This document shows, one piece after another, positions 1 through 64,000 of a stretch of 64,000 nt of DNA (its first letter is position 1; the number at the start of each line of letters is the position of its first letter). Source of the DNA: Candidatus Magasanikbacteria bacterium RIFCSPHIGHO2_02_FULL_48_18 (GTDB taxonomy: Bacteria > Patescibacteriota > Patescibacteriia > Magasanikbacterales > UBA922); the NCBI GenBank assembly GCA_001784285.1, contig MFQC01000011.1:3640-67639 (forward strand), read 5' to 3'. The position numbers and the translations under genes are program-made. The notes beneath the pieces are model-generated. The model did not search any database. It had not been told where the DNA came from and saw nothing but the letters and a program-made list of their open reading frames with translations.

Positions 1-352
1 GGCGTGTGGGCGGCGACGCCGGTCGCCGCGTTGCACGAGTCGACCGTGCACAGGTTGCCGTCGTCGATGACGCCGCAATCCTTCTCCTCGACGACGCACT
101 GGCCGACGACGTTGCACGTCATCCCAGACGAACACACGATGTCCGTGTGGATGCAGTCGCCGTCCACGCACACGTCCGTCGTGCACGCGTCGTTGTCGTT
201 GCAGTCCTTGCCGTTGTTGCACTCGGCGGCCGGGGCGGTCGGCCCCGCGTCCGCCTGGGGGGTCGGGGGCACGACGTACGTCGGCCCAGCGTCGTTGGTG
301 TCCCACGTGATGTCTCCCCCCAGACACCCTGAAACGGAAAAGGAGGCGAAGA
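1..352 (-). CDS. Lipoprotein with Cys-rich repeats; N-terminus present (ATG at 352), C-terminus runs off the window start
   Basis: Minus-strand translation MKSNLMIVAAIFASFSVSGC (signal peptide + lipobox) followed by repeated C-x-D-x-N-x-C-T-x-D-x-C...G-C units resembling Myxococcus-type disulfide repeats. AAGGAGAA SD 6 nt upstream. High GC. Not in ORF track because no in-window stop. Confidence 0.55.
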
Positions 353-854
353 TGGCGGCGACGATCATCAGATTGCTCTTCATCGGAATTCTCCTTGGCC
401 CATCGTGGGCCGCGCTAGTGCGGCCCGTTCCCGGGCGCTGTTTGAATCAGTGACAGCGCCGCAGTGGCGCCAGGCTTGAGAATGAGAAAACGAACACTAC
501 GTATCCAGGAGGAAAATGGAATCGTTGTCATGCTGACAAAACGGTATGACAACTATTTTATCCTCTTCTTGGATACGTAGTCTTTCGATAAAGACGTTCA
601 TCCAATTTGTAAAGAGCACGGCAACAATAACAAATATTATTGCCAGACAATGAAACCCTGTCCAGGGTTAGAAATCCGGTTAGGGTGCCATTGTCTTCTT
701 CGAAAGCTATCCACTTGACAAGTGATGACTACCAGGGTACCCTGATATTAGGTGATAATCCTGGTGCACGATTATATCTGCTCCGGATCTTGGAACTCCC
801 TTGGGGAGTTCTTTTGTTTTCCTTCAATTCTTGATATACTATTTTTGGATTGGA

Positions 855-929
855 GGGCGGAGAGCAGGTGGTCCTGCATCTGGGATTATCACCTCAGTTC
901 CAGGGGTTCGAATCCCCCTCCGTCCACCA
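855..929 (+). ncRNA. tRNA-like element (acceptor GGGCGGA/TCCGTCC, T-arm with GGTTCGAATCC, discriminator A, encoded CCA); anticodon arm non-canonical, so a tRNA pseudogene, att remnant or tmRNA-like 3' domain
   Basis: Hand-folded: 7-bp acceptor with one GU, D-arm GCAG/CTGC, T-loop TTCGAAT, terminal CCA at 927-929. Anticodon stem only pairs with an 8-nt loop. Confidence 0.3.
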
Positions 930-931
930 AA

Positions 932-960
932 AGTCCTGAATTTTCAGGACTTTTGTTTTT
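932..960 (+). terminator. Rho-independent terminator
   Basis: AGTCCTGA-ATTT-TCAGGACT hairpin followed by TTTTGTTTTT, directly after the tRNA-like CCA. Confidence 0.6.
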
Positions 961-1183
961 GTAAAGAACAGTTTCCCAAACAATAACTCACAGTATCTCC
1001 CTTCGAAAAAATATTTTTCAAAGAGACAATGCTGTCCCCTTGTCTCAATTCTTTCGAATGAAACAAGGGGGAGCCTCCTTTCCCGCGATCCGGTGGATAC
1101 CGGCGCAGGATCGTGACTTCCCCGACTGGGTCGGGGAACGCAGCGCGTGTCACAGTGCGGATGCGCTGCTTGGAAGGTACGAA

Positions 1184-2214
1184 CTACCACATGGGCAAGT
1201 TGGCCGCCCGCCACATGGCGGGCGGGATGTAGGTGTTGGCTGCCGCTGCTGCCGCAGCTTCAGCCGCCACCTTGGCCTTCTCCCACTGGTTCCTCTCCCC
1301 GTTTCGCACACCTTGTGCGATACCGCAGGAGATCGCCCCGATGCCAGCGCCGGTCAACGCACCAATCCACGCCCCCTCGTCGGCGTGGCCATCCGTGTGC
1401 TTGCCGGGCTCGTCGGCCTGTGGTTGCTCGAAGTGCCCGATGAGGGCCCCTGCGCCGGCACCTCCGGCAGTCGCGGCACCCATCCCGATGAACCACATGG
1501 CCCAATCGGGAAGGTCGTACTGCGGAGGCGGGGGGACGTTGCTCGCCAGGCTGTAGAGGTAGGGGTTGAGCTGGTGTTTGTCAATCTTCACTCGCTCACC
1601 CAACCCGTCCCGGAAGCGGCAGTCGGCGCCGGGCGTCTTGAGGCACATTGCGAGTGCATAATTCGGGTCCAGAACGGCCCGATTCATGCAGTCCTCACAA
1701 GCCTCGACCATGTTTTTGACCGCCTCGGAGTCGACCGTCGTCCCATCCAACGACCGGAGGGTGCCGATGACGGCCGTGCACTGGGCCGCGCAGCCCTGCC
1801 CTGCCGGCGTCGCGAGCCGCTTTTCGATCCTGGCCAGAGTGGCCTGGATCTCGTCGAGCTTCTGGTGCACCGGCCCCAGTTTGACGTCGAGCACGGGGCC
1901 GATCGCCCCGATGACGCCGTCGATGATCCTCTGGATCGACTCGTCGTTGATCCCGACCTCTTTGCAGGCGTTATATACGCGGACCTTCCGCTTCCGGCAG
2001 GCCGCGCTGTCATCGCAGCACTCCTCGCGAAGCTTCTTCAGATCCGCCTCGAGGGCCGCAGTCTGAGCCGCCGACGCGTTCGTCTTCGCCACCATCGCCC
2101 TGATGGTGGCATCCTGGTTCGCCACGGTCGCTTTGACGTTCTGCCCGAACGCCAGGGTGCCGCTGATTGTGAGGGCCAGCAGCACAAGCCCCATGATCGT
2201 CTGGCGAATCATTG
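1184..2214 (-). CDS. Secreted protein with signal peptide, coiled-coil/Cys-rich middle and C-terminal glycine-zipper region
   Basis: GAGGAGAAACGCA-ATG start at 2214. N-terminus MIRQTIMGLVLLALTISGTLAFG. C-terminus GMGAATAGGAGAGALIG / GALTGAGIGAIS motifs. GC-rich codon usage. Confidence 0.55.
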
Positions 2215-2274
2215 CGTTTCTCCTCGACCCTACCCGGGTCACGCGTTGTGAGCCCGGGCAGGGCTCATGGGTTG

Positions 2275-3783
2275 CTACTGGCAGTTGACGCCCGGCATGG
2301 CCGCCGGCTGGCTCGGGTCGATCGAGTGCAGGTTGTCCTGCGACGCGCACGTCGCCAGTTCCACGACGGGGGGCGGTGGGGGTGGGGGTTCCGGGTCACG
2401 CAGAATCAACCACGTAACAAAGACCCCCAACAACGTGCAGAACAGCAGGAACCCGATGGCCGTCGTCCACTGGAAGACCGTGGTCTCCCGCGTGACCGCC
2501 TTCACCCCGTTGAGTGGTGCGTTCACTGTGTTGTTGGCAACCAGCGGCACGCCGCCGGCGCCGACCGCACCCGCACCCCCCGGCAGGGCATTGGCGAAGT
2601 TCGCCAACGCCTGCATGTCGGCCAGTCGCTGGGCCATCGTCGGCTCTGGCGGAGCCACCGGGACGAGACCCTGCAGTTGCTGTACCAGGTCGACCGCGTC
2701 TCCAGCGGTGGGAGCGGCCGGGACCAGACCGTGCAGGGTTGTCACGATCTTTGCCGCCTCGTCGGGGTCTGCCGCCTTGGCCTGCGGCAGGGACTTGAGG
2801 AGCGCGTCGACGAGCGTCGCCGCGCCGTCTCGCTGGTCCTTCGCCATATCCTTTGCGAGCTGCCCCGGGTCCGTGACCTTCGGCAGTACGCCGAGGACGG
2901 CCGTGAGCCGGTCGGCAGCGGCCTTGTCTGCCGCGGCGCCGAGCGTCACGGCGACGCCACCGGTCTCCCGGATCTGCGCCGACGGCGCCTCGGCCTTCGG
3001 AAGCGCCGCAAGGACGGCGTCCAGGCGAGCCTGGGCCGCCTTGTCCGCAGCTCCCCCGAGCTTCGTCGTCATGTCGCCCATCGCGTTGAGCTGGTCCATC
3101 GGGTCGACAGCTTTCGCCATCATCCCCTTGAACATGTCTGCCGCTTCCTTGTAGACCTTTGCCAGGTCGGATTGCGGATTTGCCGCCGCGATCGCCGCGG
3201 GGAGCCCGTTCAGCCTGTCGCCGATCGTTGTCAGCGCTGTGAGGATCTGCGTCGCGGGCACCCCGGCGGTGACGGCGCTCTTCAGCGCCTCCGGGAGTGC
3301 CGTGATCGCCGCCTGGAGGGCGGCGAAGTTTTCTCTTGTCGCCGTTCCCGCCGTGATCAGCGGGAGGAGGACCTTGACAAGGTCCACGATGTCTCGCAGG
3401 TTCATGGTGTCTCCTCCGCCGTCGGGCGGTCTTGTTGTGTCAGTTCTCGTTCTTGTCCGCGGATCGGCCGGCGGCTGGTCAGGGTCCCCGCGCACGAGTT
3501 CAATCGTGCCGGAGGTCGCCTCCCCGGCCGCATCCGTGATCCGGACGCGGACAGGGTTGCGGTGGTCATTCTGGAGGTTCCCCTTGGGAACCACGATGTC
3601 CACCCTTTCGGGCGGACCCGCACTCCAGAACCAACCTTCCCTGCCCAAGGCCGCGGCCTTGGGCACGTCCTTGACCTCACCCCTAATTTCAATTCTCACT
3701 CTCGTCGGCTCTGCCGCGCCGAAGTCACCCTCGACGCGAACCGCCCGATCTCCGATCTTCGTAATGGTTGTGATGGTAGCCAT
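2275..3783 (-). CDS. Repeat-containing protein with beta-rich N-terminal domain, L-x-x-LP-x-A type repeats, C-terminal TM helix and poly-Pro tail
   Basis: Strong GAGGAGG SD 6 nt before ATG at 3783 (MATITTITK...). A second GGAGGAG-ATG occurs in frame at about 3420. Single hydrophobic helix TTAIGFLLFCTLLGVFVTWLIL near the C-terminus. Confidence 0.55.
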   Translation of the reverse strand: MATITTITKIGDRAVRVEGDFGAAEPTRVRIEIRGEVKDVPKAAALGREGWFWSAGPPERVDIVVPKGNLQNDHRNPVRVRITDAAGEATSGTIELVRGDPDQPPADPRTRTRTDTTRPPDGGGDTMNLRDIVDLVKVLLPLITAGTATRENFAALQAAITALPEALKSAVTAGVPATQILTALTTIGDRLNGLPAAIAAANPQSDLAKVYKEAADMFKGMMAKAVDPMDQLNAMGDMTTKLGGAADKAAQARLDAVLAALPKAEAPSAQIRETGGVAVTLGAAADKAAADRLTAVLGVLPKVTDPGQLAKDMAKDQRDGAATLVDALLKSLPQAKAADPDEAAKIVTTLHGLVPAAPTAGDAVDLVQQLQGLVPVAPPEPTMAQRLADMQALANFANALPGGAGAVGAGGVPLVANNTVNAPLNGVKAVTRETTVFQWTTAIGFLLFCTLLGVFVTWLILRDPEPPPPPPPVVELATCASQDNLHSIDPSQPAAMPGVNCQ

Positions 3784-3905
3784 GTGTAGCCTCCTCATTG
3801 CGAAGTCGGTGCGGGTATGCGCCGACGAAAGTGTTGGACCGTACAGGATCCGACCACCACCTCGACCATCGAGGTGAGGTAGTGAGGACCCGGACGGGCC
3901 GTTGT

Positions 3906-3975
3906 ATCTCCCGTTCCCCCTCCTCACCTCCCCCTTTGGGGGAGGGGAAGGGAGGGGGAACGGGAGATCTTTTTC
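3906..3975 (+). repeat. 63-nt GC-rich imperfect palindrome plus T-run (terminator-like) at the GC-content boundary
   Basis: atctcccgttccccctcctcacctccccc / gggggaggggaagggagggggaacgggagat arms around tttggg, then CTTTTT. GC composition switches immediately downstream. Confidence 0.5.
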
Positions 3976-4177
3976 TCTTGTTTTGGCCTTTATTTGTAAT
4001 GAACGGCTGAAAACACCAAAATTAGGCATGTTCAGCACAGAAAAAATCCTGGGAATCCCGGACCTTTTCTTTTCTGAACAGTGCAATAATACTTTAAATA
4101 ATCGCTCTATACAGCCAAATTTTTCTGCTTTTCTCCTTTTTTAGGAGAACTAACTATCATAGCACATTTTGGAGAAC

Positions 4178-4206
4178 TTGTCAAGACACCCCACCCATGA
4201 TATTCT
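4178..4206 (+). promoter_or_regulatory. Sigma70-like promoter TTGTCA-17-TATTCT for the toxin-antitoxin array
   Basis: Hexamers with 17-nt spacer, about 20 nt upstream of HEPN start 4226. Confidence 0.4.
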
Positions 4207-4225
4207 ACCCATATTCTACAATCGT

Positions 4226-4675
4226 ATGACTGATAAAGAAAAAATGAAATATGTCTTCTACTGGTTTGAAGAAGCCAAAATTTCTTTGGATGTCGCAAAA
4301 TCACTGTATAAAAGCAAAAAATACGCAGAAACACTCTTTTTTGGCCATTTAACCTTGGAAAAAATACTCAAAAGTATTGTCGTATTTCAAACAAATAAAC
4401 ACGCACCGTTTACCCACGACTTGGTATCTCTTGCAGAAAAAGGAAGAATGCCTCTTTTAACCGATGCAATTGAAACGTTACAAAAAGTAAATGGCTTTTA
4501 TCTTTCCGGCAGATATGATCAACACAAAATGGATTTTCGGAAAAAATGCACTCCCGAATTTACCAAAAAATACTTTGATGAAATAAAAAATACCTACATA
4601 TGGCTCGAAAAAGAAGCACAAACGCTCTTCCGGTCTTTGTCACCGCAAAAGCCCATGGATACATCCAAACACTAA
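4226..4675 (+). CDS. HEPN domain protein (toxin-like partner of MNT)
   Basis: MTDKEKMKYVFYWFEEAKISLDVAKSL...GRYDQHK motif. Classic HEPN N-terminus. Paired with downstream MNT. Confidence 0.7.
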   Translation: MTDKEKMKYVFYWFEEAKISLDVAKSLYKSKKYAETLFFGHLTLEKILKSIVVFQTNKHAPFTHDLVSLAEKGRMPLLTDAIETLQKVNGFYLSGRYDQHKMDFRKKCTPEFTKKYFDEIKNTYIWLEKEAQTLFRSLSPQKPMDTSKH

Positions 4676-4935
4676 AATCCTCTCGGATACCGATCAATCG
4701 CGCATACATATTCGGTTCGTGGGCAAAACAGAAGGCAGATGATGACAGTGACATTGATCTTGCTATTTTGTCGTCTTCTTTTTCGGATTGGGAAAAACAA
4801 AATAACGCGTTGGCAAAAGCCATGCGCATGGATTTTGCCGGCATTGAACCGCACGGATTTCACCCAAAGGATTTCACACCCGGTGAAAATCTGTTAGTGG
4901 ATGAAATTCTCAAATATGGAATACGGATTGTGTGA
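4600..4935 (+). CDS. Minimal nucleotidyltransferase (MNT, antitoxin-like); start uncertain, 76-nt overlap with HEPN if ATG at 4600
   Basis: IFGSWAKQKADDDSDIDLAIL = GS...DxD nucleotidyltransferase signature. Ends GIRIV*. Confidence 0.7.
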   Translation: MARKRSTNALPVFVTAKAHGYIQTLKSSRIPINRAYIFGSWAKQKADDDSDIDLAILSSSFSDWEKQNNALAKAMRMDFAGIEPHGFHPKDFTPGENLLVDEILKYGIRIV

Positions 4936-4938
4936 TAT

Positions 4939-5220
4939 ATGAAAAAAGAAAACATTATCAAACTTATTGCCCCCATTCTCACGCGCCATCATGTGACGAA
5001 TGCCGCGTTGTTTGGTTCGTTCGCGCGAGGAGAAGAAACGGAAACCAGCGATGTGGATATTCTTATTGACCCACCGCCACACATGTCACTTCTTGATATG
5101 GCACGTCTCAAACATGAACTTGAAGACACCCTTCACAAAAAAGTGGATCTTGTCCCGGAGAGATCACTCTACCCAGATCTCAAACCATACATTGAAAAAG
5201 ATAAACGTCCAATTTTTTAG
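4939..5220 (+). CDS. Minimal nucleotidyltransferase (MntA-like antitoxin)
   Basis: LFGSFARGEETETSDVDILID motif. Confidence 0.8.
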   Translation: MKKENIIKLIAPILTRHHVTNAALFGSFARGEETETSDVDILIDPPPHMSLLDMARLKHELEDTLHKKVDLVPERSLYPDLKPYIEKDKRPIF

Positions 5221-5223
5221 TCT

Positions 5224-5604
5224 ATGGCAACAGATGAACAGCGAGAACCATTGGCATATTTACATGACATACAGGAAAGTATTGAACACATAGAGGCATA
5301 CACACAACCACACACCTTTGAATCGTTTGTAAGAGACCAACAAATACAAGACGCTGTGGTTCGACGAATAGAAATAATCGGCGAGGCAGTAAAACAATTA
5401 CCGCTTGCCATCCGGCATACCTACCCCGAAATCCCATGGCGGGATGTGGCAGGTATGCGTGATATTTTAATTCACGAATATTATCGCGTTGATTTACCGA
5501 CTGCGTGGGAAGTGGCCATTCGTGATTTGCCAAAATTGAAACGGCAAATACAAAACCTCATTAGGCATATTACAATGAATGATAATAAAAATTCTAAGAA
5601 GTAG
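5224..5604 (+). CDS. HepT/DUF86-type HEPN toxin
   Basis: R-DILIHEY (Rx4HxY HEPN motif). 4-nt gap after the MNT gene. Confidence 0.8.
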   Translation: MATDEQREPLAYLHDIQESIEHIEAYTQPHTFESFVRDQQIQDAVVRRIEIIGEAVKQLPLAIRHTYPEIPWRDVAGMRDILIHEYYRVDLPTAWEVAIRDLPKLKRQIQNLIRHITMNDNKNSKK

Positions 5605-5606
5605 GT

Positions 5607-5639
5607 AAAATTCTCAAATACGAAATACGGATTGTGTAA
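5607..5639 (+). pseudogene. 33-nt remnant of an MNT gene 3' end (..KILKYEIRIV*) directly after the hepT stop
   Basis: Near-identical to 4900-4935 (3' end of MNT at 4600-4935). Confidence 0.5.
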
Positions 5640-5657
5640 CTCATTACCATAAAATAA

Positions 5658-6065
5658 ATGGCTAACGAACATATTATCCAATTTTGGAAAAAATCCGCGG
5701 ACAAAAATCACGCGGCCGCCAAGTCATTATTTCGCCTCGGGCATTATGATATGTGCCTCTTCTGTTGCCATCTTGCGATTGAAAAATATCTGAAGGCATA
5801 TTACATAGCACAAACTGGCAAGCTTCCCCCGTACATCCACGATCTCAACCGAATCGCCGAATCACTAAGTCTGCCGCTCACAGATGAACACATAACAGAC
5901 CTCGACACAATGACAAAATTTAACGTCCAAGGGAGATACGACGACGTAAAATTGCGCTTCTACAAAACCGCGACAAAACCATACACCAAACACTATCTTG
6001 AAAAAACCAACCAATTCATTCTATGGCTAAAAAAAGAATCTCAAAAAAAACAGAAAAAAAAATAG
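5658..6065 (+). CDS. HEPN domain protein
   Basis: HAAAKSLFRLGHYDMCLFCCHLAIEKYLKAY...QGRYDD, HEPN-like. Upstream of MNT. Confidence 0.7.
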   Translation: MANEHIIQFWKKSADKNHAAAKSLFRLGHYDMCLFCCHLAIEKYLKAYYIAQTGKLPPYIHDLNRIAESLSLPLTDEHITDLDTMTKFNVQGRYDDVKLRFYKTATKPYTKHYLEKTNQFILWLKKESQKKQKKK

Positions 6066-6349
6066 ATGGTTTTATATCCTCATTAAAAAAAGATGGGACG
6101 CCGATTACGAGTCTCTATCTTTTTGGCTCCCATGCCAAAGGAACCGCGCATGAATGGAGCGACATTGATTTGGCTGTTATTTCTCCGGCATTTGAAACAC
6201 GTATCAAAGATCCGCTGAATTATTTATGGGGGAAAAGGATGGAACTCAAAGAATTTGCCATCGAACCTGTTGGCTTTTCTCCAAAAGATTTTAAAGAAGG
6301 CGGCATGCTGATAAACGAAATTAAGCGGCATGGAATACGGATACTGTAA
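6023..6349 (+). CDS. Minimal nucleotidyltransferase
   Basis: LYLFGSHAKGTAHEWSDIDLAV motif. Ends GIRIL*. Confidence 0.8.
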   Translation: MAKKRISKKTEKKIDGFISSLKKDGTPITSLYLFGSHAKGTAHEWSDIDLAVISPAFETRIKDPLNYLWGKRMELKEFAIEPVGFSPKDFKEGGMLINEIKRHGIRIL

Positions 6350-6414
6350 AACCAAAGAGAAAATAAAAACAAACGCTTCATACATACCATTTTCTCACCC
6401 TAATATATACCTCT

Positions 6415-6636
6415 ATGAGCAACACTACCCCTACCAAACAAAAAAATCCTGACCTAACCAGAGAAATTCAGCTTATGAAAAGCCTGCTCATCAGTCTTGT
6501 CGGTCGAGACAACGAGGGAAACTACCAGCCTGAATTTGCCAAAAAAATACTTCTTGCTTCGGAAGAAAAGCCGACCAAAACATTTAAAGATCCCGCTTCA
6601 TTTTTGCGCGAACTTAAAAATGTTTCAATTTATTGA
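6415..6636 (+). CDS. Hypothetical small protein (73 aa) in cassette-like position
   Basis: ORF only. No SD. Followed by another MNT 3' remnant. Confidence 0.3.
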   Translation: MSNTTPTKQKNPDLTREIQLMKSLLISLVGRDNEGNYQPEFAKKILLASEEKPTKTFKDPASFLRELKNVSIY

Positions 6637-6703
6637 CAGCGAAATAATTCAGCTTCTTCGAGTCGCGCACAGAAAAGACATCTACCTATAATAGTCCCTT
6701 GCT

Positions 6704-6765
6704 TCTTTAAAGAAAACGGAGTACTGATCAATGAAACCAAGCGGCATGGAATACGGATACGGTAA
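6704..6765 (+). pseudogene. Truncated duplicate of an MNT gene 3' end (FKENGVLINETKRHGIRIR*)
   Basis: About 60 nt highly similar to 6290-6349 (3' end of MNT at 6023-6349). No upstream coding continuity. Confidence 0.55.
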
Positions 6766-6831
6766 ATTTGGTGAAAGATGCTGAAACAAGTTCAGCATGA
6801 CAACAAACGAGACTTGAGAGACTTCCAAAGG

Positions 6832-6866
6832 ACCAAAAACGACCGGCACTCACCGATCGTTTTTTA
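6832..6866. terminator. Bidirectional terminator between the TA array and the giant gene
   Basis: AAAACGACCGG-CACTCA-CCGATCGTTTTTT hairpin flanked by A- and T-runs. Giant gene stops at 6869. Confidence 0.45.
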
Positions 6867-6868
6867 AA

Positions 6869-9800
6869 TTACTCTCCAATCTTTGCCGCATCTCCTGCGG
6901 TTGCAGCACTCCCACTCGTCTCCTCCACTTTTACCCCATTTTTAAATTCAACCGGATTATTGGGATCGTCCAAATAGTACCGATTGATGGTATCCCCATC
7001 AACATCGTCTATTGCCGGCCGCAATTTGCCGCCTTCTTCAATAAGCTGAACTTTGCCTTCAATGGTTGCATTTCCTCCGGCAATATCAATTTTTAAATTT
7101 CCTCCCGCAATGTTTGGATTAAAATCCACTGGCATCACCACTTCGAATGGATCTTTCCCTTCCCCTCGAAAGAGAGAAAATCGTTTGATACCAGACACTC
7201 TTGTGGGAAGTTCGACTAACGGTTTGTCCGGTGTCGGTGCCCCTTCGGTTCCGGCAGCTGCTTCTGCCGCAGGAGATGGAATAGGTCCGCCGGATTCGCC
7301 CGCCGGTTCAACTCGAGGCTCTGCTGTTTCCTGGGGTCCAGCCGCAACTTTTGGTTTGGACAAATCCAATCCCGATCGATCTACTCCGGCGGCGCGAGTT
7401 TGGATATCCTCCCCACCTGATTGTGCGGCAGACCCCACGGCGCGTCCAATTGCGTCTCCACGGAACGAAGAAGCATCTGGTCTTGCGCCACTTGTTCGAG
7501 CGGCATCTTCTATCCGTTCCACTTCTGTTTTGACCGCATCAAAGTATGAACCCAGCACATCACGACGAAAGGTTCCCGCTATTTCATTATAACCGGAAAG
7601 ACGTGTCTTCAAAAACTGTTCTGTATATTGTTGCAAGGTTTGTCGTTGCGCCGGAGAAAACTCAAGTATATCTTCCAAATCAATATCGCCTCGAGCGGCC
7701 GCGTCAAGCGATGTCATAAGCAAGCTCACGCCTTTTTGCAATTTTTTGATTTCTGTAACTTCGGCTGCGGACGGCATTTCACTATAATCTCTTCCAATAC
7801 CGCCTTGATAGTCTCCGACACTTCCGCCGATACCTGCTGAACCATACGCTCGCGATTCAGCCGCAGAACCCACACCTCGAGCCACAGCAGAAGACGCTCC
7901 TCCAGTGATCGATTGAAATGGATTCTCGGCATAATGTGTTACCTGCCCGGCGGCATCGGTTACATTGAGCGTGCCATCTCGAAGTAATTCTACTACGCTG
8001 ACATTATTGCCAATTTCATACGTTATACCGTCGAGCGAAATCACTTTGACATTTTTGCCAAGGCCATCCGACGTTTCAATAATGCGTATTTTCCCCGGGC
8101 CGGAAAGCCCTGCTTTGGCTGCGTCCATTGACTGTGATACGTCGGGTCGTCCATGAAGTTCGGCCTTTGTCATAGGTCGTCCATAGCGTACTTCCAAATT
8201 TCTGTCTCCGCCAACTTGGTTGTGATGGAATGTGAGTCTACCTTTTTCATCAAGAGCCGGAAGATAGTGCTGATCGACACCATCTTTCCAATAAACGCCC
8301 TTTAAATAGCGTCCGTCCCGAGTCATAAATCCGGTACGCAATGAAACGCGGTGGGCTTCTCTGCCAATGTGCGTATCCAAATCCACTTTTGCAACATTGG
8401 GATCATACCCAATCATGCTATAAAATTTGGCCTTTTCTTCTCCGGTTAAGGTATCGTCCAAATATCGCATAATTGCAATATACCGGCCTTCCGGGCCGCC
8501 ACCTTTTGGCAACTGCCCATGGTCAAACATTTCTTGCAGAACCTCCGGCTTTTGCAAACTCGGCAATTCATGAGAAATACCTTGCAGGTCTTCTTTTACG
8601 CCACTTTCCAAATTCATGGCATCCCAATCGACCTCAGGCGCTTCCGGAGGAATATCCGCAAAATCTGCCGGCTGTATGTCGGCGGCCTGTTGCCAGCCGG
8701 CAAGACGCGCCAACTCTTGTCTGGTGATGTTAATTTCTTCTTGCAAACCCCCCACAGTCTGTTCGGCTTGAAGACTTTTTCCCATGAGCTCAGCGTGTGC
8801 CGGACTATCCGGAGACACTGCCGCCATTTGATTTTCAATTTCCACATGATGCACATGCGCGTCTGCCAATTGTTGTTCCAATGCCTCCACTTTTGTGGTG
8901 CCATCCATAATCTTTTGGATGTCTTCTGATTTTTTTGCCAAATCACTGGTTGATAATTGAAAGGCTTCGGTTGGGCGACCTTGCATCATGCTTTGCGCGT
9001 ATGCTTTTGCTTCCAAAAATTTTTGGACGTAGCTACCAACCGCAATACCGGCAACGACAGACCCCAGACGTTTTGCCCAACGAAATCCTTTTTCTTTACC
9101 AATTTTTCTTAACGAAATATCAAGAGAGGCATTTTCTTGTTCTATATAGGCCGAGGTATATTTGGCGACATCTAAAGCTGTCGCATCTGGTGATCCTCCC
9201 GCGGCCTCCGGGGTGCCGGACGTGCCGCCTGCCATGTTTTGTACTAAAACCTCCTGAAGAAGGACGTCCCGTTTTTCGTACAAATCCTGATAGACCTCGT
9301 CTTTATTTGGATCTTTATGATCCACCTGCAATTTTGCACGGCGGACACTTAATAAATCGTTCAATGTTTCAAGCCGCGTTGCGGGTGTGTCCCCAAGCTC
9401 ATCAATCATGATATCTTTCCCAGCAAAACCACGACGCAGTATTCCTCGAATTCCGCCTTTCTTTTCTAATTTCGCACACTTTTTCTGGTATTTCTTCGTC
9501 ATGTCGGCTTTTTCTTTACCATATTGAGCCGGTTCCCATTCTTGCGCGGTAGCGCGTGCATGAAGAACTGCCATATCCTGATTGAATTTTGCGTTCAACG
9601 CCGTGGCTCGATATTCTACGATGTCCTTTTCGTCGGTAAACACTCTCCCTTGTTTTCCAAAACGACGCTGGGAATACTCTTGTACTCCGTCCAAAAGACC
9701 TCGCGAACCAAAACCACCTCCAAGCCCGGCCATTGCTGTCCGGGTTGCAATAAATCCACCTGCCTGAAGAACCGATTCAAACCATAAAGGAGCTCCCACC

Positions 9801-12800
9801 AGAGCAGTAGATAATACGGTTCGGACACTGACAACTTTCCCGGCGCCTTTCATAAATCGGCTGGTTTGTTGCCACTGCTTATCCCAAAAGCCGCCCTTAT
9901 TTTTTTCGGTATAGGACTCAAAAAAATTGGACAAATTCATATCACCCAGTTTTCTCCAAGCTGATTGAACTTTGGCAAATGCTTTATTTTCCAATCGTTC
10001 CGAAATGGCCGTATCGAGCTGCCGTGATTCTTCTTTCATCCACGCTTGAATTTCTTGCACCTCAAACTCGGCTTTTTCAAGATAGGCTTTTCTGGCCGCG
10101 TCATAATCAACTTTTGCCTGCTCAAACGCAGGTTCCGCTTTCTTCCCACCAATGAGGCCACGACGTTTTTTGTATAAAAGTGCTAATGTTGCACGTGCGT
10201 CTTCCACATCTAATTCCAAACCGACAAGTTCTTTCTTCTCGTCGGACACTTCCCCCGCCTCCACCTCTCCGCTTGGCGGTTCCCTCTCGTCTTTCGCTGC
10301 CGGCGCGTATGCCTCGGCCGCGGCTTTTTGAAACGCATCGTTCACTTTTCTCTCTAGCTCAGAATCGTCCCACAGCTTTTGCGCCGCGACTGCCGGATCC
10401 GGATTTTGCTTCAATTCTACCGTAAGCCATTTGGGATTATCTTTCAACCAATCACCAATTTCTTTATAGAGTACATCCATGGCTATTGAACTTTTTAAAA
10501 TATTGGAAGCATAGCCCTCCCTGCCAACAAGGGAAGGAAACCCGTCTTGAACACGTTTCCGAAATTCATCAATAACCTGTTCCCAATACTCACGTACTTT
10601 TTCTCTGGATGCGGGGCGAAAACCCATTTTTTTGGATTGTCCAATGGCGGCCAACAACTCAACCTCTATTTCCCCGCCGGTATTAACCATACCATGGGCT
10701 ATGTCAATCATTTTTTTTCTCCCCGCCATTTCTTGCGTTGGCAAATGTGTACCAGATCTATCGGCGCGTGGAATACCTGCTGTTGCAACAGTTCGCTTAA
10801 ACAGAATATCTTCATAATAAGCAACGTCCCCTCGGGGAAACATGGCGCTTGGCCCTCCGGAAAACGAACGTTCTATAACGCCCCCCAAGGCTCCATGCAA
10901 TAAATCATCCACTTGTGTCCTTGCTTCGCGTTCAGAATAGCCAAGCGCAAGAAAATTGGCATACAACCGTTCTTTTGTCGCCTCCACTATTCTCTCTTTC
11001 CACTCGTCAAATGTTCGAACGTGCTCTTCATATGCTTGTATAGAGCCATCAATTTTTGCGGAAAGATCATCCGGAATAATTTTATCCTTATGAAGTTCGA
11101 CCATCACAAGTTTCGCGACCTCCTCGGCTGGCGTGTCAAGTTTACATCTGCCACCGTCTATTAATTTTTTGATTATGTTGTCAGTATTGTATGGATCAAC
11201 CTGTCTTACAACAGCTGTATGTAACTCATCTGAGATTGGCTCCGGTTCTATTGCTTTCCTTATTAAAAATAAAACCACATCTCTTGTTCCATAAATCAAA
11301 TCGGCAAGATCATATTGCTCTTTTATTTTTTTTACCCCCTCTTTGGCACGAGCTTCCGGTTTCATTTTTTTCAGCTCTTTTTCCTCCATCTTTGGATTCA
11401 CGGAATAAAAAATTAACTCAAGGGCGTGTAGGCGGCGATCATTGTTATCTATTTGGCCCACAGCTTCTTTTTCCACTGCTTCTTTAAACGCTGTCCAGTA
11501 TGCTTGCAATTCTGCATTATCAACATCAACGTCTTTCATTTTCTTCTGCCACGCATCTTCCGCGTCTCTCGCCGGATCACGCTCACCAATTTCTTGTGCA
11601 AAACCAAGATCACGCATAATGCCTTTTGCGGCTTCTTTGGGATTATTTCTTACGTCTTCATGAAGAAATCCCAGGTTCTCTGATAAATTTTCAAGCGCAG
11701 GCTGGACACGGTCTTGGACAAATTGGTCAATGTCATCTTCCTTTACATGCCCGCCATCTTTGAGAAGCTGATGTATATGGTCGCGGACATCCTCTTGCAC
11801 CAACTGATCCCACACATGCCTTGAAAACTTCCCAAATTCTTCATCCTCTTTTTCCATTGTCTTTATGGTCTCATAAAAATCAAAATTTTTTGGATCTATT
11901 TTTCTATCAGTCCACAGCCGATCAAACGCCGCATCAAATGCGCCGCCATCGTCAAAACGGGAATCTATACCATGAATTTCCGGATATGTTTCTTCAAGAA
12001 AAGCCCGAAAACGTTGTTTATATTCTTTCTTATACGCTTCGGGGTCTTTTTTCTCTTCCACAATCACCGGCTCGGAATTTTCATCTGCGCGCGCCAACAA
12101 CAATTCCGCCAGCTGTTCCGGAGTGGCTTTTTTGGGGGCATGACGCAAGACATCTTCCACATCTAAATAATGAAAGATGCGATAAAAAAGTTTTTCCCGT
12201 TTCAGAGGGTCGCTCTCCAATCTTGATATCACCCCCAGTGCGGCATGCCAACCCATCTGTGCGGCATGGCGTAATACCGCGAGATCACGTTTTCCTTTAT
12301 TAAAAATCCCAGATAGTTTACTGACCTCCACTGCTCCTATCTTGTCTATACGATCTAAAAATTTAGCTGTTGCTTCACGATTTGCGTCATGCAACGCGCC
12401 ATACGTCATCGATCCGGCTTCCGCGGCAACCGGAGTTGGCTCAACATCAACTGGCCGTTTATCAAGACCTCCGCCTCTTGTTGCACTAAGGGCATCTGAA
12501 ACTTCCAACAAATCTGGTTCGGATTCGACAGGTCGTGCTGGTGGTTGGTCTGGTTCAACGGCAGCCGGAGCCGATTCTGTGCCGCCAGGAACTTCATCAT
12601 CAGCTACTTCTGCTTCCGGTGGTTCATCGTCAGCAAACTCCGCCGTCACCGGTTCTTCGTCATCTACCAACTCGGATTCTGCAATTGGTCCTGTATCGAA
12701 ATATCGCCCAGCTTTTTTATGAGCACCCAAAAATTGTGCCACTCGTTTTGTGGCTTCCAATTCTGGATTCCCTAAAACCAATTCCTCTCCACGTTGATCT

Positions 12801-14665
12801 GATTCCAACTGAGCCCTCAACGCCCTCAAAATATCCAAGGCCTCGGACGAAAGTGGAATAGATTTATCGTCAGGAGTAAGTATTTTAACTGCCGCTTCAA
12901 CTACTTGATCAACGTATTCCTGTGTTTTTTGTTCTTGCCATTTTTCTGTTTCTGTTCTTTCTGTAGGGACAACAGCCGGTACTGCCGACGGTGCTCCTTT
13001 CTCTGTATCTTTAATGTCAGGTATAAGTAGTGGTCCAGATGGTTCATCGTCCAATGAAGAAAGCGTAGGCCCAGGTTCGAAAGGAACTCGTGGTTCTGGT
13101 CCTGATGCCGGCGCCTCCCCCGGTTCATCCTTATGCACTTTTTTCCGAGAAATACCTTTCCCTAACGAACCACCCAATGTTGTTTCTCCCAAAATACCAA
13201 GCCCGCGCGGTCTTTCTGGTAAAGATTCAGCGGCCGGCGTTTCTACGGGTGGTACAGAAGTTTCTTTTTTTACATCGTCTGTGGCAAGAACAGCGCCAGA
13301 CTGTTCACTTTCTCCTGGCACCGACGGCGGCGTGAGCTGTTCCAACCCTTCAACATGATCAGCCGATCCATCGTCTTCTACAATCGTCGCTTCTGCAATC
13401 TTTTCTTCTGCTTCTTCCGGCTGCAATGCAGTGGCTCTCTTTTCTTCCTCCGCCGCAAGCTCACTAAGAAAATCGGGTTTATTTTCTTCATCCGCACCAA
13501 AAGGCAAAGGATGAGTTTCCGGCGCAACGCTTCGCTTGGTCACTTTGGACCATGAAGGAGAGTCGGCTCTTGCGATATGAATTTCCTGCGGATAGGTTGT
13601 CCCATCTTTTCGTGGCAAGTGAACCCGAAATGTTATCGCTCCATCCGCGCGTTTTCCCACAACTTCGCCGGGAACGAGTTTTTTTGGATACTGATATTGA
13701 ATTTGTTCGCCCACCGTAAAGGTGTGCGTACCGAGGGAAACCGTTTCCCCCTCTTTGGCAGTCGCGATTACTCCTGTTTCCGGAGAAGTCGCCGCTTTCT
13801 CTTTTCCTGTTTCACCACGAAATAATGTTCTTCTTAATTGTTCTCTTTTTGGCACTGCCCAATCCGGCATATGCGCCATTGCTTGAACTCCGGGCGGCCC
13901 AAGACGTTTCCCTTCTGAAATAATTCTTCCCCTTTCGTCATCCGTAAGGTCGGCCTCGTCTTTCGCAAGAAGATCGGCAATGGAGGATTCTGGTGACACG
14001 GGAGCTTCTTCTGCTAAAGGAACAACGGACTGAGAAATTGTGCCTTCTTCAGGCACAACCGTATCTTCATGCGTAATGCCTAATTCGTCCTGAACGACGT
14101 CAAGAATATTATTCACGGTGTCAGAAACGTCCCCTGTTTGGAGAAGAACTTCCTCATCTAAGACGCGCATACGAGAAACAAATGCCCTTTGTATGCTCGA
14201 ACGTTGCGCGGCAGGGTAACCATTGAGACAATCGTCCAATCCCCCTAATACGTCTACCCAAAAATCTGCCACTCTCCCACGGACATCACGGTCGGTGACA
14301 CCATTTTTATCAAAAACGGTTTCCAAAAACTGCAAAAATTCCATGGTGTTGTTTCGGCGCAATTCGTGTTCTAGTCTGGCGCGGAACTCTTCATAATCAG
14401 TCTCAAGCGACTCCAATTCTATTGCAATCTGCTCTGCTTCTCCGTCTTTCAATTTTGTTCCGGCATTATCCAAAAAAGACCGAAGCCTCTTATCGAGCCC
14501 CGCCAATTCATTTCCAAAATCCTCACTTCCCTCTTCCAATGTCTTGAGGTGGTCAAATAACGTTGCCATTTCAGCCCGCATGCGATCGGCTCTTTTCACG
14601 ATATTTTCGGCTTCGGGCGTTTGCGATCCTTCTTTTTTTGGTTTTGTTTTGTCTTCTTCAGCCAT
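6869..14665 (-). CDS. Giant protein (2598 aa), function unknown. Acidic coiled-coil N-terminal half, two internal hydrophobic segments, Gly-rich C-terminal region. Weak YD-repeat-like motifs (TRDGRYL, DEKGRLTF)
   Basis: Single uninterrupted ORF. ATG at 14665 is 3 nt after the upstream ORF stop (coupled). Opposite strand carries only short ORFs. Confidence 0.85.
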   Translation of the reverse strand: MAEEDKTKPKKEGSQTPEAENIVKRADRMRAEMATLFDHLKTLEEGSEDFGNELAGLDKRLRSFLDNAGTKLKDGEAEQIAIELESLETDYEEFRARLEHELRRNNTMEFLQFLETVFDKNGVTDRDVRGRVADFWVDVLGGLDDCLNGYPAAQRSSIQRAFVSRMRVLDEEVLLQTGDVSDTVNNILDVVQDELGITHEDTVVPEEGTISQSVVPLAEEAPVSPESSIADLLAKDEADLTDDERGRIISEGKRLGPPGVQAMAHMPDWAVPKREQLRRTLFRGETGKEKAATSPETGVIATAKEGETVSLGTHTFTVGEQIQYQYPKKLVPGEVVGKRADGAITFRVHLPRKDGTTYPQEIHIARADSPSWSKVTKRSVAPETHPLPFGADEENKPDFLSELAAEEEKRATALQPEEAEEKIAEATIVEDDGSADHVEGLEQLTPPSVPGESEQSGAVLATDDVKKETSVPPVETPAAESLPERPRGLGILGETTLGGSLGKGISRKKVHKDEPGEAPASGPEPRVPFEPGPTLSSLDDEPSGPLLIPDIKDTEKGAPSAVPAVVPTERTETEKWQEQKTQEYVDQVVEAAVKILTPDDKSIPLSSEALDILRALRAQLESDQRGEELVLGNPELEATKRVAQFLGAHKKAGRYFDTGPIAESELVDDEEPVTAEFADDEPPEAEVADDEVPGGTESAPAAVEPDQPPARPVESEPDLLEVSDALSATRGGGLDKRPVDVEPTPVAAEAGSMTYGALHDANREATAKFLDRIDKIGAVEVSKLSGIFNKGKRDLAVLRHAAQMGWHAALGVISRLESDPLKREKLFYRIFHYLDVEDVLRHAPKKATPEQLAELLLARADENSEPVIVEEKKDPEAYKKEYKQRFRAFLEETYPEIHGIDSRFDDGGAFDAAFDRLWTDRKIDPKNFDFYETIKTMEKEDEEFGKFSRHVWDQLVQEDVRDHIHQLLKDGGHVKEDDIDQFVQDRVQPALENLSENLGFLHEDVRNNPKEAAKGIMRDLGFAQEIGERDPARDAEDAWQKKMKDVDVDNAELQAYWTAFKEAVEKEAVGQIDNNDRRLHALELIFYSVNPKMEEKELKKMKPEARAKEGVKKIKEQYDLADLIYGTRDVVLFLIRKAIEPEPISDELHTAVVRQVDPYNTDNIIKKLIDGGRCKLDTPAEEVAKLVMVELHKDKIIPDDLSAKIDGSIQAYEEHVRTFDEWKERIVEATKERLYANFLALGYSEREARTQVDDLLHGALGGVIERSFSGGPSAMFPRGDVAYYEDILFKRTVATAGIPRADRSGTHLPTQEMAGRKKMIDIAHGMVNTGGEIEVELLAAIGQSKKMGFRPASREKVREYWEQVIDEFRKRVQDGFPSLVGREGYASNILKSSIAMDVLYKEIGDWLKDNPKWLTVELKQNPDPAVAAQKLWDDSELERKVNDAFQKAAAEAYAPAAKDEREPPSGEVEAGEVSDEKKELVGLELDVEDARATLALLYKKRRGLIGGKKAEPAFEQAKVDYDAARKAYLEKAEFEVQEIQAWMKEESRQLDTAISERLENKAFAKVQSAWRKLGDMNLSNFFESYTEKNKGGFWDKQWQQTSRFMKGAGKVVSVRTVLSTALVGAPLWFESVLQAGGFIATRTAMAGLGGGFGSRGLLDGVQEYSQRRFGKQGRVFTDEKDIVEYRATALNAKFNQDMAVLHARATAQEWEPAQYGKEKADMTKKYQKKCAKLEKKGGIRGILRRGFAGKDIMIDELGDTPATRLETLNDLLSVRRAKLQVDHKDPNKDEVYQDLYEKRDVLLQEVLVQNMAGGTSGTPEAAGGSPDATALDVAKYTSAYIEQENASLDISLRKIGKEKGFRWAKRLGSVVAGIAVGSYVQKFLEAKAYAQSMMQGRPTEAFQLSTSDLAKKSEDIQKIMDGTTKVEALEQQLADAHVHHVEIENQMAAVSPDSPAHAELMGKSLQAEQTVGGLQEEINITRQELARLAGWQQAADIQPADFADIPPEAPEVDWDAMNLESGVKEDLQGISHELPSLQKPEVLQEMFDHGQLPKGGGPEGRYIAIMRYLDDTLTGEEKAKFYSMIGYDPNVAKVDLDTHIGREAHRVSLRTGFMTRDGRYLKGVYWKDGVDQHYLPALDEKGRLTFHHNQVGGDRNLEVRYGRPMTKAELHGRPDVSQSMDAAKAGLSGPGKIRIIETSDGLGKNVKVISLDGITYEIGNNVSVVELLRDGTLNVTDAAGQVTHYAENPFQSITGGASSAVARGVGSAAESRAYGSAGIGGSVGDYQGGIGRDYSEMPSAAEVTEIKKLQKGVSLLMTSLDAAARGDIDLEDILEFSPAQRQTLQQYTEQFLKTRLSGYNEIAGTFRRDVLGSYFDAVKTEVERIEDAARTSGARPDASSFRGDAIGRAVGSAAQSGGEDIQTRAAGVDRSGLDLSKPKVAAGPQETAEPRVEPAGESGGPIPSPAAEAAAGTEGAPTPDKPLVELPTRVSGIKRFSLFRGEGKDPFEVVMPVDFNPNIAGGNLKIDIAGGNATIEGKVQLIEEGGKLRPAIDDVDGDTINRYYLDDPNNPVEFKNGVKVEETSGSAATAGDAAKIGE

Positions 14666-14667
14666 AG

Positions 14668-14883
14668 TTATTTCAATTGCAAAATATGTTGAAGCGCTTC
14701 TTTTACTCTCACTTTATCCTCAAGTTCGAGCACTCGCCGGTGCATCACCGCGTGGCGTTTTTTCAAATCATCAAATTCTTTCCGCAGCTCCTCATAATGA
14801 CTTTTTATCTCTTCGTATTCCGGCGCGGCAGACAATGCCGGCTTTGGTTGCTGCGTTAATTGTGCGCCAAGCGTATCTGCCAT
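14668..14883 (-). CDS. Small coiled-coil protein immediately upstream of the giant gene
   Basis: MADTLGAQL...heptad-rich. Stop 3 nt before the giant gene start. Confidence 0.45.
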   Translation of the reverse strand: MADTLGAQLTQQPKPALSAAPEYEEIKSHYEELRKEFDDLKKRHAVMHRRVLELEDKVRVKEALQHILQLK

Positions 14884-14902
14884 AAAAAACAAAGACTATT
14901 CT

Positions 14903-15235
14903 TTACTGTGAATTTCCTTTTTTATTTTGGATAAAATTCATGAGGCCGGTCTTTACGGCAACGACTTCTTCCTGCAAGATATCCAAAAAATTCGGCACAT
15001 CGTGCCGGATAAATACCTGAAGATCTTCGTCCGTTCCGGTTTCCAATATTTTTTTCAATTCCTCTTGTTTTTCAGAAGATACCAAATCAAACACGCGGAC
15101 CAATAATTTTTTTTGGATAAGCTCGGTCATTTGGTCCAAAAGCTGCGCTTTTTGACTGTCGGGTAAATAATCCAAATTGAGAAGCTGAATAATATGATCA
15201 TGAATGAAATTGGATTGTACCGTGGGTGATGGCAT
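14903..15235 (-). CDS. Hypothetical 110-aa protein
   Basis: ORF in same operon orientation. No recognizable motif. Confidence 0.45.
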   Translation of the reverse strand: MPSPTVQSNFIHDHIIQLLNLDYLPDSQKAQLLDQMTELIQKKLLVRVFDLVSSEKQEELKKILETGTDEDLQVFIRHDVPNFLDILQEEVVAVKTGLMNFIQNKKGNSQ

Positions 15236-15276
15236 AAAGAAAAATTCTAAATATCTAAATGATTACCATGGAAGTG

Positions 15277-15885
15277 TTATTCTCTCCTCTCCCGTTTCAA
15301 CACCACCAGCGCCGCGCCAACCAATCCAACAAAAAATCCAAGCGCCATATTCACGGGTATATTTGGTCTCACCGGCCAACGCGTCGCCACCGGATCATTG
15401 ACCACTTTGAGAACGACATCCTTTCCAATATATTCCCACCCTCTTGTTACCAGCGCGTCGACCGAAGCACGCGCGAGCGCAATGGCTTGGGATTGGCTTC
15501 GTCCGTACAAACTCACATTGAGGATGCCGGTGCCAAACGAAACCGACGAAGAAATGGTTTCTCGCCATCGTTTTCGTTTCACGCGTTCCGACACGTTGGC
15601 AAAATGGCTTTTGTCAATGCCATAGTCGCCCTGAGTCATCACTTTTTGAAAAAAATCATTGGAGGGCAATACTTCGGCAACATTGGATCCAATACGTTCG
15701 GCAGATTTTGCAATGGTGTACGGATCAACTCCTGCCTGACTATTGGGAAGAATAAGAATCTGCGCGTCCGCTCGGTAATAGCGAGGAAAGAAAAAACTCA
15801 CCCCGCCTGCAAGAAGCCCGATGATGACGCCGCCAATGAGGATGAGCCGACTCCGTTTTTTGATAATAGACCAGGGGTAATTCAT
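15277..15885 (-). CDS. Wzz/chain-length-determinant-like protein (two TM helices flanking a periplasmic domain)
   Basis: N-terminal TM (LILIGGVIIGLLAGGVSFF), C-terminal TM (ALGFFVGLVGAALVVL), KRxRRE tail. Typical Wzz/YveK topology. Confidence 0.6.
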   Translation of the reverse strand: MNYPWSIIKKRSRLILIGGVIIGLLAGGVSFFFPRYYRADAQILILPNSQAGVDPYTIAKSAERIGSNVAEVLPSNDFFQKVMTQGDYGIDKSHFANVSERVKRKRWRETISSSVSFGTGILNVSLYGRSQSQAIALARASVDALVTRGWEYIGKDVVLKVVNDPVATRWPVRPNIPVNMALGFFVGLVGAALVVLKRERRE

Positions 15886-15992
15886 ATATGCGTATGTACC
15901 AAATTATAACAGAAGAATCAAAAAATTGCGATATGCGCTCTCTTTTCAATCCGGAAAGAAACAACAAATTATAGCACAAAAATGCCCTGCCG

Positions 15993-17072
15993 TCAAGGTT
16001 CAACCAGTACTTTTGACACCATCACATCAATCTCTTCTTTGCCCCGCAAAATAGTGAGCGTCATAGTTTTGGGAGCGCGCAAGACCTGGTAATGGAGCAA
16101 GAGCGGATCAATTGGCTTTCCTTCGATGCCGATAATCAAATCATTTTTTTGAATTGGCGACGATTTTGGCAACACACCGCCGGTGACCAAAAACCCAAAC
16201 AGCCGATCTTTCGCGTCCTCCGCTGAAAACCCTTCCACCAGCAAACCCGCGTATGGAAGCGCTTCATACAAAAACGTGCCGGTTGTAAGAACCGATTGAA
16301 TCTCGCCAGGAATAAATGTCGCCGGGATAATATGGCCGTCACTCCCGACAAATCCGGCGAATTCGCCAGACAAGGTAAAGAGGATCTGTCCTTCCGAGGC
16401 AGTGGACGAAACGACAAATTCATAATGCGGCTTCCACACGAGAAAACCGGATGGAGATTCAAGCGACACGCGGCTCGACACATCGACGAGCGTCCATTCC
16501 TGTTTTGCAACCGCCCAAAAGATACTCCCCGCGTGCATATTGTCCACATCCGAAAAAGACACCGGCACAAATTGATTGCCGGAAAAACGAAGAAATACCA
16601 GCCCAAAAATATTTTCTTTTTTTACCTCTTCGACAGAAAACGTATTCCCTCGAAAATCAACACCCTCCCAAGAGAGTTCATCGCCGGCCTTGTAGGCCGG
16701 AAGCGCCGCAACGGCCCATCCGTTGTCGGTCAAAAGGACCGCGTCGGCAATCCGCCCATCGGTTTTATACCATGCGGACCCGATTTTCTTTCTCGTATCA
16801 AAAAGACCAATCATCTGTTGCTTCATTTCGTTTTCCAAAAGGGGGTTGGGCATTTCGACCGTTGCGTCTCCGATGGTCCGGCTGACAGGAGTGAACCGGG
16901 ACGCCGGCCCGGCTGGCGGGCTGATCCATGTGATGCTGGCGAGGCCCCCAGAAATACCGGCGAGAAAAGAGAGAAACGCGACAAACAAAAGCAGGGGCAA
17001 CCGTTGCAAACGCTTATGAGTCTGTATATTGCATGTTTTGGGAGGGAGATGAGGAATCTGGGACATATTCAT
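15993..17072 (-). CDS. Membrane-anchored protein with C-terminal PDZ-like domain (HtrA-like architecture, catalytic Ser motif not evident)
   Basis: N-terminal TM. C-terminal LIIGIEGKPI...LTILRGKEEIDV is PDZ-like. Confidence 0.5.
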   Translation of the reverse strand: MNMSQIPHLPPKTCNIQTHKRLQRLPLLLFVAFLSFLAGISGGLASITWISPPAGPASRFTPVSRTIGDATVEMPNPLLENEMKQQMIGLFDTRKKIGSAWYKTDGRIADAVLLTDNGWAVAALPAYKAGDELSWEGVDFRGNTFSVEEVKKENIFGLVFLRFSGNQFVPVSFSDVDNMHAGSIFWAVAKQEWTLVDVSSRVSLESPSGFLVWKPHYEFVVSSTASEGQILFTLSGEFAGFVGSDGHIIPATFIPGEIQSVLTTGTFLYEALPYAGLLVEGFSAEDAKDRLFGFLVTGGVLPKSSPIQKNDLIIGIEGKPIDPLLLHYQVLRAPKTMTLTILRGKEEIDVMVSKVLVEP

Positions 17073-17076
17073 GTTA

Positions 17077-17847
17077 TTATATCCATCGCACAAAAAACAT
17101 ACCGGCGGCAAACAACAACACATTCACAATCAAAAACCACCGCTGTTTGTGCCACACGACGCCCTGATAGTGAATATGGAATCGAATAAACAATTGAACA
17201 ATATACCATATCCACGTGGTAAACAACCCCAAGGCAAGATAGCCGAGCGGAAATATCTGTATGGCGAATGTTATCTCGGTCATAAGCACTGCCACGAATC
17301 CAATCCAAAATAAAAATGTTCGAATGGTTCCCTCAACATACAATCGCCAAATCATCGAGCCGATCACGGCCAAAATAATCCCGTTCAAAAAACTCAATGC
17401 CCAAAACGGAAACGACTGAAAAAAAAGATGAAAGGCAAATACCGTCGTCGTCAAGGCATACGCGTCAAACACCCACACCATCATGCCAATGCGGCGAATC
17501 GATTTTTGCACCGGCACCGGGGCGATACGATGATACAAGAGCAAGACAAACAAAAGACCAATGCATACGCCGCTTAAGACAATAAGAAAATATCGGAGCC
17601 ACAACGCTTCAACCAAGCTCGTAAATCCCAAAAAACCAAAAACCGTCGCGAGAATCAAAAAAAATTGGCGGCGATCCGCATCAATTCTTTTTTCAATAAC
17701 ATGATAGATGCTAAACAATATGCCCACCCACGCAACAAGAACAATCGCAAGCGCTAAGAGATTTGCAAAATGATGAATAAGAAACAGGCAGAGACTGCTC
17801 ACGACTCCGGCAACGGCTCCTATGCCAAACATGACAACACGAATCAT
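17077..17847 (-). CDS. Polytopic membrane protein, unknown function
   Basis: Six or more hydrophobic helices. Confidence 0.5.
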   Translation of the reverse strand: MIRVVMFGIGAVAGVVSSLCLFLIHHFANLLALAIVLVAWVGILFSIYHVIEKRIDADRRQFFLILATVFGFLGFTSLVEALWLRYFLIVLSGVCIGLLFVLLLYHRIAPVPVQKSIRRIGMMVWVFDAYALTTTVFAFHLFFQSFPFWALSFLNGIILAVIGSMIWRLYVEGTIRTFLFWIGFVAVLMTEITFAIQIFPLGYLALGLFTTWIWYIVQLFIRFHIHYQGVVWHKQRWFLIVNVLLFAAGMFFVRWI

Positions 17848-18296
17848 AGGCTGTTGAGAGCGGAAGACAACTCGCGAAGGACGGCCACTGCCTCGGCTTG
17901 GACGGCCGCCATATCGCGCTGATCAGGGTTGGCGCGCAACGCTTGAATTTTTATAAATGTTTCGAGATGCGCGTCCATCATTTCTTTGGGGACAGAAACG
18001 GACAAAAACAAACGATCCGCTTCTTGAAAAAATATCTCCGGGTCAATCGTTTCCGCTTGCGCGATAAAATCCGTCATGCTTGCGCGATACGACGCGGTCA
18101 AGACATCAGGCGTTTTCCCCGCCTCATACGCTTGTTCCACTGCGGATTGAATATCGGCATACGCGCGCTCTCCCACATCCACAATATGCAATCGATTCGC
18201 GACAAATAAAAAAATACTCAAAAAGACAATGAGTCCGCTCGCCGATAAAAGCACAAAAAGTGCCACATCAAGAGGATGTTTTTTTCGCCAGAACAT
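17844..18296 (-). CDS. Membrane-anchored hypothetical protein
   Basis: N-terminal TM then soluble domain. 4-nt overlap with upstream gene. Confidence 0.45.
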   Translation of the reverse strand: MFWRKKHPLDVALFVLLSASGLIVFLSIFLFVANRLHIVDVGERAYADIQSAVEQAYEAGKTPDVLTASYRASMTDFIAQAETIDPEIFFQEADRLFLSVSVPKEMMDAHLETFIKIQALRANPDQRDMAAVQAEAVAVLRELSSALNSL

Positions 18297-19323
18297 CTTG
18301 TAAGACAATGCTTAATGCGGTCGCGACCGGAATCGCAACCAGCACCCCAAGAACGCCAGCCAGACGCGCGCCGATCAAAATGGCAATGATACTGATAATC
18401 GGATTCAAACCGACGGCCTTTTGCATGACCTTGGGAATAAGTAAATGATTTTCGAATTGCTGAATGACAATATACACGACAAGAACGCCGAACATAGTCA
18501 CCGGTCCGCCCTGAGAAAACGCGAGAAACAACGACGGCACGGAGGCAAACACAGGCCCCACATACGGAATAAATTCAAGGAGCGCGGCCAAAAGCGCCAA
18601 AACCAGAGCGTATTTTATTCCCAAAATACTCAACCCGAAAAAGACCAATAATCCAATAATACCGCTCAAAATCAACTGCGCGCGCAACCAATACCCCAAT
18701 TTATCGCTAATTTTTTGAAAAAGAGACAAGACATGAGAAATATATTCGTCCGGAACGACAGAATTGAGTATTTTTTTGAGCGGATCATCCTGAACGACGA
18801 GGTAAAATGTCATAACCAAAATCAATACCAGCGAAAACAGCCCGCCAAAAAAACCGGAAATGGTAGAAAACACGCCAGAAATGGCCGTGTCCACACCGCC
18901 CGACGCGCCAACCGCCTGCCGCCCGGAACCTTCGCTCAGAGAAAAAAACTGTTGCATCTCTTGGACGCCGGCCACAATGCGTTGCCATGTTTCATTTTCT
19001 TGCATCCCTTGCCAGAGGTTGTCAAAATTTTGAACCAGTTGCGGAAGGTCATGCGTTATAACCGGAGCGAGCAAAAGAAGCGCGAGGCCGACAATGCCAA
19101 AGAGAATAATGTAAATGAGAAGGACGGACAAAAACCGAGGAATTTTTCGCTGGTGAAGCCAGCTCGCAAATGGATGGATCAAGGCGGACAAAATCAATGC
19201 GACAAAAAGCAAAAAAAGAATATTCCACACCAAAAAAAGAACATAGACAAATAATCCGAATCCCAAAATTTTAAAAAGGGTTTTCGTGCTTATGTGGACT
19301 TTGACTTCTTGGGACATACGCAA
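18268..19323 (-). CDS. AI-2E family transporter (PerM/YdiK-like)
   Basis: Eight predicted TM segments with the typical AI-2E pattern ...LLEFIPYVGP... Confidence 0.7.
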   Translation of the reverse strand: MRMSQEVKVHISTKTLFKILGFGLFVYVLFLVWNILFLLFVALILSALIHPFASWLHQRKIPRFLSVLLIYIILFGIVGLALLLLAPVITHDLPQLVQNFDNLWQGMQENETWQRIVAGVQEMQQFFSLSEGSGRQAVGASGGVDTAISGVFSTISGFFGGLFSLVLILVMTFYLVVQDDPLKKILNSVVPDEYISHVLSLFQKISDKLGYWLRAQLILSGIIGLLVFFGLSILGIKYALVLALLAALLEFIPYVGPVFASVPSLFLAFSQGGPVTMFGVLVVYIVIQQFENHLLIPKVMQKAVGLNPIISIIAILIGARLAGVLGVLVAIPVATALSIVLQDVLAKKTSS

Positions 19324-19360
19324 ATTGCGTATAGTATACCTTTTTTATTTCGAAAATGCA

Positions 19361-19391
19361 AAAGAAAAAACGGCCTTTTCAAGCCGCTTTT
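19361..19391 (-). terminator. Weak intrinsic terminator after ssrA
   Basis: Short GC stem (GGCC..GCCG region) followed by U7 on the minus strand. Confidence 0.35.
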
Positions 19392-19393
19392 TG

Positions 19394-19789
19394 TGGAGAT
19401 GCCGGGAGTTGAACCCGGGTCTAAACGGGATACCACTGCAGTATACATGTGTAGCCACTTTCTTTGTTGCCCATTGACTCAAAAATGGCAAAACGGCAAT
19501 GGGTAAAGTCTGATAATCTTTCACATAGCGTCCTCAGACAAAAACGCTATCCTACGCTCAATGGGTTGGCACCGCGGTTTCCGTATTGAGTATCTGGAGC
19601 GCGATGGTCCAGGCAATTACGCGAGGACAGGAGCAAAAGCGGGAACGCTGAATGCGCGAGCAATCGCGTTCTTCACTCTGCTAACAACGTTTGCACGTAG
19701 TCGATTGTTCGAGTGATTTGCGAGGATCAAACGGCCTCGACATGAATGCGAATGATACCAGAATCCGTCTATCGAATCCTGTCATCCCC
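19394..19789 (-). ncRNA. ssrA: tmRNA (SsrA)
   Basis: Minus strand starts GGGGATGACAGGATTCGATAGACGG (canonical tmRNA 5' end) and ends ...CCGGGTTCAACTCCCGGCATCTCCA (T-arm + acceptor, CCA not encoded). Candidate tag frame ends ...APVLA-TAA. Adjacent to smpB. Confidence 0.8.
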
Positions 19790-19790
19790 A

Positions 19791-19881
19791 GATATGTACG
19801 AAACTACGAAAGTTGCGAAAATACGAAAAAAATTTTTGGTAAGGTTTCGTAATTTCGTACTGTTCGTACTTTCGTACATAT
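19791..19881. repeat. TTCGTA-repeat palindromic element, copy A (smpB-ssrA spacer, abutting the tmRNA 5' end)
   Basis: Imperfect palindrome with 4-5 TACGAAA/TTTCGTA units per arm spaced 8-9 nt. About 40 nt nearly identical (about 38/41) to copy B at 34642-34749. Confidence 0.55.
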
Positions 19882-20325
19882 TTATCCTTTCATTATTCGA
19901 CGAACCTCTCTTTTGTGTTCTCTCTTTTTTATCGCCGCGCGTTTGTCAAACTTCTTTTTTCCTTGCGCAACGCCAATTGCCACTTTAATGTTGGGCCCCT
20001 TAGTATACACAGAAAGAGGGACAACTGTCAAACCCCTTTCTTGCCTTTTTCCGCGAAGATAATCAATCTGTTTGTGCCGAAGCAATAAGCGACGGGATCG
20101 CTCCGGGTCATACCCGGGCAATGGACCGGCGTGCTTATATGCACTCACGTGCGCATTGATAAGAAACGCCTCATCCCCATGAAATGTGACGTGGGACCCT
20201 TTGAGTTGCATATGGCCGCCCCGGATCGACTTCACCTCTTGGCCGGTCAATTCCAATCCAGCCTCAAGTGTTTCCAGGATGTCATAGTCAAACCGCGCTC
20301 GTTTGTTTGTGGCATATGTAGGCAT
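19882..20325 (-). CDS. smpB: SsrA-binding protein SmpB
   Basis: NKRARFDYDILETLEAGLELTGQEVKSIRGG, diagnostic SmpB motif. Confidence 0.85.
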   Translation of the reverse strand: MPTYATNKRARFDYDILETLEAGLELTGQEVKSIRGGHMQLKGSHVTFHGDEAFLINAHVSAYKHAGPLPGYDPERSRRLLLRHKQIDYLRGKRQERGLTVVPLSVYTKGPNIKVAIGVAQGKKKFDKRAAIKKREHKREVRRIMKG

Positions 20326-20438
20326 AGTGATCTCGGGCATAGTATAGATGATTCTCATGAAGAAATGAACCCCCGCACCGGACTTCGGACGCCAGACCGG
20401 TTGTGTGGGGAGGGATCGGAAGCCTGATGTACAAAACC

Positions 20439-20467
20439 TTGCAAAAAAGCAAAAACCATGGTATCTT
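20439..20467 (+). promoter_or_regulatory. Sigma70-like promoter TTGCAA-17-TATCTT upstream of infC
   Basis: Hexamer spacing. Confidence 0.4.
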
Positions 20468-20507
20468 CTCTTGGTAGAATAATAGCAGTATATACAAAGG
20501 GTTCCCT

Positions 20508-21056
20508 ATGAGAATTTCAAGAAAAAAACGTCCGGAAAAGCCTCTCATTCCTCGGTATAATATCAATGAACGCATCCGAGTGCTCGAGGTGCGGGTGATT
20601 GACGCGGAAGACAACAACCTCGGAGTCATGAGTACTGAGGACGCTATCAGACTTGCCAAAGGACAAGAGCTTGATTTGGTGGAAATCAATCCGAAAGCGA
20701 ATCCCCCGGTCACGCAAATTTTGGATTTTGGCTCTTTCCGATATCAAAAAGAAAAAGAAGCTCGGAAACAAAAAGTAAAATCGCATGTCAGCGATCTCAA
20801 AGGCATTCGCCTTTCCATTCGTATCAGCGGCCACGACATGGATACCAGAAAAATTCAAGCAGAAAAATTTCTCAATAGAGGAGATAAGGTAAAAGCGGAA
20901 ATTGTTCTTCGAGGAAGAGAAAATGCCAAAGCCAACCTTGGATTTGACGTTATCAATCATTTCATCAAACTTCTCGAAGGAGCTATGCCCGTTCGGGTGG
21001 AACAAGAAACCACCAAACAAGGCAACAAAATTACCGCAATTATCGCAAAAAAATAA
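20508..21056 (+). CDS. infC: Translation initiation factor IF-3
   Basis: ERIRVLEVRVIDAEDNNLGVMSTEDAIRLAKGQELDLVEINPKANPPV... Confidence 0.85.
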   Translation: MRISRKKRPEKPLIPRYNINERIRVLEVRVIDAEDNNLGVMSTEDAIRLAKGQELDLVEINPKANPPVTQILDFGSFRYQKEKEARKQKVKSHVSDLKGIRLSIRISGHDMDTRKIQAEKFLNRGDKVKAEIVLRGRENAKANLGFDVINHFIKLLEGAMPVRVEQETTKQGNKITAIIAKK

Positions 21057-21070
21057 AGGCCATCCCCTCC

Positions 21071-21099
21071 TTGACGAAATGGCAAGAGTGGTGTATACT
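21071..21099 (+). promoter_or_regulatory. Sigma70-like promoter TTGACG-17-TATACT for rpmI-rplT
   Basis: Hexamer spacing. 25 nt upstream of rpmI ATG. Confidence 0.4.
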
Positions 21100-21123
21100 T
21101 TTTGACATTCTATAGAATGCACT

Positions 21124-21330
21124 ATGCCAAAGATAAAAACGCACAAAGCAACGGCGAAACGTTTCCAGATCAAAAAATCCAAAAAAGGGATCACCATTTT
21201 AAAACGAGCCGACGGACAGGACCATTTCAATGCGCGCCAGACAGGAAAGAAAAAAAGAAATAAACGATCGGACAACACGGTTTCTATCGCAAACAAACAA
21301 ACCATCCTCCACGCGATCCCCCACAGATAA
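21124..21330 (+). CDS. rpmI: 50S ribosomal protein L35
   Basis: MPKIKTHKATAKRF... Confidence 0.85.
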   Translation: MPKIKTHKATAKRFQIKKSKKGITILKRADGQDHFNARQTGKKKRNKRSDNTVSIANKQTILHAIPHR

Positions 21331-21378
21331 TACGAGAGACGGCGAGATTCGCATAATCTTCATTTTATTTTTTAATGT

Positions 21379-21723
21379 ATGCCAAGAGTAAAACGAGGTG
21401 TCGGCCACCTGAAAAAAAGAAAAAACCTGATGAAACGAGTAAAGGGGTTCAGCCAAGGAAGAAAACACCTGCTCAAACAGGCAAAAATGGCGGATACCCA
21501 TGCCGGAATGCACGCGTACCGCGACCGACGAGTGAAAAAACGAACCATGCGCGGCTTGTGGCAAATTCGTATTAACGGAGCAGTGAGAGAACTGGGTATG
21601 ACGTACAGCACCTTTATCCACGCGCTCAAAGAAAAAAACATCGGATTAAACAGAAAAGTATTGTCCGAAATTGCAGCCCAAAAGCCGGAGATCTTTGAAA
21701 AAATTGTTTCCTTGGTCAAATAA
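21379..21723 (+). CDS. rplT: 50S ribosomal protein L20
   Basis: MPRVKRGVGHLKKRKNLMKRVKGF... Confidence 0.9.
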   Translation: MPRVKRGVGHLKKRKNLMKRVKGFSQGRKHLLKQAKMADTHAGMHAYRDRRVKKRTMRGLWQIRINGAVRELGMTYSTFIHALKEKNIGLNRKVLSEIAAQKPEIFEKIVSLVK

Positions 21724-21729
21724 AACCTC

Positions 21730-21758
21730 TTGACATACGCATTGCGTCCTGCTATAAT
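21730..21758 (+). promoter_or_regulatory. Perfect consensus sigma70 promoter TTGACA-17-TATAAT
   Basis: Exact hexamers, 17-nt spacer. Begins 7 nt after the rplT stop. Confidence 0.55.
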
Positions 21759-21764
21759 ATAGAC

Positions 21765-21859
21765 CGAAAAAGAAAAGACCTTCAGTGTGTTTGGTGCGAG
21801 CGGGGGTGCCCCCTCCTTCACCCCCAATGCAAGCGCCGAACACACCGAGGGTCTTTTTT
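21765..21859 (+). ncRNA. Candidate small RNA (about 95 nt): long GU-containing hairpin with GGGGG/CCCCC apical helices ending in a U6 tract
   Basis: AGACCTTCAGTGTGTTTGG pairs with CCGAACACACCGAGGGTCT. Followed by TTTTTT. Own promoter. No ORF. Confidence 0.4.
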
Positions 21860-21865
21860 ATTCTC

Positions 21866-21894
21866 TTGACAGGCGGATCCTCCCGATATATACT
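21866..21894 (+). promoter_or_regulatory. Sigma70-like promoter TTGACA-17-TATACT
   Basis: Immediately after the sRNA terminator. Confidence 0.45.
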
Positions 21895-21929
21895 GCTCTC
21901 GACTTTTATCTCCATTGACACTCTTTTCT

Positions 21930-22076
21930 ATGGGAATGCGAAAGAAAAAAAATCAACAAATTGCCAAAGAACGAATTGTGGCGAGGTTTACTCGCGCCAA
22001 AAAAGCGATAAAACGCGCGGCCAAAGCAAAAACTGCAGGACAAAAACTGCATGATGCCATGCACGGCAAAAGTTAA
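21930..22076 (+). CDS. Possible small highly basic protein (48 aa: MGMRKKKNQQIAKERIVARFTRAKKAIKRAAKAKTAGQKLHDAMHGKS)
   Basis: ORF below the track cutoff. No clear SD. Lys/Arg-rich like a ribosome-associated peptide. Confidence 0.25.
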   Translation: MGMRKKKNQQIAKERIVARFTRAKKAIKRAAKAKTAGQKLHDAMHGKS

Positions 22077-22087
22077 TCGTAAAAAAT

Positions 22088-22161
22088 GGACCGGTAGTTC
22101 AACTGGTTAGAGCACTGCCCTGTCACGGCAGAAGTTGCGGGTTCGAGTCCCGTCCGGTCCG
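22088..22161 (+). tRNA. tRNA-Asp (GTC)
   Basis: Cloverleaf: acceptor GGACCGG/CCGGTCC, anticodon loop CTGTCAC, T-loop TTCGAGT. CCA not encoded. Confidence 0.85.
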
Positions 22162-22180
22162 CTGAGTATTCTTTTTCATA

Positions 22181-22248
22181 CACAACTGGTTAGAGTATCC
22201 CGATGTCAATCGGGAAAGTTGCGGGTTCCCTGCCTGCCCGCTTTTTTT
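22181..22248 (+). pseudogene. Degenerate tandem partial copy of tRNA-Asp whose T-arm region now forms a terminator hairpin (GCGGG-loop-CCCGC + T7)
   Basis: CACAACTGGTTAGAGTATCCCGATGTCAATCGGGAAAGTTGCGGGTTCC aligns to tRNA-Asp D-arm through T-stem. No acceptor 5' strand. Abnormal anticodon loop. Ends in TTTTTTT. Confidence 0.45.
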
Positions 22249-22263
22249 CTCAAGGAGGATATG

Positions 22264-22407
22264 ATGTGGTTTCTCCCTTACCTATGGGACGGTTTAGTGA
22301 ATTTCTTTTTGGAAAAATACCAGATCCTCAACCCTCCATATCCAGACGGGATTTTTTACGTGGAAAAAAAGACACACCAGAAAAACCACCAGAGATGCCT
22401 TCCGTGA
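22264..22407 (+). CDS. SD-driven upstream ORF (47 aa) overlapping the start of the downstream Tat-secreted peptidase gene
   Basis: AAGGAGG at 22252-22258 then ATGATG. Stop TGA at 22405-22407 overlaps the ATG at 22395 of the main ORF (other frame). Confidence 0.3.
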   Translation: MWFLPYLWDGLVNFFLEKYQILNPPYPDGIFYVEKKTHQKNHQRCLP

Positions 22408-24380
22408 AAAGAAACGATCAACCAAAGATAGCGGAAGAAACACCAAAAGAAAAATTTTCCACAGCAAAGCGTGGTATTTCTCGAAGAGACTTCGGGAAAG
22501 AACTCAGTGCCGGCCTTCTGACCGCCGCAGTATCTGCGTCCCTTTTGGGCGAAGGCTGTGATCCAACCGAACAAGCGGAAAGAGAAAATGTGCCTGATAC
22601 CACATCGCGGTATGAACCAAAACCAGAACAAAAGATACTGAATCCAGAACAAAAACACTACGAACAAAAAGAAAGAGAATTTTTTGCGTTTTTAAAAAAA
22701 TTAGAAACCTTTGAACACTCCTTTGATACACGGCACAGCCTCTCCGGCCCGAACGATCGAAATGCGATGCAGATAGAACAGTTGCACGATGAAACCATAG
22801 AGACATTCATGAAAGAACCTATTGTCGCACAGGTCATAACGGCTCATGAATTGGTTGCGTACCACGCCGCACAAGGGAGACAAACAAATTTTTTGTATGA
22901 TATTTATGAACGGCTCGCGTCCGTTCGTTGCCACGGCATCGTATGCGATACGCTCACCACCTTGAAAGATAAACAAGGAAATCTTATTCAAGGCCATGCC
23001 AAAATAGCCAACACGCTTATCAATCCTGAAACCGATTATTTTTCTATTTTCGTTGAAGATTATTTTCCAAAAGGAGACGACATACAACCTACGGAAATTG
23101 ATCCAAGAATATATTGGGCGTTCCAAAACAGAAACTTTGTACAAGAATTACGCAACCTCCTTAGTACCATACAAGCAACATTGCCAGATACAGCCCAGAA
23201 AGAAGGTCAAGCATGGCAAAATAACATTCTCCGTCTCTACGAGGAAAATAAACTGGGAGAAATCGTCCAGGTAATCAATGACATACCGGGAGGAAAAATA
23301 GCGCCAGAGCATGCCGACCACATAGAAAGACTGTGTAATAACACAAAGGCACAGGAGGTAACCAATGAGACACTAGAAGAAACACCCATGTGGAACTTGA
23401 AAGACATGCAGGCAGATTTCAAACAACTGGTTTCCGACCCATTCTTCCGAAAAATATGTATTGAGAACAAATTCACACTTGCCGAGACGTATTCTTTGGC
23501 AAAATCCGTTATAAATTACCACGCGGATAACCCCGGGGATCAAAAAAATCATGATATTATTGACCAGCTCCTTGCCGCAAGGGCCATAATACAAGAACAA
23601 GAAATTGTTGGACCGAACACCGAACAGTTTATTTCTTTTGTGTATAGGCCAAGAGACCAATCCGGACTCACCGAACCAAAATCAGATCCAGAAAAAAATC
23701 GACAATTCGCAAAAATGGCCGGAGTTCCGGAAAGTGGCATACACATCGCATCAAATGAAGACAAAGATAACGACGGCGGTGGAAAACAAATGAGAGATAG
23801 GCTGAGTGCTCTCATGGAACACTCCAAAGGAAAAACGTGCTTGTATTTTGACACGCATGGCGCATTGAGCGGCATCCAAATAGATACGCAAGGGAATGAA
23901 ATGACTCCGGATGAAATTATAGAATCGCTCGCCAAGCGTTTTATTCGCTGTGCCAAAGAAGGCAAACCCGAGCGTGGCAATTTACAGGATGTGACAATCG
24001 TGTTTGATACATGCCTTGGGTACGATATTATCCTTGCCATGCGCACGCGACTTGATGAATTGAGAAGAGAAAATCCATTCTTGGCGCACATACCGCCGGA
24101 AGATATTGGCATTCCAACCGTGGTGTCGCTCGCAAATGCCGGATCACTGCTCTATGGGAAAAAAGACGTGTCACCAATTGATTATTTTGTCACCCACGGA
24201 CAGTCTATCAAAGATGGAATGACAGGCAAATTTTTGCTCCAGCAATACCAGCCCGACAATTATATTTTTGGGGACACCGCCGTGTTTGCGCCGCAATACG
24301 GTGCAAAAGACCAAATCATGATTGAAGTCGCTAAACGAAAACAAAAAAAAGATGAGTATTCTCTCCCCCTGGCCGCGTAA
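22395..24380 (+). CDS. Tat-signal secreted protein with C-terminal clan-CD (clostripain/caspase-like) cysteine peptidase domain
   Basis: RRDFGKELSAGLLTAAVSASLLG twin-arginine signal. C-terminal LYFDTHGALSG...(49 aa)...IVFDTCLGYD His-Gly/Cys dyad spacing typical of clan CD. Start uncertain (alternatives 22284 or 22203). Confidence 0.5.
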   Translation: MPSVKRNDQPKIAEETPKEKFSTAKRGISRRDFGKELSAGLLTAAVSASLLGEGCDPTEQAERENVPDTTSRYEPKPEQKILNPEQKHYEQKEREFFAFLKKLETFEHSFDTRHSLSGPNDRNAMQIEQLHDETIETFMKEPIVAQVITAHELVAYHAAQGRQTNFLYDIYERLASVRCHGIVCDTLTTLKDKQGNLIQGHAKIANTLINPETDYFSIFVEDYFPKGDDIQPTEIDPRIYWAFQNRNFVQELRNLLSTIQATLPDTAQKEGQAWQNNILRLYEENKLGEIVQVINDIPGGKIAPEHADHIERLCNNTKAQEVTNETLEETPMWNLKDMQADFKQLVSDPFFRKICIENKFTLAETYSLAKSVINYHADNPGDQKNHDIIDQLLAARAIIQEQEIVGPNTEQFISFVYRPRDQSGLTEPKSDPEKNRQFAKMAGVPESGIHIASNEDKDNDGGGKQMRDRLSALMEHSKGKTCLYFDTHGALSGIQIDTQGNEMTPDEIIESLAKRFIRCAKEGKPERGNLQDVTIVFDTCLGYDIILAMRTRLDELRRENPFLAHIPPEDIGIPTVVSLANAGSLLYGKKDVSPIDYFVTHGQSIKDGMTGKFLLQQYQPDNYIFGDTAVFAPQYGAKDQIMIEVAKRKQKKDEYSLPLAA

Positions 24381-24405
24381 ATGGAAGTCTCTATAAAAAT
24401 CGTCA

Positions 24406-27400
24406 TTATTCCGCGTCCTCGGCATCACACACCTCAAACGCATCAGGAATGTCGCAAGGATTCATATATGCAGTGCATGATATGCCGCCGGGTTCTCGAG
24501 CATATGTCACCATTGGCGCGCAGAACCGTTTTTCACGAACATCCCAGTGGCTCACCGACGAAGCAAACGCATCCGACATCCCGGAAAATTGAAATGATTC
24601 CAGGATAGCTTGCGCCTTTTCTCCGACCGCATCTATTTCCATAACGTCTTCTCCAACAGCAATCTCAAAAACAGTCACTTCTTTTCCATCGCTGGTTTTG
24701 GCAATATATTTTTTTGCCGGCTGAGTGCCCAACACGACATCCTGTTTGCTATTGTCCGATACCGGATGGGACACGAGTTGCCGAAAGAGGCTGAGCGTAT
24801 CGCCATTTTCCGCGTGGGAAAGCGTGATGCCGCCAGCCCATGCGTGCACTCCCCACCAGCTCGGATACTCAAGGGAAAAATTCGCGAAGTCGGACACCGA
24901 CAGCGGAGATACCTGACTGTTCAAGGTTTGTTGCGTCTCTGCCAACACTTTTTCGGTAACGCGCTGTCGAATTTCCGCCGGAGAAACACGAGAAATCTCC
25001 GGCTCTGGCGCCGGAGCGGCAAAAGAATTCAGCGTGCTACACCCTGCACCAATCCCTAAAAATCCCGCCGCAAACAGCCCCAAACCGATCACCATGCTCA
25101 ATACTTTGGGATTGGTTTTCTTGCCGGTTTTGCCAACTGTCTTTTCCACATAGGCAATGCGCTGGCGCGTGGAAACAACCGTGTCCGGATTGAGAGAAAT
25201 GCTGTCAATGCCTTCCCGTACCAAAAATTCGGCGAATTCCGGATGGTCGCTCGGCGCCTGGCCGCAGATGCCTATTTTTTTGCCATGTTTATGCGCAACC
25301 GCGATCACGTCTTTGATCAATTTTTTTACCGCCGGATTATTTTCATCAAAAATATGGCTGACAAGGGCTGAATCTCGATCAACCGCCAATGTCAATTGGG
25401 TCAAGTCATTTGACCCAATGCTAAACCCATCAAAAATTTTCGCAAATTCTTCGGCAAGAATGACATTTGAGGGAATTTCACACATGACATAGACCTCGAG
25501 TCCGTGTTCCCCTCGTTTCAAGCCAAATTCTGCCATGGTTTCGAGCACGCGTTCGCCTTCTTCGGGCGTGCGGCAAAACGGAACCATAACCGTGACATTT
25601 TCAAGGCCCCATTCTTCACGAACTTTTTTGATGGCCTTGCATTCGAGCGCAAACCCTTCTTTGTATTCTTTGGAATAATACCGGCTCGCGCCGCGCCAGC
25701 CAATCATGGGATTTTCTTCCTCGGGTTCAAATTCTCTTCCGCCAATCAATGTCGCGTATTCATTGGTTTTAAAATCGCTCATGCGGACAATCACCTGGTG
25801 GGGATACATGGCGGTGGCAATGCGCGCAACGCCTTCAGCGAGCTTGTCCACGCAATAATCGGTTTTATTTTTGTACCCGCGGGTCATTTCTCGAATTTTT
25901 TTCTTGGCGTGTTTATCTTTTAAACGGTCATAATGCACGAGGGCCAACGGATGAATGCGGATAAAATTGGAAAAAATAAACTCCAGCCGAGCAAGCCCAA
26001 CGCCATCGTGGGGCAAAAAGGAAAGATGAAATGCGTGGTCGGGGTCGCCGACAATCATCATGATTTTTGTTTTGGTTTGTTCAATTTCTTTGATTTCGGT
26101 CCGCTTCACTTCAAACGGCAAAATCCCTTTATAGACGATCCCTTCGTCCCCTTTGGCACAGCTTGCAGTCACTTCCTGGCCGGTTTTCAACATCTTCCTC
26201 GCCCCATGCGCTCCGACAATGCAGGGAACGCCCAATTCTCGGCTCACAATGGCCGCATGACTGGTCTTGCCGCCTTGCTCGGTAACAATCGCGGAAGCGA
26301 TCCGCATAATGGGTTCCCAGTCGGGATCCGTAATTCTTGTCACCAACACTTCGCCTTTTTTAAACAATTTCATCTGGGCGGGGTGCTCAATGACACGAAC
26401 CTTGCCCGCGCCAATTTTTTGGCCAACGGCAATACCGTGCAACAACTCGGCGCCCGTCTGTTTGAGTTCATATTTTTCAATAACGAATTCGTCGGAACGG
26501 GCTTTGACGGTTTCCGGACGAGCCTGAACAATATAGAGATCGCCGGTTTTGCCTTCTTTTACCCATTCTATATCCTGCGGCTTGCCATAGTGGGATTCAA
26601 TAATATCGGCCCACCGGCCAAGTTGCAGGACTTCTTCATCTTCAATACAAAATCGGTTGCGCTCTGCCTGGCTGACGGATGCCTGCCGGGTGCCGCCGCG
26701 CTCGCTATACACCAATTTCACCTGTTTAGTTCCAAGAAAACGGCTCATGATGGCCGGCTTTCCTTTGCGAAGACCTTCTTTGAAGATATAAAATTGATCC
26801 GGCACCACACGGCCTTGGACCACATATTCGCCAAGCCCGTAGCTCCCCGTGACAAGGGTGACACCGCGGAATCCGGACTCGGTATCAAGCGTGAACATCA
26901 CCCCGCTTGCGCCGGTGTCTCCTTTCACCATTTGTTGAACGGTGACTGACAATGCCACGCTCATGTGGTCGAATCCTCTTCCTTCCCGATAGGAAATTGC
27001 CCGATTGGTAAAAAGAGAGGCGATGCATCGTCTGACCGATTGTAAGACCGCAGAATTTCCTTGAATATTGAGATAGGTTTCTTGTTGCCCGGCAAAACTC
27101 GCGTCCGGCAAATCTTCGGCGGTTGCGCTTGATCGAATGGCAACAGAAAGATTTTTTTCTGCGTGTTCATCAGAAAGTTTGGCGTATGCCGAAAGAATTT
27201 CTTTTTCAAGCGCGGCAGGAAAATGAGCTTTCAAAATCATTTCCCGGAGCGTCTTTCCAGCTTTGGCAAGCTCTCGCACATTGGCGACATCAAGGTCTTT
27301 CAATATTTTTTTCATTTCGGCTTCAAGCCCGGCATGGTGAAGAAATTCCCAATAGGCATGGGCGGTAATGGCAAATCCATTCGGGACGCGAATGCCCTTA

Positions 27401-27552
27401 TCGGTGAGCTTGGAAAACATTTCCCCCAAAGAGGCGTTTTTCCCGCCGACCAATGGAACGTCGGCAATAGAAATTTCTTTAAACCACAGGATATTCTTCT
27501 CACGACGCGGCGCAGATGGCTGTGTCTCTCCGGTTCGTTTCTTTTTTGTCAT
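24406..27552 (-). CDS. ppsA: Phosphoenolpyruvate synthase with an unusual 244-aa C-terminal extension (signal-peptide-like TM + Cys-containing extracytoplasmic domain)
   Basis: N-terminus ...VGGKNASLGEM and C-terminus ...ISLNPDTVVSTRQRIAYVEK match PpsA. ORF continues in frame through KKTNPKVLS-MVIGLGLFAAGFLGIGAGC... to 24406 with no stop. Confidence 0.75.
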   Translation of the reverse strand: MTKKKRTGETQPSAPRREKNILWFKEISIADVPLVGGKNASLGEMFSKLTDKGIRVPNGFAITAHAYWEFLHHAGLEAEMKKILKDLDVANVRELAKAGKTLREMILKAHFPAALEKEILSAYAKLSDEHAEKNLSVAIRSSATAEDLPDASFAGQQETYLNIQGNSAVLQSVRRCIASLFTNRAISYREGRGFDHMSVALSVTVQQMVKGDTGASGVMFTLDTESGFRGVTLVTGSYGLGEYVVQGRVVPDQFYIFKEGLRKGKPAIMSRFLGTKQVKLVYSERGGTRQASVSQAERNRFCIEDEEVLQLGRWADIIESHYGKPQDIEWVKEGKTGDLYIVQARPETVKARSDEFVIEKYELKQTGAELLHGIAVGQKIGAGKVRVIEHPAQMKLFKKGEVLVTRITDPDWEPIMRIASAIVTEQGGKTSHAAIVSRELGVPCIVGAHGARKMLKTGQEVTASCAKGDEGIVYKGILPFEVKRTEIKEIEQTKTKIMMIVGDPDHAFHLSFLPHDGVGLARLEFIFSNFIRIHPLALVHYDRLKDKHAKKKIREMTRGYKNKTDYCVDKLAEGVARIATAMYPHQVIVRMSDFKTNEYATLIGGREFEPEEENPMIGWRGASRYYSKEYKEGFALECKAIKKVREEWGLENVTVMVPFCRTPEEGERVLETMAEFGLKRGEHGLEVYVMCEIPSNVILAEEFAKIFDGFSIGSNDLTQLTLAVDRDSALVSHIFDENNPAVKKLIKDVIAVAHKHGKKIGICGQAPSDHPEFAEFLVREGIDSISLNPDTVVSTRQRIAYVEKTVGKTGKKTNPKVLSMVIGLGLFAAGFLGIGAGCSTLNSFAAPAPEPEISRVSPAEIRQRVTEKVLAETQQTLNSQVSPLSVSDFANFSLEYPSWWGVHAWAGGITLSHAENGDTLSLFRQLVSHPVSDNSKQDVVLGTQPAKKYIAKTSDGKEVTVFEIAVGEDVMEIDAVGEKAQAILESFQFSGMSDAFASSVSHWDVREKRFCAPMVTYAREPGGISCTAYMNPCDIPDAFEVCDAEDAE

Positions 27553-27645
27553 AACAGAGCAAAAAAAATACTAAGGATCGTTGATGTGGTGTCTAGTATA
27601 TCAAAGGTTTTCCCTATACCAAAATTCGGCTATCCACAAGAAACA

Positions 27646-28428
27646 TCATATCTCATAGACACGCTCAACAACGGAAAAATCAGGAATCGTCCTTTCTGCA
27701 TGATACTCGACAAACTGGTGCGCGATCTTCTGTATTTTTGAACGTTCCGAGTCGTCAAGCGGCCATGACGCCAGCATTTCCCAGCTACCATTGATCATAC
27801 AGAGCATTGTATTCACATTTTTTTCATCACATGGCACGAGTCCCATAACCATTCCTTCATCCTTTGAGGCGCACAAAGGGCATACCATTCCTCCCTCGCG
27901 TATGGAAAAAAAACCGATCCCGTCTCTTGGCGTTTTCCAATGCTCTTGAATCATGGTGTGCATATCTTTTCCACAATGCATGCATGCCCCAAGCAATGGC
28001 CGAAAACCAAGACGATCAAAAAACCGCATAAGAAATGCATCAACCAAAAATGGATGTACCGCTGGCGCCGAATTCAAAAAAAGAAAAAACTCGCGAAAAA
28101 AAGAAAACAGCCCTGCGTCCCCCTGCCCGTCTTCGAGAACGCGATCAATAAGAGAAACAAGGTAGCCGGCAATAACGCGCTTGCGCATATCCGCCTGAAT
28201 CCCCTGAAAAAATATGATCGGTTGCACCTTGATCAGGTGAGATAATTCTTTTCCCGGCACAATCGTCAGATCAACGAAAGAGACAGGTTCAAGATGGCAA
28301 CCGTGCTTGCTTGTTATTTTTTTTACTCCCCGAGCAAGAACCTGTATTTTCCCCTGCTCAACCGTATACGCGGAAATAATTTGATCGTATTCTCGAAAGT
28401 CTTTTCTTGAAAGAATCAGAGATTGCAT
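27646..28428 (-). CDS. recO: DNA repair protein RecO
   Basis: MQSLILSRKDFREYDQIISAYTVEQGKI... and C-terminal Cys cluster. Confidence 0.75.
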   Translation of the reverse strand: MQSLILSRKDFREYDQIISAYTVEQGKIQVLARGVKKITSKHGCHLEPVSFVDLTIVPGKELSHLIKVQPIIFFQGIQADMRKRVIAGYLVSLIDRVLEDGQGDAGLFSFFREFFLFLNSAPAVHPFLVDAFLMRFFDRLGFRPLLGACMHCGKDMHTMIQEHWKTPRDGIGFFSIREGGMVCPLCASKDEGMVMGLVPCDEKNVNTMLCMINGSWEMLASWPLDDSERSKIQKIAHQFVEYHAERTIPDFSVVERVYEI

Positions 28429-28440
28429 ACCGCATCTGCG

Positions 28441-28824
28441 TCAACGCTTTCTTTGATCGAGATAGCTTTGTAAAATAACCATGGCGGATTTTTCATCACG
28501 GCTTGCCTCTCCGCCCATGGCATCCGCATACTGCGACGTAAGCCGCTCATCCATATAGTCGCAAGGTATATGGATAACCCGAGACACCGACGACCCAAAC
28601 TGTCGAACCACAGCCGTGTTGGCATTTTCCGATCCATCAAGCCCAAGAGGAAGACCAATCACAATTTTTCCAATGCGCTGATCGCGGACAAGCTGATCCA
28701 GATCACCTAATACCATCTCTTTTTTATTCATGAGAACACCAAAGGGGAGGACCACCCCCAAACCATCATCCACCCAAGCTAAACCGATTCGTTTTTGGCC
28801 GTAATCAATACCAAGAAGATTCAT
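28441..28824 (-). CDS. ruvX: Holliday junction resolvase-like protein YqgF/RuvX
   Basis: MNLLGIDYGQKRIGLAWVDD... Confidence 0.8.
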   Translation of the reverse strand: MNLLGIDYGQKRIGLAWVDDGLGVVLPFGVLMNKKEMVLGDLDQLVRDQRIGKIVIGLPLGLDGSENANTAVVRQFGSSVSRVIHIPCDYMDERLTSQYADAMGGEASRDEKSAMVILQSYLDQRKR

Positions 28825-28836
28825 AGAAATATCTCA

Positions 28837-29676
28837 TCATGTCATCGCATGTTTTTCTCCCGGCCGCCTCGTCACCACGACAGGCCCCCCTTCTGTTATG
28901 GCAATGGTGTGTTCAAAATGCGCACTCAAACTTTTATCTTGGGGCGAAATAGTCCATCCATCGGAAGCGGTTTCAATGAAACGGCTCCCCAAACTGATCA
29001 TGGGTTCTATAGCAATAACGACACCTGGCCGTATCACCCAACTCTCAAACTCAGCATCATAATAATTGGGTACGCGGGGTTCTTCGTGGACGCTGTGCCC
29101 CACGCCGTGGCCGACCAACTCTTCAATAATACCATAGGCGCCCTGCGAACGGACATACGCTTCAATAGCGCGGCCAATATCGGCGATGGTATTTCCCGGC
29201 CGGGTTTCCCGAATACCAACTTCCAATGCCTCCTGCGTCACCTCAATCAATTTCTGAACTTCTTTCGGAATGCCACCCACCGCAACGGTTATCGCTGTAT
29301 CAGTAAAGTATCCCCTGGACGCGCCGGCCGAAGCCCCAATGGCCGTCGGGACAGAAACGGGCCATTCCATGCCAATATCAATGCTGAAAATATCCCCTTC
29401 ATGAAGTATTTTTTCTTTCGTAGCGATGCCATGCACCAATTCATGATTGATTGAGGCGCAAATGGTCGAAGGAAAGGGAGGATCACTGGGACGTGTTTTA
29501 TATCCTTTAAATGCCGGCCGTCCACCCGCCGCGACAATCAAACGCTCCGCTGATTGGTCAATCTCAAAACAGGACACTCCGGGCCCGACCATATGCGTCA
29601 GCTGTTCAAGAATGGCGCCAAGAAGCGCGCCTCCTTCGACGATGAGTGCGATTTCTTGCGGTTTTTTGATATACAC
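28837..29676 (-). CDS. map: Methionine aminopeptidase type I
   Basis: ...FKGYKTRPSDPPFPSTICASINHELVHG...HGVGHSVHEEP... Confidence 0.85.
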   Translation of the reverse strand: MYIKKPQEIALIVEGGALLGAILEQLTHMVGPGVSCFEIDQSAERLIVAAGGRPAFKGYKTRPSDPPFPSTICASINHELVHGIATKEKILHEGDIFSIDIGMEWPVSVPTAIGASAGASRGYFTDTAITVAVGGIPKEVQKLIEVTQEALEVGIRETRPGNTIADIGRAIEAYVRSQGAYGIIEELVGHGVGHSVHEEPRVPNYYDAEFESWVIRPGVVIAIEPMISLGSRFIETASDGWTISPQDKSLSAHFEHTIAITEGGPVVVTRRPGEKHAMT

Positions 29677-29706
29677 AAAAAAAACTCAAAAATGAAAATG
29701 TAAAAG

Positions 29707-30378
29707 TCAAAGATGGGATGTCTCCAATATGTTTCTTACTTCTCTATCAACCACGTCAATCGGCCGTTCGCCATCAACGGAAACAAGCACACTCAAAGAC
29801 TCATAATACGCAATAATGGGCGAGAGCATCTGGTTTCCCTGTTTTTCCAGCCGCGCGGCGATAGTCTCGGGGGTGTCATCCGCGCGTACGACCAATACTC
29901 CCCCGCATTTCTCACAACGCTGTTTTTCCTCATTATCCGGAGCATACGGAATAATATGACCGCAGGCGGAACAAATTTTTCTTTTTGTCAGCCGTTTGAA
30001 AGCGGTATCATTCGAGAGTTTCATTTCAAACACAATCACGTCACCCGAAAGGCCGTGTCCGTCAAAAAATTTTTGATATGCTTCCGCTTGCATGACGCTC
30101 CGTATGGCGCCATCGAGCACGACGCCCTTTCCTTGCGCGAGCGATGCGTCAATGGCCCGAAATGCCAGCCGATAAATTAAGGCATCGGCGACCAATTTTC
30201 CTTCTTTCATGTCTTTGAGCATTTGGCGGTCTTCTGGATTTGCTCGCTGGTCCGCATCCAAGGCGCGGAGCAAATCACCGGTCGAGACGTGCGTATATCC
30301 GTACGTTTCGGCCAAGAGTCGCGCCTGCGTTCCTTTGCCGCTTCCCGGTATGCCAAGAAGAATAATGATTTTTTTCAT
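29707..30378 (-). CDS. adk: Adenylate kinase (Zn-finger lid type)
   Basis: MKKIIILLGIPGSGKGTQA P-loop. CSACGH...CEKCGG lid. Confidence 0.9.
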   Translation of the reverse strand: MKKIIILLGIPGSGKGTQARLLAETYGYTHVSTGDLLRALDADQRANPEDRQMLKDMKEGKLVADALIYRLAFRAIDASLAQGKGVVLDGAIRSVMQAEAYQKFFDGHGLSGDVIVFEMKLSNDTAFKRLTKRKICSACGHIIPYAPDNEEKQRCEKCGGVLVVRADDTPETIAARLEKQGNQMLSPIIAYYESLSVLVSVDGERPIDVVDREVRNILETSHL

Positions 30379-30396
30379 AACACCAATAACAAGGAC

Positions 30397-30708
30397 TTAT
30401 TGCTCAAATTTTTTAAAATACTCTTCAAAAATTTTCATCAATGACTGATAATCCGGAGAAGTAATTCTGCGCGTATTTTTGAGACGGCGGAGGGTCTCAT
30501 GAACCCGAAACAGCGATATGTTTCCATCTCCCATTCGCGCGCGAGCGAGCGCTTCCTCAACCGCTTGTTCCTCATGCGCGCGCAACGTTCGTATGGATGC
30601 GCGAGAAACAAGGCGCCGTATCTCCGCTTCGGGGAGAGGGTGCTGATCATGAGAATAGTGCGCGGCGTTTCCGGAAAATGCGCTTAAAAAATCTTGAAAA
30701 AGAGACAT
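30397..30708 (-). CDS. Hypothetical protein between secY and adk
   Basis: ORF only. Start ambiguous (30759 or 30708). Confidence 0.35.
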   Translation of the reverse strand: MSLFQDFLSAFSGNAAHYSHDQHPLPEAEIRRLVSRASIRTLRAHEEQAVEEALARARMGDGNISLFRVHETLRRLKNTRRITSPDYQSLMKIFEEYFKKFEQ

Positions 30709-30824
30709 AGAGCCGATGTGATATGCGCGTACTATAGCAAAAGCAATCGTCCCAATCAACAGAAAAAGCCTTTATGATAAAGGCTTTTCTTCAAAAAACA
30801 AAGGAAATGCCGGAGAAAAACCAT

Positions 30825-32117
30825 TTAGACGTGGTCATATTTATGCATGGTGACCTGCGCTTCGATTTGTTTTGTGGTTTCAATCGCCACGCTTACCACG
30901 ATCAAAAGACTGGTTCCCCCAATAACCAGGGATTGGGAATCGGTGAAGAAGCGCATCAATAACGGAAGGACCGCGATCGCGCCCAAAAACAGAGCACCGG
31001 GAAACACCAGCTTTTGCATTGTTTTTGACAGATATTCTTCTGTTTGTTTTCCCGGACGGATTCCCGGGATAAACCCGCCTTGGCGCTGAAGATTTTCAGC
31101 GATTTTCTCGGGTTTGAAAATAACCGCAGTATAAAAATAGGTAAAACCGAATACCAGAACAAAATAGAGAACCGCATAAAAGAGCTGGTTGTTGAAAAGG
31201 CGAATCACGCCCCCGGCAATCTGTGCCGACCACCCGGCGCCATTGACAAAAAATTGCGCAATCACCGATGGAAAAAGAATAATGGAAATGGCGAAAATAA
31301 TCGGAATAACCCCTGCCATATTGACTCTCAAGGGGAGATGAGACTGCGCGCCGCCTTGCGTGCGCAATCCTCGTATTTGTTTTGCGTACGTGATCGGGAT
31401 ATTTCGTTGTCCTTCGGAAATAATCACCACGCCAACGACGGTCAAAAGCGCAATGCCAATAAACAAGAGATACTGGAATAAATCAGAGGGAATATAGTTG
31501 ACAATGGCATTGCGCACCGCGGTCGGAAGGGCCGCGACGATACCTGCAAAAATAAGCAAAGAAATGCCGTTTCCAATATTTTTTTCCGTGATGAGTTCGC
31601 CAATCCACATGAGAAAAATGGTTCCCGCGGTGACAGAAATGAGAATGGCGACAAATGAAAAAGTTTGGACATTTGTCAGGATATCGCCCTGTGATTGGCG
31701 AAGCAGTTGAATAAGGCCAAACGCCTGAAGAAGGGCGAGAGGAATCGTGGACAAGCGCGTATATTGATTGATTTTTTGCTGTCCGCTTTCCCCTTCTTTG
31801 GATAACTCCTCGAGTTGCGGAACCACCATGACCAGCAATTGAAAAATAATGGATGCCGTAATGTACGGGGCCACGCCAAGCATGACAAGAGAAAAATTTT
31901 CAATAGTGCCGCCGGAAAAAATGTTCAACAGCCCCAAAATTTGGTTGCCGGACAAAAATGCCTGCAAATTTTCTGGGTTAATTCCCGGGACGGGAATATG
32001 CGCCGCAACGCGAAAAATAACAAGCATGCCCAACACAAACAATACTTTCTGTCGGATATCTTTGATCATCCAAATCTGGCGCAATTTATCCCACATAGCA
32101 ATAGGTTTAAAAGACAA
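30825..32117 (-). CDS. secY: Preprotein translocase SecY
   Basis: 10-TM pattern, ...GIPGSGKGT-like SecY loops (VPGINPEN...). Confidence 0.85.
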   Translation of the reverse strand: MSFKPIAMWDKLRQIWMIKDIRQKVLFVLGMLVIFRVAAHIPVPGINPENLQAFLSGNQILGLLNIFSGGTIENFSLVMLGVAPYITASIIFQLLVMVVPQLEELSKEGESGQQKINQYTRLSTIPLALLQAFGLIQLLRQSQGDILTNVQTFSFVAILISVTAGTIFLMWIGELITEKNIGNGISLLIFAGIVAALPTAVRNAIVNYIPSDLFQYLLFIGIALLTVVGVVIISEGQRNIPITYAKQIRGLRTQGGAQSHLPLRVNMAGVIPIIFAISIILFPSVIAQFFVNGAGWSAQIAGGVIRLFNNQLFYAVLYFVLVFGFTYFYTAVIFKPEKIAENLQRQGGFIPGIRPGKQTEEYLSKTMQKLVFPGALFLGAIAVLPLLMRFFTDSQSLVIGGTSLLIVVSVAIETTKQIEAQVTMHKYDHV

Positions 32118-32550
32118 CCTTGCCTCCCGCCTTTTCTATCAATGTTATCGCTTTTTTACTGAGAAGACAATCGCGAACCGTGACCGCATGCGTCAAAGTG
32201 CCGGTCGCAACAATTTTGACGCCCCGATCGGCCCGCGCAATCAATCTTTTTTCTTTGAGCGTTTGCGGAGACACGACGTCGTTCAAAACGGTTTTCTTTT
32301 CCAGGACCGATAACGAAATAGTCTGCTTTGGCACAAAAGCACTGTGGAATCCTCGCGATTTGGGAACCTTTTGCAAGGCTTTTTTGAATCCTCGTCTTTG
32401 CCCGCCGGCTTTTCCGCCGGAACGAGCGCGCTGGCCTTTCAATCCTCGGGCTGAATAGGTGCCCTTTCCGGATGAATTGCCACGTCCCACTCTTTTGGTT
32501 TTCCGTTTGGAGCCTTGCGCAGGATGAATTGTGTGTGCTTGAAGAGTCAT
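32107..32550 (-). CDS. rplO: 50S ribosomal protein L15
   Basis: KRVGRGNSSGKGTYSARGLKGQ... Confidence 0.85.
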   Translation of the reverse strand: MTLQAHTIHPAQGSKRKTKRVGRGNSSGKGTYSARGLKGQRARSGGKAGGQRRGFKKALQKVPKSRGFHSAFVPKQTISLSVLEKKTVLNDVVSPQTLKEKRLIARADRGVKIVATGTLTHAVTVRDCLLSKKAITLIEKAGGKVVF

Positions 32551-32556
32551 ACGTCC

Positions 32557-33219
32557 TTATGATGCGTCAGGAGATGGCGCCTTTTTTTCTAAAACTGATT
32601 TCTTGGTTGTTTTTTTGGATTGTTGGTCCGCGTTCTTCGGTGGGACATCTTGCTTTGACGCAACGGCAAGTACGGCAGGCCCAGCCGTGCTCGGACGGCC
32701 GCGAAGCGACCGAACGGCTTCTGGTTTGAACAATGACAGCGCTTTAAATGCCGCTTTGATATTGGTGATTTTATTGTTGGTCTTCCCCAAAATTTTTGAC
32801 ACGGCATTCGGCACACCGGCAAGTTCGAGAATGGTGCGAACAGAACTCCCCGCGATAATCCCCGACCCGCGAGGCGCCGGCTTAATCATGATCTTGGCCG
32901 CTTTGAATTTTGCTTCCACGCGATGAGGAATCGTATCGCGGACAATGGGAATGGAAAACAAATTTTTCTTTGCTTGATTCACGGCTTTTTCTACCGCGAT
33001 CTGCACGTCTTTCCCTTTTTCAACGCCATATCCCACCCGCCCTTTTCGGTCCCCAATCAAAACACACGCGCGAAAGCTCAGTTGCTTTCCTCCGGCAGTG
33101 ACACGTGTGACACGCGCCAAATCCACAATATTCTGGTCAAACTCAGGTTTTTCTTTTTTCGCAAAAAATTTTCCTCGTTCTTTTCCCTTTTCCATACGCA
33201 CATGGGTCTCAACGACCAT
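32557..33219 (-). CDS. rpsE: 30S ribosomal protein S5 (adjacent to L15; no L30 gene between)
   Basis: ...RVTRVTAGGKQLSFRACVLIGDRKGRVGYG... Confidence 0.85.
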   Translation of the reverse strand: MVVETHVRMEKGKERGKFFAKKEKPEFDQNIVDLARVTRVTAGGKQLSFRACVLIGDRKGRVGYGVEKGKDVQIAVEKAVNQAKKNLFSIPIVRDTIPHRVEAKFKAAKIMIKPAPRGSGIIAGSSVRTILELAGVPNAVSKILGKTNNKITNIKAAFKALSLFKPEAVRSLRGRPSTAGPAVLAVASKQDVPPKNADQQSKKTTKKSVLEKKAPSPDAS

Positions 33220-33232
33220 TAATAATACGAGA

Positions 33233-33610
33233 TTAAAAAACTAAACCGCCATCACGCGCGCCGTCCGCCGCGGCCTTCACACGGCCATGATAGCGATATC
33301 CGCCGCGATCAAACACAATTTCCCGGATGCCAAGAACGGCCGCTTTTGCCGCGAGAGCCTTGCCCAAAAGATAACTCTCCGCAATTTTCCCTTTCCGATC
33401 ACCTGCATCATTGTTTCCGGCAATATCCTTTTTAGTATGCGCGCTTGCCAGGGTTTTTCCGTTCGCATCGTCAATCAGCTGAAGAAACAGAGAATAATTG
33501 CTTCGAAATACCGAAAGACGCGGACGTTCGGCAGTGCCGTGCACGGTGGCGCGAATGCGACGACGGCGACGGGCTCGCTGGAGAGATGGATTTGTGGTTG
33601 CATGACTCAT
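33233..33610 (-). CDS. rplR: 50S ribosomal protein L18
   Basis: RARRRRRIRATVHGTAERPRLSVFRSN... Confidence 0.8.
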   Translation of the reverse strand: MSHATTNPSLQRARRRRRIRATVHGTAERPRLSVFRSNYSLFLQLIDDANGKTLASAHTKKDIAGNNDAGDRKGKIAESYLLGKALAAKAAVLGIREIVFDRGGYRYHGRVKAAADGARDGGLVF

Positions 33611-33637
33611 ATATGCCTGAAAAAAGGGAATCAACGA

Positions 33638-34183
33638 TTAACTGGATGACTTTGCTGTCTTCCCGGCTTTGCGACGAATAGTTTCTTCGACATATTTAAT
33701 ACCTTTTCCTTTATATGGCTCCGGCTTTCTGACCGAGCGGATTTTTGCCGCGGTTTGCCCCAAGAGTTCTTTATCAGTGCTCACAAGCGTCATCATATTT
33801 TTTTCCACAGAAGCAGTAACACCCTCCGGAATGGCAAAAATAACCGGATGAGAAAAACCTACTTCTATTTTTAAATCTTTTCCCTGCATCGCCACGCGAT
33901 ACCCGACGCCATTAATTTCCAATTTTTGAGAAAATCCATTGGTTACACCCACAATCATATTTTTCAGATGAGATGCGTATGTTCCCCACAGCGCGGCCTG
34001 GTTTTTGATCGTGGCATCGTCGACCGTGACACGCGCGCCCTCGTCAGCCACCGTCACATGCACGGTTGGGGGGAACGGCCGGCTCAATGAGCCTTTTGGA
34101 CCTTTCACGGTCACAGTGCCATTCTGAAACGACACGGTAGTGCCGGTTGGGAGCGCCATAAGTTGTTTTCCAATACGGGACAT
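33638..34183 (-). CDS. rplF: 50S ribosomal protein L6
   Basis: MSRIGKQLMALPTGTTVSFQNGTVTVKGPKG... Confidence 0.85.
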   Translation of the reverse strand: MSRIGKQLMALPTGTTVSFQNGTVTVKGPKGSLSRPFPPTVHVTVADEGARVTVDDATIKNQAALWGTYASHLKNMIVGVTNGFSQKLEINGVGYRVAMQGKDLKIEVGFSHPVIFAIPEGVTASVEKNMMTLVSTDKELLGQTAAKIRSVRKPEPYKGKGIKYVEETIRRKAGKTAKSSS

Positions 34184-34214
34184 AGAACCACGAAAGTAAT
34201 CACGAATTAAAACA

Positions 34215-34604
34215 CTAAAAAACAGAACACAACAATTCGCCGCCAATGCCTTTTTCACGAGCCATTTTATTCGTCATGATGCCATAAGAGGTTGACACAA
34301 TGGCAATGCCATACCCATTCAAGACGTTGGGCAATTCTTTGGCTTTTTGATATTTTCGATGACCCGGAGCGCTCTCTCGCTTGATGGATTGAATCGCAGG
34401 CCGTTTTCCATAATACTTCAAGGTCAACAAAAGCACCGCAGGCTTCGCCTCTTTTTTTTCAACGCCTTCGATATACCCTTCTTCCAATAAGATATGCGCA
34501 ATGGCTTCTTTGGTTTTGGAAAGAGGAATTTCTACACGATCTTTCCGCGCCATCTGGGCATTTCGAATGCGGGTGAGCATGTCAGCGATGGGATCCGTCA
34601 TCAT
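34215..34604 (-). CDS. rpsH: 30S ribosomal protein S8
   Basis: MMTDPIADMLTRIRNAQMARKDRVEIP... Confidence 0.85.
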   Translation of the reverse strand: MMTDPIADMLTRIRNAQMARKDRVEIPLSKTKEAIAHILLEEGYIEGVEKKEAKPAVLLLTLKYYGKRPAIQSIKRESAPGHRKYQKAKELPNVLNGYGIAIVSTSYGIMTNKMAREKGIGGELLCSVF

Positions 34605-34641
34605 AATAATAGTGTGCTTATAATACAATATTCTCAAGAGA

Positions 34642-34749
34642 ATGTGCGAACATACGAACAGTACGCCTGCCTGCCGGCAGGCAGGAACGTACGAACAAAT
34701 GTTGATCAAAATTTCGTATTTTCGTAATTTTCGTATGTTCGTACATATC
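34642..34749. repeat. TTCGTA-repeat palindromic element, copy B (rpsN-rpsH spacer) with central perfect palindrome CCTGCCTGCCGGCAGGCAGG
   Basis: Arms ATGTGCGAACATACGAACAGTACG / CGTAATTTTCGTATGTTCGTACATAT. About 40-nt module matches copy A (19791-19881) in inverted orientation. Confidence 0.55.
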
Positions 34750-34935
34750 TCACCAGCTTGATTTTCGAACGCCCGGCAATTTTCCGTCGTTCGCCAATTC
34801 TCGAAAGCAAATACGGCACAATCCGAACTTTCGCATAAATGAACGCTTTCTGCCGCACTTCCAGCACCGTCGAACAAGGCGAGTGGAAAATTTTGGTTTT
34901 CTTTTTGATTTTACAATTTGTGCTTGCGTTGCCAT
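34750..34935 (-). CDS. rpsN: 30S ribosomal protein S14, Zn-binding type Z
   Basis: 61 aa. CWKCGRK...CRICFRE. Confidence 0.85.
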
Positions 34936-34956
34936 ACGATAAAAAACGTCAAATAA

Positions 34957-35514
34957 TCAGGCCGTTTTCCCACTTTCTTGAATCGGCATACCCAATGCTT
35001 TCAACAATGCCCGGCCCTCGTCGTTTGTTTTTGCATTTGTGACAATAGTAATTTCAAGGCCATGAATATGCTCCAAGAGATCAGCAGAAATTTCAGGGAA
35101 TGCAATAACTTCTTTGAGTCCGATGCTGAAATTTCCTTTGGAATCAAACGCCTTTGGAGACAATCCTCGAAAATCGCGCACGCGGGGAAGCGCAAGATGG
35201 ATAAGCCGGTACAAAAAATCATACATGCGATCACCTCGCAACAGAACCGATACGCCCACATTCATGCCTTTGCGCGTTTTAAAGTTGGAAATAGATTTCT
35301 TTGCCGCGTTATGAACCGGTTTTTGCCCGGTGATTGTCGCAAGATTTTTTTCGATAAGGTCAATAAAAGATTTGTCTTTCACATGACGCCCATACCCAAC
35401 ATTGACCACCACTTTTTGCACGCGGGGAACTTGCATGACGCTCGCGTACCCAAACTGCGCTTTCAGCGATGGCACAACCTGTGTTTTGTATTGTCTATAT
35501 AACGGAGATGGCAT
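34957..35514 (-). CDS. rplE: 50S ribosomal protein L5
   Basis: ...VMQVPRVQKVVVNVGYG... Confidence 0.85.
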   Translation of the reverse strand: MPSPLYRQYKTQVVPSLKAQFGYASVMQVPRVQKVVVNVGYGRHVKDKSFIDLIEKNLATITGQKPVHNAAKKSISNFKTRKGMNVGVSVLLRGDRMYDFLYRLIHLALPRVRDFRGLSPKAFDSKGNFSIGLKEVIAFPEISADLLEHIHGLEITIVTNAKTNDEGRALLKALGMPIQESGKTA

Positions 35515-35531
35515 ACAACGATTCAAGAAAC

Positions 35532-35855
35532 CTATAGGTCAATAAATTCGCCGCTTTTTTTCGCAATTCTTTTTTTGTCACTTCCTTCTTTTTTGTATCC
35601 AATGCGGGTAGTTGTTCCTGTTTTGGGATCAAGAAGAAGGACATTGCTGTGATCAATCGGCGCAGGCAACTCAATAATCTGTCCCTTCTGACCTCGGTCG
35701 CGCGGACGAAGATGTTTCTTCAAAAGGTTGGCACCTTCAACCACAACAGACACCCGCCCGTTCCGTTTGTTGGCCAATACTTGGATGACTTTTCCGGTTT
35801 TCCCCCGATCTTTCCCGGAAAGAATCTTTACATTGTCGCCTGTTTTTATTTTCAT
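35532..35855 (-). CDS. rplX: 50S ribosomal protein L24
   Basis: MKIKTGDNVKILSGKDRGKTGKV... Confidence 0.85.
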   Translation of the reverse strand: MKIKTGDNVKILSGKDRGKTGKVIQVLANKRNGRVSVVVEGANLLKKHLRPRDRGQKGQIIELPAPIDHSNVLLLDPKTGTTTRIGYKKEGSDKKRIAKKSGEFIDL

Positions 35856-35930
35856 AATGCTTCATTCAGAGTGTGGAGTTCTTCGTCCAGAGTCCGTTCA
35901 GTTTCCTACAGACGTTGAACGATACACTGA

Positions 35931-36302
35931 TTACAATACTTCCGGAGCCAAAGAAATAATCTTTTGATACCCTTTGGCGCGGAGTTCGCGCGCAATCGGT
36001 CCAAAAATACGCGTCGCTTTCGGTTCTTTGTTTTTTTTATCAATGACGACGGCGGCATTTTCATCAAAACGAATATACGTCCCGTCTTTTCGCCGCAATT
36101 CCTTTCGTTGTCGAACAATGACGGCATGCACCACGTCGCCTTTCTTGATTGGAGCGCGCGGATCCGCCTGCTTGACAGCGCAGGTGATAATATCGCCAAT
36201 CATGGCATACCGTTTTTTGTAGCCTCCGAGAACGCGGATACACATCAATTTTTTTGCGCCCGAATTATCCGCAACAGTCAGCATTGTTCTGTGTTGAATC
36301 AT
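35931..36302 (-). CDS. rplN: 50S ribosomal protein L14
   Basis: [27 protein letters not shown]... Confidence 0.9.
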
Positions 36303-36308
36303 AGACGT

Positions 36309-36575
36309 CTAAGAACGAATAATCTGCTTCAGATACCAACGTTTTGTTTTGCTCAAGGGACGGCATTCCTCAAATACAACGGTATCGCCGAGAGCCGCTT
36401 GTTTTTTTTCGTCATGCACCGCGTATGTTTTGGTGGTATCAAAATGCTTCCGATATTTGGGATGCAGTTTCTGAACCGTTACGGCCACATGAATCGTTTT
36501 ATCTTCTTTGGCACTCACCACAACGCCCGTAAACATTCGATGCATTTTTGGGGATTGTTTCTGGGATACTGTCAT
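36309..36575 (-). CDS. rpsQ: 30S ribosomal protein S17
   Basis: ...FTGVVVSAKEDKTIHVAV... Confidence 0.85.
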   Translation of the reverse strand: MTVSQKQSPKMHRMFTGVVVSAKEDKTIHVAVTVQKLHPKYRKHFDTTKTYAVHDEKKQAALGDTVVFEECRPLSKTKRWYLKQIIRS

Positions 36576-36592
36576 AGAACTATCAGGTTGAT

Positions 36593-36805
36593 TTATCGGC
36601 TGGTATCGCCGATGTTTTGCTGTTGTTTATTATGGAGCACAGTCGAAATTTGACCGATGTCCTTTCGTGTTTTTCGAATTGCGCGCACATTATGGAGTTG
36701 GCGTTGAAATACTTTCATTCTCAATGCGTGGAGCTCCTTCTGTTTCTCTTCTACAAGAAGAGAAAGCTCTTGCTCGGTTTTTTGAATTAACTCTTTCACA
36801 TCCAT
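36593..36805 (-). CDS. rpmC: 50S ribosomal protein L29
   Basis: MDVKELIQKTEQELSLLVEEKQKELHALRMK... Confidence 0.8.
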   Translation of the reverse strand: MDVKELIQKTEQELSLLVEEKQKELHALRMKVFQRQLHNVRAIRKTRKDIGQISTVLHNKQQQNIGDTSR

Positions 36806-36816
36806 ACGGCGAACAA

Positions 36817-37230
36817 TTATTTTTTATCAACGACTTTTGATTTCACGGATAATTTATGCCCTGCCAATTTCAGCGCCTCCGTTGCGTTTTTAGGGGAAAT
36901 ACCGCCGATTTCAAACATGATACTGCCCGGCTTTATGGTGCACACGTACTGTTCCGGAGCGCCTTTTCCTCCACCCATGGGCAATTCGTTTCCCTTTTTG
37001 GTAATGGGGCGATCAGGAAAAATGCGAATCCATACTTTTCCTCCGCGACGCACATATCGTGTCAGCACCCGGCGGGCGGCTTCAATCTGGCGGGATGTCA
37101 CCCACCCGTGGGACTGCGCCGATAATCCAAAATCGCCAAACGCAACAGAGGTAAAACGAGTTGCAACCCCTTGTCCTCTGCGACGGAGCTTGTGCCATTT
37201 TCTGTGTTTGACTTTTTTTGGTAACAACAT
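36817..37230 (-). CDS. rplP: 50S ribosomal protein L16
   Basis: [20 protein letters not shown]... Confidence 0.9.
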
Positions 37231-37245
37231 ACAAACGCGTGAGAA

Positions 37246-37971
37246 TTATTCGTGATGCTCTTTTGCACGAATCCGGGTTCGTTTCTTTTTTTCCGGTTCT
37301 TTTTCTTCTCCCCCTTGTTTTTCAAATATATCTTTTCGGCCAAACACCTCTCCTTGGTACACCCATACCTTCACGCCAATTTTTCCATAAATCGTATTTG
37401 CTTCGACAAAGCCATAATCCACGTCGCTTCGCAGGGTGATCAGCGGAATTTTTCCCATGGAGAGCGTTTCTTCGCGGGCAATTTCAACACCATTCAACCG
37501 GCCGGACATTTGAATTTTAATACCACGGGCTCCAGCCTTCATGGTGCGCTCAATGGCTTGCTTCATCACGCGACGAAAGGGAATGCGGCGTTCTGTCTCA
37601 GAGGCGATACCTTGGGCGACAATCCTGGGCGACAACGCGGGGGATCGGACTTCTTGAACGTTGAGCTTCGCCTTCGTCGACATTTTTAAAATTGAGCGTT
37701 CAATATACTTGCGGACTTCGTCAAGCCCCTTTCCGCCGCGGCCAATAATAAATCCTGGTTTTGCGGCAAAAAGCGTAATGGTCATATTTTTGGGACCGCG
37801 TTCAACACTCACACTATCAATATGCGCGTCTTTGAATTTACGCGCCAAATACTCGCGGATCAAAATATCTTGCTCGGCGCACGCCGCATAATTTTTTCTG
37901 GAAAACCATTTTGAATCCCACGTATAAATAATCTGCGTTCGATGGATTCTTGGATGCACTTTATGTCCCAT
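37246..37971 (-). CDS. rpsC: 30S ribosomal protein S3
   Basis: MGHKVHPRIHRTQIIYTWDSKWF... KH domain. Confidence 0.9.
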   Translation of the reverse strand: MGHKVHPRIHRTQIIYTWDSKWFSRKNYAACAEQDILIREYLARKFKDAHIDSVSVERGPKNMTITLFAAKPGFIIGRGGKGLDEVRKYIERSILKMSTKAKLNVQEVRSPALSPRIVAQGIASETERRIPFRRVMKQAIERTMKAGARGIKIQMSGRLNGVEIAREETLSMGKIPLITLRSDVDYGFVEANTIYGKIGVKVWVYQGEVFGRKDIFEKQGGEEKEPEKKKRTRIRAKEHHE

Positions 37972-37987
37972 ATCATGAATATCAAAA

Positions 37988-38380
37988 TTATGACGCTTGA
38001 ACTTTTGTGGCGTCCGGCGCCTTCTTTTTTACCCCGTCATCCACCTCTCCGGAAAGCACAATCGTAATGTGGCTGGTTCTTTTTCGAATGTGCGACGCGC
38101 GACCAAATGCCCGAGGCATCCATCGATACAAAATGGGGCCGCCATCAACAAATGCGGACGAGACGACCAGACTTTCTTTTTTCAAAGCGCTATTTTGAAC
38201 AGCGTTCGCCATTGCGGAGCGCAACAATTTCAATACGGGCGCTGATGCTTTTTTGTTCAAAAATTGCAACTGAACTTCGGCTTCCTTGGCATTCATGCCA
38301 CGAATCACATCGATAATCAAGCGCACCTTTCGCGGGCTCATCCGAAAAAATCTCAATTGTGCTCGTGCGTTTCCTTGCAT
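37988..38380 (-). CDS. rplV: 50S ribosomal protein L22
   Basis: ...RMSPRKVRLIIDVIRGMNAKEAEVQL... Confidence 0.85.
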   Translation of the reverse strand: MQGNARAQLRFFRMSPRKVRLIIDVIRGMNAKEAEVQLQFLNKKASAPVLKLLRSAMANAVQNSALKKESLVVSSAFVDGGPILYRWMPRAFGRASHIRKRTSHITIVLSGEVDDGVKKKAPDATKVQAS

Positions 38381-38407
38381 ACCCTAAAACAAAATCGTAT
38401 AAAATAA

Positions 38408-38701
38408 TTATTTGCTTTCTTCTTTTGATTGGGCCTTTGCCATTTTTCCTCCATGACTCCGGAATGTTCTTGTCGGAGAAAACTCGCCCAATTTGTGACC
38501 CACCATATTTTCTTCCACAAAGATATCCGTAAATGTTCGTCCATTATGGACCAGAAAATGCATACCGACCATATCCGGCGTAATCGTGCTCGCTCGCGCC
38601 CATGTTTTAATAGGCTTGCGGTCTCCCATTTGCAGGGCTTTCCGGACTTTTTCGGCAAGTTTGGAATCAATGTATGGGCCTTTTTTTAAACTTCGGGACA
38701 T
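38408..38701 (-). CDS. rpsS: 30S ribosomal protein S19
   Basis: [15 protein letters not shown]... Confidence 0.9.
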
Positions 38702-38734
38702 AATACTAAAATTTGCTAAGTATCCTGAGACAAC

Positions 38735-39577
38735 TTATTTCTTCTTTTTTCTTGTTTGAATAATAAATTTATTGCTCCATTTTCCATGTTTTCTGGTTTT
38801 GACACCCAGCGCTTTCTTTCCCCACGGCGTCTTTGGGCCGCCTTTCAATCCAATCGGGTTTGATCCTTCTCCGCCGCCATGCGGGTGATCAACCGGGTTC
38901 ATAACCTTTCCGCGGACGGTTGGCCTCCAGCCTCGGTGGCGCATGCGTCCGGCCTTTCCGATGCGCACCAATTTGTAATCGGAATTCCCCATACTGCCAA
39001 CGGACGCCATGCATTTTTTTTGGATGAGACGAACTTCTCCGGATGGAAGTTTGATCTGCGCATACTCGCCTTCCAGCACCTGGAGTTGCGCCCCAAGTCC
39101 GGCGCCTCGAACCAATTGACCGCCCTTCCCCGGGACCAATTCAATATTATACACAAACAATCCAACGGGGATATGCTCAAGCGGCATGCGGTTGCCTGTT
39201 TTGGCTTCAATTTTTTTCTGCGAAGAAAGAACCACATCGCCAACGCCCAAACCTTTGGGGGCCAACATATATGATTTTTGACCGTTGTGGTACTGAATGA
39301 GCGCAATGCGAGGACCGCGATTGGGATCATATTCTATCGCTTGAACCGTCGCCGGGACATCGTACATGGTTTGCCGGAAATCAATGGTCCGATACAGTTG
39401 TTTGGCGCCGCCGCCGCGATGACGGACCGTGATCTTTCCGGTATTGTTTCGGCCGCTGTGCTTTTTTAATCGGCGAGTCAATGCCTTTTCCGGTTTGCGT
39501 TTTGTGATATCAGAAAAATCCTGCACACTTGATTTGCGTCTTCCGGGCGTTGTGGGTTTGTATTTTTTTATAGGCAT
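38735..39577 (-). CDS. rplB: 50S ribosomal protein L2
   Basis: ...MNPVDHPHGGGEG... Confidence 0.9.
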   Translation of the reverse strand: MPIKKYKPTTPGRRKSSVQDFSDITKRKPEKALTRRLKKHSGRNNTGKITVRHRGGGAKQLYRTIDFRQTMYDVPATVQAIEYDPNRGPRIALIQYHNGQKSYMLAPKGLGVGDVVLSSQKKIEAKTGNRMPLEHIPVGLFVYNIELVPGKGGQLVRGAGLGAQLQVLEGEYAQIKLPSGEVRLIQKKCMASVGSMGNSDYKLVRIGKAGRMRHRGWRPTVRGKVMNPVDHPHGGGEGSNPIGLKGGPKTPWGKKALGVKTRKHGKWSNKFIIQTRKKKK

Positions 39578-39602
39578 ATCGTGCTGTGTTCAGACGTCCA
39601 TT

Positions 39603-40085
39603 TTACACTCCCTCATGAATATGAATAGTTTTGCCTTTTGGGAGAGAAACCACCGCTTTTTTCCAATCGCTACGTTTTCCGCGATTGCGTCCAAAACGCA
39701 ATCGTTTTCCTTCCATGCACAGCATGGAGACTCGCTTTGGCAGAATGCCATACTGCTGTTTTATAGCGAATTTCACATCAATCTTCGTCGCCGAATTTGA
39801 AACCGCAAAAGTATATATACCCTGGCTTTCCGCGAGCGTCGCTTTTTCGCTGATAATAGGGTGGAGTACCACGGTGCGAAACTTCGGTGACTGTTCATGT
39901 GCGGAAACCGTGTCCGATGCGCTCGTGCCAGAAGGCGTTGCCATGCCCGCTTCCTGAGGCGCCGATACTGTCTTTGCATCTGTCTTTTTTTCCGAATCAG
40001 AAGCAGAACTCCGGACAGCCTTGAGTTGTTCTTGTTCTTTCTTTTTTGACCAGCGATTCAGGAGTCCCATAGGATAATAATGCAA
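39603..40085 (-). CDS. rplW: 50S ribosomal protein L23 with about 65-aa low-complexity N-terminal extension (start could instead be 39944)
   Basis: Core ...FRTVVLHPIISEKATLAE...KIDVKFAIKQ. ATG at 40085 is 7 nt after the rplD stop. Confidence 0.75.
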   Translation of the reverse strand: MHYYPMGLLNRWSKKKEQEQLKAVRSSASDSEKKTDAKTVSAPQEAGMATPSGTSASDTVSAHEQSPKFRTVVLHPIISEKATLAESQGIYTFAVSNSATKIDVKFAIKQQYGILPKRVSMLCMEGKRLRFGRNRGKRSDWKKAVVSLPKGKTIHIHEGV

Positions 40086-40091
40086 TGCTGT

Positions 40092-40721
40092 TTATGAGGC
40101 AAAACGTTTTTCCAAGGCGGCAATTCCTTCCTTGGTGGTTATCACATACTGATGGTGCAGTAAATCGCGCACATTCACGTCACTCACTCGTGCTATGTCG
40201 AACGAAGGCACGTTCTGTATGGATTGTTGAAGCATGTGATCGTTGGCCGATGTCAAAAACACTGCGGTTTTTCCTTCCCCGGGCAATCGTTTTCGAAGTC
40301 CGGCCATGGTTTTGGTCTTTCCGTCATTGACGATATCAGACACCACAATCAATGCGCCGTCTTGGACTTTTCCAGATAAACACATCCGGACGGCAAGCGC
40401 ATTCATTTTTTTATTGATTTTTTGTTTATAATTTCGTATGGATAACGGCCCAAACGTTACACCGCCGCCCGCCCAAATGGGCGACCGTGTTGATCCGTGG
40501 CGCGCTCGGCCTGTTCCTTTTTGTTTCCACGGCTTTCGTCCGCCGCCACGAACTTCGCCTCGATCTTTGGTGTCAGCCCACGGCTGTCTCGCGTTTGCTT
40601 CAAGCGCGCGATATACCTGGTGGATCACGGACTTCTTTGGCGCAATGCCAAAAATCGCATCGGAAAGTTCATAATTTCCTTCGGCCGCTCCTGCTTGGTT
40701 GTAGATTGGTACGGTGACCAT
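40092..40721 (-). CDS. rplD: 50S ribosomal protein L4
   Basis: ...YELSDAIFG...RGGGRKPWKQKGTGRAR... Confidence 0.85.
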   Translation of the reverse strand: MVTVPIYNQAGAAEGNYELSDAIFGIAPKKSVIHQVYRALEANARQPWADTKDRGEVRGGGRKPWKQKGTGRARHGSTRSPIWAGGGVTFGPLSIRNYKQKINKKMNALAVRMCLSGKVQDGALIVVSDIVNDGKTKTMAGLRKRLPGEGKTAVFLTSANDHMLQQSIQNVPSFDIARVSDVNVRDLLHHQYVITTKEGIAALEKRFAS

Positions 40722-40743
40722 AAAGAAATAACAAAAGGAAATC

Positions 40744-41391
40744 CTATATTTCAATATCTCCCTGTGTCGTCGAGATCAAGACGAGTCCGCCTCGAGCGCC
40801 CGGAATCGCTCCTTTAATCAAGAGCTCATGGTCGTCTGGACGAACTTCCACCACTTCCAAATTCTTCACCGTCACCCGGTCATCCCCCATGTGTCCGGCC
40901 ATGCGGATGCCTTTAAACACCCGCTGGGGACCGGTTGAGCCAATACTTCCCGGCATGCGAAGCTGATCTTTGTGACCATGGGTGGCGAGCGATCCGGCAA
41001 ATTTGTGGCGTTTGACAACGCCTTGAAACCCTTTTCCTTTTGATTGGCCAACCACCTTCACTTTTTCACCTGGCTCAAAAATTTGTACCGTATATACTTG
41101 GCCTTTTTGCAATGGAGATTCTTGCGGCACTCGAAAATCACGCACATATCGGACGGTAACAGCCTTATCTCCAAATGGAATTCCTTTGAAATGTCCTTTT
41201 TGCGCTTTTGGAACGCGAAAAATTTTTTGTGTTCCAAAACCAATTTGTACGGCGTGAACTCCGTCTTTTCCTTCGTGCTTTACTTGGGTCACGACACATG
41301 GGCCAGCCTGAACGCGCGTGACCGGAACAACCGTGCCGTCGGGTCGAAATACCTGTGTCATGCCAATTTTTTTTCCAAGAATAAATTTCAT
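40744..41391 (-). CDS. rplC: 50S ribosomal protein L3
   Basis: MKFILGKKIGMTQVF... Confidence 0.9.
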   Translation of the reverse strand: MKFILGKKIGMTQVFRPDGTVVPVTRVQAGPCVVTQVKHEGKDGVHAVQIGFGTQKIFRVPKAQKGHFKGIPFGDKAVTVRYVRDFRVPQESPLQKGQVYTVQIFEPGEKVKVVGQSKGKGFQGVVKRHKFAGSLATHGHKDQLRMPGSIGSTGPQRVFKGIRMAGHMGDDRVTVKNLEVVEVRPDDHELLIKGAIPGARGGLVLISTTQGDIEI

Positions 41392-41439
41392 ACGAAACCA
41401 GGATATCGCTCAAAATGCTCAGACTTCTTCTCTTGATAC

Positions 41440-41518
41440 AAAAAACTAGAAAGAAAAAACACATGATGGAGAACCGAATGCGTGAAGCAGTGGAACACAA
41501 TGTGTCTTTTCTTTCTAG
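41440..41518 (-). terminator. Attenuator/terminator-like hairpin (19-bp stem, 1 mismatch, 35-nt loop) plus U6 in the rpsJ-rplC leader
   Basis: ctagaaagaaaaaacacat (41446-41464) pairs with atgtgtcttttctttctag (41500-41518). On the minus transcript followed by TTTTTTG, 45 nt before the rplC ATG. Confidence 0.45.
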
Positions 41519-41679
41519 CCTTTATTGGTAAAAAGAAATAGCTTTTGTATATTGAAAAATGTTACACGTTTTTTTCCTTTTTTCCATGATTTTTTCCTCT
41601 CAAATGTTTTCCCCGCAGGGGATCTTATTTGGGTGAAAAAACACGGGATTACAGGCCAAACAGATGTAATTCAGCACCA

Positions 41680-41708
41680 TTGTATACAAGTTGCTGTTGT
41701 TTGTCAAG
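41680..41708 (-). promoter_or_regulatory. Internal sigma70-like promoter TTGACA-17-TACAAT on the minus strand between rpsJ and rplC
   Basis: Reverse complement of 41680-41708 reads CTTGACAaacaacagcaacttgtaTACAAT. Begins about 30 nt after the rpsJ stop. Confidence 0.45.
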
Positions 41709-41739
41709 AACCAAAAAAACCACTCATGCACAGGCGCGT

Positions 41740-42144
41740 TTAACCCATTTTTATTTCCACGTCAACTCCACTCGGTAAATTCAAATTCATCAAGGCGTCA
41801 ATCGCTTTTGGAGAAAGACCATAAATATCAATAAGACGTTTATGGGTTCTCATTTCGTATTGCTCTTGAGCCGTTTTGTGAATAAATGTCGCTCGGTTAA
41901 CACTAAATTTATTTTTTTCAATTGGAAGAGGGACGGGGCCGACAACCTTGGCATTATGGCGCTCCGCGGTTTCCACGATCGTCTTCGTGGCGCTGTCAAT
42001 GATTTTGTGGTCGTACGCGCGGATTTTAATGCGAACACGAGGGCCGGCATCATCCTGTGTTTTTGAATGCGGAACAGGTGTTTTTATTTTCGGCGCCTGC
42101 GTTGTGTCTTGGTCGACATCGACTTTCTTCGTCTCGGTTGTCAT
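41740..42144 (-). CDS. rpsJ: 30S ribosomal protein S10 with about 35-aa N-terminal extension
   Basis: Core RVRIKIRAYDHKIIDSATKTIVETAERHNAKVVGPVPLP... No alternative in-frame start near the core. Confidence 0.8.
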   Translation of the reverse strand: MTTETKKVDVDQDTTQAPKIKTPVPHSKTQDDAGPRVRIKIRAYDHKIIDSATKTIVETAERHNAKVVGPVPLPIEKNKFSVNRATFIHKTAQEQYEMRTHKRLIDIYGLSPKAIDALMNLNLPSGVDVEIKMG

Positions 42145-42165
42145 ACGAAAGAAAAATGAACAAAT

Positions 42166-42187
42166 CCCCCCTCTCGCGAGAGGGGGG
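42166..42187 (-). terminator. 22-nt perfect GC palindrome (CCCCCCTCTCGCGAGAGGGGGG) between tuf and rpsJ; partial terminator or processing site
   Basis: Perfect palindrome followed on the minus strand by ATTTGTTCATTTTT. Confidence 0.4.
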
Positions 42188-42197
42188 ACATCAAATA

Positions 42198-43391
42198 TTA
42201 TTTAAGAATTTTGGTTACCACGCCAGCGCCAACGGTTCGTCCGCCCTCACGAATGGCAAAACGCATTTTTTCTTCCATGGCGACAGGGACAATCAACTTG
42301 ATAATCAAATTGACGGTGTCTCCCGGCATGACCATTTCCGTGCCTTGCGGCAAAGTCACATCCCCTGTGACATCGGTTGTTCGAATGTAAAACTGAGGCT
42401 TATAGCCGGAAAAGAATGGTTTGTGGCGTCCGCCTTCTTCTTTTGTTAACGAATAGACTTCGGCTTCAAATTCGGTATGAGGAGTAATGGTTCCCGGTTT
42501 CGCCAATACTTGTCCTCGCTGTACTTCCTCTTTTTTGGTGCCGCGAAGCAGGACGCCTGCGTTATCTCCCGCCTGGCCCTGATCTAGACTCTTGTTAAAC
42601 ATTTCAATGCCCGTGACCGTGGTTTTTGCCACTTCGGCTCCCATGCCGACAATTGCAACTTCATCTCCAATTTTTACCACACCGCGTTCAACACGGCCAG
42701 TGACGACGGTGCCGCGCCCTTCGATGGAAAATACATCCTCAATCGGCATAAGGAAGTCCTTGTCCAAAGCACGTTGCGGCTCTGGAATATATTCATCCAA
42801 TGTCTTCAAAAGATCCAAAATAGGCTTTGACGCGGCGTCATCGTTTGGATTTTCCAACGCCTTCAGCGCAGAACCGCGAATAATTGGCGTGGTGTCTCCG
42901 GGAAATTCATATTTTTTCAACAAATCCCGGATTTCTTCTTCCACCAAATCGATGAGCTCTGGGTCAGACACCTGATCCACTTTGTTCAAAAAGACAACAA
43001 TATACGGGACACCAACCTGGCGAGCAAGGAGAATGTGCTCACGGGTTTGAGGCATTGGGCCATCGGCCGCGGAAACAACCAAAATAGCGCCGTCCATCTG
43101 CGCCGCGCCGGTGATCATGTTTTTTACATAATCGGCATGACCCGGACAGTCAACGTGGGCATAGTGCCGGTTTTCGGTTTGGTATTCGACATGAGCGGTT
43201 GCAATGGTAATTCCTCGCGCTCTTTCCTCCGGCGCTGAATCGATCTCTGAAACACTTTTTGTTTGTGCGACAAGACCATGCGCGCCAGCAACTTTTAAGA
43301 TTGAGGCGGTCAACGTTGTCTTCCCATGGTCAACGTGACCAATGGTACCGACGTTTATATGCGGTTTTGTTCGTTGGAATTGCTCTGCCAT
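42198..43391 (-). CDS. tuf: Elongation factor Tu
   Basis: [29 protein letters not shown]... Confidence 0.95.
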
Positions 43392-43593
43392 ACAACGAAA
43401 ACGTGGCCGCGCCAAATCGAGTGGTCGATTCAGTTTTGTAATCCAGCGGCGTTTTTTTAAATAAAATAAAAAATATTCTATGGAAAAAATAGCTTCTCTT
43501 TTGGATAACTAAAAAAAGAAAATGCGTGATGATTATAAAGAAAAAATGAAAATTCGTCAAGTGGCACCCCTGGGGATAGCGGCGCCGCGCATC

Positions 43594-44100
43594 CTAGAGC
43601 GGCTCTTCCAAAAAAACCGGCTCATCATCGTCAAGCGGTTCATTTGGCGCCGTAAACATGACGTTAGAAGCGTGCGCCCCCGCTTCCTCTCTGATGGGAG
43701 AAAGCGACGTGTGTTCATCGAAAGAACCGGAAGAGGCCATGCTCGCCATGCTTGACGCCGTTTCCTCATGAGACGCGCGACTGTCAGTTTCCGGTAGAGA
43801 CCGTTCGGGATACTGCCGTTCCAAAACATCTTTCGTCTGCACCCATGTGCCTTCTTCTTGTTCTTTTTGGGTTCTCCAAAGCGCAATATCACGATTGATC
43901 CGATCAATAAATTCATCGCTCGATAATCCTCGAATATCTTCTTTCCGCGCAAAAGAAACATCCGGCGCGCCGCGCTGGTCCAACAGCGCCTCATAGTCAT
44001 CAACATCCAAAAGAACAATATCCCGTCCATTGAAAGGGTCATGAACCACGAGACGGTCGCCCGTTCGTTGGGCAAGATCGATAAGTCGTTCGAGAGACAT
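43594..44100 (-). CDS. Hypothetical protein with acidic C-terminal half
   Basis: MSLERLIDLAQRTGDRLVVHDPFNGRDIVLLDVDDYEALLD... N-terminus loosely reminiscent of Phd/YefM-type antitoxin fold (weak). Confidence 0.4.
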   Translation of the reverse strand: MSLERLIDLAQRTGDRLVVHDPFNGRDIVLLDVDDYEALLDQRGAPDVSFARKEDIRGLSSDEFIDRINRDIALWRTQKEQEEGTWVQTKDVLERQYPERSLPETDSRASHEETASSMASMASSGSFDEHTSLSPIREEAGAHASNVMFTAPNEPLDDDEPVFLEEPL

Positions 44101-44178
44101 ATAAAAAAAGAAAAACAAGGACAGACACACGAGAGAGTATATCGTTCTTCCAAGGAAAACGTCAAGGAAAAATGCCAC

Positions 44179-44201
44179 AAAAAAATTCCCCGGCCGGAGA
44201 A
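44179..44201 (-). terminator. Intrinsic terminator downstream of 16S rRNA (no 23S/5S follows)
   Basis: Minus strand TTCTCCGGCCGGGGAA hairpin followed by TTTTTTT. Confidence 0.5.
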
Positions 44202-45390
44202 TTTTTGATGTATTTCACGATACAAATGTGACAAGAAACCAAGAGCATCTATTTTCTGATAATTTCATCCTGTACCAAGGATGATTTCCCCGACTACGTC
44301 GGGAAATCGACTGAAGGTCACCCCGCTTTCGCGGGGAGTTTCTCCAGAAAGGAGGTGATCCATCCACAGCTTCCGCTACGGATGCCTTGTTACGACTTTA
44401 CCCTGATTACTGACCTCACCTTGGTCCCCTTGCGGAGCCTTCGGGTGCTGCCAACTTTCGTGGTATGACGGGCGGTGAGTACAAGACCCGAGAACGTATT
44501 CAACGCGCCGTAGCTGATGCGCGTTTACTAGTAAATCCAGCTTCATGAAGACGAGTTGCAGCCTTCAATCCGTACTGAGACCAGTTTTTTGGGATTAGCT
44601 CCGCCTTGCGACTTGGCAACCCTTTGTACTGATCATTGTATCATGTGTGTAGCCCTGGACGTAAGAGCCATGCTGATTTGACGTCGTCCCCACCTTCCTC
44701 CCGGTTGCCCGGGCAGTCCCCCGAGTACATTTAACTCAGGGCAAGGGTTGCGCTCGTTACCCCACTTAAGGGTACACCTCACGGCACGAGCTGACGGCAA
44801 CCATGCAGCACCTATCGAGCACCTTCGAAAGCGTCCCCGATTTCTCGGGGCTTGCAGCTCGTAGTTGAGCCCAGGTAAGGTTCGCCGCGTACCATCGAAT
44901 TAAACCACATGATCCTCTACTTGTGCGGGTCCCCGTCTATTCCTTTGAGTTTTAACCTTGCGATCGTACTCCCCAGGTGGCGCACTTAACGCGTTTGCTT
45001 TTTTAAACGGCACTGAGAGGGTCGATACTCCCAATACCTAGTGCGCATTGTTTAGGGCGTGGACTACTGGGGTATCTAATCCCATTCGCTCCCCACGCTT
45101 TCGTCCATGAGTGTCAGGCACGTTCCAGCAAGCTGCCTTCGCCTTTGGTGTTCCTATCGATATCAGCGCTTATTACGACTACACCGATAGTTCCGCTTGC
45201 CTATCCCGGCCTCAAGTGAATCAGTATTGACAGCAGTCCCGATGTTAAGCATCGGGATTTAACCACCAACTTGATTTACCACCTGCGGACGCTTTACACC
45301 CAATAAATCCGGACAACGTTTGAGGTCTCTGTATTACCGCTGCTGCTGGCACAGAGTTAGCAACCTCTTATTCATGTGGTACCGTCACAA

Positions 45391-45700
45391 CCCCACACCT
45401 TTTATGCTTCATTAATGCTGTTCAAAATTCGCTTTTTCAATTGCGCGTACCCTTTTGCGAATTGCTTCAATCTCTTTTCCCGAATTTCAGCATCTTTCCA
45501 CGAAAGATATGCTTCGTAGTACACCAGTTTCAGTGGCCGGCGATATGCTGTTGATTTCGTTTTGCCATCAGTATGTTCCTGAAATCGTCTGCGCAAATCA
45601 TCGGTAACACCAATGTACAATTGTGCATCTTTCATGCTTTTGAGAATGTATACATAATACATAGTATCGAAGTATACCATAAAGCATAAAAGGTGTGGGG
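45391..45700 (-). mobile_element. ORF-bearing insertion within 16S rRNA bounded by perfect 19-bp inverted repeats (CCCCACACCTTTTATGCTT / AAGCATAAAAGGTGTGGGG)
   Basis: Arms at 45391-45409 and 45682-45700 would extend a 16S helix. The 272 nt between them is essentially all ORF. Confidence 0.6.
45402..45680 (-). CDS. GIY-YIG nuclease, YhbQ/COG2827-like (URI domain), encoded inside the 16S insertion
   Basis: YYVYILKSMKDAQLYIGVTDDLRRRFQEH...KLVYYE...REKRLK matches the GIY-YIG/URI signature. In-frame start alternatives at 45713, 45680, 45662. Confidence 0.6.
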   Translation of the reverse strand: MVYFDTMYYVYILKSMKDAQLYIGVTDDLRRRFQEHTDGKTKSTAYRRPLKLVYYEAYLSWKDAEIREKRLKQFAKGYAQLKKRILNSINEA

Positions 45701-46726
45701 ATTCTTCCCACATAAAAGCAGTTTACACCCCGAAGGGCGTCTTCCTGCACGCGGCGTCGCTCCGTCAGCCTTTCGGCCATTGCGGAATATTCTTGACTGC
45801 AGCCTCCCGTAGGAGTCTGGGCAGTATCTCAGTCCCAGTGAGGCAGGTCACGCTCTCACGCCTGCTACTGATCGGTGCCTTGGTAGGCCATTACCCTACC
45901 AACAAGCTAATCAGACATAGGCCCCTCTCCGAGCCAAAAAAGATTTACATGGGAATGTCATACGACCCCCCATGACCATCGGGTATTAATCCACCTTTCG
46001 GTGGGCTATGCCCGTCTCGGAGGCAGGTTACCAGTGTGTTACTCACCCGTTTGCCGCTAGATTCCGACCGAAATCGGAACCACGCTCGACTTGCATGCCT
46101 TAGACACGCCGCCAACGTTCGTCCTGAGCCAGGATCAAACTCTCAATAAAGAGATGAGCGAAGCGAGTCCTTTATTGAGCCCTGAGCACACTCCGACAAA
46201 GTCGGAGGGCGAAGGGCCATTTGGACTCACATACGTTCATCAGTTGTTGTCTCTCGACAACAGAAGAGTTCACCTTTTTTGATTGCTCAAAAAAGATATG
46301 CTCAAAATTTGGATAATAGACGTCTTTGTCTTTCTTTTTACAGAAAGACCGGTTCTTGTCACATTTGTATTGTGAATGTTGTGGTAAATTGTAACGAACA
46401 TTCTTCCGCTAGAAAGAAAAAAGAGAAACCTTTTTATTCCCAGTGTTCTGTTCAATATCTGCAGATAGAAGATCTACACCATACGGACACAAGACGGGAC
46501 AACGGTTGCTCTTTTTTCTTCCCAGTTCCCCGATGTCCATCGGGGCTTGAGAAAAGTATAGATTGTTATGGTATAGAACCGAGCATGAGTATATAGGGAG
46601 CGCTTTTCTTTGTCAAGGGCGTTTCTTGTGGAGAAGGTGGGGATAAAATACGGGAACAAAAACAACATGAGCCAAAGGGTTTCCTTCAGCTCGTTTTACC
46701 TCCTTTGTATATGATTTTTTTTCTTT

Positions 46727-47803
46727 TCATCGTGCTGCCGTGACGACAGTCACGATCTTTGCTCCGGCCTGGCCTCTTTGCGCCTGCCGCTCGGCAATCC
46801 TCATGGCAATAAACATGTTCGCGCCCGCGGATTCAACCGCGGAGATCCCATGTTTGCTCAGAGCCAGGACACCCTGAGCCGCCTGCTCATCCGTAATGAT
46901 CTCTACCCGCGTCAGCTTCCGAAGATGCTTGAGGATGAGCTTTGTCGGGTTGCCAACCCCGAGGCCCTCAATGCCGAGAGTTCCGCTCATGTCTGCCGGA
47001 AAGTCGACGGTGATATCGAACCACCCATCCGGATCTGCCTCCGGAAAGCAGGTGAGTTTCGTGACCATCCCGGCGTTGCGGTATTGAACGAGAGCCCGTT
47101 CAATCGCCGCTCGCTCTTTCTCAAACCCTTGCCCTTTGACGCGCAGATACGCGTGCCACAGAGACAGGGTTGACCCAACGCCCTCGAGCCCGATGATCTT
47201 AATTCCGGGATAGAGCTGCCGCGCTCCATAACTGAGTCCGAACAGTGTCCCACCGGTTCCCACACCGGCGACAAGATGCGTGGGTGGAGTGCCATCATTT
47301 TCCAACTCTTCGTCGATCCGGAGTCCGAGAGTCTGGCACTGGATATCTACGATGAGGGGCTCCTCATGTTGCTCGAGCGGAACATAGGCGGGGTTGTCCC
47401 GCCAGAGTTCCAGCACCGTTCCCTTTCTGCCCTCTTGTCCTTGGCTCCGGGTCGGTCCTGAAACGACGCGGATGCCGCGCGCGAGGAGCCGGTCGCGTAC
47501 ACGCCGGCTCGTCTCCTCGTACACGACAGCGATGACCTCAAGGCGGCGCCGCCGTTCCTGCACGGCCTCGTGCACTGCCGTGACCGTGTTCCCCGCACCC
47601 TGGACAACGAGCGCGCGGGTTTTATGAGTAATCTGTCCTCTGTCGATGGCGAGGGCCACGAGAGCGCGCCCGATTGCCGTTTTCACGCCGGCCGCCAACT
47701 GGTCGGCACGAAACAAAACGATCTCACTTCCCTCGTACGCGATCCTCGTCAGCGGGACCTTTTTGGCCCGCTGATATTCCCTTTCAAGTGTTTTTTCGTA
47801 CAT
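46727..47803 (-). CDS. PLP-dependent enzyme, fold type II (Trp-synthase-beta/cysteine-synthase/threonine-dehydratase superfamily)
   Basis: GVKTAIGRA lysine motif and GVGTGGTLFG phosphate-binding loop. Gene is conspicuously GC-rich compared with neighbours. Confidence 0.6.
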   Translation of the reverse strand: MYEKTLEREYQRAKKVPLTRIAYEGSEIVLFRADQLAAGVKTAIGRALVALAIDRGQITHKTRALVVQGAGNTVTAVHEAVQERRRRLEVIAVVYEETSRRVRDRLLARGIRVVSGPTRSQGQEGRKGTVLELWRDNPAYVPLEQHEEPLIVDIQCQTLGLRIDEELENDGTPPTHLVAGVGTGGTLFGLSYGARQLYPGIKIIGLEGVGSTLSLWHAYLRVKGQGFEKERAAIERALVQYRNAGMVTKLTCFPEADPDGWFDITVDFPADMSGTLGIEGLGVGNPTKLILKHLRKLTRVEIITDEQAAQGVLALSKHGISAVESAGANMFIAMRIAERQAQRGQAGAKIVTVVTAAR

Positions 47804-48107
47804 TTTCTTTTTCTCTCTTTTTCTTTTTGTTTTTTGAGGAATCAAGGGACAGGCGCCGGTGCGATAAATCGCCCCGGCGCCCCGCGTTCCCGCCGGCCGA
47901 ACGCGGCCTAGTGGCGGTGAACGTGGACGTGCGTGTGCACGTTGCCCTGCGCGATGCGAATACGCATGGCACTCTCCTTGCAAAAACGCGGGGAATGCTC
48001 CCCGTGGCCGACCCAGCAGACAGAACGTTTAAGAAAACAACGTTCGCCGGGCCATTCAAATATTCTTCACAAAAAAAATTTGAACGGAACGACGAAACCA
48101 TACTGCT

Positions 48108-49238
48108 TTATACATATAGCCGCTGTACTTTCTCCGGAATCCGACTCAGACATTGATACACATTTTGATTTGTCAGGCGGCAAACATCCTCTAATGGAAT
48201 TTCTGCTTCATTTTGTTTCCCAAATATTACAACTTCATCATTGACAGCCACATCGTCTTCCAGGCCGACATCGGCAAAACAATTCGTGGCCGAGATACCA
48301 CCGACGAGTGGATATTTCTTTCCTTTGATCAATACTGATCCACCGTTCACGAGTTTTGGATCCAAACCATATGAATATCCAGGCAGTAAAATGGCAATTC
48401 GTTTTTTTTGTTTTGCAACATATGTTTGCCGATAAAACATTCCTTCGCCAGCCTCTATTTCTTTGATACACGCAACACGCGTTTTATAGGTCACGGTTGG
48501 TTCGAGAATTACTTTTTTTGTCGCTCGAGCTCCTTCCGATGGATAATAACCAAGCAGTGAAATGCCAAGCCGCATCATGTCGAGATTCGCCTCTGGAAAA
48601 AGAAAAACGGATTCGCTTGACCCAATGCTCCAAATCGGAACCAAAATATTTTCCTTACCACATGCCTCTCTCACAGAGAGAAACCGTTGCAATTGTTCTT
48701 GGTCAAATGATATATCTTCACTGAGCGTACTTGAGACCCCTGCCAGAGTAATGCTTGGGTACGCATTTGCCTTTTTGATCCACGCAGCTGCTTCTTGATA
48801 TGGAATTCCCAGACGAACAAGGCCGGTGTCTACCTTTATCCACACCGGCACGCGACGATTCATTTTTTTTGCCTGACGATTGAAATTATCAAAGTCCCCA
48901 GAAGTAAAAAGGCTCGGGGCAATATCATTTTCTATGAGCGCTCCCGCGTCTTCCGACGTATAGATGCCTAAATTGACAATTGTTTTTTGTACGCCTCCTG
49001 CTCGGAGCGAGAGCGCTTCTGCTACTCCCACAACGCCAAAGGCATCAACATTTTCTTCAATCGTTCGCGCGACACCAACACTTCCCAAGCCATATGCGTT
49101 TGCTTTTACAACCGCCATTATTTTGGTGTTGCCAATAAATTGTTTCATTGTTTGAACATTTTTTTTTAACGCCTGTGTGTTGATTTCCATCCAAACCAGC
49201 GGCTTTTTGAGCTGGGTGGTGGTACTCATTATTTTCAT
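48108..49238 (-). CDS. alr: Alanine racemase
   Basis: AVVKANAYGLG PLP-lysine motif. Confidence 0.85.
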   Translation of the reverse strand: MKIMSTTTQLKKPLVWMEINTQALKKNVQTMKQFIGNTKIMAVVKANAYGLGSVGVARTIEENVDAFGVVGVAEALSLRAGGVQKTIVNLGIYTSEDAGALIENDIAPSLFTSGDFDNFNRQAKKMNRRVPVWIKVDTGLVRLGIPYQEAAAWIKKANAYPSITLAGVSSTLSEDISFDQEQLQRFLSVREACGKENILVPIWSIGSSESVFLFPEANLDMMRLGISLLGYYPSEGARATKKVILEPTVTYKTRVACIKEIEAGEGMFYRQTYVAKQKKRIAILLPGYSYGLDPKLVNGGSVLIKGKKYPLVGGISATNCFADVGLEDDVAVNDEVVIFGKQNEAEIPLEDVCRLTNQNVYQCLSRIPEKVQRLYV

Positions 49239-49309
49239 ATGTGAATGCAGTTTAAAAACAAAAAACCCTCACTGCTTTTGAGGAGGGTTCGACCTATGAA
49301 AAAACATCA

Positions 49310-49657
49310 TCACGGCAAACTCTTCTCAAAAACAGAAGAAACATGATGATGTGCATGGACCGTATTTTGGACCAATGCTAACCGGCCGAGAACAAGACGA
49401 TATCCGCCTTTTCCTTTTTGAAGCCATTTCGAAATTCGAGCAATCGTGGTTGAACTCAAGGATGTTTTCTTTTGGATGTCAACATACGGGACACGATTGG
49501 CGAGCATGCGAGCCGCCAGCCAACGGTTACCAAATTCAATAATTTCAGACTCGGTTAAGAGATCACGTAAAAAACGTCGTGCTTCAGAACGATTTTCCAG
49601 CTGTAAAATGGCCTCAATCAAGGCATCCGTATTTTTGTTGTTCCATTGTTTGGTCAT
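49310..49657 (-). CDS. TrpR-like YerC/YecD family protein
   Basis: ...TESEIIEFGNRWLAARML...SLSSTTIARISKWL... HTH pattern. Confidence 0.6.
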   Translation of the reverse strand: MTKQWNNKNTDALIEAILQLENRSEARRFLRDLLTESEIIEFGNRWLAARMLANRVPYVDIQKKTSLSSTTIARISKWLQKGKGGYRLVLGRLALVQNTVHAHHHVSSVFEKSLP

Positions 49658-49804
49658 ACAGAGAATACTTTAGTTAACTAAAGTGTACCAAAGAAAAAAG
49701 ATAGTGTCAAGAGTGAAAATATTCAAGTTATCCACAAAATAAAAATGGATGAAGCGGACTTGAAAATACCTGAAAGATCCCCTACACTACGTGCATACTT
49801 ATTT

Positions 49805-51262
49805 ATGGACACCCCCATTGTTATCCTCGGTGCCGGACCGGCAGGCATGGCTGCCGCCATGACACTCTCTGACGCAGGAAAAAATGCAATCGTTATCGAA
49901 AAAGACACCCAGGTGGGCGGCCTTGCAAAAACACTTCTCTTCCAAGAAGGAGACGACTTGTTTCGGACCGACATCGGTCCGCATCGTTTTTTTTCAAAAA
50001 ATCCATTCCTCTATCAATTTGTGGAAAATATTCTCCATGAGCAATGGGTTGAAGTGCCCCGTCAAACTCGTCAATATATTGACGGAAAATTTTATGCCTA
50101 CCCCATTATTCCCCTCCAAGCGCTCAAAAATATCGGCCCGCTTCGGGCGTGCGGCATGGGTTTTTCCTATTTGAAAGGCGCGGCAGAATTTGGATTATTC
50201 AAAAAACCAATCCGAACGTTTGAAGATTATATTATCCGTCATTTTGGAAAAAAACTTGGCTCGTTCAACATGCTTAATTACACGGAAAAAATTTGGGGCA
50301 TCCCGTGCGCCGCCATCCATCCGGATTGGGCAAAGCAAAGAATTAAAGGGCTGAATGTGAGGAGTGCCCTCAAAAACGCATTCAAAAAAAATAACAAAAA
50401 ACAGCCAAAATCCTTGGTGGATTCTTTTTTTTATCCTCAGTACGGCACCGGCCTTATTTATGAAACGATTCAAAAAAAAATTGAAACGCGAGGCAGTACT
50501 GTCTATACAAAAAGTACGCCGGCACAGATACGCCACAAAAACGGAACGATTACAGAAGTCATTATAGAAACAGACCGTGGCGGATCAATGACGGTCTCCC
50601 CCGCTCATCTCGTGAATTCCATTCCTATCCAGCAGTTCATTTCACTTCTCCATCCGGCGGCTCCGGAAGAGATACAGCATGCGGCAAACCAATTGAAATG
50701 GCGATCACAAGTCTATCTTTTTATCACCTTCAATAAACCATCCATAATGCGCGATAACTGGATTTATTTCCCGGATACCCATATCCCATTCGGACGAATT
50801 TCTGAGATGAAAAACTTTAGCGCCGACATGAGTCCGCAAGATAAAACCTCACTCTTTATAGAATTTTTTGTCACCAAAGGAAACACCCTCTGGAACATGG
50901 AAAACAATGCATTATTTTCTCTCACCATGGATCATTTGGAAAAAATTGGCATCTGTTCGCGAACCGACGTGCGAGCATATTACACGTTTAAAAAAAGTCA
51001 TGTGTACCCGGTGTATGATTTGACATATAAAACACACCTTGAGACGGTAACATCATACCTTGATTCATTGACCAACCTCTACACCATAGGGCGGCCGGGA
51101 CGATTTAAATATACCAACCAGGACCATAGCCTGGAAATGGGTATCGCCGCGGCAAAAAGTATTTTGGAAAACAAAAAATATGATCTGGAACATGCAGGAT
51201 CAGAAGATGACTATTTTGAATCAGGAACTCTTGCGGGGATGCAAGCTCACACACACCAATAA
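49805..51262 (+). CDS. FAD-dependent oxidoreductase (amine-oxidase/UDP-galactopyranose-mutase-like)
   Basis: IVILGAGPAGMAAAMTL...EKDTQVGGL dinucleotide-binding motif. Confidence 0.65.
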   Translation: MDTPIVILGAGPAGMAAAMTLSDAGKNAIVIEKDTQVGGLAKTLLFQEGDDLFRTDIGPHRFFSKNPFLYQFVENILHEQWVEVPRQTRQYIDGKFYAYPIIPLQALKNIGPLRACGMGFSYLKGAAEFGLFKKPIRTFEDYIIRHFGKKLGSFNMLNYTEKIWGIPCAAIHPDWAKQRIKGLNVRSALKNAFKKNNKKQPKSLVDSFFYPQYGTGLIYETIQKKIETRGSTVYTKSTPAQIRHKNGTITEVIIETDRGGSMTVSPAHLVNSIPIQQFISLLHPAAPEEIQHAANQLKWRSQVYLFITFNKPSIMRDNWIYFPDTHIPFGRISEMKNFSADMSPQDKTSLFIEFFVTKGNTLWNMENNALFSLTMDHLEKIGICSRTDVRAYYTFKKSHVYPVYDLTYKTHLETVTSYLDSLTNLYTIGRPGRFKYTNQDHSLEMGIAAAKSILENKKYDLEHAGSEDDYFESGTLAGMQAHTHQ

Positions 51263-52348
51263 TCACGATGCAACGCCAAATCCAACTTCAACGAAAACAC
51301 TGACCATATTGACCATTGCGTACGCGGCGAGAATAAGGAAAGGAGCAGAATACGCATATCGAGGAAAGAATGTCTTGGTCACCCACCGTATCCCAAGGGA
51401 CGCAAACATAATCGCAAAAAGCGCAATCATAAATGTGAGGCGGCTTTCGGACGCGGGCCACAAAAGAAAAGAAAAAGAAGGAAGAATAAAAGCGGCCGCC
51501 ACAGGATACAGATGCCGGTATTGTTTTGTTTTTTGAAAAATCCACAGACCAACACCGCCAAACACCCAACCAACGAGATGAAGCGCCTGGAAAAGACCGT
51601 AGAGATGAAGCAACAAAAGAGAGCCGATTCCACTTTGGTCAACATAGGTTGTTTTATTATACAGGAACCAATCAAGATAGGTATACGAAAAGTTGACATG
51701 CATAAAAATCTGAAAAAGGACGATTGGAATCAAAAAAACAACAGCGGCAAGAAAAAATATCCCTGTCTTTTTCTTCAATGAACGTTGATGAGAGAGCAGA
51801 ATAAGACCGCACAAAAAAAGAATCCCCATTCCTCCGTTTTCTTTCATCAACACTCCCGCGCTTGAAACAAATGCGGCAACAACCGCGAATAATACGTTAT
51901 CCTTTTCTCGATAGAGAAGCGCCAAAAAAACAGAAAAAAGATAAAAAAACCAAGCGCCCATATCGGTGAGATACCCCAATCCAAATTTAAGAACGGGCAT
52001 TGCGGAAAAAAACAACACCGACGCATAGAGCGCCTGTTTTTGATCATGGAACAGCCGGTTAATAATCAAAAATACCAAACCGACACTGAAAAAATAGAAA
52101 AAAATATTTTGAATAAGAAGCCCTGCCCCGAGCCCAATAAACTCAAACGGCACGGCAAGAAGCGGCCCGAGCGGCCGCAGGAGCCGATGGAGATGAACCG
52201 GCGCGTCCGGATCCCCAAGAAAAAAACGGATGGTGTCCACATATTGCTGACTGTCCAAAAAAACCAAAAATCCAAAAAAAATAAGAACGGACCCCAAATT
52301 GAGTGTGGCAAGCGTCAGTGTGAACAACAGGTACCGAAAGCGTTTCAT
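51263..52348 (-). CDS. Polytopic membrane protein (possible glycan polymerase/ligase-like)
   Basis: Ten or more hydrophobic helices. Confidence 0.5.
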   Translation of the reverse strand: MKRFRYLLFTLTLATLNLGSVLIFFGFLVFLDSQQYVDTIRFFLGDPDAPVHLHRLLRPLGPLLAVPFEFIGLGAGLLIQNIFFYFFSVGLVFLIINRLFHDQKQALYASVLFFSAMPVLKFGLGYLTDMGAWFFYLFSVFLALLYREKDNVLFAVVAAFVSSAGVLMKENGGMGILFLCGLILLSHQRSLKKKTGIFFLAAVVFLIPIVLFQIFMHVNFSYTYLDWFLYNKTTYVDQSGIGSLLLLHLYGLFQALHLVGWVFGGVGLWIFQKTKQYRHLYPVAAAFILPSFSFLLWPASESRLTFMIALFAIMFASLGIRWVTKTFFPRYAYSAPFLILAAYAMVNMVSVFVEVGFGVAS

Positions 52349-52350
52349 AG

Positions 52351-53070
52351 CTATGTCCTGTGTTTTTTTCGCCAGTCTGCAATGCGTTTATGGTCGCCGC
52401 TCAATAAAACAGAAGGAACCTCCCAGCCACGAAATGTGTCCGGCTTGGTGTACTGCGGATATTCTTTTTCCTCCTCTGTATGGTCCCTCTTTTGCGATAA
52501 AGAAAATGTTTCTTCTTTGAGTGACTCCTCGTTGCCCAAAACTCCAGGAATAAGGCGGCTCACGGCTTCGATAATGACGAGTGCGCCAAGCTCTCCTCCG
52601 GCCAAGACATATGGACCAATAGAAATTTCTTCGTCTACCATGTGGTCGGCAACGCGCTGATCCATGCCTTCGTACCGGCCGCAGATCAACACCAGTTCAT
52701 TGAGCTTGGACCACTCACGCGCCACCTGTTGGTCAAATTGACGTCCGCGAGGCGATAAGAGAATCGTTCGTTTTTTTTGCTTGATATTTCCGAAAAAAAT
52801 TTTCTTCACTTTGGACAAACCGTCCGCCTTATGAAATGGAATGCCGTCAATACTCCTCAGCGCCTCGTACACCGGCTCCGGCTTCATCACCATACCCGGG
52901 CCACCCCCATACGGGGTGTCGTCCACGGTTTTGTGTTTGTCATGCGTAAAATCACGGATGTTGATGGAACGAATCTGTATAACCCCTGCTTTTTGACCGC
53001 GCAAAAGAATGGACTCCTGACAATAGGAGTCAATAATGTGGGGAAAAAGTGTGAGAACGGAAAAACGCAT
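52351..53070 (-). CDS. trmD: tRNA (guanine37-N1)-methyltransferase
   Basis: MRFSVLTLFP...DDTPYGGGPGMVMKPEP... Confidence 0.85.
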   Translation of the reverse strand: MRFSVLTLFPHIIDSYCQESILLRGQKAGVIQIRSINIRDFTHDKHKTVDDTPYGGGPGMVMKPEPVYEALRSIDGIPFHKADGLSKVKKIFFGNIKQKKRTILLSPRGRQFDQQVAREWSKLNELVLICGRYEGMDQRVADHMVDEEISIGPYVLAGGELGALVIIEAVSRLIPGVLGNEESLKEETFSLSQKRDHTEEEKEYPQYTKPDTFRGWEVPSVLLSGDHKRIADWRKKHRT

Positions 53071-53077
53071 AGGAACA

Positions 53078-54358
53078 TCATCTTTTGGTATATTTTTGAA
53101 CCAAGAAAAAAATACCACCTATGAAGACCAACCCGAGAGCGATAATCGCTACAATGACCATGGCACTCAACCCAACATGAAATGTTGTTGCGTTGCCGGC
53201 AACAACGACATCATTGAGCGCAATGGTCGCATAGACTGTATATGTGCCTCGTTCTGCCTTTTTGGGGATATCAATGTTGTATGATTTTTCCCATTGGGGG
53301 CCGACCAATACCACATTCTCTTCAAATTCCGTGAGAAGCCCATGAGACGGATCTTCCACATGGTACGCCAGGTGGAGCAACGTTTGCGATTGTTCTTCGA
53401 GCGTGCTTGCGTCATCAGACAGCCGCACGATAAAAGGAAGGCTTGAACCGCCCCGAACACGATCCTCTGAAGCCAGAACATCAATCTGAAACAATGTCTC
53501 GCGGACATCGTTATTCACTACCTCAATATCAAAAAGATCGATATCTTGGAGGGTAGGATATTGAGGATGCGTCGCCGACATGAGCACGTGATATACGCCG
53601 GGCAATAGAATGTCCGGAAGTTCCCACTCCCATGTGCCCTCGCCGCCTGCGCGCACATTTGCGCTGAGAAGCCCGCTGTCAACAGAAAAACGAATGGTTG
53701 CCCCCGGAATATTGGTCGTCCCGCGAAGAATAGGGGGATCACCCCGAAAAAGCGAGGATGTGCTTATGTCATTCCGTATAAAAAGAACCCTGTCGCCAAC
53801 AATCAATTCGGAAACGGAATCTTTCGCAATAATCGGTGCGTCCGAATCCTTGGATTTTTGCTCCTCTGTACGAATGGTATAGTAAGAATCATCCGTAAAA
53901 AAAGGCATGTGCTGGCCGCCGACCGATAGCGCGGTGAGCGATTTTTGGAAAGAAAAAACCGCGCCTCCTTTTTGTTTCGGCAACAATGTTATGGTCGCAA
54001 ACGCCATGGATTCACGAACGGGCTCTCCTACTGTAGCCGTCAGGCTGAATGTGCCGTCTTCATTGTTGACCTCGTAGTTCGAATCAACGTCGTTTATAGA
54101 TTCATGAAATACAACCAACGATATTTCCAAAAAATCTTCCAGAAAAAATGCATGAACCGTAAGAGTGTCAACGGGGACATCTCCCGGCTTGACCCATAGA
54201 GAAATAGAAAATGGGTGGCCGACAATGGCAGTATCCCGTACTGGAGAAAAATAGAGCAATGCTGAACCAGACCCTGCAAAAACAGACGGGATAGCATAAA
54301 AAAAATGTATACTGGCAAAAACGAAAAAAAGCAATAAAGAAAATCGCTGGCGCGTCAT
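53078..54358 (-). CDS. Secreted protein with C-terminal membrane anchor
   Basis: Signal peptide, C-terminal TM MVIVAIIALGLVFIGGIFFLV. Confidence 0.55.
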   Translation of the reverse strand: MTRQRFSLLLFFVFASIHFFYAIPSVFAGSGSALLYFSPVRDTAIVGHPFSISLWVKPGDVPVDTLTVHAFFLEDFLEISLVVFHESINDVDSNYEVNNEDGTFSLTATVGEPVRESMAFATITLLPKQKGGAVFSFQKSLTALSVGGQHMPFFTDDSYYTIRTEEQKSKDSDAPIIAKDSVSELIVGDRVLFIRNDISTSSLFRGDPPILRGTTNIPGATIRFSVDSGLLSANVRAGGEGTWEWELPDILLPGVYHVLMSATHPQYPTLQDIDLFDIEVVNNDVRETLFQIDVLASEDRVRGGSSLPFIVRLSDDASTLEEQSQTLLHLAYHVEDPSHGLLTEFEENVVLVGPQWEKSYNIDIPKKAERGTYTVYATIALNDVVVAGNATTFHVGLSAMVIVAIIALGLVFIGGIFFLVQKYTKR

Positions 54359-54456
54359 AAAAAATTTGAAGAGAAAAGAATGTTTTTGTTGACAAAGTAT
54401 ACCACAGAAAAAAAGAAGACTCCATTGCGGAATCTTCTTTTGACTATGATGGTGTA

Positions 54457-55512
54457 TTATTCAATATCTGGTCCGTCTTCGTATACTTCGGAATCAAGAA
54501 CAGTGACAACACGATCGAAACGATACCCGAGCTCTTTGAAGGCTTCTTCCGTGGTAATCCAGCTCTTTTTTCCTTCAAGGAGTTTGTACACTTTTGGAGA
54601 ATTTTTGTATTTGATCAAGGTGTTATCCGGGTGTTTGCTGGTGTCGGTGATTTCTCCCGCGGTTTCATATTTGTCCAATAGCGCCTTGTCAATATCTTCA
54701 ATCCAATCCCATTGATATTTGAGCGAAGTAAAGACCGTTTCATCCGTAATCCAATATTTTTTGTTTCCGAGAAGCAGATACACTTTTGGATCTTTCACGA
54801 TTTTTACCAATGCGCCATATTTTGGATCAAACTTTGGACCAAATGGCATAAAGTCCAATGGATCGTTCTTGAGGCTTCCCAATTTTGTGGTCACCTTGAC
54901 CTCATTCCAAGAGTTGAAATATGTATAGAAAACTGTTGGGTTCTTGAATGGCACTTTGGTACAATCATCGGTCACATAAAAGACTCCATATGAGCTTGAT
55001 GTTTTGTATGCTGATCCTGGCGTAAGGGCACATCCGTCTGTCGCTTCATCTTCAACAGAATCTTTAGATGTTTCCGGCTCTGCTTTTGCTTCCTCTTGGG
55101 GGCTTTCCAAAGAAACCAATATAATTTTCCCACTCACGACTTCTGTGGTTTTCCCTGTTCCAGAGCTTCGAAATTTCACATATACTGTTTTACTGCCTGC
55201 CCCTGGCTGAAGAACCCAAGAAGCGGTTTCTGCATACTTCTCCCATGAGCTGTCCTTAAAATCCGAATAGTTGGAGATGGCCATTTGGTCACCACTCGTT
55301 TTTGGGAGTTTTAGGGTGACATCGGTCGTGGCAGTAGTTGCCGCGCCATTGTTGATAACAACTTTTACCTCAGCCTCCTTTGAACCCTCTGAAGGACTAA
55401 CAGTGGGGGCTGGAGCAGATGAAGACCCGCCTCCACCGTACTGGGCAAGGGCTACACCGGGAACCACCATTGCCAAAAGCACGAAGAAGGAGACAAACGA
55501 ACGCTTTTGCAT
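54457..55512 (-). CDS. Secreted protein with two C-terminal approximately 35-aa repeats
   Basis: Signal peptide MQKRSFVSFFVLLAMVVPGVALA. Repeats KVYLLLGNKKYWITDETVF / KVYKLLEGKKSWITTEEAF. Confidence 0.6.
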   Translation of the reverse strand: MQKRSFVSFFVLLAMVVPGVALAQYGGGGSSSAPAPTVSPSEGSKEAEVKVVINNGAATTATTDVTLKLPKTSGDQMAISNYSDFKDSSWEKYAETASWVLQPGAGSKTVYVKFRSSGTGKTTEVVSGKIILVSLESPQEEAKAEPETSKDSVEDEATDGCALTPGSAYKTSSSYGVFYVTDDCTKVPFKNPTVFYTYFNSWNEVKVTTKLGSLKNDPLDFMPFGPKFDPKYGALVKIVKDPKVYLLLGNKKYWITDETVFTSLKYQWDWIEDIDKALLDKYETAGEITDTSKHPDNTLIKYKNSPKVYKLLEGKKSWITTEEAFKELGYRFDRVVTVLDSEVYEDGPDIE

Positions 55513-55647
55513 ACAAACGGATGAATTAAAAAAATAATTTAAGATAAAAAATAAAAAGAAAGAGTTGATAGTGCATTACACGCACAATTGTGCTAAAATG
55601 AGAGTAAAATGTGGTAACATTTTTATCTATCATTTTTGCACAATTGT

Positions 55648-56064
55648 ATGCGCAACAAGAACTATCCACAGGAGGTCGTTATTCGTAAATTGCCGGTCAA
55701 GGTGGGATTGAAGGACTTCAAGACCTACATTGATCCATATCTCTCGCGAAGCCGCAGCGGGCCGAAACAAAAGATTTCTCGCTGCAAGATTTTTAACTAC
55801 ATTCTGTACGTCCTCCACACCGGCATCCAATGGAACCAACTCAGAACGTATCACAATGAAATTCATTGGACCAACGTATACAAGTGGCACAATCGGTGGA
55901 GCCGAAATGGCAGTTACCAGAATCTGTTCGAAACCTCGGTGAAAATATTGTGTGAAAGGAGCACGCTCGATCTTTCCATTCTGCATGGTGATGCCAGTAA
56001 TACCGTGGCCAAAAAAGGGGCTACGGAATCGGGTACTCCGGGCACAAACATCAGAAAGGATTAA
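55648..56064 (+). CDS. IS5-family transposase orfA (N-terminal DNA-binding part)
   Basis: See mobile element. Confidence 0.6.
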   Translation: MRNKNYPQEVVIRKLPVKVGLKDFKTYIDPYLSRSRSGPKQKISRCKIFNYILYVLHTGIQWNQLRTYHNEIHWTNVYKWHNRWSRNGSYQNLFETSVKILCERSTLDLSILHGDASNTVAKKGATESGTPGTNIRKD

Positions 56065-56525
56065 AAGAGCTGACCATAGCGGATAATCACGGATTCGTGA
56101 TTGCCCCACTTATCGTCAGACCTGTTAATGAACATGATACCATATTACTGCGAGAGGGGGTGGACGGACTCGCTGATTTCGCGTCGCTCATTGGGCTTGA
56201 TTTGCAAGACTCGTATATGACACTTGGTTCCGGATTTGATTCAGTATACAACAAGTGGTTGATCCGCTCTCATGACATGATTCCGGTCATCAAACCGAAT
56301 CGACGAGGAACCAAAGACGAGCAGAAGCTCGAACAGATGTACGCGGATTTTAATGAACCAATCTACCAACAACGCTTCAAAATTGAACGCACCTTTGCTT
56401 GGCAAGACACCTATCGCAAATTGGTTATACGGTACGAGAAGCTTGAGGCGACCCATACCGGGTTCAAATACCTGGCGTACAGTATGATCAATCTGCGAGC
56501 GGTGTTTGGGGGAAACTCGCTATGA
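56001..56525 (+). CDS. IS5-family transposase orfB (DDE domain), expressed by -1 frameshift from orfA
   Basis: Frame open from 56001. Annotated GTG at 56097. Confidence 0.55.
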   Translation, partial: YRGQKRGYGIGYSGHKHQKGLKELTIADNHGFVIAPLIVRPVNEHDTILLREGVDGLADFASLIGLDLQDSYMTLGSGFDSVYNKWLIRSHDMIPVIKPNRRGTKDEQKLEQMYADFNEPIYQQRFKIERTFAWQDTYRKLVIRYEKLEATHTGFKYLAYSMINLRAVFGGNSL

Positions 56526-56601
56526 GTTCAAATATTAAACAGAGTATAGCACTTTTTTTTCATTATGACAATAGGGCAATTCGTGCTGTGGATAACTGCC
56601 C

Positions 56602-57573
56602 TTACGATTCCTTTCTTTCCCCAATAATAATGCGGATATCGTGAGGAATATTGGCATTTTGTTCTATAATTACAAAAAAAATACTATCCAATTCTGCCTT
56701 TATTTTTTGCGCTTTTTCTGTACTATCGCGATATTGCACGACCGTCTCCACGTACTCTTTACTCGGTTCATTGCCAATCGAGAGAACTCCATACCCTTTT
56801 TTGCTGAGGTCATTCTTGAGAGCTGACGCCGCTCCAGCGACCTGCGTCCCATTTAAAATATCCATGGTAATATCTTGCGGCAAAATCTCCTCTGCATCCA
56901 TATCCTCCGACGACGGAGAAGATATTGTAGACGACGGATATTCTTTGGTCGAGAGAGAGACCAGCGCAACGGCTTCCATGAGTTGTTCTTTCAAAGCAGT
57001 CAATTCAGGGTCTTCGCCGGTCATATCAAATCCGGCCAAGCGATCAATCATTCCTTGTTGGATTCTGATCTTTGCGCTCATCATATGAAATAACATATAA
57101 AACCCAACAATCGTAAAGAGAATGCTTAAAAGAGCAATAAGAACGGGAGGAGAAAACAAAGGGTGGCCTGGGCGTGCGAAATTCTCCTCTGACGTTTTCT
57201 CCCGCGCGGCGCGCATGCCATAACGAATGCACATCACAGCAAGGCCTATTCCCACAACGCCATATGCATAGCGAATCATGGCATTCCCCCAATAGGGATC
57301 TCGAATCAGCAAAAAGAAAAGCGCGCCGGCAAGGAAAAAAAAACCAACATGAAGAAATATTTTTCCGCTCCATCGAAAAAAAAGCGCGGCTATCCCAAGA
57401 ACGACCACCGCCGACGTGAGCGGATCATCAAACAAAAAATATATGAGAAGGAAAAGCAAAAAACTGATGAGCGTTTTTAGAGTATCTTCTTTGAGGTCGG
57501 CATGAACGCGGCTGACCACGGAAAGATAGACACCCCATATTTTTTTCCAATACACAAAAAGAGATGTTTTCAT
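56602..57573 (-). CDS. Membrane protein with LytR_C-like C-terminal domain
   Basis: N-terminal TMs. C-terminal ...ILNGTQVAGAASALKNDLSKKGYGV... Confidence 0.5.
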   Translation of the reverse strand: MKTSLFVYWKKIWGVYLSVVSRVHADLKEDTLKTLISFLLFLLIYFLFDDPLTSAVVVLGIAALFFRWSGKIFLHVGFFFLAGALFFLLIRDPYWGNAMIRYAYGVVGIGLAVMCIRYGMRAAREKTSEENFARPGHPLFSPPVLIALLSILFTIVGFYMLFHMMSAKIRIQQGMIDRLAGFDMTGEDPELTALKEQLMEAVALVSLSTKEYPSSTISSPSSEDMDAEEILPQDITMDILNGTQVAGAASALKNDLSKKGYGVLSIGNEPSKEYVETVVQYRDSTEKAQKIKAELDSIFFVIIEQNANIPHDIRIIIGERKES

Positions 57574-57614
57574 GGCAAACCAGAAAAAAAGAAAACAATA
57601 CCAATGAACGCACG

Positions 57615-58841
57615 CTAGAGTTCTTTAACAAAAAAGTCGTCAAAGACCGTCCATCCATTGCCGTCAATAACGGTAATTCCCAAACCGCCCGATCGAAACT
57701 CACTATCTTTAATTTCCTGGATATCAATATATTCTGTTCCGTTGAGTGACAGAAGAAACCGCATTTGCGGCCCTTTGGCTTCCACGCGCACAATATAATC
57801 CTTGTCGTCTTGAATCGTATTGTTGCCCAATGTTCCGCTTGCGAGCGTGTCCCATCCGGCAGGATTGAATTTTAATATCTGCCATTGGTTATCCCCGACG
57901 CCGCCAACCAAAAAATAATACCCATACCCGTTGGTATAATTGCCACGCACAAACAAACCGCTCCGGCTTGCCGATTGTGGGGAAACTGTGGCCGAATAAA
58001 CAAAATCATTTTCATTTTTCAGATTGCCCAAAATGGCTCTGTTCAGACCAGTATTTCGCGCTGAAAGACGCATCTTGCCATTATGCAGATACAAATTAAA
58101 AAATTGCTCTTTATCGCCGCCCGGCACTTTCCAATCTTTTCCAAATTCATCCGGCATATTGACCACATTCAACCGATCAAGCCGCACCGTAAAAACCGAA
58201 TCAAAACGGGAAAGCAGGGTAAATTGGGTGCGCTGTATTTTGGTCCAGTCAAACGACGCATCGGACGCAATAAACGGAACAAACTGATCTCTGGGAATTT
58301 TGACAAAATTCCATCCATTTTGAAGGTTCGAAAAACTGTATGCATAATAATTTTGCAACTCGACATCTCCAAACGCAAGCTCCATGGATTCAAACGCGGA
58401 AAAATCCGAAATATGCATCATAAAGGCGACATAATTCATCTGCGACAAATCGATATCCTTTTTGAAATAGGCAAGCGCCTCATTCCGATCCACGCTGACG
58501 AGCCCCAAACTGCGCTCCCCTTCAAACACGACATTTGTATCGTACAGCGCCTGGCCCTGCCATTTTTGATTTTCTCCCTCTTCAAAATAACTAATTGGCT
58601 GAACTGCGTTCGGCGGGTAGATGCTACTGTCCAAAGAAAAATTACTATTGTCTTTGGTGAGAGCCTCGACCGACACAATGCGGTCAGCAATCGAGGACAT
58701 TGTCTGCTTTTCTTTGTTGCCGCCGACAGGAGAAGATGAAAAAAAGAAAAAAAGCCCCGCCCCGACAGCCAAAAGAAAAATCACGCCTACACCAATCAAT
58801 AATTTTCCACTCTTTTTTTTTGCAGGTTCAGAAGAACTCAT
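57615..58841 (-). CDS. Membrane-anchored extracytoplasmic protein with C-terminal jelly-roll (DUF1080/LamG-like) domain
   Basis: N-terminal TM. C-terminus ...GNGWTVFDDFFVKEL. Confidence 0.45.
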   Translation of the reverse strand: MSSSEPAKKKSGKLLIGVGVIFLLAVGAGLFFFFSSSPVGGNKEKQTMSSIADRIVSVEALTKDNSNFSLDSSIYPPNAVQPISYFEEGENQKWQGQALYDTNVVFEGERSLGLVSVDRNEALAYFKKDIDLSQMNYVAFMMHISDFSAFESMELAFGDVELQNYYAYSFSNLQNGWNFVKIPRDQFVPFIASDASFDWTKIQRTQFTLLSRFDSVFTVRLDRLNVVNMPDEFGKDWKVPGGDKEQFFNLYLHNGKMRLSARNTGLNRAILGNLKNENDFVYSATVSPQSASRSGLFVRGNYTNGYGYYFLVGGVGDNQWQILKFNPAGWDTLASGTLGNNTIQDDKDYIVRVEAKGPQMRFLLSLNGTEYIDIQEIKDSEFRSGGLGITVIDGNGWTVFDDFFVKEL

Positions 58842-58948
58842 ATAAAAAAAATAAAGTAATATATGCGATAAAAAATATATGCCACATGTATACTATCCAT
58901 AAATTAGCATAAAAAGAAAAGAAAGTAAACACATCTCTTTCATTTCTC

Positions 58949-60790
58949 TCAAGAATTTTTACCAGAAAATTCTCTATTCAAAAATACCGCCACTTGATCA
59001 TCTTGGTACACCGCCTCAAATGATTCTTCTTGAATCAGCCAGAGATATTGAGAAAAATCATATTCCAAGGCAAGAATAACGTATTTGACACCCATGCCAT
59101 CGAGAAAAAACGCAACGTCGCCGTGCGGAATCTGTTCGCGGACAATGGCCCACTCAATCTCTTTTGATTCTGGCCGCAGGCTGGTGGTATAGATGCTCCC
59201 CTTTTCAATATTATCGCCGGCAATCACTTTTTTGCCAAAAAAAACACCCGCCGGATTTCCAACGACGCGATACTCGGTGAAACTCAAGGGGAGATACCGG
59301 TGCCATGGCAAAAAAAGAACACGATATGACGATTCATCCTTTACCAAAATGTCACGCGCCGCATACCAACCCTTAGGATAAACCGAGGCGCTTATTTGGC
59401 CGCCAAACCCAAAAAACATGAGGGGCATCAAAAAAAATGGCAAAAAAACAAGAAAAAATCGAAAAAAATGGAGCCCCACCCCGCAGAGCGGGGTGGTACC
59501 AGTTGTCACCGCCCGGTGGGGCGGAATCCGCCGACCAACCGACTCCACGGCTAAAACCATGGCATCATTTGGCGGATGACGCTGAAAAAATGGAAAAATA
59601 ATCTCGATGCCTGCGCTTCCCACATACGCGAGAGAAAGCGCCAAAAGCGCCTGCCATTTTTGGGTGTCGCGCAGTCCTTCATAAAACGGAATATGCGTAA
59701 AAAGCCAGTACGTCATACGTCCGCTCGCTGGGTGGCCGATACCGAGCGCCAATATCGTACTTACGAGCATAAGGAAAAAAAACGCTCCGACCAGCCATAT
59801 ACGCGCTATCGGGGACGGTTCTTTGCTTGTTTTTATCGAACCAAAACGGAGACAACGGAGACATCTTCTTAAAAATATAAAAATAGGTACAAAACACAAC
59901 GCCAACAGCAGAAGATGCCACACAGTCCATCCGGGAACGACATTCCGCGGCAAGAGATATCGGAAGTCGCGCTCGCCCCAAAAACCATGCAAAGAAAAAA
60001 TGGTAGATATGGAAGATCCTAAATTGCCATAAGACGGAACTTCTGTTCCAAATTCAATAAAATCATTCCAGGTGATATGTGCGAGCGTTTGCTCCACACG
60101 CCCGTAGCGAACTATCGCTCCGGCCCAAACAAGAAAAATAACAGCGCACAAAACAATCAGATAGCGCCCTAGATATTTTTTTCCGTGCGCCATGACCATG
60201 TGTCTATTCTGCCGCATGCAAAAAAAAGAACAGGACAACATGCCAACAAGCAAAACAACCAGCGGAAAAATATGAATGCTTGCGCCAAGGACAAGTGCGC
60301 TCCACACAAGCAGTCTTCCTCCGGAACGCCATCGGGGATGTTCCAAAAAATCGACGAATGCGGAAACGAGAAAAGGAAGCAATGCGTAGGCGAGCAAAAA
60401 ATTCATTTGCCCGAAGAAAAATCGCGCGTAGACAAACGCATTCCATCCATAAAAGAACCCTGCAAACAATTTTGCCGGCAAAGAAAAACGGACAAATCGG
60501 TGCATGCCGTATGCGCCCAAAAAAAGAATGCCGGCAAAATATACTTTTTCCAAGAGCCAAAGAGGAAGCCCAAAGCCCGAATGAAATATATAAAAAAACC
60601 ACACGCCAAGATGCGGAAAAAACAATCCGGGCCGTTCGGCAACGATCGGCGTTGTCCAATCCAAAAGAAAAATATCCCCCGGACGTAGCCACGGAGCGAT
60701 GACCAAAAATGCCAATGCTCCATACAGAAAAAATGGGAGAGAACGGACAAAAAACATTGATTTTTTTGGCTCCAGCCGAGAAAACAACAT
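58949..60790 (-). CDS. Large polytopic membrane protein, GT-C-like glycosyltransferase candidate
   Basis: More than 12 TM helices then a soluble C-terminal domain. Start ambiguous (60790/60757). Confidence 0.5.
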   Translation of the reverse strand: MLFSRLEPKKSMFFVRSLPFFLYGALAFLVIAPWLRPGDIFLLDWTTPIVAERPGLFFPHLGVWFFYIFHSGFGLPLWLLEKVYFAGILFLGAYGMHRFVRFSLPAKLFAGFFYGWNAFVYARFFFGQMNFLLAYALLPFLVSAFVDFLEHPRWRSGGRLLVWSALVLGASIHIFPLVVLLVGMLSCSFFCMRQNRHMVMAHGKKYLGRYLIVLCAVIFLVWAGAIVRYGRVEQTLAHITWNDFIEFGTEVPSYGNLGSSISTIFSLHGFWGERDFRYLLPRNVVPGWTVWHLLLLALCFVPIFIFLRRCLRCLRFGSIKTSKEPSPIARIWLVGAFFFLMLVSTILALGIGHPASGRMTYWLFTHIPFYEGLRDTQKWQALLALSLAYVGSAGIEIIFPFFQRHPPNDAMVLAVESVGRRIPPHRAVTTGTTPLCGVGLHFFRFFLVFLPFFLMPLMFFGFGGQISASVYPKGWYAARDILVKDESSYRVLFLPWHRYLPLSFTEYRVVGNPAGVFFGKKVIAGDNIEKGSIYTTSLRPESKEIEWAIVREQIPHGDVAFFLDGMGVKYVILALEYDFSQYLWLIQEESFEAVYQDDQVAVFLNREFSGKNS

Positions 60791-60821
60791 AAAAAAACTG
60801 AAAGAGTGCGAGGTTGCTTCC

Positions 60822-61211
60822 TCACGTCTTTGCCTTTTTAAGGTGAGCCCACCATCGCCGGGCAATAAGAAAGAGTACCCCCGCCATAGTACTGCCCCCA
60901 ACACAGAAAAAAATAGAGAGCGGACTCACGGGAAGCCCCAAATAATTCGCAGAAAAAATAATCAACGGCACAATTGCAAACGACAATCCGATAGAAAGCA
61001 CCAACCGTTCGAGCATGTCAATTTTTTTTTCTGATCCGGGGAACAGAATATAACTCAACACAAGCCCCGGGAGAACAGTTATATATATGAGGCCGAAAAC
61101 AATACGAAAACCTTTCACAACCCCGGTTGCCATAATACCCAACCAAAGCGAAAAAACGACCAACACGGATAAAAGAATAATAACCAAACCAATCTTCTGT
61201 TTCATATGCAT
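60822..61211 (-). CDS. Small membrane protein
   Basis: Four hydrophobic helices. Confidence 0.4.
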   Translation of the reverse strand: MHMKQKIGLVIILLSVLVVFSLWLGIMATGVVKGFRIVFGLIYITVLPGLVLSYILFPGSEKKIDMLERLVLSIGLSFAIVPLIIFSANYLGLPVSPLSIFFCVGGSTMAGVLFLIARRWWAHLKKAKT

Positions 61212-61215
61212 GGCG

Positions 61216-61659
61216 CTATGGAGATGCGTCTTCCTCGAAAAAAAAGAGTGATAAAAGAATGGCAAGAATCGTGGCGCCAACACTATACATCCAGCGAATC
61301 CACCCCGCTTGATCTATTATCAAATAGACCATAAGCCCGGTGAACAGCCCCATGCCGAGCACGTACCCCCCCTCCCATTTTGCCCGGTGTTCTCTCTTCT
61401 CTTGGCAAGAGAGATTTTTTTTAGTATACTCGGTTTGCTTTTCCGTTCGGGCATCTCCTGATTGGGGGGGATACACAAAAGAAAAAAATATCAAAAAAAG
61501 CCCCCAGGCGATACACCAACTGAAGAAAACAGGGACAAACACGCGAGAGAGCTGAAAAAATTTTTCATGAAAAAAACCAATAAAAATCAACACTACATAG
61601 AGAAAAAACGAGGCATAGAATACATATTGTATCAAAGAAAAAATGGATTTTTTCAACAT
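61216..61659 (-). CDS. Small membrane protein
   Basis: Hydrophobic helices. Confidence 0.4.
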   Translation of the reverse strand: MLKKSIFSLIQYVFYASFFLYVVLIFIGFFHEKFFQLSRVFVPVFFSWCIAWGLFLIFFSFVYPPQSGDARTEKQTEYTKKNLSCQEKREHRAKWEGGYVLGMGLFTGLMVYLIIDQAGWIRWMYSVGATILAILLSLFFFEEDASP

Positions 61660-61747
61660 ATCCCGGCTATAACATCGAAACGAGTATAGCAAGAAAAAAA
61701 ATCCCTGACCATAGATACATACGAGTAATTGATTCCTATCTTATTGT

Positions 61748-62677
61748 ATGTCCATACTGATTACCGGCGGAGCCGGCTTCCAGGGGAGCCACCTTGCGGA
61801 GCGTCTTATACACGAAGGCCACCATGTCACCATTCTCGGCACCGATTCGGAGCGCGCGGAAAAAAATATCGCGGCAATCGGCGGACCGGTCACATGGATC
61901 CGCGGAAGCATTACGGACCAAGAAATTGTGGAAAAAACGGTTCGCAATTGCGATACGGTTATTCACTTGGCCGCCCATATCCATGTTGATGAATCCATCA
62001 AAAATCCAAGGGCGACAGTAGAGGTCAACGTGATGGGAACGCTGAACGTTCTTGAAGCGGCGAGAAAATATGGCAAACGGCTCATCCACGGCAGCAGTTG
62101 CGAAGTATATGGCGCCATGAAAGAGGGCGACGCAAGCATGGATGAAACGTATGAACTCCGCCCTTTCAGCCCGTATGCCGCGTCCAAAGCCGCAGTGGAC
62201 CGGCTGTGTTTTGCCTATGTGAAGACGTACGACATGGACATCGCAATCGTCCGCCCATTCAATGTATTTGGCGAACGCCAGAAAGACGGACCCGGCGGCG
62301 CGCTTATTCCTATTTTGGTTTCACGCGCGCTTGAAGGAGAACCGCTCACCATCTATGGAGACGGCGAACAAAAACGGGATTATATTTATATCAGCGATCT
62401 TATTGACGCCTATGTTCTCGTGTTGCGCACGCCAAACCTCAAAGGACAGGTAATCAATTTTGGGACCGGCTCTGCAACCTCGATCAAAGATATTGCCACC
62501 TATATCGGAAAAAAGCTCAACGCGCCAATCATACACGGCCCCGCGCGCCCGGGCGAAGTTTCCAATTTTGTCGCCAACATTGAAAAAGCGAAACACCTTG
62601 GCTTTTCCCCTAAAATTTCCATCTGGGAAGGCATTGACCGATACATCGCATGGAAGACACAAACCGATGCCGTATGA
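61748..62677 (+). CDS. NAD-dependent epimerase/dehydratase (SDR family)
   Basis: ILITGGAGFQGSHL Rossmann motif, YxxxK region present. Confidence 0.8.
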   Translation: MSILITGGAGFQGSHLAERLIHEGHHVTILGTDSERAEKNIAAIGGPVTWIRGSITDQEIVEKTVRNCDTVIHLAAHIHVDESIKNPRATVEVNVMGTLNVLEAARKYGKRLIHGSSCEVYGAMKEGDASMDETYELRPFSPYAASKAAVDRLCFAYVKTYDMDIAIVRPFNVFGERQKDGPGGALIPILVSRALEGEPLTIYGDGEQKRDYIYISDLIDAYVLVLRTPNLKGQVINFGTGSATSIKDIATYIGKKLNAPIIHGPARPGEVSNFVANIEKAKHLGFSPKISIWEGIDRYIAWKTQTDAV

Positions 62678-63330
62678 AAACGATTGCGGTTATTCCGGCA
62701 TATAACGAAGCAAAACACATCGCAGAGATTGTGAGCGAAGTAAAAAAATATGTCCCGGATGTGCTCGTGATTGACGACGCATCAGCCGATGCGACGCGGG
62801 AGCTGGCGAAAAGAGCCGGCGCCACCGTGCTTCGGCATCCAATCAATCTGGGGAAAGCCGGAGCCATCAAAACAGGTTGCGACGCCGCTCTGTCTCTTCA
62901 AGCGGAAATCATTATTTTGCTTGACGGAGACGGCCAGCATGACCCCAAACATATCCCTGAATTCCTTGCCGCGTTGGACGAACAGACAGATATTGTTTTT
63001 GGTTCACGCAACGATTTGAACTCCATGCCGTTTGTCCGAAGGCTGGGGACGAAAATGCTTGAAATAAGCATGAAACGTCTTTTTCATGTCAATATTCTTG
63101 ATATGCAATGCGGATACCGCGCCTTTCGCACTCGAGTCTATGCTCTTTTGCAATGGAACTCAAACAATTATCATGCGGATGCGGAAATCACCGCGCGGGT
63201 TGGAAAAAACAACCTCCGCTATAAAGAAATTTTTATTGACACCATTTATCATGATTCATACAAAGGCATGACCATCATTGACGGCCTGACGCTTCTTGGA
63301 AAAATATTCATTTGGAAATTAACGCTATGA
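62674..63330 (+). CDS. Glycosyltransferase family 2 (polyprenol-phosphate sugar transferase-like)
   Basis: KTIAVIPAYNE...VIDDASAD...DGDGQHDP motifs. Confidence 0.8.
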   Translation: MKTIAVIPAYNEAKHIAEIVSEVKKYVPDVLVIDDASADATRELAKRAGATVLRHPINLGKAGAIKTGCDAALSLQAEIIILLDGDGQHDPKHIPEFLAALDEQTDIVFGSRNDLNSMPFVRRLGTKMLEISMKRLFHVNILDMQCGYRAFRTRVYALLQWNSNNYHADAEITARVGKNNLRYKEIFIDTIYHDSYKGMTIIDGLTLLGKIFIWKLTL

Positions 63331-63659
63331 TTACCATCCAGCTTTTCGGCGTGATTATTGGACTCAGCGCTCTGCACCTCACGCATCTGTATTATAAACG
63401 AAAACATTTTACCAAAAAGGAGCTCATTTTCTGGCTTCTCATCTGGTTTGGATTTCTCTTTATTGCGATATTTCCCATGAGTGTCCGCCCCATCGTGGGG
63501 TATTTGCATCTCAATCGGTCCATGGACCTTATCATGATTATCGCGTTTGTCATTATTTTCGGGCTTTCGTTTCACAATTATGTCATGAACCGGAGACAGT
63601 GCGACAAACTCGAACGCTTGGTTCGGGAGCTGACCATGAAAGACATAACGAAAAAATAA
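63312..63659 (+). CDS. DUF2304-like small membrane protein commonly paired with GT2
   Basis: Three TMs. Gene order GT2 then small membrane protein. Confidence 0.5.
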   Translation: MEINAMITIQLFGVIIGLSALHLTHLYYKRKHFTKKELIFWLLIWFGFLFIAIFPMSVRPIVGYLHLNRSMDLIMIIAFVIIFGLSFHNYVMNRRQCDKLERLVRELTMKDITKK

Positions 63660-63686
63660 AAACTATACTTGGACGATACAGCATAT

Positions 63687-64000
63687 ATGAAAAAAAACAA
63701 TTTTTTTTTCACGGTTGATGTCGAAGAATGGTTTGCCTCGACAAAAATTCTTTCTCTCGACAAAAACGCCGTCTATGAAAATTCCAGTGATACTGTGGAA
63801 ACAATGACATGGCTTATCCACCTTCTCAACAAATATAATATACGCGGAACATTTTTTTTTATTACCACCATTGCAAAACGCCATCCTGAACTAGTCCATA
63901 TGCTCTTGGAAAAAGGACACGAAATTGCACTTCATGGGATGACTCATGAACACTTGAACCACGTAACCTCTGATGCATTTGCGTCAATGGTGCGCCAGGC
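63687..64000 (+). CDS. Polysaccharide deacetylase (NodB homology), C-terminus off window
   Basis: FFFTVDVEEWF...FFITTIAKRHPELVHMLLEKGHEIALHGMTHEHL. Not in ORF track (no in-window stop). Confidence 0.65.
   Translation, partial: MKKNNFFFTVDVEEWFASTKILSLDKNAVYENSSDTVETMTWLIHLLNKYNIRGTFFFITTIAKRHPELVHMLLEKGHEIALHGMTHEHLNHVTSDAFASMVRQ

Follow-up and report, generated by a model that had tools for sequence, protein, structure and literature searches.

A GIY-YIG nuclease gene closed by inverted repeats in helix 17 of a Patescibacteria 16S rRNA gene: one member of a compact, probably mobile, hairpin cassette family

CPR 16S rRNA genes often carry introns, and a survey of their insertions (Tsurumaki et al. 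2024, PMC11270868) recorded 15 GIY-YIG open reading frames (ORFs) in 16S and 15 in 23S insertions, all of them in insertions that match neither intron class, at scattered sites of low sequence conservation. CPR rRNA insertions are, as Brown et al. are cited in that survey, removed from transcripts, and CPR retain RNase III (rnc; PMC12641178). What such an insertion is, if not an intron, is the question raised by a 16S rRNA gene in the 64-kb stretch of DNA analysed here (the window), where a small ORF lies between inverted repeats. A preliminary description, made from the sequence alone, had proposed a CPR origin for the window, which is borne out by an EF-Tu sequence 100% identical to that of a Candidatus Magasanikbacteria MAG.

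Rfam identifies the host as a full-length bacterial SSU rRNA gene, close to the 1800 nt estimated beforehand; its length without the insert is 1493 nt. The Rfam SSU alignment leaves 306 nt unaligned between model positions 454 and 466, placing the insertion in helix 17, where it had been suspected. The features of the locus are as follows, in window positions.

44348 to 46150, minus strand: host 16S rRNA gene, 1803 nt (Rfam RF00177, 1387 bits, model positions 1-1533)
45391 to 45700, minus strand: cassette, a 310-bp insert at the helix-17 tip that replaces roughly E. coli 16S positions 453-477
45682 to 45700, minus strand: 5' arm, in RNA sense CCCCACACCUUUUAUGCUU, perfect over 19 nt; the stem reaches 45679 with one U:G pair
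45391 to 45409, minus strand: 3' arm, in RNA sense AAGCAUAAAAGGUGUGGGG, extending to 45412 and holding the ORF stop codon
45402 to 45662, minus strand: GIY-YIG ORF (Pfam PF01541), 86 aa plus TAA, MYYVYILKS...NSINEA
45708 to 45716, minus strand: 5' strand of the native helix-17 basal stem, UUUAUGUGG, predicted to pair with 45371-45379 and identical in empty-site relatives
45371 to 45379, minus strand: 3' strand of the native helix-17 basal stem, CCACAUGAA, from the predicted fold and the empty-site relatives
46588 to 46616, minus strand: sigma-70-like promoter match TTGACA-17-TATACT, 11 of 12, a consensus match only, ~440 nt upstream of the 16S gene

The limits of the insert are set by four related metagenomic 16S genes (L085-L088) that are free of it. 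Three of these are 84-88% identical to the window gene over the aligned 16S parts, and the fourth (L085) is 77% and 94% identical on its two flanks. The empty site reads ...GGGAAGAAT joined directly to TTGTGACGG..., or ...AATTAGTG..., and the filled site in the window reads ...GGGAAGAAT, then CCCCACACC...GGTGTGGGG, then TTGTGACGG.... Because empty and filled sequences can be compared in this way, the insert is delimited as exactly 45391-45700, arm end to arm end; and since the site GAAT/TTGT (the stroke marking the point of insertion) is intact in all four relatives, both 19-bp arms belong to the insert and are additional to the 16S gene, as the preliminary description had supposed. Its proposed interval of 45391-45713 was correct at the start and too long at the end, where 13 nt of genuine 16S sequence had been included; these reach an in-frame ATG that is probably fortuitous. 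For this 16S copy, the notion of an ORF inserted into a pre-existing host hairpin was rejected: neither arm is present at the empty sites, and the stop codon is overlapped by the arms, as is the start codon in most relatives. Comparison with the four empty sites revealed no target duplication. The insertion is precise, a single unit with its arms in the same orientation as the rRNA, and its GC content is 40% against 53% for the host 16S with the insert removed. Its absence from four related 16S genes makes its presence among related organisms sporadic, as for intervening sequences (IVSs).

The insert is not an assembly artefact: it recurs with identical sequence on eight contigs. Four of these contigs, from four separate ENA assemblies, were compared in detail: they differ only at the contig ends, probably through chimeric assembly, and show zero variation within the insert, so they provide no information on compensatory change. 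Searches of the 64-kb window with tblastn, blastn and motifs recovered no second arm, insert, cassette or solo hairpin.

The inverted repeat was confirmed as a perfect 19 bp (45391-45409 and 45682-45700), or 22 bp with one U:G pair; a perfect repeat of 19 bp within 500 bp is far beyond chance. The outer end of the 5' arm carries a motif, CCCC(C)AC(A)CC, that is conserved in the family described below. In the predicted fold (z=-6.8), the native helix-17 stem leads through an internal loop into the 22-bp stem that closes the ORF, a geometry that matches the 'hairpin-extending' arrangement first suggested for this locus. A consensus search found no sigma-70-like promoter inside the insert on the 16S strand; the match at 46588-46616 is the only one on that strand and, from its sequence, is the presumed source of ORF-containing transcripts.

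Almost all of the insert is coding. Thirty-eight nucleotides precede the ATG, or 20 nt if an alternative in-frame ATG at 45680 is used, which yields the 92-aa protein annotated in public assemblies (100% identical); the stop codon (45404-45402) lies within the 3' arm, 11 nt from the end of the insert, and non-coding sequence makes up just 49 nt (or 31 nt) of the 310. The protein was recognised at the outset as GIY-YIG of YhbQ type, and profile searches agree: it matches Pfam PF01541 with E=4.3e-15 (56.2 bits, cutoff 22.6), and its closest structures are the UPF0213 proteins 1zg2 (E=5.4e-14) and 1ywl (E=2.2e-9), followed by Slx1 (E=1e-4 to 8e-3). Residues Y5, Y16, G18, H30 and E62 are invariant, and R26 nearly so, in 51 homologues, and all are present in the window ORF; we take these six to be the catalytic positions of the GIY-YIG fold. 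Neither Pfam nor PDB profile searches detected a DNA-binding or auxiliary domain in the 86-aa protein, and the NCBIfam group I intron endonuclease model scores it at 19 bits, below its cutoff of 56. By sequence, then, the protein belongs to the UPF0213/YhbQ/bacterial Slx1-like branch as a bare domain, and that branch has itself been defined as a bare GIY-YIG catalytic domain (PMC1564403). Viral contigs yielded only distant, partial GIY-YIG matches (41-47% identity), and so give no indication of a phage vector.

The insert contains no ribozyme and is not an intron. The view that it is too compact for a canonical group I intron withstood a search for the ribozyme core that would contradict it: Infernal, run with all Rfam families and permissive filters, returned no group I or group II match in 45330-45780 at E<=10, and the same pipeline finds two group I introns (RF00028) in a related 23S gene (L047). 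A bulge-helix-bulge intron, whose exon-intron junctions carry two 3-nt bulges on either side of a 4-bp helix, was also considered and rejected, since the predicted stem is continuous and its sole irregularity is the native helix-17 internal loop.

Homologous ORFs place the insert in a wider context. Flanking inverted repeats with the same anatomy are present at 58 of 81 loci that have such an ORF; there the element has a median length of 295 bp and arms with a median of 20.5 nt, 52 of the 58 have their ATG no more than 10 nt from the 5' arm, 52 have their stop codon inside the 3' arm, and the arms share a conserved outer motif, CCCC(C/T)CAC...GTG(G/A)GGGG. Cassettes of ~290-310 bp carry a single gene, for a minimal Slx1/YhbQ-type GIY-YIG nuclease of 83-92 aa. 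The 16S insert is a complete member of this compact, widespread Patescibacteria cassette family. There are also ORF-less hairpins with the family termini, whose arms resemble those of the local full copy, and several cassette copies occur per locus at L005, L019, L027 and L069.

The family is not specific to rRNA. Stable-RNA genes host 41 of the 80 genome loci, either within the gene or at its 5' end, and in every case cassette and host gene have the same orientation. The hosts include the 5' ends of 28 tRNA and two tmRNA genes (with 32 of 32 ORF copies at tRNA/tmRNA 5' ends on the host strand), nine RNase P RNA genes, and 23S helices 25 (L047) and 63, the former a classical IVS site; cassettes are found in intergenic DNA as well. 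The closest protein relatives of the window ORF lie in a 16S leader, in RNase P P3 and in 23S, not in helix 17, so that a single subfamily is spread over different hosts; a further copy in helix 17 was not found. Target duplications are absent at the 16S site and 7-11 nt long at tRNA sites, direct repeats away from the 16S site varying overall from 0 to 11 nt; no uniform rule of target-site duplication emerged.

Both the stem and the protein bear signs of selection. Stem cells are paired in 93.5% of cases compared to 60.5% in shuffles, among loci preselected for having a repeat, and compensatory change affects 17 of 20 stem pairs; arm complementarity is maintained across the family by such changes. 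Mismatches of the G:U type outnumber A:C by 32 to 9 (p=4e-4), or by 22 to 7 when orthologous pairs are left out, and this excess points to a stem selected in sense-strand RNA, although a transcription-linked bias towards C>T changes in the non-template strand could account for part of it. Purifying selection on the protein is strong, with dN/dS of 0.01-0.1 at dS of 0.5-2.4.

On these sequence comparisons, we think it rather probable that the insert is a compact and probably mobile hairpin cassette, co-transcribed with the rRNA, with a stem that insulates helix 17 and probably serves as a site of RNase III excision. The ORF, probably without a promoter of its own, would be transcribed within pre-16S rRNA. 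Once the 3' arm had been transcribed the arms would pair in a stem of ~22 bp stacked on helix 17, closing off a loop of 270 nt and so allowing the 16S to fold normally. A long perfect duplex of this kind would be cut by a double-stranded RNA nuclease, most likely RNase III, releasing the ORF-bearing RNA and leaving a 16S rRNA in two pieces joined by helix 17, as in classical IVSs; no RNase III gene was found in the 64-kb window, an uninformative result for what is only part of the genome. The conserved outer motif is present although RNase III needs none. Translation of the protein might take place on the growing transcript, ahead of stem closure, or else on the fragment once excised. Acting on DNA, the nuclease may help the cassette to spread or to persist. 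Its closest characterised relatives cut hairpin and branched DNA, and its own substrate is therefore probably a DNA hairpin or cruciform, made by the arms of the cassette or by target hairpins, rather than a long target sequence. A domesticated host gene would account just as well for the purifying selection and for the long retention at one site.

We offer a larger proposal more tentatively, as possible rather than probable: that the cassette represents a new class of autonomous mobile element which, at ~300 bp, would be about the smallest known. Its sole protein would be an Slx1-like, structure-specific GIY-YIG nuclease, acting on hairpins or cruciforms of its own repeats and on hairpin targets; MITE-like, ORF-less derivatives would accompany it; the stable-RNA genes of Patescibacteria would be the territory colonised, with the stem as a device for both RNA insulation and excision. 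Such an element would be the GIY-YIG analogue of REPIN-RAYT or IS200-like hairpin elements, and we know of no GIY-YIG enzyme that acts as a transposase.

Other explanations differ chiefly in the fate of the RNA or the role of the protein. The 310 nt might simply stay in the mature 16S rRNA as an extension of helix 17 from the 30S body, the ORF being translated from pre-rRNA or never. The tip of helix 17 is a variable and peripheral position, the helix is already truncated in this lineage, the predicted stem stacks on the native helix and nothing in the sequence forces cleavage. Set against this, arms with a median of ~20 bp fit the substrate of a double-stranded RNA nuclease, a retained loop of 300 nt is less plausible for the cassettes at tRNA and tmRNA 5' ends and in RNase P P3, and one cassette sits in 23S helix 25, where the insertions of other bacteria are excised. 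Brown et al., as cited in PMC11270868, also report the removal of CPR rRNA insertions from transcripts. We judge retention to be unlikely, if a serious candidate. A domesticated gene, that is, a nuclease of cellular repair or processing that has settled in strongly transcribed stable-RNA units, with the stem serving only processing or expression control, would account for the low dN/dS and for persistence at the same site across species, at dS up to ~2. An earlier study (PMC1564403) regarded bacterial Slx1-like proteins as repair enzymes passed on mainly by vertical descent; there, a fusion with a TrmH-like tRNA methyltransferase was a hint of some function in RNA metabolism. Domestication nevertheless sits poorly with the filled and empty states of the 16S site among relatives, the loci with multiple copies, the spread of one subfamily over different host genes, the ORF-less hairpin derivatives and the low GC of the insert, and we consider it distinctly unlikely.

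Three further readings liken the cassette to introns or their endonucleases. The 16S might be restored intact by protein-dependent cleavage and religation, carried out on the conserved stem by the GIY-YIG protein or by host enzymes. The outer motif CCCC(C)AC(A)CC/GG(U)GUGGGG suggests a sequence-specific recognition that RNase III would not need, and an endonuclease ORF closed by a terminal stem without a ribozyme resembles archaeal rRNA introns; but the stem is a continuous perfect helix without a bulge-helix-bulge motif and evidence for a ligase was not found. GIY-YIG enzymes are known as DNases, and a comparable bacterial pathway is not known. We give this reading little credence. A classical homing endonuclease gene, in which the nuclease recognises uninterrupted helix-17 DNA and the cassette is copied in by double-strand-break repair, is likewise improbable. 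Homing yields precise insertion without duplication, as seen here, and GIY-YIG is a known homing-endonuclease fold, with weak matches to phage homing-endonuclease families; yet the 86 aa amount to a catalytic domain alone, which belongs to the Slx1/UPF0213 rather than the I-TevI branch and lacks a DNA-binding domain, the nearest relatives occupy a 16S leader, RNase P and 23S rather than another helix 17, and the insertion sites reported in PMC11270868 are poorly conserved. That the insert should be a group I or II intron in some degenerate or unusual form, or an artefact of assembly, is extremely improbable even in CPR, whose 16S genes so often bear introns (PMC11270868), given that no intron covariance model matches at E<=10, that so little of the insert is non-coding and that identical copies recur across separate assemblies.

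The presence of GIY-YIG ORFs in non-intron CPR rRNA insertions is known already; the anatomy and the family context appear to be new. In the literature searched, we found no description of an inverted-repeat-flanked GIY-YIG element, of YhbQ in this setting or of insertions in RNase P RNA or tmRNA, and a paper on tRNA group I introns in Patescibacteria makes no mention of GIY-YIG or hairpins; the cassette is apparently undescribed as a family. CPR GIY-YIG rRNA insertions, previously characterised only as 'not an intron', now acquire a concrete structure, and scattered oddities of Patescibacteria are linked by one cassette family found inside or directly beside tRNA, tmRNA, RNase P RNA and 23S genes. 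There are consequences for annotation: cassette-bearing RNase P RNA genes (L013, L031, L034, L035, L048 and L049) score 31-72 bits, under the Rfam gathering cutoff of 100, and 16S genes gain ~300 nt. If the nuclease mobilises the hairpin, this would be a new and extremely small type of transposon with a structure-specific nuclease; if it does not, the cassette would be a selfish or domesticated gene expressed inside stable-RNA precursors, in extremely streamlined genomes.

Among known systems, the IVSs of rRNA genes provide the nearest parallel. These occur in 23S helices 25 and 45 of Salmonella, Yersinia, Campylobacter, Leptospira and Coxiella, and more rarely in 16S; RNase III cuts them out, the rRNA ends are not rejoined, and a small ORF (23S_rRNA_IVP) is present in some. 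The cassette resembles them in its position at the tip of a variable hairpin, in complementary termini that form a long stem, in the absence of a ribozyme, in its sporadic distribution among relatives and in the possible presence of an ORF, and L047 is a member at 23S helix 25 itself. It differs in its cargo, a GIY-YIG nuclease where IVSs have the four-helix IVP protein, in termini with a conserved motif and in its additional locations in tRNA and tmRNA leaders, RNase P RNA and intergenic DNA; and RNase III excision, which characterises IVSs, is for the cassette a proposal. The CPR rRNA insertion sequences with GIY-YIG ORFs (Brown et al. 2015; Tsurumaki et al. 2024, PMC11270868) are the same phenomenon, although the latter account is without inverted repeats (the term occurs 0 times in its text), exact boundaries, the Slx1/YhbQ subtype, occurrence outside rRNA genes and ORF-less hairpins.

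Among mobile elements, the cassette recalls the REPIN-RAYT system and MITEs in having a nuclease gene bracketed by inverted repeats and ORF-less hairpins of the same family. REPIN-RAYT has a nuclease gene between inverted, hairpin-forming repeats, with short ORF-less hairpins dispersed elsewhere, and the Correia elements of Neisseria are MITEs that encode nothing, create a TA duplication and give transcripts that are RNase III substrates. RAYT is an HUH/Y1 protein, whereas the cassette protein is GIY-YIG, so the arrangement is analogous only, and in the cassette family the arms overlap the ORF start and stop codons. Terminal inverted repeats, dispersed copies and non-autonomous derivatives are shared with TIR transposons and MITEs at the level of the family, the window holding a single copy; a target-site duplication of fixed length and a known transposase class are not.

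Archaeal bulge-helix-bulge introns of rRNA and tRNA genes, with their LAGLIDADG proteins, likewise place a stem-closed endonuclease ORF in an rRNA gene without a ribozyme core, but the cassette has no bulge-helix-bulge, a bacterial host and another nuclease fold, and ligation is not indicated. I-TevI and the Seg proteins share the catalytic fold and the association with insertions in conserved genes; they have a DNA-binding domain and are located in group I introns or between phage genes, and the cassette has neither attribute. By sequence, the cassette protein belongs with the UPF0213/YhbQ/Slx1-like proteins (1zg2, 1ywl and eukaryotic Slx1) as a bare catalytic domain, in a branch regarded as vertically inherited repair enzymes and for which inverted-repeat cassettes in stable-RNA genes have not been described.

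A complete bacterial 16S rRNA gene of 1803 nt (Rfam) carries in helix 17 a stretch of 306 nt without alignment to the Rfam model, between model positions 454 and 466. As the preliminary description had claimed, the edges of this insert form a perfect 19-bp inverted repeat, which lengthens to 22 bp when one U:G pair is counted. The features concerned are these:

44348-46150, minus strand: 16S rRNA gene
45391-45700: insert (cassette), 310 bp
45391-45409 and 45682-45700: arms of the inverted repeat
45662-45402, minus strand (the rRNA strand): sole ORF in the insert, 86 aa
45680: in-frame ATG giving a 92-aa product, the choice of public gene callers
45708-45716 and 45371-45379: native helix-17 stem
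46588-46616, 16S strand: single promoter-like match, upstream of 16S

The limits of the insert were set with empty sites, sought by scanning metagenomes for the two helix-17 flanks no more than 30 nt apart. Four related 16S genes were recovered, three with 84-88% identity to the window gene over aligned parts (L086-L088) and one with 77% and 94% identity on the two flanks (L085). There the site reads either AATTAGTG or GGGAAGAAT followed directly by TTGTGACGG; in the window it reads GGGAAGAAT/CCCCACACC...GGTGTGGGG/TTGTGACGG, with slashes at the junctions, and the insert is therefore exactly 45391-45700. Both arms are missing from the four relatives and so belong to the insert, and the 16S site has no target duplication. 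The cassette entered the helix-17 loop precisely, as one unit and co-oriented with its host, taking the place of roughly positions 453-477 in E. coli numbering, at the helix tip. Its GC content is 40%, against 53% for the remaining 16S. Eight contigs have the identical insert, and the four that were read come from as many separate assemblies; it is therefore not an artefact. Neither arm nor ORF has a second copy elsewhere in the 64-kb window.

The EF-Tu encoded beside 16S is 100% identical to a Ca. Magasanikbacteria MAG protein, which places the host among the CPR/Patescibacteria, as had been proposed. Downstream of 16S lie a 194-aa ORF and tuf (42198-43391, minus strand); no 23S follows directly and no LSU rRNA match occurs throughout the 64-kb window. 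The rRNA genes of this genome are apparently unlinked. The 515F primer region (45330-45350, minus strand) is GTGCCAGCAGCAGCGGTAA and not ...CAGCCGCGG..., an alteration common to the empty-site relatives, so that a mismatch with standard 16S primers is to be expected in this lineage. Compared with the Rfam consensus, the window tmRNA gene (19391-19789, minus strand, 122.7 bits) contains some 44 extra nt past the resume-codon/tag region; its 5' end shows no cassette-type hairpin.

Across 51 homologues of the ORF product, Y5, Y16, G18, H30 and E62 never vary and R26 hardly ever does; we take these six to be the catalytic positions of the GIY-YIG fold. Pfam assigns the ORF to GIY-YIG (E=4.3e-15), and a profile from the homologues retrieves two UPF0213 structures, 1zg2 (E=5e-14) and 1ywl (E=2e-9), followed by Slx1 (E=1e-4), in agreement with the YhbQ-type assignment made earlier. 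UPF0213 and Slx1 types are placed in the bacterial Slx1-like branch, whose members are minimal and have a single domain, apart from the superfamily's UvrC/homing-endonuclease branch (Dunin-Horkawicz et al., PMC1564403); the NCBIfam group I intron endonuclease model scored far under its cutoff. For cassettes sharing a site, dN/dS between species is 0.01-0.1 at dS 0.5-2.4. The protein is constrained and, to judge from these substitution patterns, is functional, and the cassette copies are long-lived.

An intron of group I or II would require a ribozyme core, and none was detected: a permissive Rfam scan (E<=10) over 45330-45780 returned only 16S itself and two noise matches, the same library picking up two group I introns in the 23S gene of locus L047. 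Only 49 nt of the 310-nt insert are non-coding (31 nt with the alternative ATG), and the earlier exclusion of a canonical group I intron holds; group II is excluded as well. The RNA of this region is predicted to fold, from the outside in, into the native helix-17 stem, an internal loop and a stem of 22 bp around the ORF (-110.7 kcal/mol, z=-6.8), a structure devoid of the motif that defines a bulge-helix-bulge intron, which is likewise rejected. The helix-17 stem, AUGUGGG/CCACAU, resembles the cassette arm, with which it has the motif UGUGGG/CCCACA in common, and alternative pairings are possible; at 45694-45712 (minus strand) UGUGGG of the helix-17 5' strand is complementary to CCCACA, with which the cassette opens, and the two could form a small alternative hairpin.

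A scan of one genome per species gave more than 590 relatives, of which the best 80 loci, nearly all labelled Patescibacteria MAGs, were analysed. Tight inverted repeats surround the ORF in 58 of 81 loci, for which none of 50 shuffles gave as high an inverted-repeat score. These 58 elements have a median length of 295 bp (range 279-345) and a median arm of 20.5 nt; in 52 the ATG is at most 10 nt away from where the 5' arm ends on its inner side, often inside that arm, and in 52 the stop codon lies within the 3' arm. The arms thus overlap coding sequence and belong to the unit, which rules out an ORF dropped into a pre-existing host hairpin. The outer ends share the motif CCCC(C/T)CAC(A)CC...GG(T)GTG(G/A)GGGG, and the inner parts vary by locus while complementarity is kept. 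Covariation conserves the stem: pairing in 45 anchored stems reaches 93.5% of cells against 60.5% in shuffles, falls to about 50% when the partner is shifted by 1-3 columns, and is accompanied by double changes at 17 of 20 stem pairs. Stem mismatches are G:U rather than A:C by 32:9 (p=4e-4), or 22:7 (p=0.008) once orthologous duplicates are removed; such an excess marks a helix under selection in sense-strand RNA, and a transcription-linked C>T bias could contribute to it.

Stable-RNA genes contain the cassette, or have it at their start, in 41 of the 80 genome loci, always on the host strand. It adjoins a tRNA in 28 loci and a tmRNA in two, the first nucleotides of the RNA lying inside or just past the 3' arm; all 32 ORF copies at these loci share the host strand, and 17 are at tRNA-Ala. 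Nine loci lie within RNase P RNA, mostly in P3, and 23S rRNA has one in helix 63 and one in helix 25 (L047), the latter a classical IVS site. The remaining 39 are intergenic, none of them interrupting a long ORF. The proteins nearest the window ORF (66-69% identity) are encoded some 250 nt ahead of a 16S gene (L091) and in RNase P P3 (L095, L096), and the most similar arms come from RNase P (L053) and 23S helix 25 (L047); a single subfamily is thus found in different hosts, which speaks against site-specific homing. The L047 23S gene also holds group I introns at 4677-4932 and 5520-5811, so that both kinds of insertion coexist in one gene. Locus L005 has tandem cassettes (750-1052 and 1454-1770), separated by about 400 bp and sharing the same 20-nt arms (ACCCCGCACCTTTTAAGCAT), and L019, L027 and L069 each carry the ORF twice in a 3-kb span. 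The right flank GGGGG/AAAGGTCGAAT, common to L042, L043 and L014, looks like a tmRNA 5' end (GGGG..GG.UCGA), but no tmRNA call is made at this position by ARAGORN or by Rfam.

Hairpins of 25-110 nt with cassette termini and no ORF are frequent in family loci, some sharing an RNase P gene or a tRNA 5' end with a cassette, and their arms are closer to the local full copy than to copies elsewhere. Multiple hairpin insertions occur within single RNase P RNA genes (L034, 2600-3540; also L035, L048 and L049), which score only 31-72 bits in Rfam against a cutoff of 100. That of L034 has ORF-less hairpins of 95-97 nt at 2627-2721 (P3) and 2742-2838 (just past the GAAAGTCCGAAC box), a full cassette at 2987-3277 and another hairpin of about 155 nt at 3380-3536. 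Target duplications are inconsistent, and the 16S, 23S and RNase P sites show none. To the left of the cassettes at tRNA sites, nucleotides 1-11 or 1-7 of the tRNA are repeated; 9-10 nt are repeated in L010, and short T(T/A)AAC repeats occur at further loci. In L057 the ORF lies between 59-bp direct repeats, each made up of the 5' end of the tRNA, a hairpin and nucleotides 1-16 of the tRNA. At tRNA-Ala 5' ends, ORF-less hairpins (GCCCCTCAC...GTGAGGGGC; L057 2931-3337, L081 2935-3325, L046 1263-1445, L040 3262-3345) each follow a direct copy of nucleotides 1-11 of the tRNA; they are tandem in L046 and part of an ORF-flanking repeat of about 59 bp in L057 and L081.

The ORF would be transcribed from the rRNA promoter, and the arms would pair within the precursor, insulating helix 17. 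The resulting duplex of about two helical turns could serve as a substrate for RNase III, an enzyme retained in CPR (PMC12641178), and the cassette may be excised without ligation, as in classical IVSs. Such excision agrees with the absence of CPR rRNA insertions from transcripts reported by Brown et al., as cited in PMC11270868. Translation might proceed on nascent RNA ahead of synthesis of the 3' arm, in which the stop codon lies, or from the excised fragment, which would begin near the ATG in most relatives. More speculatively, the Slx1-like nuclease may act on hairpin or cruciform DNA, spreading or maintaining the element.

That GIY-YIG ORFs occur in CPR rRNA insertions is already known: Tsurumaki et al. 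(2024, PMC11270868) counted 15 in 16S and 15 in 23S, at scattered, poorly conserved sites and matching neither intron class, and suggested that such insertions stand outside the homing paradigm. In the literature covered, which is incomplete and offers absence of evidence only, we found no prior description of the inverted repeats, the precise unit or the Slx1/YhbQ subtype, nor of cassettes in tRNA, tmRNA or RNase P genes or ORF-less hairpins. Inconsistent target duplications set the family apart from classical TIR transposons, and its GIY-YIG nuclease, in place of an HUH/Y1 enzyme, sets it apart from RAYTs. Its organisation is reminiscent of REPIN-RAYT and MITE families; that it represents a new type of mobile element is a serious possibility, though less likely than not. 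The initial observation of the 16S insert holds up, its interpretation is supported, and we rate the cassette as an IVS-like hairpin insertion, for which the closest analogue, in how it would work, is an rRNA IVS carrying an ORF.
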